From contig JARDVH010000031.1 of the NCBI GenBank assembly GCA_030324005.1, positions 4,079,708 through 4,143,707 of the forward strand: a stretch of DNA of 64,000 bases. The letters run 5' to 3'. A program made the position numbers and the translations under genes. The notes under the pieces are model-generated. The model had not been told where the DNA came from, did no database searches, and worked only from the letters and a program-made list of their open reading frames with translations. Below are positions 1 to 64,000 of the stretch, one piece after another. How positions within the stretch are numbered: position 1 is the first letter of the stretch; each line of letters opens with the position of its first letter. Source of the stretch: Negaprion brevirostris. Taxonomy: Eukaryota.

Positions 1-1424
1 CATGTTTAGAAACAACAGGAAATATTTTTTCCTCCACATTTATTTGTCAATCTACGGTCATGCAAAATGATACAGTTTGGAAGTTTTTCCTATTTGATGC
101 AAATCAAAGTTCTGCTTCTCTTGTACCTTGGCTCGGTTTGGATTGCATCTGCATTCAGAAAGGGGAAGTTAATGGTGTTCTCTGGTACTTGAAGTAAGCA
201 CTGTTTGTTAGGTCTGTTGACTATTGCAATGGCATCAGCCCATTGCTGCCTTTACTTGCACAGTATCACAGATCTGATTCAGAATTGCCAAATAAGGATG
301 ATTACATCCCACCTCCTTTCATTTTCTCCTCCTCACTTCCACGGTACAACATAATGCTTCTGAATACTTTTAAGCTTCAAGTTGGAAAGATAAATTGTGG
401 AGGACTAATAAGAGTGCTTGTTGAAAGGAAATCCCGAGGCATAGTAAGAGGAATTAAGATTTGGCCAATTCTGTTCTGGAAGAAGTTAGCGTGGTGGATT
501 GTGTGATGCTGTGGGAGAGGAAATTGTGATTTATAAGCAGTGGCAGTGAGTTAGTGTCTTCTGGTCGATTAACATGGATTCTAGTGTAAAACAAAAGCTC
601 AATATTATACTTTCCAATTATTAATCACTAACTGGATTTATTTTACATTATGCATTTCCAGTTTGTACTTGGTTGTGTTTAATTGTATTTGTTTTCTACA
701 GCTCAGTTTATGGCAGTTCTGAGTCTGAGTTGTAGTTCCTCACTAGAGGATGTTGAACGCCCAATTTTATAATTTAACAATGAGTACTGGCTGTTTCTGA
801 GTACTTCTTTTTATTTGCGTGCTATTACTGATTAAATTTAACTACAGTATTAGATTGTTGCATCCCATGACCTGGCAGTAATTCTCATGGTAAAGTGATG
901 AGCTTTTACCATCTTTCAATCATCAGATATTTAAAATTCAGGCTTAATGCTACTTGTTCAACATCTCCTAATTTACTTTGTCTTCTCCTTTGCCCATCTG
1001 TCTGCATTTCTGACTAAATCGAGTCAATAAGAAGAACTTGAAGTTGCTAATATGTGTTACTTTTAATCTTTGTTATTGACTGGCCCTTTGCTGTAGCTTC
1101 ATTTTTAAAATAATAGTTCAGCTATTTTTAAGTTTATTGTTGACATAATGTAAGGAATATTGTTTTAATGACATTTGAAGAAAACTCATCCTTTTTGCTT
1201 TTTTTTTTGAAAGTATACAATTTTTAAGTCAATTCCTTTCTGTGTGGATAGATTTTTATCCTTTCAATCCAAACTAAAAATGGGCTATATATGCCCTTCA
1301 AGTCTTAACCATATAGTTGTGTTTAATATGTGGATGATATTTCTTTCCTGTTTTCCCTCTCTAAACTTTGCTTTGGCAAGTGAAGTGGAACAGAAATATT
1401 ATATTGTCTCTTTGTCTTTGTTAG

Positions 1425-1505
1425 ACTCCGGAGCACCAGGCTGTGTTGTTCACCCATGGTGCAGTTCAGAACATTGCCCATCTACTGACTTCATCTTCAT
1501 ACAAA
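1425..1505 (+). CDS. ARMC8: ARMC8 exon ~7 (81 nt) [27 protein letters not shown]
   Basis: ctttgttag| acceptor, |gtaagt donor, phase 0-0; matches human [27 protein letters not shown]. Confidence 0.95.
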
Positions 1506-1799
1506 GTAAGTGCTTGGAAAATTATGTAGAGAAGAAATATTTGGTAAAGGTATTTTAAGTTTGGCCAAGAGCTCTAGAGTAAGAATTTGTGTACTGCACT
1601 CTGTGACAGAAATGTCCAATTTTTTGAAGAACAGTTTTATTTTTGAAAGCAAACATTCTTTTGAATTATCTCTTAATGATCAAAGCTTTTTTTGATGTAT
1701 CTTTGTCTATTACCTGTGCTGTTCAACAGCATTCTAGGAAAATGTCAGACTGTTTCAAATGATGCTAGAGAACCAGCTAGGGGAAGCAGTCAGGATTTT

Positions 1800-2100
1800 A
1801 TACATTTCAAAGAGACTCCCTCTCATTCGAATGAATACAGGTCTAGTTAACCCAATCTCTGCTCGTATGACAATCCTGCCATTCCAGGAATCGGCCTGGT
1901 GAACCTTTGTTGCACTCCCTCTATGGCAAGTATATCCTTTCTTAAGTAAGGAGACCAAAACTACACAGCATACTCCAGATATTGATCCACCAGGACCTTG
2001 TACAGCTGCAGTAAGACACCCTTGCACCTGTACTTAAATCCTCTTGCAATGAAGGCCAGCATATCATGTGCCTTCCCAACTGCTTGCTGCACTAGCATGC
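1800..2100 (-). mobile_element. CR1-type LINE ORF2 3' fragment
   Basis: Minus-strand translation QQAVGKAHDMLAFIARGFKYRCKGVLLQLYKVLVDQYLEYAV is typical CR1 post-RT sequence; frameshifted. Confidence 0.85.
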
Positions 2101-2475
2101 AATGAGCTGAAGTAACAGTGGAGGTGGAAAAAGTCAACTCTTGTGATGCAGGGAATATTGGGTCTGACATTTAGTGCAAGGTTGATCGAATAGGATGTTG
2201 AGGCTGCAAATAGTCTACTCTAACCTACAGTGGCCAATTAGAGGGATTGAGTTGGCAATGACAGCTTCCCAGTGTTAAACTTGATGGAAGTGTCCTTTCT
2301 AAGACTGTATGTTTGGCAAGAGAGATATTGTGAAGTAGCTGGAGAGGCAGAGCTGGGTCCTACCAGCATAAATGTGAAAAGTGAACTTCAAAACTTTTTA
2401 TAGCTTAATCTTAAACTGTCTTAAATGTAAATATATTGATAATTGAAGTATTTATTCAATTTTGTTTCTCAATAG

Positions 2476-2551
2476 GTTCAGATGCAAGCATTAAAATGCT
2501 TTTCAGTCTTGGCTTATGAAAATCCACAAGTTTCTTTGACTCTTGTAAATG
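2476..2551 (+). CDS. ARMC8: ARMC8 exon ~8 (76 nt) VQMQALKCFSVLAYENPQVSLTLVN
   Basis: ttctcaatag| acceptor, |gtgagt donor, phase 0-1. Confidence 0.96.
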
Positions 2552-3155
2552 GTGAGTAGTGTATTTTGTTGAGTTCCTTTGTCTGCTTTTTTTTTATCTG
2601 TTCTATATCTTTTCCAGAAGCATGACTTGTTACATGTTGCATAACTGGAATTTATATGGAATCAAGTGTGTAAGTTGAACCTTACTTGTGTTTTTATAGA
2701 GCTATAACCATGGTACCTAGCATTTTAGTAGAATATTTTTCATGGGGCTATTCAGTCAGGTACTAGCCTGATGTCTTAAGTAGGTTTGTTCTTACAAATT
2801 TTGATAAACCAATTTTACAAAAGAAGTTTAAAATCAATTCAGTCTGCTTTCCCTCTACATGAACATTCTTTGTCTGAAGTAATGTTTATTTTGGTGATCA
2901 GAGGCACCCTCTGCTGTTCTAGGCCTGTGATTGCAATAATGTTGCTATTCTATCCTTTTTAGGATTCAAAGCCACGGGTGATTTTCATATTAGTATTTGA
3001 TTAGCTGATATTTGTTTATTTTTGTTTAAGTATGATTAATCCAACATTTGCTGTTTCTGTCAGTGAAGTAAAAGCTGCTACAGAACCAATGCAAACATCC
3101 TCTGTCAAAGGTTTTGCTTGCAACTTCTCCAATGATTCATATTTTTCTGTTTTAG

Positions 3156-3246
3156 TGTTGGTGGATGGTGAGTTATTACCCCAAGTGTTTGTGAAGATGA
3201 TGCAGAGGGATAAACCTATTGAAATGCAGCTGACATCTGCAAAATG
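3156..3246 (+). CDS. ARMC8: ARMC8 exon ~9 (91 nt) [30 protein letters not shown]
   Basis: ctgttttag| acceptor, |gtacct donor, phase 1-2; inside ORF 3032..3319. Confidence 0.96.
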
Positions 3247-3511
3247 GTACCTATTCATTTTTTTCATTACTGACATTTTGTTAAAGGTGCATATCTTGCC
3301 ATTTAAACTAAATAGGTAAATTGCTTCCACAACTTTAGATCACAGCTGTTCCAAACATTATGGTTTATGGTATAATAATTGAGGATATTTGCTTTGTTCT
3401 TAATATGTCAGCAGAGTTTATTGTCTACTCGATATAATTAACGAACACAAAATAAATGCTGAACATTCCAATTATTTCTGTAAGTTACATTACAATTTTA
3501 TTATTTTACAG

Positions 3512-3572
3512 TTTGACTTACATGTGCAGGGCTGGTGCAATCCGGACAGATGATAACAGTATAGTTTTAAAG
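3512..3572 (+). CDS. ARMC8: ARMC8 exon ~10 (61 nt) CLTYMCRAGAIRTDDNSIVLK
   Basis: ttttacag| acceptor, |gttggt donor, phase 2-0. Confidence 0.96.
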
Positions 3573-3607
3573 GTTGGTATGAGGTTTCAACAGTATAATC
3601 AACCTGT

Positions 3608-3638
3608 TTCTCTCTCTCTCTCTCTCTCTCCCTCTCCC

Positions 3639-3669
<31 letters not shown>

Positions 3670-3695
3670 CCCCCTCTCTCTCTCTTTCCCTCCCC
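3608..3695. repeat. (CT)n / (CTCTCC)n microsatellite
   Basis: ~85 nt pure pyrimidine tract starting ~35 nt after the exon-10 donor. Confidence 0.95.
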
Positions 3696-4162
3696 CACCC
3701 TCCCTTCAATATCTCAGCTGTAGTCAGAACTGAGGTATTGTACAAGAAAAACATTTTTCTTCAGTGTGACGAAAAATCCGAGTATCCACATTGGGGAAAG
3801 AAGTGATGAATAGAAATCACTTGATTCCTATTGAGAAAATTCTGTTAAAGTAAGGCTGCTTCAAGATGTCCCATCTTGTTTCAGAATCCAGGATGATGTT
3901 GTTCCATGTTTTCTTGCTGTTTTTCTTCTTCACAGTAATATTAGGCAAGTTAAGCTGTAGTGTTGAGTCAGTTATTCTTTGTCTTGCTTAAGAACAATTT
4001 GGGTCTGAAGCCAGCACCAGGGATTGCAGTTGGAGGAGGGTTTCAGCAGAATGCATCCATGGGTGCAAATAAATGCACTCATATTTCATAAGCTACTACC
4101 ATTCAGTAAACAGTTTTTGCTTTTTATCTTTCCGTTTTAGCAAACAAACTCTTCAAGTTCAC

Positions 4163-5106
4163 AGGGGCGTTTCTCCCAATCGCTTTTTCCACCCTCCGCC
4201 AGGAGTGGTTCACTCCACTGGGGTTTACAATAGCTCCCCACCAATAGGGAAATAGTGGCTGACCCTGCAGCAGTAAAGGGAGGTCATGGAGGAACGTGCC
4301 CCCCCAGGAGGTCAGGGGAGAGAGGCAGTGCCCGCTGGGCTTTGCCAGTCTGGCTCACTGGCACTGCCCAGGGGGTAAAGTGGCAATTTCCAAGGGGCAC
4401 CTTTGCACTGCCTGCAGGGCATCAGGCAGTGCCAAGGATGTGGGGCCCATGGAGCAGGGCCTGTTGGGGGAAATCAATACCACTCTGCAATTAAGATCAG
4501 TAAAAAGTCTGACAACACCAGGTTTAAGTCCAACCGATTTATTTGATAGTACAATATGANNNNNNNNNNNNNNNNNNNNNNNNNNNNNNNNNNNNNNNNN
4601 NNNNNNNNNNNNNNNNNNNNNNNNNNNNNNNNNNNNNNNNNNNNNNNNNNNNNNNNNNNCTATCAAATAAATCAGTTGGACTTAAACCTGGTGTTGTCAG
4701 ACTTTTTACTGTGTTTACCCCAGTCCAACGCCGGCACATCCACATCATTAAGATCAGTAGCAGAGGAAGGGAGGACAGTGATTACGGTTGGCCCAGACAC
4801 ACATGGGAGGCCAGTGATTGGGAGGTGGAGGGTGTCAGAGATGCAGCGATTGGGAGGTTGGCAGTACGGGGCTACTGCGCATGCTCCAATTTCTGCCCTG
4901 ACAGATTGGCGCATGTACAGAGGCCCACTCAGTGCAATGCTGTCAGCTTCCCTCACAGGAATAGTCCCCCCCACCCCGGATTTTTATCGTGATTCACGCT
5001 GAGGCACTGTGCAGTACTCGGTGTCAGAGATTCATTTTGCAAATGAGTTACTCCGGTTTTTATACAAATTAAGCACTTTGATGTTTTTTGGGAGAATCCC
5101 GGCCCC
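4163..5106. mobile_element. GC-rich non-autonomous DNA-transposon-like element with terminal inverted repeats, interrupted by a nested insertion
   Basis: Left end ggggcgtttctccca is approximately the reverse complement of right end tgggagaatcccggcccc; abrupt GC/CpG enrichment between them. Confidence 0.6.
4498..4746. mobile_element. Penelope-type shark repeat with inverted ends, nested in the TIR element
   Basis: 52-bp inverted repeat (4498-4549 vs 4660-4711, one mismatch) around a 100-N gap, tail ccccagtccaacgccggcacatccacatca, flanked by a 13-bp direct repeat attaagatcagta; family name from recollection. Confidence 0.65.
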
Positions 5107-6877
5107 CATGTATATGCCATGTACATGAATATGCCCAGTGGAGTTACTATTACTCGTTTTTATTTACTAATCAGAAAAACAATTGACCATTTCTGGAATT
5201 GCAATTAGCCGCAGTGTGGCTTGGAGCCTAATGTACCTATTAAAGGTAAATTAGGTACCTCCTGTACCTAATAAAGAAAAATACACTGCCTCAGCATGCA
5301 ATTCCTGTTTTTTTTGCTTTCCTTTTATAAATTTAAGTCTGTGTTTTTACTGGAATCCATATTCCAATTATGATGTGAATGCAGAGCCTCTGACAGGAAT
5401 GAAGGTGGCGACCGTTATGGAATGATCAGTATCTGTCTTTTAATGGTACATCTTCATTCTATCACTGGAGACCCTCTGGCTTGCACGGTTTGCCCCAGAG
5501 ATTTTGCTTGGAGGATCAAGTGTTTGTGAATTCTGTTTTGTTCAGCAACAATGTGTGATCTTATCCGTGGCTCACATGTCTGTGTTTGCTTTGGTCACTT
5601 CTCCAGGCAATGGGGACCCTTTTGCATATGTCTTGTGTCAATTGCCTAAGGAAGTTGTATTTAGCCACTTGCAAATAGAGTATGAAACAAGACCATTAGT
5701 TCTTTACAACCTCTAGAACCATATACGCAGTCTGGAAAGACTTCTGCAGATGTCAGATACAGAACAATAATGCAGTTTAAATACTGCTGAGGAATATGGA
5801 CACTAGGCTTATTCCATTGTACCTTTTCTTACGAGTCAAAGAATAGCTACTAAAAATATGTAATAAGTACAGGGCAGTATGGTCTAGTGCACAAACCACT
5901 GGAATTGAGAACTGTGGTTGGCGATCACCTTGTAAGTTTGGTCATGTGATATTGTAACCACAGTGATCCCTGAGCAGGTGACACCTGCATGTGTTGTTGC
6001 TTTTCTATCCCTGCTTCTGTGCACTTTGGTTTGGCCTCAACTTCTTTGTAAAGGTGAACGCTCTGAATTGGGGACCTCAGTCATAGCTGATCAGTACTTG
6101 AATGTCACGTGCATAAACTGTCAGGTTGGACCAAACAAATTGAGTGATTGGGGAGATTGTTTGGAGCAATCGTTTGGACGCTTCTCAAAGGCAAATCATC
6201 CCAAACTTTGCTCTGCACCAGTTTTGTTTTTGAAGCAGTTCCGAGATTTTTCATACAGTGATGAAAATTACATTTCATGGGGCCACTTGGCATCTTTTGC
6301 CAGTGTTTGTTTTTGCTCCTGTAACCCATCCCCTTCAGATTTTTTTACATTTTTAAAATATTTGTTCCACTTCAAAGGGTGATCTAGTCTCTACCTTGAT
6401 GGTCACTCAAGTGCATTGTGTGGTTCAAATTGTTCGCCATTCAAGAATCCTCCTCCCATTCCCCTTGTTTCCTCCAACTTTCCCCTCTTTTCCGAACCTA
6501 TTTTCTCCTCAGCCCTCAGTTCACACACTCCTCCTCCACTGTCTTTTGCCTCCTTCCAGTGGACATTTGGGAAGGTTGGAAACGCTTCAAGTCACCAGTC
6601 TCCTTTTTTAGTATCTAGTGAAGTGATTTAATTAAAAATACAGATCATGTTTGTGTGAGGAATACACATGTTTGAAAAAGAAAATTGCGTTTCAGCCTTA
6701 CCAGACAATGGACTGGACCTTGCTGGAAAACTAATGGTGTACAGTAAATGATGTACACCATAAAGTACAAATTAAGCAGCATGTTCTGGGATCTTGCTGA
6801 TCATTTTATGCTAGTTCACTGTTTGCTTTGCACAAACATTTTTTTTGAAAAACCTGCAGGTCTTCACATTTGTTCAC

Positions 6878-7205
6878 TTTTTTTCTTTCATGGGATGCGG
6901 GCATAACTGGCAAGGCCAGCATTTGTTACCTATCCCTAATTGTCTTTGAAACAGGGTGGCTTGTTGGCCATTGCAGAGGGCAGTTAAGGGCCAATCACAT
7001 TACTGAGTCACATAGGCAGGACCAGATGAGATGGCAGATTGCCTTCCTTGAAGGACATTAGTGAATCAGGTTTTTTTTAATTTGACAGTGAATGGTAGTT
7101 TTGTGATCATCATTACTGAGGCTGGTTTTATATTCTAGATTAACTGAATTGAAATTCCACCAGCTGTCATCGTGGGATTACTAGTCCATGACATTACCAC
7201 TCCAT
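6878..7205 (-). mobile_element. SINE with LINE-derived 3' tail (gggcaataaatgctggcc...catcccatgaa family)
   Basis: Same tail motif recurs at ~10915, 20860, 25590, 27200, 33780, 36555 and 37785. Confidence 0.75.
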
Positions 7206-7859
7206 CTCCCCTTGTTAAACTTGTGCAGAAAGATTTTGAGTGCAAAACCTCTTTTACAAGAGTAATAATTGTTAATACAATTCTAATCAATCTTTCTGAC
7301 ACAGAATTGAAATATTTTAAATTATTCAATTTCTTTTTTGCATCTCGTTGAATGTTAAAGATTTTGAAAATTATTTCAGTTGTTTGGGACTCCTTTCTCA
7401 TTTCCTTCAATTCCTTTTTTTAGTCTTTTGTGACCTTGATTTATTTTTCTCCATCTGGTTTTGATTCTTAATTCATCCTCCTTTATTGTACCTTTTTCTT
7501 TCTCAATCGTTAAGTTAGCAAGATGGACAGTTGGCCCCAGTGTTAACTGTAGTCCCGGATACACCTTGGCAAATGCCACACCGTTAAAAGGTCACATTTC
7601 CAGCAAGCTGCATTGCAGAAGGGTTTAGTTAATGGGGCACAGCGTGAGATGTCATGCTTCAGCATGATCTGGCCTATTTTGCGGTCAGGCTGTTTCCCTT
7701 GTCAAATTGTCCACAGAAGTCAACTAACATGTACTATGTGACATTTTTTATTGTGTCATTTTACTCCCCTGTAAAACATTATCTATGTTCAGTTGGTCAT
7801 GTTATACAACTTTGTGGGTCTAACTAATGGAAAGTAAAATACAGTTTGAAGGAGGCCTA

Positions 7860-8006
7860 TTTTTAGTGAGCTGCTTTGTCATCATGTAAATGAAGACCTG
7901 ATAGACAGTGGATCACAACTGCAGTTCACAAGTCACTCGAACTGCAGCTGTGATCCACTGTCTATTTGGTCTTCGTTCACACGATGACAAAACAGCACAC
8001 TAAAAA
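7860..8006. repeat. Long imperfect palindrome (68-bp arms, 11-nt loop), MITE-like
   Basis: 7860-7927 is the reverse complement of 7939-8006 with about 8 mismatches. Confidence 0.92.
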
Positions 8007-8121
8007 ATCTAACCCTGAAAAGTCCTAAATAGGTGTTCAATTGGGTTTCCCAAGAATTGTCACTGATTTGTATGTATTGCAAATATCCTGGTTAACCTTA
8101 GCAAAACCTTTCTCTGTTTAG

Positions 8122-8322
8122 ACACTCCCGTGCCTCGTTAGGATGTGCAGTAAAGAGAGGCTGCTGGAGGAACGGGTGGAAGGTGCTGAAACCTTGGCAT
8201 ATCTGATAGAACCTGATGTTGAGTTGCAGAGGATTGCCAGCATCACAGATCATCTTATTGCAATGCTCGCTGACTACTTTAAATATCCAAGTTCTGTCAG
8301 TGCAATCACAGATATCAAAAGA
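8122..8322 (+). CDS. ARMC8: ARMC8 exon ~11 (201 nt) [67 protein letters not shown]
   Basis: ctctgtttag| acceptor, |gtaagt donor, phase 0-0; peptide matches human as recalled. Confidence 0.98.
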
Positions 8323-9140
8323 GTAAGTTTCTTAACTTGACTAGGGGATTTTCACAGTAACTTTAATGAACTTTTGTAAATTTATTAACGTTTTTGGTAA
8401 TGTTCAGTATAATGAAGTAGATAAATAGTTGCAGTATTAATCTTGATGAGATCCATAATAAAACCAGCCATGTTCAAGATTTTAATCTAAACAGTTGCAC
8501 GGTAGTAAATTTAATGTCCCCTAGCATTTCATATTTCTGTTGCTTTTGTGTTACTCTTACTAACAAAGATCAGCCACAGAGCAGTGACCTGCAATTTAAT
8601 TGCTGCCTTCAAGTCAACATCACATCAGTGGGATATAGACATTGGTTTTTTCCACTATCTCCAGGAGATGGAGCCCTCACTTCAAAAAAAAATCTACCCC
8701 TTAGTTATTATTGATAACCTTCAATAAATCTTCAGCAAAAACAGCTGTTTGAATTACTTGTGCCTTGCAGAGATGGAACATAATATTTTAGTGTTACATT
8801 CCAAAGCTGGCGTTTATTTTCTGCAATTATTCTGCACTATTGTTACGTGCAATGTCAGCAAAAGATCTGATTTTGCCAGTAATATTTAGTCTTATTGTAG
8901 CTGTGATTTAGAAGTCTAAATTGGAAATCTTTTATTTATGACGGTCCTCTTAAGGCAGTTATTAAAAATGGATAATTGCTAAAGAATTGTTTGATATTTT
9001 AAAAATAATTTTAATACATGGATGCAATAATATTGTTTGAATGTTAATTCAAGTTTGTGTCCTGCTATCTGTTTTATTGATTGATTATTGCAACTGCTAC
9101 AAAAGTACTTCAATTTTTTGTCTTTCCTAATATTCTTCAG

Positions 9141-9236
9141 CTTGACCACGACCTCAAACATGCTCATGAACTTCGCCAAGCTGCATTCAAGTTGTATGCC
9201 TCCCTTGGAGCAAATGATGAAGACATCCGGAAGAAG
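9141..9236 (+). CDS. ARMC8: ARMC8 exon ~12 (96 nt) [32 protein letters not shown]
   Basis: ttcttcag| acceptor, AAG|gtgagt donor, phase 0-0. Confidence 0.98.
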
Positions 9237-9302
9237 GTGAGTCTGGGAGAGGGGCGTCCCCCGGTCCTGGCAACCAACAGGCAGGGAGTGACGTCAACCT
9301 GA
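9237..9302 (+). CDS. ARMC8: ARMC8-beta isoform C-terminal extension (intron read-through) [21 protein letters not shown]
   Basis: In-frame continuation past the donor to TGA at 9300-9302; closely matches the human short-isoform tail (recalled as [21 protein letters not shown]); GC/CpG-rich relative to the surrounding intron. Confidence 0.88.
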
Positions 9303-9696
9303 GAACAAGGTGAAGAGAATTAACAGTGACTTTACGAAAGAGCATAATCAGATCTGAAGAATGAATGGGATTGACACTCATTTGTCTAGAGAAATGAGTT
9401 GTGACGTGTTCATGTTGGAATGACAAGTACTGGTGTTTCCTGTGTTGAACCTGCACCGGATCCTTAAATTACATTCTTTGCATGAGTTCGTAACAGTAGT
9501 AACAAAATAAGCACTGTGAAGTGTAGTGTATAGTACTGACTCACATAATGCAGTAGTACTGTAATGCCAGTTATATAAATGCTTGCCTACCTATCTGCTG
9601 CAAACCGGAAGTACTCAGCTTCTGTTTCTGTATCACTTTTAATTTGTGGCCTGCTGATGTGTTCATTTGTGTTGCTGATGTGCAAGTTTAATTGTA

Positions 9697-9702
9697 AATA
9701 AA
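9697..9702 (+). terminator. Candidate intronic polyadenylation signal AATAAA for ARMC8-beta
   Basis: First AATAAA after the beta stop (~395 nt downstream), followed by CA dinucleotides and a GT/T-rich tract (ggtagcttgttttct). Confidence 0.65.
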
Positions 9703-10909
9703 GCTTTGTGCAATGACATTGCTGGTAGCTTGTTTTCTGAATCTACAGTAAAGCAAAACACTGTTTCCAGATAACTTGAATAATGGCATTTAAAATGTAG
9801 TTGAATTTTTAATCCTTACACAGTGAGTGATAAGCCCAGAATGGCATCTTACCGTATCTCAAATAAGGGAGAACCGTGTTGTGATGCACATGTACCCATC
9901 AAGACTGAGAGCCACTAATGCTGGAAAATATGCATGCTTCCATATTGTCTGGAAATGTGATTGAAATGCCAACTTAAGAGTGTCCTTTTCCTGAACAATG
10001 TGGTGTAATCAGTCTCATTTATTTCCTGTATTCTTTGTGAGCAAGATTGTCAAATTTAACAAAGTAATGCTTTGGACTTTGAAAAGAGTCTGCTCACATT
10101 AATTTCCCCCTCCAGCAGTTGTCATCTTTGAATTAGAGTGAGGTCCTAGTATCTCACTGATTTGTTTAAAATCATTTCAGTTTTTTTAAATTTCAGGTTC
10201 AAAATACAGGAAATGGCATTTTGACCTTTTTTGTTCACAAATTGCAACTTTGCAGTCATCTGTTTCTAACAAAAATGAGTTGCCTACAGGAATAATAAAT
10301 TAGGATGAGCAAATCGTAGATATATCAGAATCGGATCTTGGAGGTGAACAGACCTAATGCTAAACATGTAGACCCCCAATCTGTTGTTCTGTGAGTCTCC
10401 ATTGTGCTTTTTCTGTGCTGGTTATGTTTGGTACAGAGAGAGTAATATTTAAGTATTGGTCAGGGCACCTGAAATGCCTTATTTATATAAAGTGACTTTC
10501 ATTGTGAGCAGTTACTACAAGTGTGTTTTTCAGCACCTTTGGGCAGAATTTGAGGATGCTAAAGTTAATTGAGAGGTAGGTGGGAGAAAGTGAAGAACAT
10601 CCTTTTAAACAATTTTGAGATTAAAAAGCACCTATTGCACTAGAAGCTTTTGCGCAGTTGTAGTGAAATCATTTTTATACCTTGGTTGTTTTTGTAGTAT
10701 TGGTGTAAAAGTATTTTAAGTTAACTTAATTAACTCAAATTATAGACTCAATGCTCAGGAAAAGGCTCTTTGCCCCACTTTACTTGCGCTGTCTCTACGT
10801 CTCCAGGTCTTGCTGTTCCTACATCCACTTTCAAATTTTACTGTTATATTGTCACCTCATTCGTCCTGCTAAAGTGAATTATTTCACACTTCTGTGTTAA
10901 TTTTTAAAA

Positions 10910-11460
10910 ATACTTGTTCATGGAATGTGAGCATTGCTAGCTAGGCCAGCATTTGTTGCCCATTGTTAACTGCCCTTAAGAAGGTGATGGTGAGCCACTT
11001 TCTTGAACATTGCAATCCTTATGGTGTGAATGCACTTAGTGGGGAGCTCAAAGTTTTTGACCCNNNNNNNNNNAGTGAAGGAATATGCTGATATGGTTCT
11101 GTAAAGATGATGTATGGATAGGAGGAAAACTTGCAAGTAGTGGTGATTGTATGCATTTGCTTCACTTGTGGTATGTGGTAGAAGTTTGAAAGGTGCTGTC
11201 AGAGGAGCTTTGGTGAGTCATTGCAGTGTATATCTTGTCTATGGCACACACTCCTGCAACTGTATGCCAATATTGCTGGGAGTGAATGTTTTAAGGTGGT
11301 GGCTGGGTCAAGCAGGTTGCTTTGTCCTGGGTAGTGTCAAGTTCTTTGAGTGTTGCTGGAGCTGTGCTTCTCTATTCCATCACAGTCTTGACTTATGTCT
11401 TGTAGATGGTGAACAGGTGGGAAGTTGAGGTGAGTTGCATTTGCCCAGTTCACCAGCCTG
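10910..11460 (-). mobile_element. LINE 3' end fragment (CR1/L2 group)
   Basis: Colinear similarity with the longer copy at 33745-34990. Confidence 0.75.
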
Positions 11461-11469
11461 TGTTCTCCA

Positions 11470-12790
11470 GACAATTGCCCTCACCTGCTTTTATGCCATT
11501 TACAAGCTTTGAAATTTTGTCCCATACGAATCCCAATTTCAGGCTATTAATATATATCTAAAGGAGCAGAGACCCCAACATCAACCCTGGGAGACACAAC
11601 CGCATACTTCCCTTTACTCTGATAAAACAACTGTTGACCACTATTCTTGGTTTTCTGTCCTTTAGCAATTTTGTATCATCACTGTGTCTTCAATCACACA
11701 AACGTTTGCTAACAAGTCTGTTACTTGTCTATTGCAAGACCCTCGTCAAAAAACTCAATTGTGTTAGTCAAACGCATTCTGCAATTAACACCTGTGCTGG
11801 CTATCGTTGGTTAACCCATATTTTTCCAAATGGCAATTAATTTTGTCCTGGATTAATGTTTTGTATAGTTGTATCATCACTGATGCTCAGCTGACTGGCT
11901 TGGTAATGGTCGGATTTCTCTGTCCCTTGTTCCATCCTTGTTGAAACATTTCAAGAACTACAATTCTCTGACACCCCTTCCATACCCATTAGAGGATTGG
12001 GAGATTGTGGCCAGAATCACTACCCACATTTTCCTCAGCAACCTAGGATGCATCTCCTCGGGACCAGGTGATTTTTGAACTTTGAAAAGTAATCTTTTTA
12101 TCCTTATCGATGCAATTTCTCTACTAACTTTTGCTGGGCATTGACAGCATCTGCTCTTTAGTGGAGAAACTGCAACCTGTTTATTATGTCAGCCACGCCT
12201 CTGCCTCCACCAGAAGATCTCCATTTTGGTCGTCTTATTTCCTTTTATAGTTCTTCCCCCCCTCCCCCAATACAATTTGTGTTCAACTTGCCTATCTACT
12301 GAATTATCAATGTGCCATTTATCATAACCCTCTATCCAGTTTCATTTTTAGCTCTATATCTAGAGTTATCCGGGGGCTTCATCTTTTTTTCTCCCTTGTG
12401 GGGATGTGTGTAGTCTGTACATGCACCTGAACTATGCCCTCTTTGAAGGCCCCCTGTTGTAATTTAGTTGCTGGTCTTTGATTCGATCCACCAAGGTTAA
12501 ATACCTTTTTAGCTGATTGAAATGACTTGTCCTTCTGTTTGGCATTTTGATTACCCCCCAAAAATTAAATGTAATCCTGTTTCCTCATATCTGATTATCA
12601 AAGAAACTTTGACTGCATCTATTAAATCTCTTTCTCCGTAACCATTTCTGCTTGGAGGAAAACAATCCCACCTTCTGTCCTCTTTCCACATAAATGAATT
12701 CTCTCGTTCCTGGTGTTATTCTAATAAGTATCAGACCCTACTCCAAGTCATTTGACATCCTTCCAAAAGCATGGTGCCCATCTTTGACTT
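11470..12790 (-). mobile_element. Degenerate CR1 LINE fragments
   Basis: Reverse-strand remnants of the GVPQG and SPGPDEMHP motifs (e.g. ctaggatgcatctcctcgggaccaggtga at ~12042). Confidence 0.6.
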
Positions 12791-15700
12791 GTCCTAAATA
12801 TTCATCAATTATTGGTTAAGTTCTGGGAAATAATTTTCACTGGCCCAATTTTTGCAAGTCAGCTTTAGCATGTTATTACAGGAAAATCTTCTTGCCATGA
12901 TGGATTTTATATCAGCTGACAAAAAAAGTTGGTGAATATTCTACCTTTTTGTGATGTGATTTAATCAACTTCTTAATATGTAAGTACGTTTCAGAATAAT
13001 TGCACAGAAATAAAGTTCAAATGCTGCACTTCATAGAGCTTGAGGCAGTTTTAAAGAAATATATATGAATGAGAGATTTACAAATAAAGACCATATTCCT
13101 ATATGATTTGAGGATATTGAAATGGGGCTTAAATATACCCACCTCCGCAGCATGTAAATATATTTTAGAACACTTTTTCACCTGTTCCTTGTGCCTATAT
13201 TGTTAATTAACAACAATGTTATTGACCTCCATAGTTCACACTAATGTCCCTTTTGCTACAGTGGGACAGTGAATAAAATTATCTTTTGCACATTGTATTA
13301 ATGTAACAAGACAAATTATATTTGTATATGGGCACTGACTTACATCTGCATAAATGGGAACCAAATCAATTCAAGGTTCACTTATTATCCTACGCCGTCT
13401 TAATCCATTCATTATTCATTTATAAATGATAGACAGGTGCTCTGCTGCTTATGCTATCAACTGGGAAGTTGAGTTGTCTAATGGTTACTGCTATTTTAAT
13501 TCCACCTCCCTCACAAGACAATTTCATTAAAATTTAAAATATACCCATTCTACCTTCACGTACTTGCATTTTGCTGTCCAATTAGAAAACACTAGCGTTA
13601 CTGATCATCAATAGCTTTGGCTTACGGTCTTGCTGCCCATGCATTGAGCTTTATTTGTAAGGCCACTGAAAGAATATTGATTTTAAAAAAGGTATGCCTG
13701 AAATTTCGCAACAAAAAGACAGTAGGAATTCATATTGCATTCTGCATATTATGAAGGTCTGTCACTTAACAATATACAAAATATTTACTATCCAGAACAA
13801 AAGGTCTTGGGCATAATCCTTGAAAAGTACATGCGTATAACACATGCAAAACCTCGAAAGCAAGAGTTTTCACACTCTTGTGCATACTTGTATGCTTGAG
13901 AATCTCTGCCGTCTCCTGCCCATGGCCTGTGCAGTTACACAAAATGAGGTCTGTCCTTTGGGTCAGATGTATTTATGCATGAATCATCAACGTGGGACTT
14001 CGCACATGTCTGTTAATTCATGCATAACTATCGATTGCATTATTTGACATACAGAATCAATCCACGGCAGGTTGAGGTTATAATTCTGGGATATTAAAAG
14101 AATTAACTGGCACACAGTGCCTAGAATTTTTGGCTATTGAAATAAGGCTTGTTGTTAAGGTCAACATAAATTCATTCAGTTCAAAATGATTTGTTTCCAC
14201 ATCTTATTAATTTTAACTAAGAGCCGCCACAGGATCCTTTATCTTGAGCCTGTTCAGAGTTGTTGCCAACCTATTGGTTTGTTTTTGATTTATCTTTGCA
14301 GTTAGAAAATGAATAGATGTCGTTTTCCAGGGCATCGGTCAGATACTTTCTGCATGAAGTCACCTTTTACATCAGGAGTTCTTTTGAATTCTTCCCCACC
14401 CTTGCTGAAAATGCTTAGTGAGTGTTTTCATTGAATCCTAGGCCAAATATCAGACATGACGTAATGCTGGATTTTAATCAATTGCAGTATGAGTAAATGG
14501 GAATATTTTTAGCTTGGTAGTGAAATCCTGCGGTGGTCTGACATTTTTCCCATTCCAGAGTTGCTTTCTGGTTTTGAAATAATGTTTTGGTGTTTTTCTT
14601 TTTGCTCAATGTGTTCTTTTGTACTATCATAGTCATTACTTTTATTCCTTCAAATAGATAGTTAACCTTCATTTTTGCAGTGCTGTAAATTCAAAGGAAT
14701 CCCTTGTTTGGATCTCTTTTTGTATTTGCAAGCTAAGCTGATAGAGCCTTTTAACAGCTTCAGGTTGGACTGTCATTTAGTATATTACATTCAAAATAAT
14801 AGCAATCAAAAAACTTTGGAGCCCCTTTGCTTTGTTGGGAAAAGGTCTCATATTTGGAAGAATTGCCCTCTTTTGGTAACTTTATGAGATCTTGAAGACT
14901 TGTAACCCATCTTATTTCTTCGTAGTGATATTCAGAATAATTGTTCTTCATCAATGTACTTTATTTGATGCTTCAGCAGAAAGCAATTTCAACAACAATT
15001 TTAAAATGCTTTACCTGTTTGAGATTTCAATAGCACAGTGAGTTATTAAACTTGTGTGTGTAAAAATTATTTCATGGTGCAGTAGTCTTTGAGGTTGTAG
15101 TTAAGGTGTGTTGCTGGAGCACAGTAGTTGAAAGCCGTGCGCTGTACCTCCCTATGTTGTACATGGCTGAGTACATCGTGCTAAATACTGTTAGAAGTAA
15201 AACAAAAGTGTTCTATTCTCCAGCCAGCACCAACATCCTTCACCTTTGATACAAAAAGATTCCCCACAAAAATGGAATACTCACAATTTCAAAAATAGAT
15301 TGAGAATTCAGAAGAACATGTTTAATTTTAATGTTGATGTCCTTGTACAGAAAGCTTAACTCGGGAGTTAAANNNNNNNNNNNNNNNNNNNNNNNNNNNN
15401 NNNNNNNNNNNNNNNNNNNNNNNNNNNNNNNNNNNNNNNNNNNNNNNNNNNNNNNNNNNNNNNNNNNNNNNNAGTAAGCATTTATGTACAGAAAGCTTAA
15501 CTCGGGAGTTAAAGAATCAGTTGAAAGTAGGTTGTCGATGCTCAGTTAGTAACTACCATGTCAACTGTTTGCAGCTTAGTTTACAAAAACACATTCTCCT
15601 GTGGCTTCCTATGTTCAGTACAAGTCAAAGCAACAGAAAAATACCAATGCCCTTACAAAAATTGATGCCTTAACTATGAAAGTTAGCGGTATTGCCGCAA

Positions 15701-18700
15701 ACATTAGGATTTTAACCATTGTTTAATTAGTGATATGATAAAGTGGGAGATGCTGAACGGTTGAACTGATGACCAATATTGCTGCTGGTTACTGCTGTCA
15801 TTTTAAAGGTTTAAAATGCAAATCTATTTTTCTCCCATGGAATTCTGTTGTAAATTTATATTCTTTAAGTTTAAAAAATAAGTACCTTTAGCACATTGTA
15901 GATTGGGTCCGTTACAACAGATGTTCTGCTATTGACAATGAATGAGTGAGTATTTGTTCTTTTTTTTTATGACAGCTGTAGATTTAGTTATTTTGTTTTA
16001 TTTCTAATAACCTGATAGTTTTATGATGAAGGTGTGAATCATAAATTCTCTACTGTAGCAACATACTTCAAGATTTTCTTTTATAGTAAGTACTTCTGTT
16101 GGCAAAAGACAAATGACTTAGGGTTATCCTCAGCAATCCAATTATTAGATAACTTTCAAGCTCCTATGTATTTTGAACTGTCAGCTTAGAATAAATTGAC
16201 AAATTATTATAAAATGGCATTTCATCCCATTTAGAGGCTGCCATCATTACATTGATAAACTGCAAATTATAGAAAAATTATCTCCATCATATCAACTAAC
16301 AGACTTGATTTTGTAACGAGACTTTTAAGATCAATCCTGCGTTAAATAATATCATAAGAGCAAAGTCAATACAGTTCATGACTTGTTGAGCATTTAGGTT
16401 TTTAACAAATTATAAACTGATTATAGAGCACCATGTCATCAGGGGTATTGAAAAATTGATTATGGTAATTCATAACTTAAGATGGTCATTATTTCCAGTA
16501 ATGTTGAAGCATTCATGAAACCATAAATTCTATTATGTGTTTTATATATATATATAAAATGCAGCTTGGAATGTCTTTCTGTCTGTGCAGAATTAACATT
16601 GCTTGAAAATGCATTTGTCAAGTTGTGGGAAAGCTATGACTTTCTTGTTGGTATGGCAGTCCAAATTTTGCAGCCTGCCATCTCTTATAACCACCAAAAT
16701 TGAGACAATTGTCCTCATCTGTCAGCTCTAGCTAAGTCCTACAAATGCTTCTTAAAAGTTATGTAGGGGTTTTTGCATTTAACTATGTATCTGTTTTCCT
16801 TTTAGTATCTTTAGTTTCATTTACAAACCCTGAGGAAAATTAGTTGCTGTAAGCTGAGCTGTATGAAGGCGAAGTTAATAGCTCCATTGATAATTCATCT
16901 CCTTCATACCACTGTCAGTAATAGCATCTGGCCAAAAGCCTTGCTTTCATCTGTAGATAGTGTTTTAAAAAATATGTAAAATGTTTCAGTGAGATTCTTT
17001 TTAACCATATGCTCATTTTACTCAAGCGCTGCTGATGGTGTTAAAAATCAAACTTTAGTAAAACTATATAAAAACTTAAATCATTGAATACTGTAATATG
17101 TATATGTTCAGCCATCATAATGTTACAATGGTCCACAATGAACTAGCCATTCCAATTATCCTTCACCAGCTCCTTAAATAACTATAATAGAATGGCTAAT
17201 TCACAATGGCCCATTCTAAAGTAGTATCACCATGTTTAATTGCTGATTGATTAGTGGGAATATGGTAGTAATGGCTTGTTAATTTGATGGTTACAACTTT
17301 GTCAGATTTGTTACTCGGTAGCAGTTTCACCTATGGCTCAGAAGACTCCGTGTTCCAGTCTTATTCTGGCATTTGAGTCCATAATCTAAGATGACACCCA
17401 AATCAAGTCTAGTGCTGGATGGTGGTGACTTCTTGGGCGAGACGTTAGACCAAGATGTTCTGTCGATGTTAAGGTTGGCTTTGTCAGAGATCCTGGGTAC
17501 CAGCAACCTTGGGCACTCTTAGTCAACTTGAGTATGAACAGCGCTAGATACCATGCATAATCCAAGACAAGGCCTCTAACGGCTTCCAAACTATGAAACT
17601 TCAATCTGAGCATTTTAACTTACACAGCTTTCATTATTCAAAAAGTCCATGCTTACCTCGGGTGCCGTTTATTGTACTTTGCTATGTGCAGAATGGCTTT
17701 TATGTTTGCCAGCTTAGCACTAACTATTTTTCAAGGGAGTTCAGCAGTAAATACACTTCAAGGGAATTCATTCTGGGGTATGATCAAGTGTAATATAAAA
17801 GCAAGTATTTTTATTGGGAGGTTAAGAATTTTGTTAAAAGTATAGTGTGGCATTAACTGTCAGGATGCCTCCGTCCTGGTTCTGCAAATGGCAGTTATTT
17901 GGATCGAAGGAACTCTATTCCCATTTTATTTTTATTAAATGCAGTTTCTTGCAAGAATGGCATCCTTATGAGACCATTTCATTTTTCATCAATGCTGAAG
18001 TTATAGAACAAATCCTGATTTAGGAGCAAATCAGAGTGAAATGTCTTGAAGGAAACTAAGCACTGGAGTTTTGTCTGGCCTAGCTATTGATATATTATAA
18101 CCGTTGCTGAAAGTCTGTATAGTATAAATGCAGCCAAAGGAAAGCAAGATTTTCAGAGAATCCAATGTTCTTACAGCTCTCTTGCAATATACCAGCTATT
18201 GCGCAGAAGAGGCAAATCATGCCAGCCNNNNNNNNNNTGCCAGCCATAAGCTGTGGGGACTGTATGTTCTGTCCTATGGCAAAATGTTTTGAGAGAATTT
18301 TAAATAACATGCACAAGTTGCACTTTCAGTTAAAGAAATGTAATTCTGTCCATGTCTATAGTAAATTAAGATGCATCAACCTAAGTTGCTTATATTTAGA
18401 TCTTTTTGCTTCAGGGCACAGGAGTATTCAGATTCAAGTTACCACTGTCTTTCTCTTTTGCTGACTTTTGCCATCCCCTGCAATCCAACCCTCCAGTTTC
18501 AGTTCTTAACCTAGATGTTTCTTCATAGAGTGAGTCTGATTTTTAGGGATTGCCTTGAAGAAGCAGAGATTTCTTGCCAGTTTGCTTGGCTAGAAAATTG
18601 AGAAGAGGGTTTCAACAGCGTTCTTGTGCTGTTATCATCAGTCTTCAGCATGGGTTCAGCACTATTAGCCTCTGTTATCATTGTTTTCATTTCTTTGAAC

Positions 18701-18769
18701 TCCATGTTATGATTACAAGTTGACTGTTGAAGGGTGCAATTTAATGTTGAGATTAAAAATAGAAATTTG

Positions 18770-19375
18770 TACCTGCTGGAGTTCTGAAATTAAAACCAAG
18801 AAGAAACTATAAATACACAGCAGGTCTGAGGCATTTGAAAGGAAGTGTATTTGGTGAGCAAATTTTCCTTAAGTCTGCTATCGAAGAACTTTGGTGAAAG
18901 TAAAGAGTGCTATGAGCAATGTGCATCATTCCTTGTCTCTATTTTTATTGAATGCCTTCAGGAAAGTATCTAAATCTTCAGATGCAGGACAAACCGGTTC
19001 TTGAACTTGAATTTCACTATAAGAACTTAACAGGAGTTTGATGTGTGAATGAGGATTTGTACTTGGTTGGGTTTGTCTGACTAATTTTAATACATTGGAA
19101 TAATTTTAATACGTATTTAATTAAAGTTGTGGTTTGACAATTTTCTTCCTTTTACTGTTATCCGTTTATGTAATATCTTTAACAAAAGAGCAATGTACCT
19201 GAAATGAATTTCTGTATGAGTTTCCTTTATAGATAATAAAGTGAAATTGAATTTGAATTGAAAAGATGGTTTAACTGTTCAAATATAGATTAGAATCATT
19301 GGTATATCTTTCCCCTTTATGGTTGCTGATGAGACCTGTTATGTATTTACCATATTTCTGTTTATGATATTCAGA
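18770..19375. mobile_element. Old Penelope-associated inverted-arm element
   Basis: taaatacacagcaggtct (~18811) pairs with agacctgttatgtattta (~19332); similar to the copy at 47917. Confidence 0.45.
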
Positions 19376-20589
19376 CAAAGTTCACAGCAACCCAAAGGTT
19401 TTATACTTGGGATTATCTAATACGAATAGCTGTTCATTCCAACTACAGTTCAGGCCTATGTGAGGCAATAGTAGCTGAGGAAGTAGCTGAGGAAGGAACT
19501 GTGTCAAAATAACAGCACTGATGCGTGGTGCTGGTTCTAAGACTCCCTAATGTCACAGCAAGTTAACTAATTGTATAGTTGTCAATTTTAAGTAACCATT
19601 AGCTAAGAAACCCTTCAGCTGGAAAAGTTGACTAAGAATTAAAAATACAAATTGAAATGGGATTTGTTTCATCTTCTAATGTAAATTTGAATATCTGAGT
19701 TAATGCAGATGTATATTTTCAGAGACAGCCTTAGGGATATGAGTGTTCAAAACTGTACACATGTGTACATGGATGTTTTATTTAAAGAAAATCTGTTTCC
19801 AGTATACTATACTAGTTGAGNNNNNNNNNNNNNNNNNNNNNNNNNNNNNNNNNNNNNNNNNNNNNNNNNNNNNNNNNNNNNNNNNNNNNNNNNNNNNNNN
19901 NNNNNNNNNNNNNNNNNNNNTTGATTTTTTATTTAAAGAAAATCTTTTTCCAGTATAATATACTAGTTGAGTTGAGAATGATTATTTCACCATGATTTTC
20001 TATAAGTTTGTTTATTATTTGAGAGAGTTTTTCAGGACCAACTAATTTCCTGAAGAAAAGTATAATTGCTCCTTCCCTAGCAGAATTGTAATATATTGAA
20101 AAGTGGAATTTGCATTATTATTGCTGTACAAAATTTAATTTAATATCTCAGTTTATGACTTTGGATTTGACTACAGTGATAAAAAATTGACATTAGGGAG
20201 ATTTGTGAGAACAGATGCCATATTGCTTTGCTAAAATGCTGTTTTCCTTCAGGACGAAAAAGGTTGTGTTAATCAAATAATAGAAGTGCAGTAATGTATT
20301 TTTAGTGATTATGCCACAGTTATTTCACCTCTTCTATATGTACCAATTAATAATATTTTCATAAAATGTCCAGTATAAAGATCAGGTTTAAATTTCAGTC
20401 TGTGCCATCTAAGAACAGGCTGTATAGTTTTTCCACATACTGCTCGAGATTCTAAATTATACACTGTGCTTGACCTAAGATTAAAACTATGGAATGAATG
20501 CATCAGAATGCAATGTAGTACATGGTGTGCAAATTTAAGAAGAAAAAAGTCAGGATGAAAGAGGACTTTGCTTCCTTTGGGAATCCTTA

Positions 20590-20905
20590 AGAGGGTACAG
20601 TAGTCTTGTGGAATGTGGTTACTCGCCTTGTGGCTAGTGACCCGAATGTTATGAGGTTAAATGACATAATGATAGATTGAGTTCACTGGCTTGCTGGGCT
20701 AGCATCAGGAAAAAAAATGACAGTGAAAGCTGCCAAGTTGTTGTGAAAGCCCAGTGGCTCACTCATGTCCTTCAGGGGTAGGGGCTTCTTACCACTACCT
20801 GATCCATTCTGAAAATGACTCCAGTCCCGCACTGTGTAGAGTCATAAGGCCCTCAAGGGGCAATAAATACTGTCATGCTACTGTTGATTGCATTCCAATA
20901 ACTAA
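20590..20905 (+). mobile_element. SINE copy (same family as 6878-7205)
   Basis: Shares ctcactcatgtccttcaggg and gggcaataaatactg with the reverse complement of the other copies. Confidence 0.6.
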
Positions 20906-22054
20906 TAATTTTTAAAAAAGTCGACAATCTGATGCATGTTTTGATTTGGGGTCGGGGGATGGCGAGGGACAGGATGGAGCAAAAGAGATGTTTTAGAAAA
21001 ATTGCTTTTGAAAGCTGATTTCCAAAAGAACTGTGTTGTGAGGCTGGATACAAGTGTCTCAGACTCTCGGGTGATGGCCTACCTTGGAAATGGCATCCCT
21101 GATTGGGTGGCTGCACGTTGCCAGGTAAAATCTATAAAATATAATTTTCTCTTGAGCAGTGCATTTAAGAAGAATTGCACGAGGAAAGGGCTAACATAAC
21201 GGTTGATTTTAACAACTGAGATGAGATTGAAGTTTGCCTTTCCAACTGCTACCAATATTTAGAAATCGCCATTAATGAAGTAAAATGCTTTCTAAGAGCT
21301 TTCTCAAACAAAACTTGACATTGACTCACAGATATAAGACAGATGAGGTAGGTTAAAATAATTGTTATTTTGTTTACACCCTCTGAATAAAGATGGTGGT
21401 GCAAGGAAATCAGAATAACCAAATCTAAGAATTATCTATTTCTAACTGGTCACTTAGTGACCAAATTTTGACATCATTTTAAACATTATGAAAACTTAAT
21501 TCTTTACTGTGTTTGGAAGAGTTTAGATTCAGATAATGTCAATCAAGATGATACGTTTGATCTCCATTTCTTAGATTGGCTAAGTTACCAAATCCAGGAG
21601 ATGAACAATTGCCATGGGAACTTCCTACAAGCACAGTTCATTTCAGGAACAATTGCTGCATGGATGGTCTTTTGTTTGCTTGCAAACTTTATTAGTCTGT
21701 TAAGATTCCTCTTGTGGAGGATAAAACTTAGATTGTTGGTGCCAGATAATAGAAAATATAGACCAATTGACCCCCAATTTGCGATTAATGGGTTAGTACT
21801 GATGGCTTATCAATTGTTTCAAACCCATATATGAGTGTCTACCATTAAACTATTCTTTCTTGATATTGTAGTAAATTTGTTAAGATTGCAAAGTTTGTGA
21901 AAACAATTTGAATAACTTTCTCCGCTTCTTACTGAACCCCAGCTAAAATAATATCTTATAAATTGCAAAAGCTAGATTTAATTATGCCTCAAGTGAATTT
22001 GTGACATTACAAACCCTGTTAGTTACTTATGCTGCTGTTAACTTTTTGTTATAG

Positions 22055-22137
22055 ATTATTGAGACTGAAAATATGATGGATCGAATTGTGACTGGCTTAG
22101 CTGAGTCTAGTATCAAGGTGCGGTTAGCTGCTGTCAG
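22055..22137 (+). CDS. ARMC8: ARMC8 exon ~13 (83 nt) [28 protein letters not shown]
   Basis: tttttgttatag| acceptor, |gtatgg donor, phase 0-2; not in the ORF track, read by eye. Confidence 0.96.
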
Positions 22138-23259
22138 GTATGGATGGACTCCTGAACTTTCCTGTCTGAAATACAATTTGATAGTTCTAAAACCAATATA
22201 GTGATTAGTATTGTGTTGACTCGGCAGACACTGAATCTTTAATCAGTTTAGCAAATACTCCTGTAACATTTGCATGGGTAATAAAATAGAGAATAAAAAA
22301 GGGCCCAGATTTGCTACATAATTAGTTGGCTATTGTATTATTAACCATTAACTTGAAGCTTAAGCACTCCCATTAAATAACTTGGAAGTATTCTTTGAGG
22401 CACTTAACCACCCCTTTGATGGTAATCTATTGCACTCTAACATAAATACACTATCAATTTAAATTATTAGTTGCGTGGCAGATAAAAAAATTCTAATTCT
22501 GAGAAAGAATGACTGAATCAAATAATTAATTTAACTAAATGTTGGTTTGATAGTTTTGTGATTACGTTTTCAAATTTTCGTGTGCCTGGGGGGAAGCTTT
22601 TAGCTTTCATGATTTTTTTCTAGTGATTAAATCCAACAACCTTGTTGATCTGTGAATATTTGATTTAGTAAATTATTCTAAGATGCATCTTAATGAGTGT
22701 GACTAGTTCGGCAAATTTCAGTTTAATATTGTTTTTGTGCAGCTATGTACATTATATAGGTGGAGTGTACCTTGGTTGTTTTGAGTTGTAGTCTTGCATT
22801 AAGTGAATGAATGTTAGTTTGACTGGAGTCACCCTGAGTTAAGACATTGAAGGCTGATCCCAGGCATAGAGGACTTGAGACAAAATAAAAATTCGGATGT
22901 TGAATCTTTGGAAACAATTTGGGGAAGACCTCATAAGGTTCATTGCAATATTCTTTAATTGTTTAGAAATAGTAAGTCCTCATGTTAAATTTTGATAGTA
23001 GGACAAAGAAGAAAGGTTTAAAATTAGTCTGACAGGTTTTATACTGATGTCAGGAAGTTGTTCTTGATCAATTGGATCAAGTTTATTCAAGAAACTATTG
23101 GACACTGCAAAAGTGGTTTGTAGGTAGGATAGATGGAACAGCACCTTCATATTTCTTGTTATCTTCTGATCTGTCATTACTAATACACAGATAGGCAGCT
23201 TGAATTTTGACACTGATCATTTGGGCAGTTTAACTTTTAATGGCCAATCCTATTTTTGA

Positions 23260-24760
23260 ATATAGGAACAAATGAGGCACAGATGCAGGCAATTCAGCCC
23301 ATTATTTCTGCCATTTCTATTAGCCTTCGTAACTCTCTTCAATCCCTGTCCTTCCTCCATTTCCCTTCATATGGACTTCCCAAGTGTTTCTTTTTTTAAG
23401 CATGTCTGTTGACTTTGTCTTTATGACCATCTGAAGAGAAGTCATTCCTGAATGATATTCCTGAACTGGAATTCTAGGAATATATTCTCTTGTTCAAGAT
23501 TCCCCATCAATTGTCATCGTCATTTGAATTACCTTAGTGGGATTATCATTTAAACTCCTCAGCTATTGGATATATTTCCAAAATCTGTCACCATAACAAC
23601 CTCCTAGGTAATTTCCTAGTAAATAATTGTTAGATTTTCTTTAAGTAAACAAATTATTCCTAAGGCCAAACTGTCCGATTGATACATTACAGGCATGGTG
23701 TATAATTGAAGTAATACTTTTATATTCTCTATCTCTTGTGATGGAGCCTGTGTCATATTAGCCTTTTGATTGCTATTTGCACTTGAACCATAACTTTTAG
23801 TGGTTTATATACTTGGACCCTTAAATGTTGTCTGCCCCATCCAGTATTTCCCATTTAAGCAATACTATCTGTTATTCTTAATCCAAAATGTACCATTCAC
23901 TCTTTCTTGAATTACATTGGCACATTCTCAATCTATTTATGTCTGTACATAATTTTCTACTGTCTTTATTGTATTTACGATCTTAGAATCATCTGTAATG
24001 AAGGATTTATTTCCATCTGTTCCCAAATCCAGATAATATGTGAGATGAAAAGCTGAGAGCCAACATAAATTCTTGGGGTGAAGTGTAATAGCAATTCTTA
24101 TTGCTATTCTTTTTATCCTAATTGTCTACCTTCTACTTTCCTACTTGTTTCTCATCTAATTCCATGTACCTTAATTTTGGCTCGCGATGTATAGAATTTC
24201 AAGTCTGAATAGACAACCTAATCCTCTTCTCTGCATCACCTCAGTGTCTGTGACAAGGGGTTCATTAGATTGATTGACATGAGCCACCTTCTGCAAAAGC
24301 ATATTTTGATGAGAGCTTTTACTCTATCTATTCTTAAAATCTTTCTACTACAAACATTAATCTTAGTGATTCATAGATATTTGATTTCTCACCTTCCTTT
24401 TGGAATAAAGACGACTGATGTCTTCCAGTCCTACTGTACTTTCTGTATGCTACCTCTAGTTTTAAAAAAAATCTGAAATCTATTGTCTCTTTATTGATCC
24501 TAAGTACTTTCTCTAAATCCAGTGACCTTTAATGAATGCATTCCCAGTTTATTTGCCTCCCCTTTTAATATACATACATATCAAGGTCCTGCAATTTGTG
24601 ATTTCATAATTTTATCCCATTATTTTTTTCTGTTTTTAATTAATTTCTCTGTGCCAATCTTTAGTTTTCCTAAACACACTTGCATTATATCTTCCTTCTG
24701 TAATGTGAAAATTGAAAATAGCATTATGGTTCTTCTGCTAAGTACTCCTCATCTGTTATT
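23260..24760 (-). mobile_element. Highly degenerate CR1 LINE
   Basis: Starts with a CR1 tail motif (ataggaac...ggcaattcagccca), then recognisable reverse-strand ORF2 remnants. Confidence 0.55.
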
Positions 24761-24998
24761 GTTTTGAGTATATCGTCAGGTTTATTTGACGCAGATCATA
24801 GACCAATATTACCTTGATTTATTATTTCAGATGTTGATGGGGATTGGGTTTATTTAATCTGCTCAATCACTGGTCTTGTATGTTTGATCACTACTTATTC
24901 TTGCATTGTTAAGGGATGATCAAGCACACCATCCACATTTGTTTAATTCTATATGTTTTTTTAAGAGATATGTATCTTTGTCTGATTTCCATTCATAG

Positions 24999-25080
24999 AT
25001 GTTTGCATAGTCTGTCCAGATCAGTTCAGCAACTCCGGACAAGTTTTCAGGATCATACGGTGTGGAAACCACTAATGAAG
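24999..25080 (+). CDS. ARMC8: ARMC8 exon ~14 (82 nt) [27 protein letters not shown]
   Basis: ttccattcatag| acceptor, |gtaggt donor, phase 2-0. Confidence 0.96.
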
Positions 25081-25584
25081 GTAGGTAGTGACGTGCATTT
25101 TAAGAAGCATTAATTATATTGAACTTTCAAAATGAACTTTAAATGTTTTGTGCCTCAATAGAGCTCAAGCTATTAGGAAATTAATTTGTTTGTTGCCACT
25201 AACTTGAGAAGTGTAATGTAGACATGGAAATTAAATAAGTTATTTATCTGCCAATAAAGGTCCCTGGTGCACTGAGTAAATCACCTGCAGAATTCAGTCA
25301 AGGATCTGTCAAGTGCACAACTGGTTTGTGCTTGTGAATGAATACTGGCATATAAATGATAGATCTGATTAAAAACGCTGCTGGAATTAACTTGCAATCC
25401 AGCAGTGAATACTTACCTAAAGATATAATGATCATACGCGATTAATTGTTCTGTATTAACAAGACCTGTTAAGAACAAAAAGGCAGCAAGTTTGGGTGTA
25501 ACAAGTTAGAACTTCTAAAATCACATACTCAGAATGCAAAATTTGGGACCAACAAATTGTAGATAAAATGAGTATTGTTCTCTC

Positions 25585-25858
25585 TTTTTCATGGGATGTG
25601 GGCATCATTGACCAGGCCAGTATTTGTTGCCTATTCCTAATTGCCAGACCAGGAAAGGATGACAGATTTCTTTCCCTAAAGGACATCAGTGAACCAGATT
25701 TTTGCTACACTCAATGATAGTTGTCATGTCACCATTACTGAGAAGAGCTTCATATTCCGGATTTATCAATCGAATTCAAGTTCCACCAGCTGCCCCAGAG
25801 CATTAGCCTGGACTTCTGGATTATTAACCTAGTGATGTTACCACTGTGTTACCATCTC
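25585..25858 (-). mobile_element. SINE copy (same family as 6878-7205)
   Basis: Colinear similarity to 6878-7205. Confidence 0.75.
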
Positions 25859-27949
25859 TGACAGTACAGGGCGCACATAAGCTATGGTCTGATTGAATGG
25901 TGGAAAAGACGAAGGGCTGATGGCATATTCCTGTTGCTATGTAACTATCACTGAATTTCCTACTTATCATAGAAAGTACAGAGGTAATATCGCATTAATG
26001 GAAGCCATTCAGTCCATCAATCCTGCACCTGGTCTCTTGAAGGACAACCCAGTTAATCTTACTTCCCTGCTCCTTCCCTATATTACTGCAATATTTTTGC
26101 TTCAGTGTTTATCCAGTCTCTCTTGGCCAAACTGTTCATTCCAAACTCAAATCACTCCTTGTGTTTAAAAAAAGTTTTTCTATACGCTACCTCTAGTTTT
26201 TTAAAAAAACAATTATCTGAAATCTGTACTCTCTTTATCTATCTTAAGCCATTGGAAACAATCTGTCTTGATTACGAAGTCTAAAGCCTTCAAAAATTTC
26301 AACAAATTATCAAATCTGCTCTTAACCTTCACTGCTTTACTATTACTTACCTTCACTATTACTTACGTGGCGAAAAACTGCAGCAGGCGACGGTGCAGAG
26401 GGACCTCGGGGTCCTTGTGCATGAGTCGCANNNNNNNNNNNNNNNNNNNNNNNNNNNNNNNNNNNNNNNNNNNNNNNNNNNNNNNNNNNNNNNNNNNNNN
26501 NNNNNNNNNNNNNNNNNNNNNNNNNNNNNNNNNNNNNNNNNNNNNNNNNNNNNNNNNNNNNNNNNNNNNNNNNNNNNNNNNNNNNNNNNNNNNNNNNNNN
26601 NNNNNNNNNNNNNNNNNNNNNNNNNNNNNNNNNNNNNNNNNNNNNNNNNNNNNNNNNNNNNNNNNNNNNNNNNNNNNNNNNNNNNNNNNNNNNNNNNNNN
26701 NNNNNNNNNNNNNNNNNNNNNNNNNNNNNNNNNNNNNNNNNNNNNNNNNNNNNNNNNNNNNNNNNNNNNNNNNNNNNNNNNNNNNNNNNNNNNNNNNNNN
26801 NNNNNNNNNNNNNNNNNNNNNNNNNNNNNNNNNNNNNNNNNNNNNNNNNNNNNNNNNNNNNNNNNNNNNNNNNNNNNNNNNNNNNNNNNNNNNNNNNNNN
26901 NNNNNNNNNNNNNNNNNNNNNNNNNNNNNNNNNNNNNNNNNNNNNNNNNNNNNNNNNNNNNNNNNNNNNNNNNNNNNNNNNNNNNNNNNNNNNNNNNNNN
27001 NNCTAATCCCCCTAACGTATACATCTTTACATAGCAAGGGGCAATTTAGCATGGCCAATCCACCTAACCTGCACATCTTTGGAAAAATTCATAATACTTC
27101 ACCATTACTATTCATGCTTGTCCAAGAGGCTGTCATTTTCACCCAGATTATTGTTTCTTTTAAGAATATTTTCATTGTGGTTGACTCTCAACCGTCGCCC
27201 AAGGGCAACTGGGGATGGGCAATAAATGCTGACGAGCCAATGATGCCCATGTCCCATGAATAAATAAAAAAAATTAGGAATTTTCCGGTTTACATTTACC
27301 ACAAAACACAACAAATCCCCAAAATCACAGTATAGAGTAACCATTATTCCACATAAAGCTGCGGAAAAGACCAGTGGAAATGATTCCAATTATTAATCAT
27401 TGTAGTTGGCGTCTCCTCTCGTACAGATAAAAGGATACAAAGAAGAGTGGGGGGTGGTTTCAGGATAACAGGATGCAGTCATGAATACGTGGCCCCAAGG
27501 TGCACAACCTCCTCCACACAGTAATACAGAACTGCACAATATACCCAGGACCTCCAAACAATGAAAGGATAACCCAGAAAAAGGGAAACTTCAGAATGCT
27601 GCCATCAGTACAATATGCTGTCATGTACAGGAACCAGTAAACTAAGGATTTGTACACGTCACCTAGGCTTGCAACCTCCCTCCTCTCCAACTGTGTCAGA
27701 GGCACCGATTAGGCTCCCCATCCCCAGAAAACTTAAAACCATTTTCCCACTAACAAAGAAAAGGGGAATTGTCAAGACACCCGTATCTCAGGAATAAATA
27801 TGACCATCCTCCCAACAAGTAAGGGAAACTCTCCAGGATTAACTATAAAAATCAGCCCTATCAACGCCTCATCCCACCCAAATGAAGAAAGGAAGTCCCA
27901 GAGAGAGAGGAGCATCAGGATTATCCAATAGATGCCAGACGTTGTTTTT

Positions 27950-28138
27950 CCACATTTAAGTCACCATTGCCCCACATATCAGAGGCTCGTGGTGATTTAA
28001 TCAGAGGTCAGCACATCTCAGGCGAAGGTTGAGAAGGTGGGCCTTCATGAATAATCCTAGCCGGTGCGGGAATTGAACCCACGCTGTTGCCTGTGCTTTG
28101 CATCGCAAACCAGCCAAACAGTCCACTGAACTAAACCA
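27950..28138 (-). mobile_element. tRNA-derived SINE
   Basis: Reverse strand reads ggtttagttcagtgg...gggttcaattcccgcacc (A-box/B-box-like). Confidence 0.65.
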
Positions 28139-31100
28139 ATGCCCAATAGATTTGTCAGAATTGAGACTTCTACATACCTCATGAGTTTTGTCACAAATAC
28201 TATCACAGGAAGGACACCAGGAGCATAACAGTACAACTTTGCAAGGAACAGGACACTGTCCTATGTCCCCTTCACCCTACGGGAGCCTAAGCCTTGAAGA
28301 AAGACAGACAGACTGGAAGTCTTCATATAAGACCACTTGGGGGAGGCAATCTACTTTGCCAGCCAAAGAGAGACTCCATCAATGCTGAACTGAAGCACCC
28401 AGTCTCGTGCACGTTGTGTGACCAGCAGGACATTGTATTCCTGAAGGAACCAAGTCTCAGGAGAGAGAGCAGTCCGGGAGCCCCCAGAAGGGAATGTCTT
28501 AGGGAGGGCAACCTTCTCCCCTGTCCAACATACTCTTCACCTGACCCGGATGAACAAAGCCATGACTGCCCAAACCTGCTGAATGACACCCTGCCTTTTT
28601 AAAATTCTAATTTAGTTTACCAGAGCTTTGGGAATCCTCTTTTCCAAATGAGCAAAATTTCATTTTGTACCTCAAACATGCCTAATGCCTTCACCAATAG
28701 ATCTCCATTTTGGTCTCAAAGCAGCTTTACTGCTCCTGTGTCAACCTGTTTATTGTTAATATGACTATAGAAGACCTTTTGGATTTCCTTTTGATATTAG
28801 CCACCAAACTATTCTTCGACTTTCTTTGCTTATCTTATTTCCTTTTTCACTTCCTTGCACCTTTCACATTCTCCCTTGTACTATTATGTTCATTATCTGC
28901 TTCATCCTACTCCCCCCTTCTTCCGTCTTTCGTTTGCCCCCCCCCCATCCTGTCTGAGCTCATTAATCGTTTGCAAGAATAGGGGGAGATGGTGCATAGT
29001 GGTAATGAACCAATAATCCCAGGTTATCACTATTTTGTTCATTAGAAGACATGGAGTACCTGCATTTTCAATGGCAGTGATGGTGTAGCTGCAGTAATGA
29101 AAGACAGCAAGCTGTAATTTTGAGTGGGTGTCATCAAGATCTGGGTACATTATATTCATTGTCACTGACAATCTGTCCATTATTACGCACATGATCTCTT
29201 TGTCGGTCTTAATTATTCAGGAAGAAACAGCTGAAACGCAAATTTTTAACATTGACTGGGGCAGTTCTCAACAACAATCACTCCAAATTTACCTGAATGG
29301 GAAAATTTACCTGAATTGGTTGTAATCTCAATGTTGGTCCACTTGTACAGTGGTGCAGTTTCTCTCCCTGAAGAGCACCCCAATTCAGTGACTTTGATAT
29401 GGGTTTAGTTTGGTGCCTCTGTATAGACTACTACAAGGGAAGGATCATGTCGAAGGCTAAAGAACACCTGTCATTTAAATAATCGCAGTGACCTGGACTA
29501 ACTGTTTCTGATGGCTCAGATCAGGTCATGTTGCCCAGTGTTATAGTGCATGATTGTTCAAAACTATAATACATCTAAGGAGTTGCTCAGATTCGGAACT
29601 GATTTTTAAACAGATGTTTCCTTTGGTATAGCACAGAATGACTGACTTTATTTCTGAAAGATCACTGTAACAAAATACTGCAATTTAACAGTAAACTGGT
29701 GACTAATAGAATGCCTGTTCCAGAAACTAGATATGTTTATATATGTGACATTTTTCACACCGACAGAATACAACCAATTTTCAATTTAAGTTATAAAAAA
29801 GCAGCATTAACCAGATCTGAGCAATACTATCTGAATTGTGTTGGAAAACCAGTAATATACCACAGGATTGGTGACTTTGCCAACAGCAATACAAACTGAA
29901 ATAAGCCAATACATGCTCTGCTCAAATGCAATTTAGATGATGAGAGTCGGATTGAAAGTACCACTTGCAACTTTGAGAACACACACAAGCACACGTGTGC
30001 ACAGACACACGTACGCAGGCATGTGGCGCCCTTTGATGCATGCCTAAAAGCACTTATGGGGTTTTTAACCATGTTCCCAAAAAGACAGAACCCCAAATGC
30101 CATTCAATCTCATACATGTTGCAGTAATGTCATCGCTGCGTTAATGTAACCTTATTTGTGATGCTAATGAATAAACTTCAAAAAACTTCTAAGATACAGA
30201 ATGAAGTCAGTACCTCTGTCCTTATTTTAAGCTCTTCAACCAACACCCCATGGTCTTCTGCCTTTACAAGCCCAGTTGGCAGACTCTTTACCCACAATAC
30301 ACTGAGAGCCTGCAAGGGGCCACACAGGACATGCTGCAATCATTCTTCCGCTACAACTTCTCTATCCTCAGGCTTTAAGGGATGGAAATTCATAATTTTG
30401 TTTTTTTTTAACTCAAAGCCCAGTCTAAATGATTGCTTTAGATTTCAAATGAACAACACAACTGTTACTTAAAATCATCATGGAAAAAGACTTGCCTGGA
30501 ATAAAGTCACCTCAGCGACTTCGGATCAGTGTTTTCCTGCTCTAAGGGGACTTAAAATTCAGAGCATGATGTTGCTGTGTGTTGCCTACTGATTACAGAG
30601 CTATTAGGGTCTGATTGAAGCCCCCCACAGCCACGGGCAGCGTAGACTCCCCAAATTGTGGGGCCCCGTCCTAGGCAGGGTGTATTTCATTGTAAGTCTG
30701 TCTCTGTGCCTGCTTACTTGTTTGCTAAGGTCACTGCTGCTGCATGCCAAGACATCTATTTCACCTATTGTTGGACTGAAACTACTATGGAGAAAGGGGA
30801 GATTCTCCCACTGGGATCGCTAAATCTTTGTGTGTACCAAAGATTTGTATACCTTTTTCAAAGTTAGCGATGAGCTTTATTGCTGAATGCAAAATCTGGG
30901 TCTATAGGTACATACTGAATAAGAAGCAGCAATATCCACTGTCTTCCTGTCATGTAAATTTGATACTGGTGTTATTGAAATTCCTGTCCAACACTTCGGA
31001 TACATTCAGCATTTTAACAAATGGATACATTTGTACATTTTTGCCTCTCGATTGTTGGTTAAGAAGTGAAGCTACTCAAATGGATCTTTGCTGACCTTCA

Positions 31101-31589
31101 TAACCAAAACTACCGGAGCATCTAGGAGAGAAGGCCACTTGTTACCCAATATGGAAAGTTTTGTGTATCTTTTTGCTTCTCAGACTAAGGGTTCTGCAGA
31201 GGCTTGAGTAGAAAATAATGGTTACATTTGTATTATGTGGCTGTACGTTCAGTTGTTAATCTTGTGGTCCACATGGCTTGTGGTGATGCGTAACCGTTAT
31301 CGTTGCTGTATAGTAATCATTAAACAAGTGCTCCAATCCCAAGAGGAGTTCTATTTCAGTTCTGCTATTGGATGAGCCATTTTGTGTTCTAATTCACAAT
31401 TTAATACTTTATGCCTTGGTATATAAAATGTTATATTTTGTACAATTTAAATAATTTTACAAAGAAAGGATACCTATTTATAATAAAAGCTTTCACAATT
31501 GTAGGCATGAGGTTGGAGAAATTAGGGACAAAAGAGGGATCTACACAAAGGCTTGACAAGGCAACAATTGAATATTTTATATCTTCAGC

Positions 31590-32395
31590 AAAGAAGAAGA
31601 TGCTACTCAGGTCATAGAGAAAGAGGGTGTAGTTGAGATACTGGATGGGCTAGAATTTGAAAGGTGGTATTAGAAAGGCTGTGACTGTACTTAAAGTTGA
31701 TAAGTCACCAGGACCAGATTGAATGCATCCAAAGAATTTTGAAGGACCTAAAGGTGAAATTGCTGAGGTACCACTCATAATCTTCCAGTCCTCTTTAGAT
31801 ACAGTGTTGGTGACAAGAATTTGGAAAGTCACTTTAAACTTGATGGTGGGAAAGCTTTTAGAAATAGTGATCCTCAACAAAATTAACATTCACTTGGGCA
31901 GGTGAAAATTAAAAAAGGAAATTCAGAATGGATTTGTTCAAGGCAAGTTGTGCTGAACTAACTTGGTTGAAATTTTTGGCGAGGGAATGAAGAGGTTGGT
32001 AAAGGTAATGTAACTGAAGTCTACATAGCCTTCCAAGAGGCATTTGATAAATGTTGCATTCAGGCTTTTCAGAAAAGTTGAAGCTTATGGAATAAAGTGG
32101 GCAGTGTCAACTAGATACCAAGTTGGCTGAGTGGCAGGAAACAGTAGTGGTAAGTGGATGTTTTTCAGACAAGAGGATGTTATACAGTTGGGTTCCCCAG
32201 GAGTCAGTACTAGGATTATAGCTTTTCTTGATGTTCATTAATGACCTAGATTTGAATGTATAGGCACCACTTTAAAATTTGCAGACAACACAAAACTTGG
32301 AAGTATTATCAGTTGTGAGGAGGATTGTTATAGAATTCAGGAGGGCCAGGTTAGTGAATAAGTGATAGATGAAATTTAATGCAGGAAAGTGATTC
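31590..32395 (+). mobile_element. CR1 LINE reverse transcriptase fragment, decayed
   Basis: Motifs SPGPD*MHP, GKLLEIVI, QNGFVQGKLC*TNL, AFQEAFDK, GVPQESVLG, FINDL, KFADNTKLG with stops and frameshifts. Confidence 0.9.
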
Positions 32396-32532
32396 ACAGT
32401 TAATGAAGTGCTTTTGTAGTGTAATGTAGAAAACATCCGCTGTCATTTTTCACTGGAGTGTTTTGCTTGCTAAAGCATGTTGGAGAATACTAAGTAGTTG
32501 ACAAACTTGTTTCTTGTCTTTTTATTTTTCAG

Positions 32533-32619
32533 TTATTACAAAATGCTCCTGATGAGGTCCTTGTAGTGGCGTCATCAACATTGTGCAATCTTCTCCTTGA
32601 ATTCTCCCCAAGCAAAGAG
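32533..32619 (+). CDS. ARMC8: ARMC8 exon ~15 (87 nt) [29 protein letters not shown]
   Basis: tttttcag| acceptor, |gttcgc donor, phase 0-0. Confidence 0.96.
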
Positions 32620-33013
32620 GTTCGCCTTTATCAAATGAATGGGCATATAACTGCCACTGTTGTTGTTATTAATTATTAAATACACCCGAATATTTTCTGG
32701 TGGCTGCTGAAATATGTTGTCATTAATTTGTTTCAGATATTAATTAGGCCACTATAAGATTTAAAATAATATTCTCATACTATTCATTTTTTAAAAATGC
32801 CACTAAATTGCAACACACATTTACTCAAAAGGTGATTGGGAAACCAAAGTTGGTAGTGGTGTGGCTGTTAAAATGATAAGTGTCAAGATGCTGCATAATT
32901 TTGGTTAGCTTTTTATACCAACTACCAGATTCTGAACTTTCAGGAAAAGATGATGATCCTTTTTTCTAATAAATTAAGTGTATAAAAAAAAGTCATAATC
33001 TTGTATGTTCCAG

Positions 33014-33106
33014 CCTATCTTGGAGTCAGGAGCTGTAGAGCTACTGTGCAACTTGACTCAGAGTGAAAATCCAGCCCTCAGAGTTAATGGGATATGGGCT
33101 TTAATG
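33014..33106 (+). CDS. ARMC8: ARMC8 exon ~16 (93 nt) [31 protein letters not shown]
   Basis: gttccag| acceptor, |gtaaga donor, phase 0-0. Confidence 0.97.
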
Positions 33107-33744
33107 GTAAGAACTTTTCGTAATAAGGCTAATCATATTGTGTTATTTAAATTATTTATTTCCTACAAACAATCTCAGGCTGTTTTAGAAAATGGTTCAA
33201 GAGCTTTTTAATTGTTTACCATTCCACACACTTCAATTGAAGATCTATCTGGAAGTACACAGGACTTGCTTTTTCCAATTTGTTGCAAAGTTTATTTCCT
33301 GTACCAGTGGATGCAGACACTGCTCCTGCATAAGTAGAATTATTTGACCATTTAAGTTGCTCTGAGTAGTCAGTTCTAAGCTTTTTCTGTGTGACAAATT
33401 TTTGATGGATAATAAAAATTATTTTGAGATTTGATAGAAAACATGCTCAACATTTAAGTTTAGGAATGTTACCAAAAATAAGTTGTGCTTATTAAATTGA
33501 AGTGCTTAATGGACTCCCTTGTCAATCAGTCCATTAAATTTATTGTTTTTTTCTATATTCGTCCCCATCCCTTTTCTAAAGGATGGGAGGGGGCAGCTGA
33601 ATTAACAGCATATTTCATTTACATAACATCTTTAATGTCGAAAAGTCTAAAGATGCTTGATGGATACATGAAATCAAGAGACCAAACCAAAGAGATTAGT
33701 CAAGGGTGAATAAACACTTGGTCAAAGATTTGCACTGAATTTTA

Positions 33745-34990
33745 TTTTTATGCATCCATGGTTTGAGGGCACCAGTAGGATGCAAGCATTTATATTCCAT
33801 CCCTAATTTCTCCTAGAGGGTACTGGTGAGCTTCCTGCTTGAACCACTGCAGTCCATGTGCTGTAAGTAGACCCATAAGTGCTATTAGGTAGGGGGTCTC
33901 AGGATTTTGACCCAGCAACAATAACGGAACACTGATGTATTTCCATGTCAGGATGGCATGAGACTTAGTATGGAGCTTGCATGTGGTGGCATCCCCATGC
34001 ATCAGTTTCTCTTCTAGGCATTAGAGCTGGCACCTTCAGAAGGTGCTGCTGAAGAAGCCTTGTTGAAATGCTGCTGTGTGTCTTGCATAATGATGCACAC
34101 TGCAGCCACGGTGCCCCACTGGTAGAGGGAGAGAATGTTTAAGATGGTGGATAGGGTGCCAATCAAGTGGGGTGCTTTATCCTGGATGATGTTGAGCTTT
34201 TTGAGTATCAGCTGCATTTATCCAGTCAGGTGTTTTGGTAGGTGATGCACAGCCTTTGCAGTGTTAGGGGTTGAGTTACTCACTGAAGACTATCCAGTCT
34301 TTGATTGGCTCTTCTAGCCACAGTACTGATGTGGCTCATCCAGTTAAGGTTCTGGTCAGTGGTGACCTTACAAAATGTTGATTGTGTGGAATTCAGTTAT
34401 GGTAATATTATTGAATGTCAGGGTGAGGTGGTCAGATTCTCTCTTGTTGGAAATGTTTATTCATCTGTGGAGTGAACATTACTTGCCATTTATCAGCCCA
34501 AGCCTAAATGTTGTCCAGATCTTGCTGCATGTGGGCACAGACTGCTTCATTACTTGAGTTGCATATGGGACAGAAAGCAATGTTGTCAACAGTGAACATC
34601 TGTACTTTTGACCTTTTGACAGGGGAAGAGTCATTAATGAAACAACTAAAGAAGTTGGGAACCGAACCCTACCCTCAGGAACTCCTGCAGTGACGCACTT
34701 GGAGCTGATCTGCTGGCTTCCTTGCTTTATGCTAGTTATGATTCTGGCCAGTGGCGAGCTTTCCCCCTGATTTTCATTGCCTTCAATTTTGCTAGGACTG
34801 ATTAGTACCACACTCAGATATATACTGCTTTGATGTCAAAGACATCACGCTTACCTTACCCCTGGAATCCAGCTCTTTTGCCAATTTTTGGAATAAGGGC
34901 CTAATGTCTGGACTGGACTACTCCTGGCAGAACCCAAACTGAGCATCTGAGAGTGGATATCGATGAGGATGTGCTTTTGATGGCAGGTGC
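33745..34990 (-). mobile_element. LINE (CR1/L2 group) 3' ~1.2 kb, decayed
   Basis: Minus-strand ORF pieces AGVPEG and LKKLNIIQDKAPHLIG; shared 3' tail motif. Confidence 0.8.
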
Positions 34991-35614
34991 TGCAAACCGT
35001 CAGTACTTAATTCAAGTAACCGTTCTGCATGTGTGAGCCCAGACAGTGAATGTTGATAGACAACTCGAGTAAACATGATCATGTCTTTGCCTTTTCTCAC
35101 TCAATGTTGATGTGTGCTTAGTTGCCATTGGAGGATAAGTGATCAATGGTGCATATGGCCTGGTTTTGTTTTCTCCACCTTCTTGGTACAAGACTGCTGG
35201 AACTACCTTTGGTATCCCTCTGCGACTGTTTTACATTAGCCAATTCAATATGAACGCTGCTGATGTATGTGGTTCAATATCTTATATTCAATCAGTAAAT
35301 CATCTTGGGAGCCAAATTCACTGCAGTTATTAGGATTGAAATTTTGGGAGAATGCTTCTCCTTCATCTTTATTGTGATTAGTGAACTCCAGGCAAAACAA
35401 TAACTGGATGTTTGAATGAAAAATTATCCTCAAACTGGCAAAATAGATTAAATCGATGAAATGCCAAAAAATTGGATTAATTATCAGGCTTTTTGTGTTG
35501 GGGAACTGCATCCANNNNNNNNNNNNNNNNNNNNNNNNNNNNNNNNNNNNNNNNNNNNNNNNNNNNNNNNNNNNNNNNNNNNNNNNNNNNNNNNNNNNNN
35601 NNNNNNNNNNNNNN

Positions 35615-35765
35615 TAACATTTAAGAAAAACTTGGACAGGTTCATGGATGAGAGGGGTGCGGAGGGATATGGTCCAAGTGCAGGTCAGTGGAACTAGGTA
35701 AAAAGTGATTCAGCACAGACAAGAAGGGCCGAAAGGCCTGTTTCTGTGCTGTAATTTTCTATGGT
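35615..35765 (+). mobile_element. CR1 (HER1-like) LINE 3' tail
   Basis: TFKKNLDRFMDERGAEGYG then aagggccgaaaggcctgtttctgtgctgta...tctatg. Confidence 0.85.
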
Positions 35766-35766
35766 T

Positions 35767-35890
35767 CACCCGGGGGAAACCCATACAGACACGGAGAGAA
35801 CATGCAGTCTCTGCACAGACAGTGACCCAAGCCAGGAATCAAACCCAGGCCCCTGGCACTGTGAAGTGACAATGCTAACCACTGTGCCAC
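35767..35890 (-). mobile_element. HE1/V-SINE 5' portion
   Basis: Reverse strand gtggcacagtggttagca...ccaggggcctgggtttgattcctggcttgggtcactgtctgtg. Confidence 0.85.
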
Positions 35891-37469
35891 TTCCCAGAAC
35901 ACGAGAGAAAAAAGATATTTAGTTAAAACAGTTGGAACTATAATTAGAAACGTACCTGCAGAACATCATCCCAGTAATGATACAAACATTACGACACCCA
36001 TAAATTGAGTGAAAAGGATAAAAGGAGTAAAGAAAGACCACACTGGCCACAGTGCAATGTTAAAGCTGTAAAAAGAAAGTTTCAAATCAATAAATTGGTC
36101 ACTGAGTACACTGGCATTTCAAATGTGATAACATCAGTCTAGTTTCAGTCCTTGAAATATCTGGGCAGTATATGTACAGTTGGTGCACATTGACTGGAAG
36201 CACTATTTGCAATGTTGCAAAAAAGAATGTAGTCAAGTTCAATGATATGTGTATATCTATATTATCCATGTACTTCTGGACTGAGGATAACTTCCATATA
36301 TGTGTAAAAAAATCAGTCATCACTGAAACTTGCAAAGAGTAAACTACAGAACCTGCTCAATTGGTGTCTGATCACCTCGTGATATTTTAATATTTTCTGT
36401 TACCAATATAGCCCAATAGTTGATTTATGTAATTACTCAATGTACATGAACAGAAAACAGATTGGAATTATAATTGAGTGACAATGCCATTTAACTCTTC
36501 CCATTTAGGTTCAAATAACATGATGGAAAAGCAGTGCAGCAAATTTTTGTTTTCATTCATGGGTGCAGATGTCGCTGGCTAGGCTAGCATTTATTGCCCA
36601 TCCCTAACTGCTTTTGACAGTACTCCATGCATCTCAAGTACATGAACGGAATTACCAATTGTGATTTATTCTAAGGCTCATCACCAACTACATTTATTGA
36701 ATAAACTGAAAAATTATATGATATAAATGCTTAAACTGCTTTCACTTTATACTTGACCATGGTCAATGATTGAAACCTGCAACAAAGTATGGTTCTAAGG
36801 AAGCATATTCTTGGGCCCCAAGTGGCAAGCCTTTTGACCGTTGCTAGTTAATATATCAACAAATTAAAACAGCAGAAAAATATTGGTTTGTCTTATTTAA
36901 ATTGCATAATTTGAACTATGGGATAATTTGATGTGTTCAAGAAAAGTTTAATTTGATTAGATTAAACCAGCAAATATATTTTCATTTCAAGATATTTTTG
37001 TACACCATGGCAGTTGTTTAAGTTTTTAAGCATGGACCCTAAATTGTTAATTAGTTGATGTAACTTTAGCTTATCACTATGGTCCTGACATTTCCTGCTA
37101 AATGTTGTTTGTAAGTCTTGGTACTGATTCCTTCCTCACATCTTCGTTTTTAATTGTTTACTTAGAAATGGTTCCACAGGCTAATTTAACACACACCTCC
37201 AATTTGCATCATGTTGCACACAATTGTTAGACATTAAAACACAGTAGCTAACTCTCTGAAAAAGTTATTTACCTAGTTTATTTTCTGATATGCTTTTTCT
37301 TCTATATGCTTCTTCTTCTACAAGTTTATCCACTTCAGTCTTTAAGAGCCATTATGTTTCTGTTGGACAGCCTATATCAGAGTAAACCCCTAAAGAAATT
37401 TGTCCCAATTGTAGTGTGAATTCTTGCTTTCATCTGTGTGCAAGGGAAAAAATGTATGTCAGGATTAGT

Positions 37470-37775
37470 ATGTATGTTGCAACCTCAGGGCGTTCCAAAG
37501 CCTTTTAGTGCAATATGCGTTTGGCAGGTAGTTACTGCTGTAGTGAAACACAGTAGCAATTTGCAGACAGTAATCTTCCACAAGCGGCAATGTAATGCTG
37601 TCCAGATAATCTGTTTTTGTGATGTTTATATAGAGGGACAAATATTGGCCAAGGATTAAACCCCTACTGCTTTTCAATTATAGTGTTTTGGGATCCTTTG
37701 TGTCTTTCTGAAAGTGCAGATTGGGCCTCAATCTGAAGGACAGTAGTTACAACTGTGCTGCACTCCTTCAGTACT
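37470..37775 (-). mobile_element. Deu-domain SINE (SacSINE1/AmnSINE1-like)
   Basis: Reverse complement carries the Deu core (ggccaatatttgtccctc...catcacaaaaacagattatctgg); similar copy at 62105-62402. Confidence 0.7.
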
Positions 37776-38227
37776 TTTTTTTCTTTCATGGGATGTGGGC
37801 ATCTCTGGCAAGGCTAGAACATCCCAAACTGTCCCTCAGCTGAATGATTTACTATGCCATTTCAGAGTCAAACATATTACTGTGGGTCAGTGGCCAGACT
37901 GAGTAAGGATGGCAGACTTCCTTTCATAGTAGAAACATATCATAGAACCCTACAGTGCAGAAGGAGGCCCTTCGGCCCATCAAGTCTGCACCAAACACAA
38001 TCCCACTCAGGCCCTACCCCCATATCCCTACATGTCAATGTTTCTACAATTTCCGTCTCTGATTCTTTGGTTGCTGGAAACAGTTTCTCCTTTATCAAAA
38101 CCCTTTATAGTATTGAGTGCACTCATTAAACCTCCCTTTGATCTTATCTGCTGTAAGGAGAACAATCCCAGTTTCTCCAATCTCTCCACATAACTGAAGG
38201 CCCTCAAATTTTGCTAAGTAAAACATT

Positions 38228-38535
38228 CCCCGGGCTATTTCCCCGGGTTGAAACGGTTGCTACGAGAGGACACAGATTTAAGGTGCGGGGAGGCAAGTAC
38301 AGAAGTGATGTTAGGGTTAAGTTTTTCACTCAGAAGGTGGTGAGTGAATGGAATTGGCTGCCGTCAGTGGTGGTGGAGGCAAACTCGCTAGGGTCTTTTA
38401 AAAGACCTCTGGATGAGTATATGGGATTTAATGGGATTGGGGGTTATAGATAGGTCTATGGATTGGTAGGTATTGATGTGATCGGCGCAACTCGTGGGCC
38501 GAAGGGCCTGTTTGTGCTGTGGTGTTCTATGTTCT
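38228..38535 (+). mobile_element. Young CR1 LINE 3' end nested in an older minus-strand CR1
   Basis: Intact C-terminal peptide GLFPRVETVATRGHRFKVRGGKYRSDVRVKFFTQKVVSEWNWLP, tail ttctatgttcta; host continues at 38060-38225 and 38540-38625. Confidence 0.9.
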
Positions 38536-38627
38536 ATTCCGCGCACTCCAAGCTTTGATATTTTTCCTAAATTGTGGCACCCAGCATTGGACGCATACTG
38601 TATACTCCAATTTAAACCTAACTGGCA

Positions 38628-39272
38628 CTGAGAGGAGGAGGAGGAGCGGCCCTTTTGATTAGGAAAAACGTCACGGCAATTCTGAGAGGGGATACATCCG
38701 AGAGTTTGGCCCCTGAGTCTATATGGGTAGAACTGAGAAATAAGAAGGGGGAAATCCTTTTGATAGGGTTGTACTCTTGACCCCCAAATAGTTAGTGGGA
38801 AATTGAGGAGCAAATATGTAAGGAGATTACAGATAACTCCAAAAAAAAATAGGGTGGTAATGGTAGGAAATTTTAATTTTCCCAACATTGACCGGGACAA
38901 CCAAAGTATTAGAGGGCTGAATGAAGAGAAATTTGTTGAGTGTGTTCAGAAGGAATGTGGATGGCCCACCTAGAGAGGGGGCAAAACTTGACCTCTTGTT
39001 GAGAAATAAGGAAGAGCAGGTGACAGAACTATTAGCGAGGGATCGCTTTGGGATCAGTGACCATACTTCTACTAGTTTTAAGGTAACTATGGAGAATGAT
39101 AGATCTGGCCCACAAGTTAAAACTCTAAATTGAGGCAAGGCCAATTTGATGGTATCAGGCAGGAACTTTCAAAAGTTAGTTGGGGGAGTCTGTGGGAAGG
39201 CAAAGGGACGTCTGGCAAAGGGAGGCTTTCAAAAGTGTGTTAACCAGAGTTCAGGATAAGCACATTCCTCTG
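38628..39272 (+). mobile_element. CR1 LINE ORF2 endonuclease-region fragment
   Basis: ESIWVELRNKKGE, VVMVGNFNFPNID, PREGAKLDLLL, GISDH (APE endonuclease SDH motif). Confidence 0.88.
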
Positions 39273-40530
39273 TATGAGAATTGGCTTTCAAACTTTGAGC
39301 TGGAAATAACTATAAGCCTTCCAATTCTTCTATGTTGAGGTGACCTTGCTCCATGCTGTGTTTCTTGTCATTATAACCTGCTATGACCATATGTACCGGC
39401 AGTAGTGTTATTTCCTCATTATACTCACTTATTTAGACATGGTAAGACAGTATTAAGAAATTTAATATTTTGATTTTTCACTTGCTGTCATTGAACATTG
39501 CATTTGAGATGGGGTGCATCTGCTGTAATGTAGCTATCTCAGCCTGTTTCAGAAAAGGCTCTGTTCTCTTCCGTGACAGTTTTGCATGTGGTCTATTAAA
39601 AGTGGACTCATGAAAATCAAGTCATGGTTACCTAACTCTGTGATCTTAATCAAGTTGGTGATGAGGGTAACATTGTAGATATTGTGCACTTCAATTTAGA
39701 GACATTTTGTATAGAAATCTGTGGGATAAAGATAGAAAGAATTCAATGGTGAATTGGTTGGATAATTGAGAGTTGGGGCAGTAAATGTTGCAATTTGACA
39801 ACTGTGATTATTTGCTTGGAGGAGCACGCTCTAGCTCTCAATGGAAGGGCAAAACATGAGCAGGAACCATGGATTTTGTGCAGCTAAAAATCATTTTTGA
39901 CTTTGTTATAGTTGGTGATATTATACCAACAATGAGGTAGGGTACATGCACTGACTGGACACCAGATTTGTAGTGGCATGTGGAGGGCCAATGTTTTTTC
40001 CATTTTGCTCCCATTTCCTACTATAAGTAAAGAAATACTGAAATCTATTTGTGATGTCAATAGATCTCTCAACCATGCAATCATTTCACTGGAACTTGTA
40101 AAATAAATTTTGAAAATACACTCTCATGTTACAGGATAATTTATTTCACAGCACTTAATCACAGTTTAATAATGCTCTTTATGGATATTGGAAAGGTTGT
40201 GAAATAAAACCAATATTTTACACAATATAATGTAATGTTTGTGCTATATACTGTCAGATGTATATTGACGCTAAATACATTTGTTTTAAAAAATAACAAT
40301 TTGGACTTTATTTTGAAACTGAGAAAGAATGTATTGTGCATACCTCATTGTTTCCTCATTGTACTCACTCACATAAACTTGCATAATTTCTTGTGCACAA
40401 GGTTTTACATATATCACGGGGAAGTCTTAAAAATTTAAGAAACAGGCCATATAAGATGTACTGCACATCATTGTTCCAGTGAGAGATGACAGGCAAAATA
40501 GCGTTCAAATCGTCTTTTTTCTTTTTTTAG

Positions 40531-40680
40531 AATATGGCTTTTCAAGCTGATCAGAAGATAAAGACAGACATTTTGCGAGGACTGAGTACAGAGCAGCTCT
40601 TCAGATTACTCTCAGATTCAGATGTGAATGTACTAATGAAGACTCTGGGACTCCTCAGGAATCTTCTTTCCACTAGGCCT
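40531..40680 (+). CDS. ARMC8: ARMC8 exon ~17 (150 nt) [50 protein letters not shown]
   Basis: long polypyrimidine tract ending in ag|, |gtatgt donor, phase 0-0. Confidence 0.98.
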
Positions 40681-41054
40681 GTATGTATTTGTAATTTGAA
40701 TCTCAGCAGTTTTCTATTTGAACTAACCTCTCTCTGCTCCTGAGTATTGTGATGTTGAGCTGCTAAAGTGGCCTTGGTCTTTAAGATGGCCAAACTCAGG
40801 TGATTGTAGATGATTATGAAGTACTGAACTCAATCAGAGGACAATTATAACTTCATAAATTTCAGGCTCATGGTCAGTGACATTTTAATAATTTGTACCA
40901 CTAAAAAGTATGTAGCATTTTATAAAACTTCCCAAACATCATTTGGTTTGCTTTTCAGTTTTAAAGAGTGCAAACCTTTGCTTCCCTGAAGCGCTTCACT
41001 TAAATGGAACATTTATGGTTGTTAAACAAGACCCTAGACAATGGCAGGAGGTGG

Positions 41055-41205
41055 CACACCATTAGCTGACAGTGGAATCTTCTGGCCCTGTGACTGTCAA
41101 TGGGTTTCCCATTCAGTGCATCCCTTGCCACCGTGAAGCTTGTGGTGGGGATGAATTGTCAGTGGGACTGGAAGATCCTGCTGGTGTGAATGGCTGAAAT
41201 GTTGC
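41055..41205. mobile_element. Degenerate palindromic MITE-like element
   Basis: cagtggaatcttctggccctgtgac is approximately inverted against gtcagtgggactggaagatcctgctg. Confidence 0.5.
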
Positions 41206-43691
41206 NNNNNNNNNNNNNNNNNNNNNNNNNNNNNNNNNNNNNNNNNNNNNNNNNNNNNNNNNNNNNNNNNNNNNNNNNNNNNNNNNNNNNNNNNNNNNNN
41301 NNNNNCCTGCTGGTGTGAATGTCTGAAATGTTGCAGGCATTATCTTTTATGTATTTGCAGATAGCCAAATGTTTGTAGGAGTGTACTGAAATTATAAATA
41401 TTTGTTAATATTATTTCTAGGAGAGGTTTAATTCTTTGGTTCTGGAGAATATTAGATCTATTATTGTCTTGACATATAAAAATGGATTGCATTCACTCTT
41501 GAATTTCAGAAGCAATTATTTCCCACATAATGCATGAGAAACTAATTTTATTTCGGCATTGTCTTTTCTCTACCCCTTACTCATTTGAGCCTGTTTGTGT
41601 CATGTTATCTGACCTAAGACAGGCATGCAATTTATTTCCATGACTTTCACCAATATTGTTATGAAACTTCTTGAGATTAGAAGGGCATGACTAGGAAACA
41701 TTTATTTTTCAATCCTGTACTCACCACCTGTTCAAATTGATAAGCCCCCATAAAGACAGGCATACTGACAACCTACAAATTCATGCTGCCACTGATCGAG
41801 ATTCCAGTGTTATTCAGAAAATATTATTGCAGCAGTAGTTGGTAAGTACCCATGTGAAATCTGATCTTTAGTACATTAAGATGCTTAATAATAATAGCTT
41901 TGAACCTCTTTGTAGAATGGCATTTGCATTATTGAGAAGCCCTATAAAAGAAATATTGTTAATAAGACCTCGTAGTTCAGAACTCCATAGAAATTACATA
42001 AAGGAAAATGGGCAACATCTTATCAATCCTGTAGTGGTCTGAACTTTTCAACTGGAGCTTCTTATTCTAATCCTACTTTTCTACCCTTTCCTTGTATATT
42101 TCTACAGTAGGTCATGGCACGTAAGTAGACATGACACGTAAGATAATATTTTCAGTGCCAAATGTATATCGTATAAGTTGACTCCCTTCTCCTTCAGCTA
42201 ACAAATTTTCTTTGGCCAAGTGGATTGTACAAGTTTCAAAAAGATCAATTATAAAAATGTTTTTGAAATACTAGATGACTGGATGAGTTCTGTCACACCA
42301 TTTGCTGAAACCTTTCATGTCACATTTGAGCATACACAAAATTCCCTGCAGTTCTCTTACTGTGACCCAACCAATGTTGTGCCAATTCAACAGCACTTAC
42401 TTTCCAGTTCACTGCAAGAAATAAAAAAAAAAATCCTGTTTGTAATGGTTCAATCAATTTTAAAAAGTCACTGTAGAATTTATTAATATAAATAAAAAAT
42501 TGAATTGAATGAGGAAAAAATGTGAGCAAAAGACCTTAACTCCCCTTTTACTTCATGTTTCATCATTGTTTATTTTTTGCACTGTCTAGAATGAAATACT
42601 GTCAATTATGTCAGGCCTCATTTGGAGTACTGTGCGCAGTTCTGGTCGCCTCACTATAGGAAAGACGTAGAAGCTATTGAAAGGGNNNNNNNNNNNNNNN
42701 NNNNNNNNNNNNNNNNNNNNNNNNNNNNNNNNNNNNNNNNNNNNNNNNNNNNNNNNNNNNNNNNNNNNNNNNNNNNNNNGGAAAAGAAAAACACATGACA
42801 AGACTAATATATAGTATGGCACAAGTGTGTTAATAACTAAACACAGTTTTACCTGAAGTTGCCTCTTGCTCCCAAAATCTACCCATGTTCCCTGAACTTA
42901 CTAAGATACCCCTTTTCTAAGCAACGTCCATTTCACATCCAGCTCAGTACCACACAATACAGCTTAGTTGACCAAGACTGTGAAAGTTCTTTTGCAAAAT
43001 GAAGGTACAAAGCTACATCTTTTAGAAGAGAATATCGGCAATCTGCTGTGGCTTTAAAGGTTAGATGGAACAGGTCTTCGTGTCTTTGATCACAGATGGA
43101 ACTGGCCTGCTGATGATTTTGGCCTGCCTGGCTGTTGGGTAGAAGCTTCCTTCTCCAATAAGAGTGCTAACAATTATACTTATAGCTGCTTTGATATCCA
43201 CCCTGTGGATTCACCTTTATCTCTCAAAATCCTTGCCTTTAGATGTTAGCAATTTTGTATAACCCCACTGATTTCCAGTACACAATGCTTCTGATATGGC
43301 AATTCACACCCCAATTTCTCTAGATGCTTGCTAATCTTGTTACTGGGCAAACCGCATCTCAGTACTTCACTAGAAGCCTATAAGTCATATTGCTTGTCAT
43401 TTGTTTTCATCTCAAGTTCACTGTTAACCTAATTAACTTGCAAATTTCTAATACCTATTGCAGAATTATGAAGTTCAAGTTTATGCGAGGAATAATTTTG
43501 GTTAAAGGTTATCTCCTCAAATCTACAGCAGGTTATGTTGCCTTTTGCAGTTTTAATTTCATCAGTGCTGTGCACACCCATCAATCAGTGTCACATTTAC
43601 TCTGTGATGTTATATGAAGTAATTAAATGTTGAAGAAGGTCTGCTTGCCTTAACTTTGAAAATATATAATGTGACTCTGTTTTATTGCTAG

Positions 43692-43787
43692 CACATAGAC
43701 CAGATAATGAGCACTCATGGAAAACAGATAATGCAAGCTGTGACCCTCATCCTTGAAGGAGAGCATAACATTGAAGTTAAAGAGCAG
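43692..43787 (+). CDS. ARMC8: ARMC8 exon ~18 (96 nt) [32 protein letters not shown]
   Basis: ttattgctag| acceptor, |gtaagt donor, phase 0-0. Confidence 0.97.
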
Positions 43788-45157
43788 GTAAGTTTCATTT
43801 TTCTTGGACATATTTACTTTACATGCTGGAACATTTTCATTTGAATGTCTATGTTGTTTATATTGTCAATGCAAACAACCTGCAATTTATGCTTTTGGAA
43901 TGCATTATCAAGCATGAATTGGATATTAAAGCTAACTTTACAGGGGTTTGACGTATTACATGTGCAGTGTACTTGCTATTTGTGGGTTGAATGTAGATTC
44001 CATGTTCTTTTAAGAATAGGGAAAATGGTAGTTTCAGCTCTTCCTTATCTCTTCTTTCCTTCTGTCTACCATCAGTGGCAAGGCTTTCAAATATCTTGAC
44101 CTCACACTCTGGAACTCTTTCCCTAAGCATCACTCACTGTCTTTTTACTTCCATCTCTGCCTTCAAAAGTTTCCTCAGAAACTATTTCTTTAGCATTCCT
44201 ATTGTTATCCGCATAAATTCTTCTGCTACACTTGCATCAATTTTTGCCTCTGTAAATGATTTTGGACTTGTATTGGGCTGAAGGCATTAGGTAATTGCAC
44301 ATTGTATATTTATATACAATCTGCAGGCAGATTGAAAAAGATAGTTTTATTTCTAGATTATATAATGACCACTTATTGCAACATATATTATTGATAATGC
44401 AAGCGACGCTGCAGAAAACAAACTGGATCTTCAGGGTTATTCAATAATGTTTCAACATAGATTTGCAGAAGAAAAATTGAAATTGTCCAGGACCTATACA
44501 TTGTACATGTCACTTTCTCTGGTGAATTTGAAGTGGCTGTTAGCATTTTGAGTGTGTGCATTCTTATCCTTGCTGTCTTTTGCAAAAATTGAATAGGAAT
44601 AAGAGCATTAAGTTATCTTCTTTTAGGACTCGGTGTAAATGTGATTTATTGGAATTTTTTGTTTTGTTTCTCTGCCTGCGAAAGCATTGAAAATTTATTC
44701 TGCATGTTTTTAAATGAGGTGAGGGACCTGAGGGGAATAAAACCTATTAGTAATTGTGTTTGGAGCAGATATTTTTAATACTGGCTGGATTTATCTATGT
44801 TTACTTTTCAAAACAAATTGGATCTAATTTGGATAGTGCAACCTGATTATTTTTCAAAATGTGTATCTTGCTGCTAAATAGAGCTCAAAATATTATGATG
44901 ATAGTGTTTAAATGATTTTGCATTCATTGCAGGCTTACCTATACATATCAGATTGCAAGTTCTCTTTCAGTAGAAGTAATACCCTTGTAGAAATAATAGA
45001 CTATTTCCATTTTATCGTCATTGATTCCACAGTTACTATGGATGCAATGACAGGACATATAGTCCTGCCTTTATTGATAATTAATAAATCTGTTTTCAAG
45101 AATCTCGCTGCTCAGCTTATTTCTGGATCTAATTGATGCGATCTCTTTAAAATTTGG

Positions 45158-45439
45158 AAGTTTATTTATTAGTGTCACAAGTAGGCTTACATTAACACTG
45201 CAATGAAGTTACTGTGGAAATTCCCTCTTTGCCACACTCTGGAATCTGTTGGGTATACTGAGGGAGAATTTAGTATGACCAATGCATCTAACCAGCACAT
45301 CTTTCGGAATGTGGGAGGAAACCCACACAGACATGGGGAGAATGTGCAGGCTGCACACAGTCACCCAAGCTGGGAATGGAGCCCAGGTCCCTGGCGCTGT
45401 GAGGCAGCAGTGTTAACCACTGTGCCACCTTGCCGCCCC
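45158..45439 (-). mobile_element. V-SINE (HE1-related head, different tail), near full length
   Basis: Reverse strand: gggcggcaaggtggcacagtggttaacactgctgcctcacagcgccagggacctggg... ending tgacactaataaataaac. Confidence 0.88.
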
Positions 45440-45994
45440 TGCAGAAAAATAAGCAAATGTTGCATTACAAAATCTGTTTTGTACTTTTATTTAAATTTCT
45501 GGTTGACATTAATGACTGCCCTCTTAGCCAGTTTTTATTCTCTAGTCTCTGTGTCAGGACTAATTCATTCTGGATGTTTCATAGTCACTAAGTCAAAGGA
45601 AGCGTTAAAAGTAGTTATTGAAACATGGGTGATAAAATTTATGTCCGTCAACTTGATGTGAAGATGAAACATAATATGTGACAAGTCTGTCACTCCTGAG
45701 CAATGTACAGCACATTTGTTGATACGGTTTGGACCTGCTTGGGGTCTAGTCTGAAAGCAAATATAGAGCCATTTTGGTGATTTTATTTGACAGCTGGGAT
45801 GTGGCTCTTATTAATGTGTGGTTATAGGTTATAACAATTATGTGCTGACACTATGCAGTTAAACTAAGGGAAGAAAGAGAAACTCACCATTTGTTTTAGA
45901 AAGAATTATTACATCAAATGCTAATGTTTTTAATAGCTTTTCATTTAAGATACTATTCTGAATTATGGGCAAGATTACTTCAAAAATAGCATTG

Positions 45995-46340
45995 GAGAGA
46001 GTAAAGAAAATGACAGCAAAGGAACAGGTTCTTTGGCCCTCCAAGCCTGCACCAACCATGCTGCCTGACTGAACTAAAGCCCCATATCCTTCCAGGGACC
46101 ATATTCCTCTAGTCCCAGCCGATTCATGTGTTTGTCAAGCTGCCCCTTAAATGGTACTATTGTATTTCCAGGGACCCATCATCTGTGTGAAAAAAAAAAC
46201 TTGCCTTGTACATTTTCTTTAAGCCTTGCCCCTCGTACCTTAAACCTATGCCCCTTATAATTGACTCTTCCACCTTGGGAAAAAGCTTCCGACTGTCCTC
46301 TCTGTCCATGCCCCTCAGAATCTTGTATTCTTCTATCAGA
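45995..46340 (-). mobile_element. CR1 LINE 3' end
   Basis: aaaggaacaggttctttggccctccaagcctgcacc tail plus reverse C-terminal ORF2 sequence. Confidence 0.8.
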
Positions 46341-47916
46341 TTATGTTAGGATAAAAGTTCTCCGTGCATAAATGTGCTAGTGGAATTTGAGCTGTAACTG
46401 AATTTACCCAGTTTGTGCTCCAATAGCATGCCAACAAAAATTGTTGACCTGTTGATTCTTGCACTTACACAAACTGTACAAGAGGATTTGCAAACCCTGA
46501 AAAGCAAACTGACTAACATACAAAATTCTGAAATTTATACCCCCAGTGGTGGCACTGAGCACACTAATTAGGACTAAATTTTGGGGACCAGTTTTTTGGC
46601 TTCAAAGAATTGTAATTAACCTGAATGTGTGGAATTCACTACCACAGAATGTAGTTGAGGGCAAAAGTTGTCTGATTTCGAGAAGAAATTAGATCCAGCT
46701 CTTGGGGCTAAAAGGATACGAGAGGAAGATCGTATTGTACATCAGAGCAGCAAGCTGCACATGCCTGTTGGGTATCCCCAGTTAGCTCAGTAAAGACCAT
46801 TTTAATTACAAGTTCCTTGAATGACTCTTGGGTAGGATTTGAAAGACAAGGGTTGACCTAGAATTGGGGGGGTTAGTGACCAGGAAGGAGGAGAAGGTAG
46901 CAATCAGCAATGGGGATAACCTTTGTTTTAACGCAATCCTTCACCACCTCATTATATGTTTAGGCAAGTATTTTTACCTTTTTCAAAACAGGCTCACAGT
47001 AGTCCCTTTTGATGAGTATTGCTTAAGCAATGTTGTTCTTGGTAGCTGAATTCAGAGCAACCAATTGTATAAAGAGAGTAAAGTAGACATCAGGCTTCTT
47101 ACTGGTAGATGCAAAGATGCATATTTGGGACACAGGCCCTGGTGCCTCTTACGATGCCGATACCAATGTTGCATATGGACATCTGCCCCAGAATGAATAT
47201 GCATTGTTTGTACTGTTGGATACCTAAAAAGTAGGCTGGTCATCACTGATTTAACCTCATGTCATAAATGACTGTTTTTTGGATAGCCAGAATTTGGATA
47301 ATGTACATGTAGTAATAACAAAACAGAACAGGAGGAAGTGATTCAGGTAATGTTCCCTCCAGGCTGCAGGGCCAATGCAGCAACTTGAAAGTTCCTGCAC
47401 AGTCAGCCTTTATAAATTACTTCGCAAAAAACAAATCAACCACGTACTCGGAAAACAAATAGGGTGAGCGTTGCTGTCCCAGTCTGCAAGAGGTTGGTCA
47501 TGCGTCTAATTGGGCTAAGCAAGTAGAGATGCCATTGATCGTGAAAGAATTATAGAACCCACTGGAAGTGATATCATATTTTTGGAATAATATACTGTGA
47601 CCTGCTACCCACTGGAAATCCTTGAATAACCTAAGTTATAATTCAAGCCTCCGACTGACACATACGGTGTGAAGGAATGACTACATTACTGCAACGTTGG
47701 AAACTACAGTTTGCCTCCTTGTCTGTTTGCATATTTATACATTTCTTGCTCAAGCAGCTTTTTTGCTTAAGATTAAAAGTACAGGTAACAAATGTTTGAT
47801 TCCTTGTAACATTAAAAAAAATCATTATTAAGTGATAAAATGCCACAAGATTAATTCAGCTAAAAGACAAAACGGTACTATTTGAATAAAAGCAAATTAG
47901 TTTTCCCAATTACCCT

Positions 47917-48134
47917 AAATACTGCAATGCTGGAAATCTAAAACAGAAACACAAAAAATCCTGGAAACGGTGGGTGGATCAGGCAGCATTAGTAAAGAAA
48001 GGAAGAAAGTTAATGTTTGAGACTCAGTCCTTCAGGATTCTAATGAAGAGCTAAACCTGCAGTGTGAACATTCTTCCTTGCTTTATAAACTCTGCCCAAT
48101 TTGCTAACTGGGACTTTGTTCTTATTTTTATTTT
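47917..48134. mobile_element. Penelope-associated inverted-arm repeat with a decayed hammerhead-like core
   Basis: aaatactgcaatgctggaaatctaaaacagaaac...ggatcaggcagcat...gttaatgttt resembles a common chondrichthyan repeat; core reads ctaatgaagag...acctgcag. Confidence 0.5.
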
Positions 48135-48214
48135 CCCTGTTGGTTCCTCAACATTCAACCAACACCATCACAAAAACAGCTTAACCCGTCATTTACTGTT
48201 TGCTATAATCACAT

Positions 48215-48643
48215 CAGATGATGTGTGGGTAAGGTGGATTGGCCATGCTAAATTGCCCATTAATGTCAGGGTAAATGCGTGGGGTTATAGGGATAGGGCC
48301 TGGGTGGGATTGTTACAGAACGTCGAGGGCTGAAGGGCCTGTACTGTTCTATGTTGTGCTGAGCTATGTCTGAACCCAAGATCAAGTTATCCCACTCCCT
48401 ATCATTCTGGGTCCAAGTGCCAATCCAATATCCGCTTGAAAGTTCCTAAAGTGTCTGACTCCACTATCACAGCAGGCAGTGCATTCCGCACCCCAACCAC
48501 TATCTGAGTAAAGAATCTACCTCGGACATCGCTCCTAAATCTTCCACCATGAACCTTATAGTTATGCCCCTAGTAACAGCTACATCCACCCGAGGAAATA
48601 GTCTCTGCACGTCCACTCTATCTATCCCCCTCATCATCTTATA
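48215..48643. mobile_element. HE1 SINE 3' half (+) joined to a CR1 3' fragment (-) running into the gap
   Basis: ggtggattggccatgctaaattgccc; minus-strand peptide YKMMRGIDRVDVQRLFPRV. Confidence 0.8.
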
Positions 48644-49880
48644 NNNNNNNNNNNNNNNNNNNNNNNNNNNNNNNNNNNNNNNNNNNNNNNNNNNNNNNNN
48701 NNNNNNNNNNNNNNNNNNNNNNNNNNNNNNNNNNNNNNNNNNNNNNNNNNNNNNNNNNNNNNNNNNNNNNNNNNNNNNNNNNNNNNNNNNNNNNNNNNNN
48801 NNNNNNNNNNNNNNNNNNNNNNNNNNNNNNNNNNNNNNNNNNNNNNNNNNNNNNNNNNNNNNNNNNNNNNNNNNNNNNNNNNNNNNNNNNNNNNNNNNNN
48901 NNNNNNNNNNNNNNNNNNNNNNNNNNNNNNNNNNNNNNNNNNNNNNNNNNNNNNNNNNNNNNNNNNNNNNNNNNNNNNNNNNNNNNNNNNNNNNNNNNNN
49001 NNNNNNNNNNNNNNNNNNNNNNNNNNNNNNNNNNNNNNNNNNNNNNNNNNNNNNNNNNNNNNNNNNNNNNNNNNNNNNNNNNNNNNNNNNNNNNNNNNNN
49101 NNNNNNNNNNNNNNNNNNNNNNNNNNNNNNNNNNNNNNNNNNNNNNNNNNNNNNNNNNNNNNNNNNNNNNNNNNNNNNNNNNNNNNNNNNNNNNNNNNNN
49201 NNNNNNNNNNNNNNNNNNNNNNNNNNNNNNNNNNNNNNNNNNNNNNNNNNNNNNNNNNNNNNNNNNNNNNNNNNNNNNNNNNNNNNNNNNNNNNNNNNNN
49301 NNNNNNNNNNNNNNNNNNNNNNNNNNNNNNNNNNNNNNNNNNNNNNNNNNNNNNNNNNNNNNNNNNNNNNNNNNNNNGTGAGCCTGCAGAAATTGTTGAA
49401 TGGGAAACATAATCTTTTTTTCTGTAATTTTTACCATTTGACCACTGCCTCAGTTGCTGCTCTGCATGATACAGTACCATATTGAACAGTGCATTTACCC
49501 ACTAAACATTGACCTTCCCTGTGATATCGGTCTTTAAATTTAACTTTTATTGGTTTAAAAAGTAGAAAGTCAGCTTGGATTTGTTGTTCTTCCTATGCTC
49601 ATTTATTCAGTGATGCAAACTGTTGAATCATTCAATACATTGGAGTTTTCTTACAGTAACATTGCACTGTATTACGTGGCTGACATTAGGAGATCTTGAC
49701 AAAGTGTTTTGCTCTGTTTGATCTGTTGCTTGCGTTCTGATTTTTATCTAGATAATCACTCGATAGGCAAACTGGTAGAATCACTTATAGTTGTCCCCAA
49801 CTAATAGTTTGTATAAGTTTGATGCTGACAGTATGCAGTCATACCAGGTCGGTGCAAAAGAATTTGCTGTGTTTCAAAAT

Positions 49881-49896
49881 CCACCAGATGGTGCTA
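49881..49896 (+). promoter_or_regulatory. Candidate CTCF motif CCACCAGATGGTGCTA
   Basis: Close match to the CTCF core consensus in non-repeat intronic DNA; motif match only. Confidence 0.3.
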
Positions 49897-50184
49897 ATTA
49901 ACTAATGTTTATGCGCTTTGTGGCAAAATGGAGTTATATGTTCAGATAAAATTGTTATCACCACTGAACATGTTGTTTTGATGCATGTTTAGAGAAGAAT
50001 GAGTAATGTTATAAATAAGTGAGACAGTATTATGAGTTCCAAGTAGTCTACAGATTAACTAAAATATCAGATGGTACCACAACAGTTTGGGGTATGGATA
50101 TAGAGCAGGAATTTTATCCTGGGTTGAATTACCAATCTCAGCCGTGTGCCTTGGCATTGGGAGACCAATGAAAGTACAAGGAAT

Positions 50185-52170
50185 TGAAATAACAGCAACG
50201 TGTATTTATATAGCAGAGTTAATATAGTAAAATATCCCAAGATGCTTAACTGGGGCACTGTCAAACAGAATTTGACTCCAAACTCCCGGTATTATCATGT
50301 TGGGGTACTTCCCTATCTTGAGCAAAGAGATCAGTTCTAAGGTGTTTTTAAAGGTGAAAGTATTATTAGGGAGGGACATTCAGAACTTAGAGACTTGGCA
50401 GGTGACGGTGTAGCAATTAAAACCAGGAATGCTCAGGGGCCAGAATTAGATGAGAATGAATATCATGGAGGGTTGTGTAGCTAGAGGAGATTACAGAGAT
50501 GGGGAAAGCAAAACATTGCTGAACCAGGAGCCAGATTATATCAGCTGACGTGGGATTGGTGGACAAACAGGATTTGCTGCGGGTTCGCACACAAACAGCA
50601 GAGCTTTGGATGGTGTCAAGTTTACAGAGGTTGAAACTTGGAGGAATATGGTGGAATGGGTCAAGTCTAAGAATGACATAAATCAGAGTTTCAATAACGG
50701 ATGAGCTGAGGCAGGAATGGAGTCAGGTAATGTTATGAAAGTGGAATTAGGTGGTCTTAGTGATGGTGTGGTCGGAAACTCATCTCAGAATTAAATATGA
50801 CACAAGGGTTCAGTCTGGCTCAGCCTCACATGGATGTCAGGAAAAGAAATGGAGTCTGTGGCCAGGGAGCAGAATTTGTGGCGGGACCTGAATTTCCTCC
50901 AACTAAATATTTGGGAAGACTGAAGACAATGCCTTTGGTCTTCCCAATATTTAATTGAAGGAAATATTTACTTAAATAGTGTTGGATGTTGTATAAATCG
51001 TCAGATAGTTTAACAAGTTGGTGGATGTGATGAGGCGGAGCTGGGTGTCATTAGGTTATATGTGATGTGGCTTTGGATGATACTGCTTAAGGACAACATA
51101 AATGAGGAACACGTGGAGTACAAAGATAGATTGTTCGGGCATATGATGGATAATGTGTGAACGGGAAGAGAAATAAATACAGGTGGTTCTCTGGCTATGA
51201 CTGGAGGGAAAAGAATGGAACCAAGTAAGTGTAATTCCACCCAGCTGGATGATGATGCAGAGGCATTGGAGGAGGTTGACGTGATCAATTATGTGAGAGA
51301 CTGCAAACAGATTGAGAAGGATGACGAGGGATGACTTTGTCACAGCCTCAGGCTGACATTTATGACTTTGAGAGCTGTCTTGGAAGTATGACAGAGGTAA
51401 AAACCTGATTAGAGGGACTTGAATGTGGAGTTCCAAGAAAGGTGGACATGGATTTGGGAGGCAACATGTAGAAGNNNNNNNNNNNNNNNNNNNNNNNNNN
51501 NNGGGGGGCGGGGGGGTTGCAGTGGTGTGTGACAGCCATTGATCACATCAATTAACATGGGAGCCAGGAAGGGAAGTTGGGTTGTCAGTGGGAGTAGAGT
51601 CCAGGGAACAAGAGGTGGAGGTTATGGACAAGGTGAGCTCAGAGAGTGCATGAGCAAGAAAGGAGAGAAACTTGGGAAAGATGCAAATTCAGTGCTAGGG
51701 CTGTGGGGAGCTTTACAGGAAGTTAGGCCCATTGATCTCAGGGAAGAAAGGAGGTGGCAGATGGTTTAGATGTTCTCAATCTTAGAGACAAGTCATAGAA
51801 TCCCTACAGTAAAAAAGAGCTATTTGGCCCATCGAGTCTGTACCGATCACAATCCTACCCAGGCCCTGTACCCGTAACATATCTACCTTGCCAATCCCCC
51901 TGACACTAAAGTCAGTTTAGCATGGCCAATCAACCTAACCTGCACATCTTTGGACTGTGAGAAGAAACTGGAGCACCCCTGAAGGAAACCCATGCAGACA
52001 CGGGGACAAAGTGCAAACTCCATATAGACAGTGGCCAAGACCAGAATTGAACCTGGGTGCAGCAGTGCTAACCACTGTGGAGGAGGCGGGCATGGGATTT
52101 AAGAAAATGGTTTGCAGTAGACAAAAAAAATCTGGGGCATCTTTACATTCCAGGATGATTGTGGATTAAT
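50185..52170 (-). mobile_element. L2-type LINE, decayed, ~1.7 kb plus nested SINE
   Basis: Purine-rich + strand; L2-like tail (aacagcaacgtgtatttatatagc); gagctgggtgtcatt is the reverse of the (Y)ADDTQL motif. Confidence 0.75.
51794..52079 (-). mobile_element. HE1 SINE, near full length, nested in L2
   Basis: catagaatccctacagt tail, tttagcatggccaatcaacctaacctgcacatctttggactgtg V-domain, gcagtgctaaccactgtg head. Confidence 0.9.
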
Positions 52171-54454
52171 TAGTTTTAACACAAGAACACAAATAAGAGT
52201 AGGAGTAGGCCACATGGTCCATTGAGCCTGCTCCACCATTCAGTGAAATGTGTCAAATTATCCATTTAAAGCTTTGACACATTCCCCCAAAAATGATATA
52301 ATGTGATGTGATTACCTGTGTACAGATTATAAGGTTTAGATACTCTTTCGTAATACTCTATTTGAATACTTCAAATACTTTTTATTTAGATACACCAAAT
52401 GATTCCATCATTATTGCAGTATTCATCTAGTAGATATTTGAAGTGGATTATTCAGCACTGGAACTAAGTTCTATGGTGGGGGAAGAAAGTCAGAGAGTTT
52501 CCTGTTGCTGAGTGTGGTGGGTAAACNNNNNNNNNNNNNNNNNNNNNNNNNNNNNNNNNNNNNNNNNNNNNNNNNNNNNNNNNNNNNNNNNNNNNNNNNN
52601 NNNNNNNNNNNNNNNNNNNNNNNNNNNNNNNNNNNNNNNNNNNNNNNNNNNNNNNNNNNNNNNNNNNNNNNNNNNNNNNNNNNNNNNNNNNNNNNNNNNN
52701 NNNNNNNNNNNNNNNNNNNNNNNNNNNNNNNNNNNNNNNNNNNNNNNNNNNNNNNNNNNNNNNNNNNNNNNNNNNNNNNNNNNNNNNNNNNNNNNNNNNN
52801 NNNNNNNNNNNNNNNNNNNNNNNNNNNNNNNNNNNNNNNNNNNNNNNNNNNNNNNNNNNNNNNNNNNNNNNNNNNNNNNNNNNNNNNNNNNNNNNNNNNN
52901 NNNNNNNNNNNNNNNNNNNNNNNNNNNNNNNNNNNNNNNNNNNNNNNNNNNNNNNNNNNNNNNNNNNNNNNNNNNNNNNNNNTGCTATTCTGAAACTAAT
53001 TGGTTTGCAGTGTTTAGTGAAACCATGTTAAAAGTGCAGTGCTCTGCACAATGGTTTGGATTTAGAGGAGTTGCAGTTTGTGGAAAATCTTATCTGCTTC
53101 AGTCAGCAGTTGGGTCGTGTGCTTTTATTACTGGATATATGGGCTTTAAAGTTGCATTAGTAAATGCCTTAATCTAGCTAGGATTTAATTTACACACTAA
53201 TAAAAGTATCCAAATAGAATTATGCACTTTAAACAATCATGAACTCTTCAACCATATTTCATGTCAACGCCACTTGTACATATTTTATTATAATTTGAGG
53301 TAATCTTTTTTAATATGTCAGAACTAGAGAGACATCATTTTTCATCAATTGATTGCTACCTCTACCATATTGTTAAGAGTTACATCTTATCCATCTTGCA
53401 GTTGAACTTGCAGGACCATTCTTAGATGAAGATAATTACTTTTTGAGCGCTCAATTATCAGAATATACCAGAGGGAAGTTTTAGAGCAAAGTCACATACC
53501 TTCCTGTTGAAATTTGAAATAGTTAAGCTTAAACTGTTACCTTATTTTAAAGATGGCACATTAAGCTTCCCAAAATTTCATTTGCCACAGATTGTACTTT
53601 GAAGTCATTAAAAGTGGAGTTCACTTGTGTGGAAATTTGATTAGTTCTGCAAAGAGGTAATTTAGTATCAGCCGTCATATTCATTCACTAATTAAAGCAA
53701 CAGACACCATAGACCACAAAATCCTGGAAAGATAAAAATCAATGATATCCATTGCAGCTGTAACAATCCCCATAAAGACTGATAATTTTTAAAAAGAGAT
53801 GTATTCCTTGGCCACTGATGGAAAGAATGACAAAAGCTGTTTCCAACTTGGAATCTCTGTCTAAGAGTTTATCTCCAGCAAGACCAACTGCTGCTGCCTT
53901 TTGTGTCAAGGTGTGAAAACTGGCACTTGAATTTCTGTGGGATTTGACCTGGGCCTCTGTCCCATGATGACCAATTCACGTGGGTTCAATATACACAATT
54001 CCAGAACGTTAAGTTTTATCATATATTAAAGGAGATGATTTAAAACATAAATGCCTTAAAAACTCATAACATCATCTTTATCATTTCACAGCATTCCCTT
54101 CCCCATACCCTTTTAACCTCTACCCTTCTTTAGGAGAGGAAAGTTTACTGATGCTCTTTGTGCTCCTGCATGAACACATCTACAAATGCCTAAACACTGT
54201 TTGTGACATACTATCCAAGAACTTGCTTGGGATAGAATTGAAAGTCCCTAGGAATTTAGTTACATTGCTCTTGGATTAGTATTTGTTGGTACCAGACTGT
54301 TTGGAGCAGATATGTTTCAGTATTGGTTGGTACATGATGTTTCTTTCTTAGCTCAGAATCCATAGAATTTAATGAGAATCTAGATGGTGTCACCTAGCTC
54401 ATGACAGTGAGAGGGTAGCAGTGATTATGTCGCAGAATGTAATTGGAGTTGATA

Positions 54455-54642
54455 GACTTCCTATAACGCAGAAGGTGGCCGTTTGGTCCATCGAATCTAC
54501 CGACTTTCCAACAGAGCATTTTACCCAGGCCCTGTCCTGTAACCCCACGTATTTATCCCACTAATTCCCCTAATCTATACATCTTGGGATGCTAAGGGAC
54601 AATTTAGCATGGCCAAACCACCTAACCTGCGTATATTTGGAT
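54455..54642 (-). mobile_element. HE1 SINE 3' half
   Basis: Similarity to 51794-51960 and to the partial copy at 27003-27082. Confidence 0.8.
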
Positions 54643-54853
54643 TAAAGTCAACAATCATGATTCTTCTACAATTGCTGCTTCTGTATTTGGTTATAGCCTT
54701 TCTCAGCAAATGGCATTTATACTATTTTACTTCAGGAGCAGGGGAACTGGAACATTTAGCGAGATACATTACTGGCTGGGAAACTTGTTAGCGTTAAATG
54801 CATTTTGAATTATTTTAGCCTTTATGTAATTAAAGCAAATAATTATTTTGCAG

Positions 54854-54926
54854 GGTCATTCAAATGTAAAACTTCAGTTAGCTGCTACTTTTTGTATATC
54901 TAATCTTATATGGAGTGAAGAAGAAG
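54854..54926 (+). CDS. ARMC8: ARMC8 exon ~20 (73 nt) [24 protein letters not shown]
   Basis: ttttgcag| acceptor, |gtaagg donor, phase 0-1. Confidence 0.96.
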
Positions 54927-55214
54927 GTAAGGGCATCAGTAGTTTCCTTCGAGTTTATATAATTGTTTTCTTGTAATTCAGATACTATTACAGATTCTTT
55001 CATTTCTTGACACATTAAAATTTTAAAACTCCACTGGTTACTTAACCAACCAGCTGTCTTTGTTTCATAAATTTTTGAATATTTAACTTTGTCCCAGTAT
55101 TTTGCTATACTGTCTGGTGGCCAGAATTGCTAGTTTTCTGTGTGAAAATGTATAACAGATTTCCTAATTTGTTGATTTCTTTTAAAGGGACATTGTCGGA
55201 TTCCCCTGATCACT

Positions 55215-55600
55215 CACCAGGCTTAAGCAGTGAGTGGCTGAGTATACAGACAAGGAAGGTGCCAGGTTTAAACACTGGTCTGTGCTGATTTAGCTGATCT
55301 CAAACAGAATGGAAATAGTGGGGCGGGGGGTGGGGGTGGGGAGGNNNNNNNNNNNNNNNNNNNNNNNNNNNNNNNNNNNNNNNNNNNNNNNNNNNNNNNN
55401 NNNNNNNNNNNNNNNNNNNNNNNNNNNNNNNNNNNNNNNNNNNNGGAAATGGTGGGGCGGGGGGTGGGGGTGGGGAGGTGGTGGGGGGAAGGAAAGCGGG
55501 GAACTATAAGTGGCCATAATATCTCGGGTTTGAGATATGGGGAAAAATAAGCCAGAGATTTTCCCGTATTAACCAGAATGCTCTGCTGGAATTCTGAATA
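55215..55600 (+). mobile_element. Old tRNA-derived SINE split by a G-rich tract and gap; related copy at ~59810-59975
   Basis: ggaaggtgccaggtttaaacactggtctgtgctgatttagctgatctca resembles aggaagtcctcagttcattcctcagtccctgctcattt. Confidence 0.45.
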
Positions 55601-56153
55601 AAGATCAGATGAGGATTGTATTGGACTCTCTGATGTCTCCACGATTATCAACTTGCTGGCCCACACTTTGTCAGCTCACACCCGAATAATTCCTACTAGA
55701 AGGTGTCCAGCATCCATTAAATCACATCCCAGCAAACAATTAAAGTATAATGTCCATTTTATGATATACATTCAACTGTGTATTAGGTGTAAGCAATTAC
55801 TGTTCCCAAAGCAGAATCTGCACAGAAATTCCCCAGGTACTGTCTGTTGGGCTTTTGACATTGCTGTTAGAAGTTTCTTAGAAACAAAACTGGCAGATCA
55901 AGATGTCTTATCTCTGAAAGCTTTCAAATGTCAGTGATGTATTTTGTGGGCTACAAGGACTAAATTCTGAATTAAGAGTTTTTGAATGCTAAAGGGGTTT
56001 ACTGTACATTGGTCTTTGTACCCAATTAAACATGCAAAAGAANNNNNNNNNNTGTATCATAAGAGATTAGTTTCATACAGAACACTACATTTGTGCCCGT
56101 CTGTGACTAACAACCAATGATTTTGAAGGATTAACTTGTGCTTTATTTGTTAG

Positions 56154-56247
56154 GTTCCCATGAGCGTCAAGATAAACTCAGAGAACTGGGAATAGTAGAT
56201 ATTTTACATAAATTGGTTCAATCTACGGACCCCAACCTTTGTGACAA
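56154..56247 (+). CDS. ARMC8: ARMC8 exon ~21 (94 nt) [32 protein letters not shown]
   Basis: tttgttag| acceptor, |gtaagc donor, phase 1-2. Confidence 0.96.
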
Positions 56248-57241
56248 GTAAGCATTGTAAACACATAGATAAATGTTACCCTGGTTGAAATACCTTTCAT
56301 CCTTTTATTAAATCTCATAAATGTTCTCAAATAGTATGTGGCATAAATTGAGATGAAATGTCAGTTCTTAATTTGTGACATATTGAAACAACACAAACAG
56401 TTGCAGTTTTCTGTATGTTATATTAGAGACTTCAGTTGTGCAATCAATAGGAAGTAAACAGTATGAGACTGCAATCAAGAAAGCTTTCCAGGGCAGCTTT
56501 TAAAGCTTAGTCATCTTGCATATGAGGGATAGGATCTCCAAGCTTTGTGCCAGTATTGTTACATGATTTCTACTGTGTTGCTGTCTCTATGCAACACATC
56601 CAGCTAGTTCTCAATTTTTTATAAGTTTTGTTTTAAAGGGTAGAATCTTAAATGCAGCCTGTTGGCTCAGGCGAGAAAACCAATGTGAAGGTCGCAGATA
56701 TTGAACAACATTCTGTGCATTTTAAAAGGGGAGGCAAGTAACAGTCAGTCAGCTGGAGGGGTGGCGCTGAAAGAAGCCAGCAAAGCTAGGATGTCGTCAT
56801 TAAAAGGCAGCTCAATTCCTGATTTAAATAAGAGAGGACACACACACACACGCCTACATCGGAGCAACCNNNCTTTCTCATCATGGGGCACCGTTCTTTT
56901 CCTCTTTTTCCCCCGTCCCCCATTACTGGCACCACCTCAGCTCCCCCTTCTCATCATTGTCACAGCCTCCCACCTCCTCATCACTGACACTGCTCCTTTC
57001 CCTCTTCGCAAGGTACGACCTAACCCCCACAAACATCACACTGGGGATTTCCATCCACAGCTAGCACTGCCACTGAACTGCAGCCAAAGTATTTATTTGT
57101 ATGAATTTTCTGCATGGTTATAGGTTTTAACATAAGTTAACATTAACCTTAGACATGACAGGTGATGTTTACTACATATGGAGATAATTTGAATTTTAGA
57201 TGACTGCAGGATTTCACGAATGGTTTCTGAATCTGTTACAG

Positions 57242-57275
57242 GGCAAAAACAGCACTGCAGCAATTTCTGTCATGA
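57242..57275 (+). CDS. ARMC8: ARMC8 terminal coding exon ~22 (K)AKTALQQFLS*
   Basis: ctgttacag| acceptor, phase 2, TGA at 57273-57275; human ends AKMALQQYLA. Confidence 0.94.
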
Positions 57276-59460
57276 GTAACCAACCTGTTGGAGTCCCACC
57301 TGAGGCTTTGAATGGACAGCAGGCAGGAGGTTCAGTGGAAAGCTTGCCCCTGACCCTTTTTTGCACAAGTCACCTTGGACTGCAGTTTTTGTGTGCAGTG
57401 ATTCGTGAAGAAATGTTAGTTATTCAGGAAGAAAAAGAAAACAAACAATGCAGTGGAGAAAAGGGTTCAGTCTTAATGTGACTACTTCCACAACGACTAA
57501 GAACAATCGATTTCTTTTTTCCCCCCTCGAGTCTGAAAAACAAAACTACTTTTGCTGCAGCTATTTAGTGTGTGATTGGTTACTTTTTGAATTTTTTTTT
57601 AAAAAGTGTTTTCTACAGATTTTACAGGGTGGAGTATTGCTTGCTGAATTAAGGCTATACTTGGTGTAAAGAATTTGCTTACACACAACATCCTAAAGAG
57701 AATGTAATATTTAAACAAAAGTGTGGAAAAAATATAATTTTGGTTGGAAGCTCTATAGAGTATGTAAAATATTGTATGTATTTGATGAATTACAATTATC
57801 TGTGTTTACTTTGGAACTGCATTTGTTTTTAGGCCTACACAGTTAGTATTAAAAATCTATGTTATATATTGTAACCCTATAACCCCCAGAGGATATTCGG
57901 TGCAGAAGGGGAACGTGGATGCAATGGTCACTGACCTTCACATAAAGATCCAGGTGTAAATCCAACTCAGGGACAGGTAACGAAGGAATTCTCTTACTCA
58001 TCCTCTTTGACTCTTTTTAGTAGCACTTTTTGAGCAAGCTACAATTCTGTCCCTCAGCAACAGAATTGTAACGTGGGCTGAGCTCCAATGGATTGTGTTG
58101 GTGGCCTTGTCTGACGCACAGAGACCTGATCTCACAGCTGCTCCCTGTACACCTAATTGCACGGACAAGGGATGCTCGGCACTTAGTGCATGGGAGATGA
58201 TGCATAGAGCTGTTCAGAAGTTAACGGATATTGATGGATCGGTTTAAGGAAGCTCCATGCCATACCTGAAGTACTACACAGATGAGCCCTGATATCTTAG
58301 AACAAGATCAGCTGCTTTGACACACATGACACTTGAGCTGCACGTATGATATTTCTGGTGTTGCAGCTGTGTAAAGATCATACATCTCCCATACAAATGG
58401 GTGTTGCTACATACATGACTTGTGCATCCACGTATGCCAAGCCTGGCTTTTGCACACTATACAACACACCGTGGCTGGTACTCACAACATCTCTGCTGGT
58501 AGAGTGAAACTTTTACCTTGCACTGTCATCCCTTGTCTCCATGAATACTGAGCAAAAGATAGCCAGCATTGGCATCCACTCAAATGTTCTCATCTCCAAT
58601 TAAAAATAAAAATGACACTACGGATTCTAGATCAATTTTACACTTAAGAGCATGTTATCTGAATATATATTCAAATAAAACCTGTGTAGGCCAATTGAAA
58701 AGATTGCAGTTCTTTTCATTTTTATAGCGTTTCATCTTAGTTGGAATTTCCCAGTTCGCACAGTTTTCTCCTGTGTGTTATGTTGCTTTTGCTTTTGACC
58801 CTTACAACTTTCTCCCAATGTTAGCATTTCAATTTTCAGCGCCTGTCTAAGCTTCTACGCTGCCGCAAAAGCTGTGTTAGTATTTGTATACTACTGGGGT
58901 TTAGCGCAGCAGTACAAAGAGGGCCTTCCATCCTGGTTCTTGACAAATAAAAATAGAAGCAAGTTTTGTAAGGATTTGCATTGAAATTTGCAGTGTTCAT
59001 ATTTGTTTAGTCTTGGTTGCTGCATGTGCCAGTGCATGAAGCTTATTACCATTATCTTGGCAGGTACATTTTCTTTGTAGCAGATGTTCTGTACAAAAAT
59101 ATAGATGGAAACATGTAAACAAAGTAATCAAAGATCGAAATAGTTTAAGCATGAAAAATTTGAACATGAAACGATTTTTAAAAAATTTGAAGAACACTTC
59201 TTTTTAACAAGAGTTATGACCACTACATTTTAAGTGCGCTCCACCCAAATGGATTGTTTTGATTACATTGCATTTTAAACTGATCTTGTTAAGTTTTTGT
59301 ACATAACCTGCAGCTGATTTGAATAGGTTTCTGCTTTTATACACAGGTATTTTAGCAGCACTGTCTGTGTAATATATTGCGAAGAGACTATCACATTTTT
59401 CTGGTGTCATTTTAAGCTCTGCTGACAGAAGTCAAGTAAATAAAATGTGGCTTCTGAGGC
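57276..59460 (+). other. ARMC8: Probable 3' UTR of ARMC8-alpha with several candidate poly(A) signals
   Basis: ATTAAA at 57848; AATAAA at 58605, 58674, 58946 and 59439; AU-rich; the true end cannot be fixed from sequence alone. Confidence 0.5.
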
Positions 59461-62104
59461 TTTTTATATAACACTGGTTATGAAATTATAGTTATGTCCT
59501 ATAATTAACAAGGGTCTATTGTGATAACAGTATAATGTACTCCATTCATGGTGTCTGTGCAGGAAATTTATATTTTCTTATTAAAAATGATTTTCAGTTA
59601 ACCTATTGTACAGAATCCAAAGATTCACTTTCCTCCATCAGTCAAGAATTCCTTCTGCTGCTTTTAAGTCTTTAAAGAGAAAAGAAGCTATAGAATATTT
59701 GCCTTTAACTTGCTCTGGCTGTTCTTACAGATAATGTGACTTGCCTAGTGACACAAATTAAAAGAACTTCTGGGGATGCCCGAGGACTCTGTTAATAGAT
59801 GCATCTCCCATTGTACTGAGTCACAGTAACCAAGGAAGTCCTCAGTTCATTCCTCAGTCCCTGCTCATTTGTCTGTCTGCCAGCGACTGCAATAGAAATG
59901 CTTAATTTAATCTCCATGCCCTTGAGTGAGGGTAGGGGAAATTGCATGAGCTTCCTGCTTCTGATTGTCACTTATTAAAAAATGTAGAGGTGAGTGCCTA
60001 GTGAAACAGGACTTTTCTCACTTTTGAATTTTGTTTGTTGTCTAGTCTCTCACAAGAAGAATGATCATTTCTACGAGAGCAAGATAAACAAATTGGGAGC
60101 AGGAGGGGTGTGGGGAAGCAGTCTCAGGTTGTGAAATACAGAAAAAAGCAGAAAGAGGGAAACATGCTCACACATTACAGTGCTTGTTTGTTAAATTCAG
60201 TTTGTCCTTGAGCTGTGCTGTGATTTATTGGGTCAGATGATTGGGTAAATTTTGTAGCTTAACGCTCCTGGTGAAAAGCTGCACATGTTTTAGGAGAGAC
60301 ATTAGTTTTGTAGCTCTGTTTTTTTTATGCATTTTGTGGTGACTAAACAAAGGGTACATTCCTTGCTGTATTGTATGTCATCTGGGTAAAGGAGTTTATA
60401 CCAGTGCACACAATGATTTCTGGCAGCAACGCAGATCAGTACTTACTGCAAGTGCTACCATTTTGAATATCACCTTTTTATGAGCTTTCTTAAATTTGTC
60501 TAAAGTTTCAATAGCATCGAGGGTGGCTAATGCTGATACGTTTGTTAATTTAAAAGCTTTTGCTGAAATAAATTGCTTCCGGACATACGTGATATGTAAT
60601 GTCTTCCCGCTGGGAATTGAGCAGGAGTCAGAGAATGGAGAGACACACAGAGCAGGGCAAGCTGCTTGGAGAGGGAGGAGAAGGGCTATCTGCATGAGGC
60701 TATACTTGCTGATAGTCTTTAGGAGCAATTCTCTTCAGCAAGGATTTAATGCACTAGATACCTTCACTCACTAAAGAGGTTGTAAGTGAAATTTCCCAAC
60801 TGTGACCTCAGAGTCAGACAAGGTTAGCATTGCCTGTGTCTCTGGGGTGTGAACTTTTATGAACTTGGCTCCTTCCAGACTATTTCTGGATATGTAGACA
60901 ATATTTCTCAATTTGTGGTGCGCTGTTGAATGGAGGAAGGTCACTGAATTTCTCTATAAGAAGGGGAGCACATTCACAGGATTCAGCCTTCAATATGTCT
61001 GTTGGTAACACTTGACTGAGTCAGAAAAGTTGTGGGTTCAAGTCAAGACACCACTTTATTCCCCTTGCCAGTGAAAAGCATTCGAAAGGGACAAAAGTTG
61101 GCACAGATTGCAATGTGCAAATGCATGATTTGGTATTTTTGATTTCCCCCTTAAGTGATGGCATATTTTCCCCAACTCTTCAGTTTTGTGGTGATCCAAT
61201 CTTCAATGAATAAGAAGCAAACTCGAGATAAGATAAAATTAAAGGGTTGGTTTATTTCCCTCACACACAAAACATGGGAAGGGGTTTTGCTCATGCAATA
61301 AAAGAGAGATAAGGGAAAGAAAGGGTGTTCAGAACAAAGACTGTGATAAAGATATTGAATTATGGCTTTACACGAGTCCAGAATCAAAATTGAATGGCAT
61401 TTCCTTCAGAGAATAGGTGGCTGACTGTTGCAGGGTGATCTGGAAGTGAGGGCAACCACGATTGGAGAAGGCACATAAAGAACAATTGGTCTTGAAGACA
61501 CAAGTTCCAGTGATTCAGCGCAGATAAGAGCCAAATGTCTTCCTGCTGCCACTTGCTCGAAGGTAAGGTGGTCAACAGAGACTGGCTGTTTGCTTGGATT
61601 ACTATTTCTCTTTACAGCTAAAGCTGTAACTGAAGATAAGATTCAAAAGCTGCATGATTAAAGGAGTTTGACAGCGTGTGGGAGGTCATGTGACACACCT
61701 CCCATTTCTTCTGGATGTTGGATAAAAGGGTATATTTTCCCAGGTCTGGAATCTTGACGTGTTTAGTAGAGGAGTCAGGGTTCCCTTTGTCCTTGGATAG
61801 TCAGTGTGCAGAATTCTTCTTTAAAAATGTGAAGAGGAATTGTGCAGTTCCAGGAAGGGGCATCAGTGATTTTTTATTAGAAGAGATAATGAGAATCTAA
61901 TGTTTGTTTGTAGTTAGAAATTCCTCTGGTACGAGCATAACTAATCATGCATTCTCGTTTTTCAAGCTAAAAATGTTAGGTTTTTAGATATATTTTTGCC
62001 TTCCTGTCTGGCCCGTACAACACTACCAGCATCCTCAAGCAACGCTTTCTGGACCACTCTGGAGGGGGCAGGAACTCAGGTGAATGGGTTTCAATATTTT
62101 AAAC

Positions 62105-62402
62105 AAGGAAGAATGATTTTATATAGCATTTTTCAGATTACCAGACGTCCCAAAGTGCTTTGTAGCTAATGCAATACATTAGAAGTATAATTACAATATA
62201 GGAAACACAGAGACCAGTCCCAGCGCAGAACCCTCCCTCAGTAGCGATGTGATAATGATCGGGTTAATCTCTTGTAGTGTAGATTAAGGGATAAATATTG
62301 ACCGGGGGACACACTGTAACGTCCCTGCTCATCTTTGAAATAATACTAAGGAATCTTACATCTGCTGGAGTGGGCAGTCAGGGCCTTTGATTAACATCTC
62401 AG
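62105..62402 (-). mobile_element. Deu-domain SINE
   Basis: gacgtcccaaagtgcttt...agggataaatattgacc...cctgctcatctttgaaataa; colinear with 37470-37775. Confidence 0.72.
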
Positions 62403-62902
62403 TTGATGCTGTATATTCTACAGGTATGTGATGTTTGCAGCACTTGTTCCACGTTGGGAAGGATGCTGTGCACAAAGCCTCTACTAAGTTGGTGCTGGAC
62501 TTTTCCATTTGCCTTGACGCTGCTTGTAAGCTTCCCTGTCCACCATGTATTTAATTATGTGTTATTTTCAGTAACAATCCATCAAATCCCTGACTGGCTC
62601 CTCTGCAGCAACCCTATTTCTTCTCATTGCCTCCTGAGCAATGTGTGGGGAGTCCTCTTTTGCCCCACCCTCTGTGCGACCACAGAACATCTGTCCACCA
62701 TTCTACCACTTCCAAAGTCTCCAGTGCACAGTTTGGTAATCTTAGTGCATGCTCAAAATATCACAGCAGCGATTCACATTAAAAAGGATTCCTATTACTT
62801 GGAGACACAATGCACCTTCCCTTTAAAGAAATGTAGACTGTCTCCAACAACTCTAGTGAATCATTTGTAATTCCAGGGATCTCTGCTGCTGCATGTAGTG
62901 GA

Positions 62903-63862
62903 TACAAACATAATAAATAGGAGCAGAAGTAGGCCATTAAACCCCTTACGCCTGCTCCGCCATTCAAAGATTATAGCTGATCTGTTTGTGTTGTGAGTTC
63001 CACATTCCCATCTACTTCTGCTAATCTTAGATTCTTGCGAGACAATGGAATCATCTCCAATTTAAAAATATTCAATTGATCCTGCTTTCACCACCTCTGA
63101 GACAGAGTTCCAACTGAAAAAGAAAAGATTTCTCTTCATCTGCCCTATAAGGCAATCCCCTAATTTTACCCATTACCCCCTAGTTCTGGACTCACCCACA
63201 AGATGAAATATCCATTCCACATCAAAAATGTCAAGACCATTCAAGATCCTATATACTTCAATCAAGTCACTCCTCACTCTCCTAAATTTCCCTGTAAACA
63301 AGCTCAGTCTGTCCAGCCTTTCCTCAGAAGACAACACATACATTCCAGGTATCAATTTACTAAACCACCTCTGAAACGTTTGCAATGTATTCACATTCTC
63401 CATTAAATAAGGAGACCTAAATTGCACACAGTATTTGAGATGTGGTTTCACCAATGCCCCGAATAACTGAAACATAACATCCTTACTTTTATGTAGAATT
63501 TCTCTCATAATAAAGGATAGAATTCCACCATCTTCCTTTATTATATGCTGTACCTGAGTACTAACATTTTGTGACTCGCACACTAGAACACCAAGACGCC
63601 TCTGCACCTCAGAATTCTGCAATCATATTCATTCTTAGTTTAACTAATACTCTTTTTATTCTTCCTGCCATAATTCACATTTTCCTGAATTATACTCAAT
63701 CTGCCAAATTTTTGCCCAGTCTATCTGTATCCTGCAAACTCTTTGTCATCTTCACAACATACTTTCCTATACATCTACGTGTTGTCTGACAATTCAACTG
63801 CCATGCCTTTGCTCTCCTCACCAAAGTGATTGATTTAAATTGTAAACATTTGAGACCCCAGC
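62903..63862 (-). mobile_element. CR1 LINE 3' ~1 kb
   Basis: ORF 63173..63622 (SEVQRRLGVLV...LVKPHLKYCVQFRSPYL...GESRTRG) and tail ataggagcagaagtaggccatt. Confidence 0.92.
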
Positions 63863-63877
63863 ATCAGCACAACTCTA

Positions 63878-64000
63878 ATCATAAGAACATGAGAACCAGG
63901 AGCATGAATACGCCATCTGGCCCCTCGAGCCTGCTCTGTCATTCAATAAGATTATGGCTGATCTTGTGAACTCAGGTCCACTTACCCGCCCGCTCACCAT
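63878..64000 (-). mobile_element. CR1 LINE 3' tail (continues beyond the window)
   Basis: cataagaacatgagaaccaggagca...gccatctggcccctcgagcctgctctg. Confidence 0.85.

Follow-up and report, generated by a model that had tools for sequence, protein, structure and literature searches.

A probable short beta isoform of ARMC8 in the shark Negaprion brevirostris: homology of its tail with mammals and a likely retrocopy of its 3' UTR

The ARMC8 gene of the shark Negaprion brevirostris very probably gives rise to a short beta isoform, because a tail identical to that of mammalian ARMC8-beta at 18 of 21 residues is encoded at the start of intron 12 and because the genome contains a likely retroposed copy of the corresponding 3' UTR that ends 16 bases after the poly(A) signal. 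By analogy with the human protein, this isoform would join the CTLH ligase without recruiting GID4. The ARMC8 beta isoform has reportedly been known since the work of Kobayashi in Gene in 2007, and the shark form is a real ortholog of this known isoform. The depth and patchy loss of beta, together with a likely fossil copy that marks its 3' end, were not found in the literature searched.

A literature search, mostly of open-access papers, yielded no statement on how old or how well conserved beta is in the accessible parts of the texts. In the portions available, a paper on ARMC8 evolution treats beta as a human form only (PMC6680376), two reviews describe it for human only (PMC12687426, PMC9180843), and nothing further on its age was found in PMC11364545 or in bioRxiv 10.64898/2026.01.14.698769. 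In its accessible sections, the first of these reviews, published in 2025, counts among the open questions how CTLH complexes with alpha and those with beta differ in function (PMC12687426). The beta tail is described as flexible in the available text of the only structural study (PMC9932110).

Gene structure and the 21-residue tail

The window, by which the whole 64,000-nt stretch of analysed DNA is meant, carries most of ARMC8 on the + strand. Eleven coding exons were mapped up to exon 12, upstream of the window and within it. The first coding exon (residues 1-15) was not among them and is additional, and therefore the numbering of exon 12 fits. Exon 11 (8122..8322, + strand), which is common to alpha and beta, matched mammal and chimaera proteins at 67 of 68 residues in tblastn and was found to be single copy in a genome search. 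The last exon common to both forms, exon 12 (9141..9236, + strand), has its acceptor AG and donor GT and borders on the consensus 5' splice site of intron 12 (9237..9242, + strand; AAG|GTGAGT). The acceptor of exon 13 (22055..22137, + strand), the first alpha-only exon, was also seen, which gives intron 12 a length of 12,818 nt, and later alpha exons extend to 57272. Intron 12 thus combines an intact donor at 9237 with a downstream exon that continues the long form; in this species, the donor would be used for alpha and read through for beta. The ARMC8 exons were nearest to those of chimaera and skate (the exon at 40531-40680, for example, matched Callorhinchus at 50 of 50 residues versus 82% for bowfin) and therefore fit a cartilaginous fish. 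A GID4-family gene is present in the shark genome.

The exon 12 frame stays open past the donor for 21 codons and is closed by TGA at 9300-9302, so that tail and stop together occupy 9237..9302 (+ strand). The GC content of this segment is 65%, compared with 33-48% in nine exons and with 23-45% in the opening 66 nt of 13 other introns. The initial annotation had pointed out this in-frame continuation from the donor and had held that about 18 of the 21 residues match the end of human ARMC8-beta. All of this was borne out. The ending that it gave was correct, as the Armc8-beta chain of PDB 8A1I and human/chimpanzee and other mammal proteins end in it, and the human short-isoform tail aligned to the shark peptide at 18 of 21 positions. 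The 8A1I chain aligned across the entire 53-residue query (E 1.3e-25), and the alpha chain of 7NSC aligned to the exon part of the query only.

Identity to the shark tail was 20/21 in skate, 18/21 in human, chimpanzee and most mammals, 17/21 in Myotis and in the frog Ranitomeya, 16/21 in the frog Ascaphus, 15/21 in a turtle, the tail of which has a one-codon deletion, and 14/21 in tuatara. The shark-mammal identity of 86% lies within the range of clean neighbouring exon matches (81-99%). Judged by sequence, the match between shark and mammals is far beyond chance, and cartilaginous fishes and tetrapods thus have homologous tails. Altogether, 267 proteins were examined, which were gene models and ORF calls with some members hidden by clustering; 159 were spliced onward, 10 did not contain the exon end, and in the other 98 the reading frame continues into the intron. 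Beta-like tails, defined as those with 12 or more of the 21 residues identical, were found in 31 of these 98, including proteins from skate, two frogs, tuatara, turtle and many mammals.

Like mammalian ARMC8-beta (UniProt Q8IUR7-6 per PMC8567238; PDB 8A1I), the predicted shark form branches after the end of exon 12 into a tail of 21 residues, 18 of them shared, and lacks all exons from 22055 onward. It differs from the mammalian form at tail residues 12-14. The skate protein XP_032879440.1 (Amblyraja radiata, 113 aa, "ARMC8-like") shares exon 11, exon 12 and 20 of the 21 tail residues with the shark, whereas it is an automatic partial model that is not named beta and has no 3' end.

Two minor observations were made on these sequences. 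The deposited chain of PDB 8A1I contains two extra Ile between the end of exon 12 and the tail (401 residues versus 399 in the paper), which is perhaps a construct or deposition quirk. In skate genomes, short ARMC8-like models of exons 11-12 (P0001, P0121, P0122) lie on separate scaffolds; one stops after four tail residues and one has another end. These models may reflect fragmented assembly or duplicates.

The poly(A) site and a second copy of the 3' UTR

The beta 3' UTR occupies 9303..9718 (+ strand). Five TGTA motifs, putative CFIm-type sites, lie at 9522..9696 (+ strand; 5 in 201 nt), and four or more such motifs were counted in 9 of 292 windows, with a mean of 1.1. They are followed by the poly(A) signal AATAAA (9697..9702, + strand), the first AATAAA of intron 12, by a CA 16 nt after the signal (9717..9718, + strand), which is the likely cleavage site, and by a GU/U-rich stretch (9719..9740, + strand), which would act as the downstream element. 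Poly(A) sites are laid out with UGUA upstream, then the signal, cleavage 10-30 nt behind it and a U/GU-rich stretch downstream, and the shark elements stand in this usual order. The initial annotation had drawn attention to AATAAA at 9697 after about 400 nt of repeat-free sequence. The signal is located as claimed, but the hexamer by itself is at chance level, since it occurs in 29 of 93 windows of 420 nt taken without gaps from the downstream part of the gene. As far as a search of the shark's own genome with very common words skipped can show, the stretch is repeat-free: 9303-9718 matched two other places only, both of them pieces of the copy described below. Farther into the intron, a piece of a low-copy repeat at about 10041-10141 has a match of 79% on another contig, and AATAAA occurs a second time at 10294.

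Both ends of the UTR were found again elsewhere in the genome. A search with 9300-10800 gave two extra pieces, on contigs G000:C11742 and G000:C124. Positions 1-48 of C11742 match 9671-9718 at 96%, AATAAA included; the match departs from the gene at the CA 16 nt behind the signal and is followed by 8 nt with 7 A and then by unrelated DNA. On C124, a match to 9304-9395 (90%) is followed by a repeat and then by a gap in the assembly. Downstream of the C11742 piece lies an old dispersed repeat, for which a search gave 39 other hits among the 40 that were scored, and the sequence preceding the C124 piece proved to be the other half of this repeat. In six of eight empty-site copies fetched, the halves meet with an overlap of 2-4 nt; of the remaining two, one has a 12-nt overlap and the other about 360 nt extra. 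Because the flanks are contiguous halves of one old repeat, the simplest reading of the two pieces is that they are the termini of a single insertion, about 415 nt long, that comprises nothing but the beta 3' UTR. The copy begins within the last exon, at about 9304, and lacks an exon junction. This assembly has no sequence for its middle (9396-9670), and its ends, which lie on different contigs, are joined only via the repeat.

The same break was seen in DNA run X20, which comes from another organism. One X20 contig matches 9673-9718 and then runs on unlike the gene, and a second, which aligns to 9410-9699, differs from the gene at 22 letters and has 4 gaps, compared with 30 other letters in 1228 nt for the neighbouring intron contig (9673-10900). 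The first two of these X20 contigs appear to represent the same copy, which would be older than the split of the two species.

The second copy is very probably a retrocopy of beta mRNA. It resembles 5'-truncated processed pseudogenes in that it ends 16 nt after AATAAA, has an A-rich end and a short overlap, and is inserted in older sequence, whereas it differs from them in consisting of 3' UTR only, in having no exon junction and an A-run of just 8 nt, of which the last 3-4 A may derive from the target site, and in being split over two contigs. DNA-level capture or an assembly artefact, in which case beta in this shark would depend solely on the tail homology, would account for the short A-run, the 3-nt target overlap and the missing exon junction in a fragmented assembly. 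Such an origin is nevertheless improbable. In a post hoc count, a poly(A) hexamer was found 10-30 nt ahead of 63 of 1501 positions, and just 5 of 1501 also fall at a CA, as the 3' break does; furthermore, this break recurs in X20, and the copy has diverged from the gene (90% at its 5' end) and interrupts an older repeat. The opposite direction of transfer, with the UTR as a mobile element inserted into ARMC8, was rejected since no A-run is present at 9718 of the gene and the interrupted older repeat is found at the other site.

Since the likely retrocopy breaks off 16 nt past AATAAA, this lineage probably possessed a polyadenylated beta message. The copy likely marks the beta cleavage site at 9718 independently of any RNA data, and this position agrees with the expectation of the initial annotation that cleavage would occur about 15-30 nt past 9702. 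As to the 5' end of the copy (G000:C124 near 29904364), it lies within two bases of the beta stop, with short similarity between target and gene (window 9294-9304). This position may be due to chance or to reverse transcription having stalled at the GC-rich tail.

According to the proposed mechanism, splicing over the 12.8-kb intron after exon 12 would compete with cleavage at 9718. Splicing would lead to alpha with its GID4-binding half, and cleavage would produce a composite last exon and a protein of about 399 residues. Because there would be no junction behind the stop, the beta message would escape nonsense-mediated decay. The donor is a consensus site, which gives no account of its skipping in beta. 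Composite-exon intronic polyadenylation is known from the textbook cases of secreted IgM and soluble VEGFR1. The shark gene shares with this class a donor that is read through, a short intron-coded tail, an early stop and poly(A) site within a long intron, and a truncated product without the C-terminal module. It differs from the class in that the target is a ubiquitin-ligase scaffold and in that the tail is near-unchanged between sharks and mammals and absent from teleost-type sequences.

In the accessible text of PMC8567238, human beta is described as assembling into the ligase but being unable to bind GID4, and as lowering GID4-dependent ubiquitination while WDR26-dependent activity stays. 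In the available part of PMC11541570, ARMC8 appears in tables of intronic polyadenylation for mouse and human cells, with a share near 0.3 and higher values for two types of tumour; these entries are given gene by gene, with the intron not specified. Poly(A) sites of ARMC8 are also listed in the portion available of PMC7954529, in rows without positions.

Distribution and age of the tail

All 47 of 47 teleost-type read-throughs, a type assigned from its named members, scored 5/21 or less against the shark tail. Three crow models scored 6/21, and invertebrate-like read-throughs scored 1-3/21. The stop is retained in shark, skate, frogs, tuatara and mammals, with tail residues 19 and 20 variable; in the turtle model and in protein P0004, Trp replaces the stop and the frame reads on. 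The tails of tuatara and turtle carry non-conservative changes. Presence of the tail in the sampled vertebrates is well shown at the level of predicted proteins, whereas its absence elsewhere is only suggested, because the sample consists of gene models and ORF calls and clustering hides members. Three protein searches gave no named intron-reading protein from chimaera, gar, bichir, coelacanth, lungfish, chicken or lamprey among the matches listed, which in two of the searches were the best 120 of 951 and of 252 and in which clustering can hide such proteins.

Since the tail is common to cartilaginous fishes and tetrapods, its origin would go back to the common ancestor of jawed vertebrates, which lived more than 420 million years ago, or further. 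The long/short ARMC8 switch is likely as old as this ancestor or older. The dating of the alpha/beta switch to the jawed-vertebrate ancestor in the initial annotation is in line with the tail homology and the retrocopy, but the tail is not universal: the teleost-type read-throughs and the crow models do not have it, and in turtle and tuatara it is altered. Near-unchanged as it is in sharks, frogs and mammals, the tail points to the short form being an old, selected product and no mammalian splicing by-product.

In a metagenome scan, 10 distant ARMC8 loci were found, 0/10 with the tail; eight had no intron at this position and two had an unrelated read-through. Among the eight intronless loci, two may be cDNA-like. 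Several invertebrate-like ORFs possess the intron 12 position, with read-throughs unrelated to the tail. Because the intron occurs with unrelated read-throughs in distant loci and invertebrate-like ORFs, its position seems to be older than the tail.

Constraint on the tail and the adjoining 3' UTR

A proximal non-coding block of the 3' UTR (9303..9427, + strand) was found to be conserved, as the read-through of P0004 aligns to it with matches in different frames. The 47 residues of P0004 past the lost stop match two segments of the UTR, 9351-9371 and 9413-9427, each in a frame of its own (joint E 7e-4), and a gapped back-translation profile of this protein scored 45.2 at the UTR versus a maximum of 25.5 in 635 control windows. 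Because P0004 resembles tetrapods at residues 13-14 of the tail and its upstream intron has no match to the window, it likely comes from a distant vertebrate relative. The evidence for UTR conservation comes from this one protein. The 10-residue read-through of the turtle scored at background level against the UTR, a score reached in 157 of 635 windows. Together, the tail and the adjoining 125 nt of UTR probably constitute a single block under constraint.

The main constraint on this block is slightly more likely than not to act on the RNA, through the alpha/beta choice or the fate of the message, and the non-coding conservation and the two stop losses lean to constraint at this level. The initial annotation had proposed strong selection on the tail, either as a functional peptide such as a C-degron or as an RNA element. 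The tail is conserved, but a strict C-degron is weakened by the loss of the stop in the turtle model and P0004.

A main constraint on the peptide is a substantial possibility, though one to which we give less than even weight. The isoform would then be real, with selection keeping a flexible tail that serves as a binding motif or a degron, for example one that clears beta unbound to TWA1. Exactly 21 residues and the frame are retained in skate, shark, two frogs, tuatara and mammals, as would be expected of a selected peptide; however, protein searches detect in-frame tails only, so that this frame keeping is partly an ascertainment effect. The turtle deletion removes one whole codon, whereas the UTR matches shift frame, and the changes among shark, frog and mammals are mostly among small residues. 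The peptide reading has against it that the changes in tuatara and turtle are non-conservative, that the stop is lost in the turtle model and P0004, and that conservation continues beyond the stop. To our knowledge, the tail end fits no class of C-degron, which was also counted against this reading. In the accessible part of PMC6614414, knockout of TWA1 strongly lowers beta and not alpha, which favours the peptide reading, whereas just 5-9 tail residues were resolved in the crystal according to the available text of PMC9932110. AlphaFold2 on a rodent beta protein (18 rows) placed residues 268-357 at a pLDDT under 50 and was uninformative on the tail.

Constraint of some other kind is unlikely. 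In particular, the block could be a conserved DNA enhancer or a splicing enhancer for alpha, with the beta message a rare leak-through and the tail a by-product, as the reach of the conservation into non-coding sequence and the G-rich tail beside the donor might suggest. We regard this as improbable because a pure enhancer would not be expected to keep a frame open, with an identical stop, in shark, frogs and mammals alike, because the TGTA cluster, signal, CA and U-rich stretch stand in the order of a poly(A) site, and because a message in the germ line or early embryo would presumably have been needed to leave a retrocopy.

With regard to RNA structure, a tail hairpin that would hide the donor or explain the conservation was rejected as unsupported, since folding gave z from -0.29 to +0.84 in four windows and the pairing of the donor varied with the window. 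A predicted stem-loop recurred at 9250-9300, and its loop coincides exactly with the three residues at which shark and mammals differ. In a test of pair-keeping, from which three differences (a gap and two multi-step changes) were dropped beforehand, 11 of 15 one-step changes were compatible with the pairs (p 0.10 or 0.75, depending on the null). Rfam gave no match at 9300-9800.

Returning to this block of the tail and 125 nt of adjoining UTR, we tentatively propose, as a speculative scheme that is less likely to be right than the peptide reading above, that it is a single element that predates the shark-mammal split and dials the number of GID4 docking sites per CTLH ring. In this scheme, the RNA would set the choice between splicing and cleavage and the peptide would clear unassembled beta; teleosts and probably birds would have lost the element and would be natural knockouts, and some characiforms would have re-invented a short form one exon later. 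The findings single out a 21-residue peptide and about 190 nt of RNA, which are separately mutable. Zebrafish and perhaps chicken may be without beta, which would matter for work on the Pro/N-degron and on GID4 degraders in these animals.

Two RefSeq isoforms of characiform fishes, P0200 (Astyanax) and P0203 (Salminus), are 416 aa long and have a common short C-terminus that branches inside exon 13. They may represent a separately evolved short form in fishes without the beta tail.
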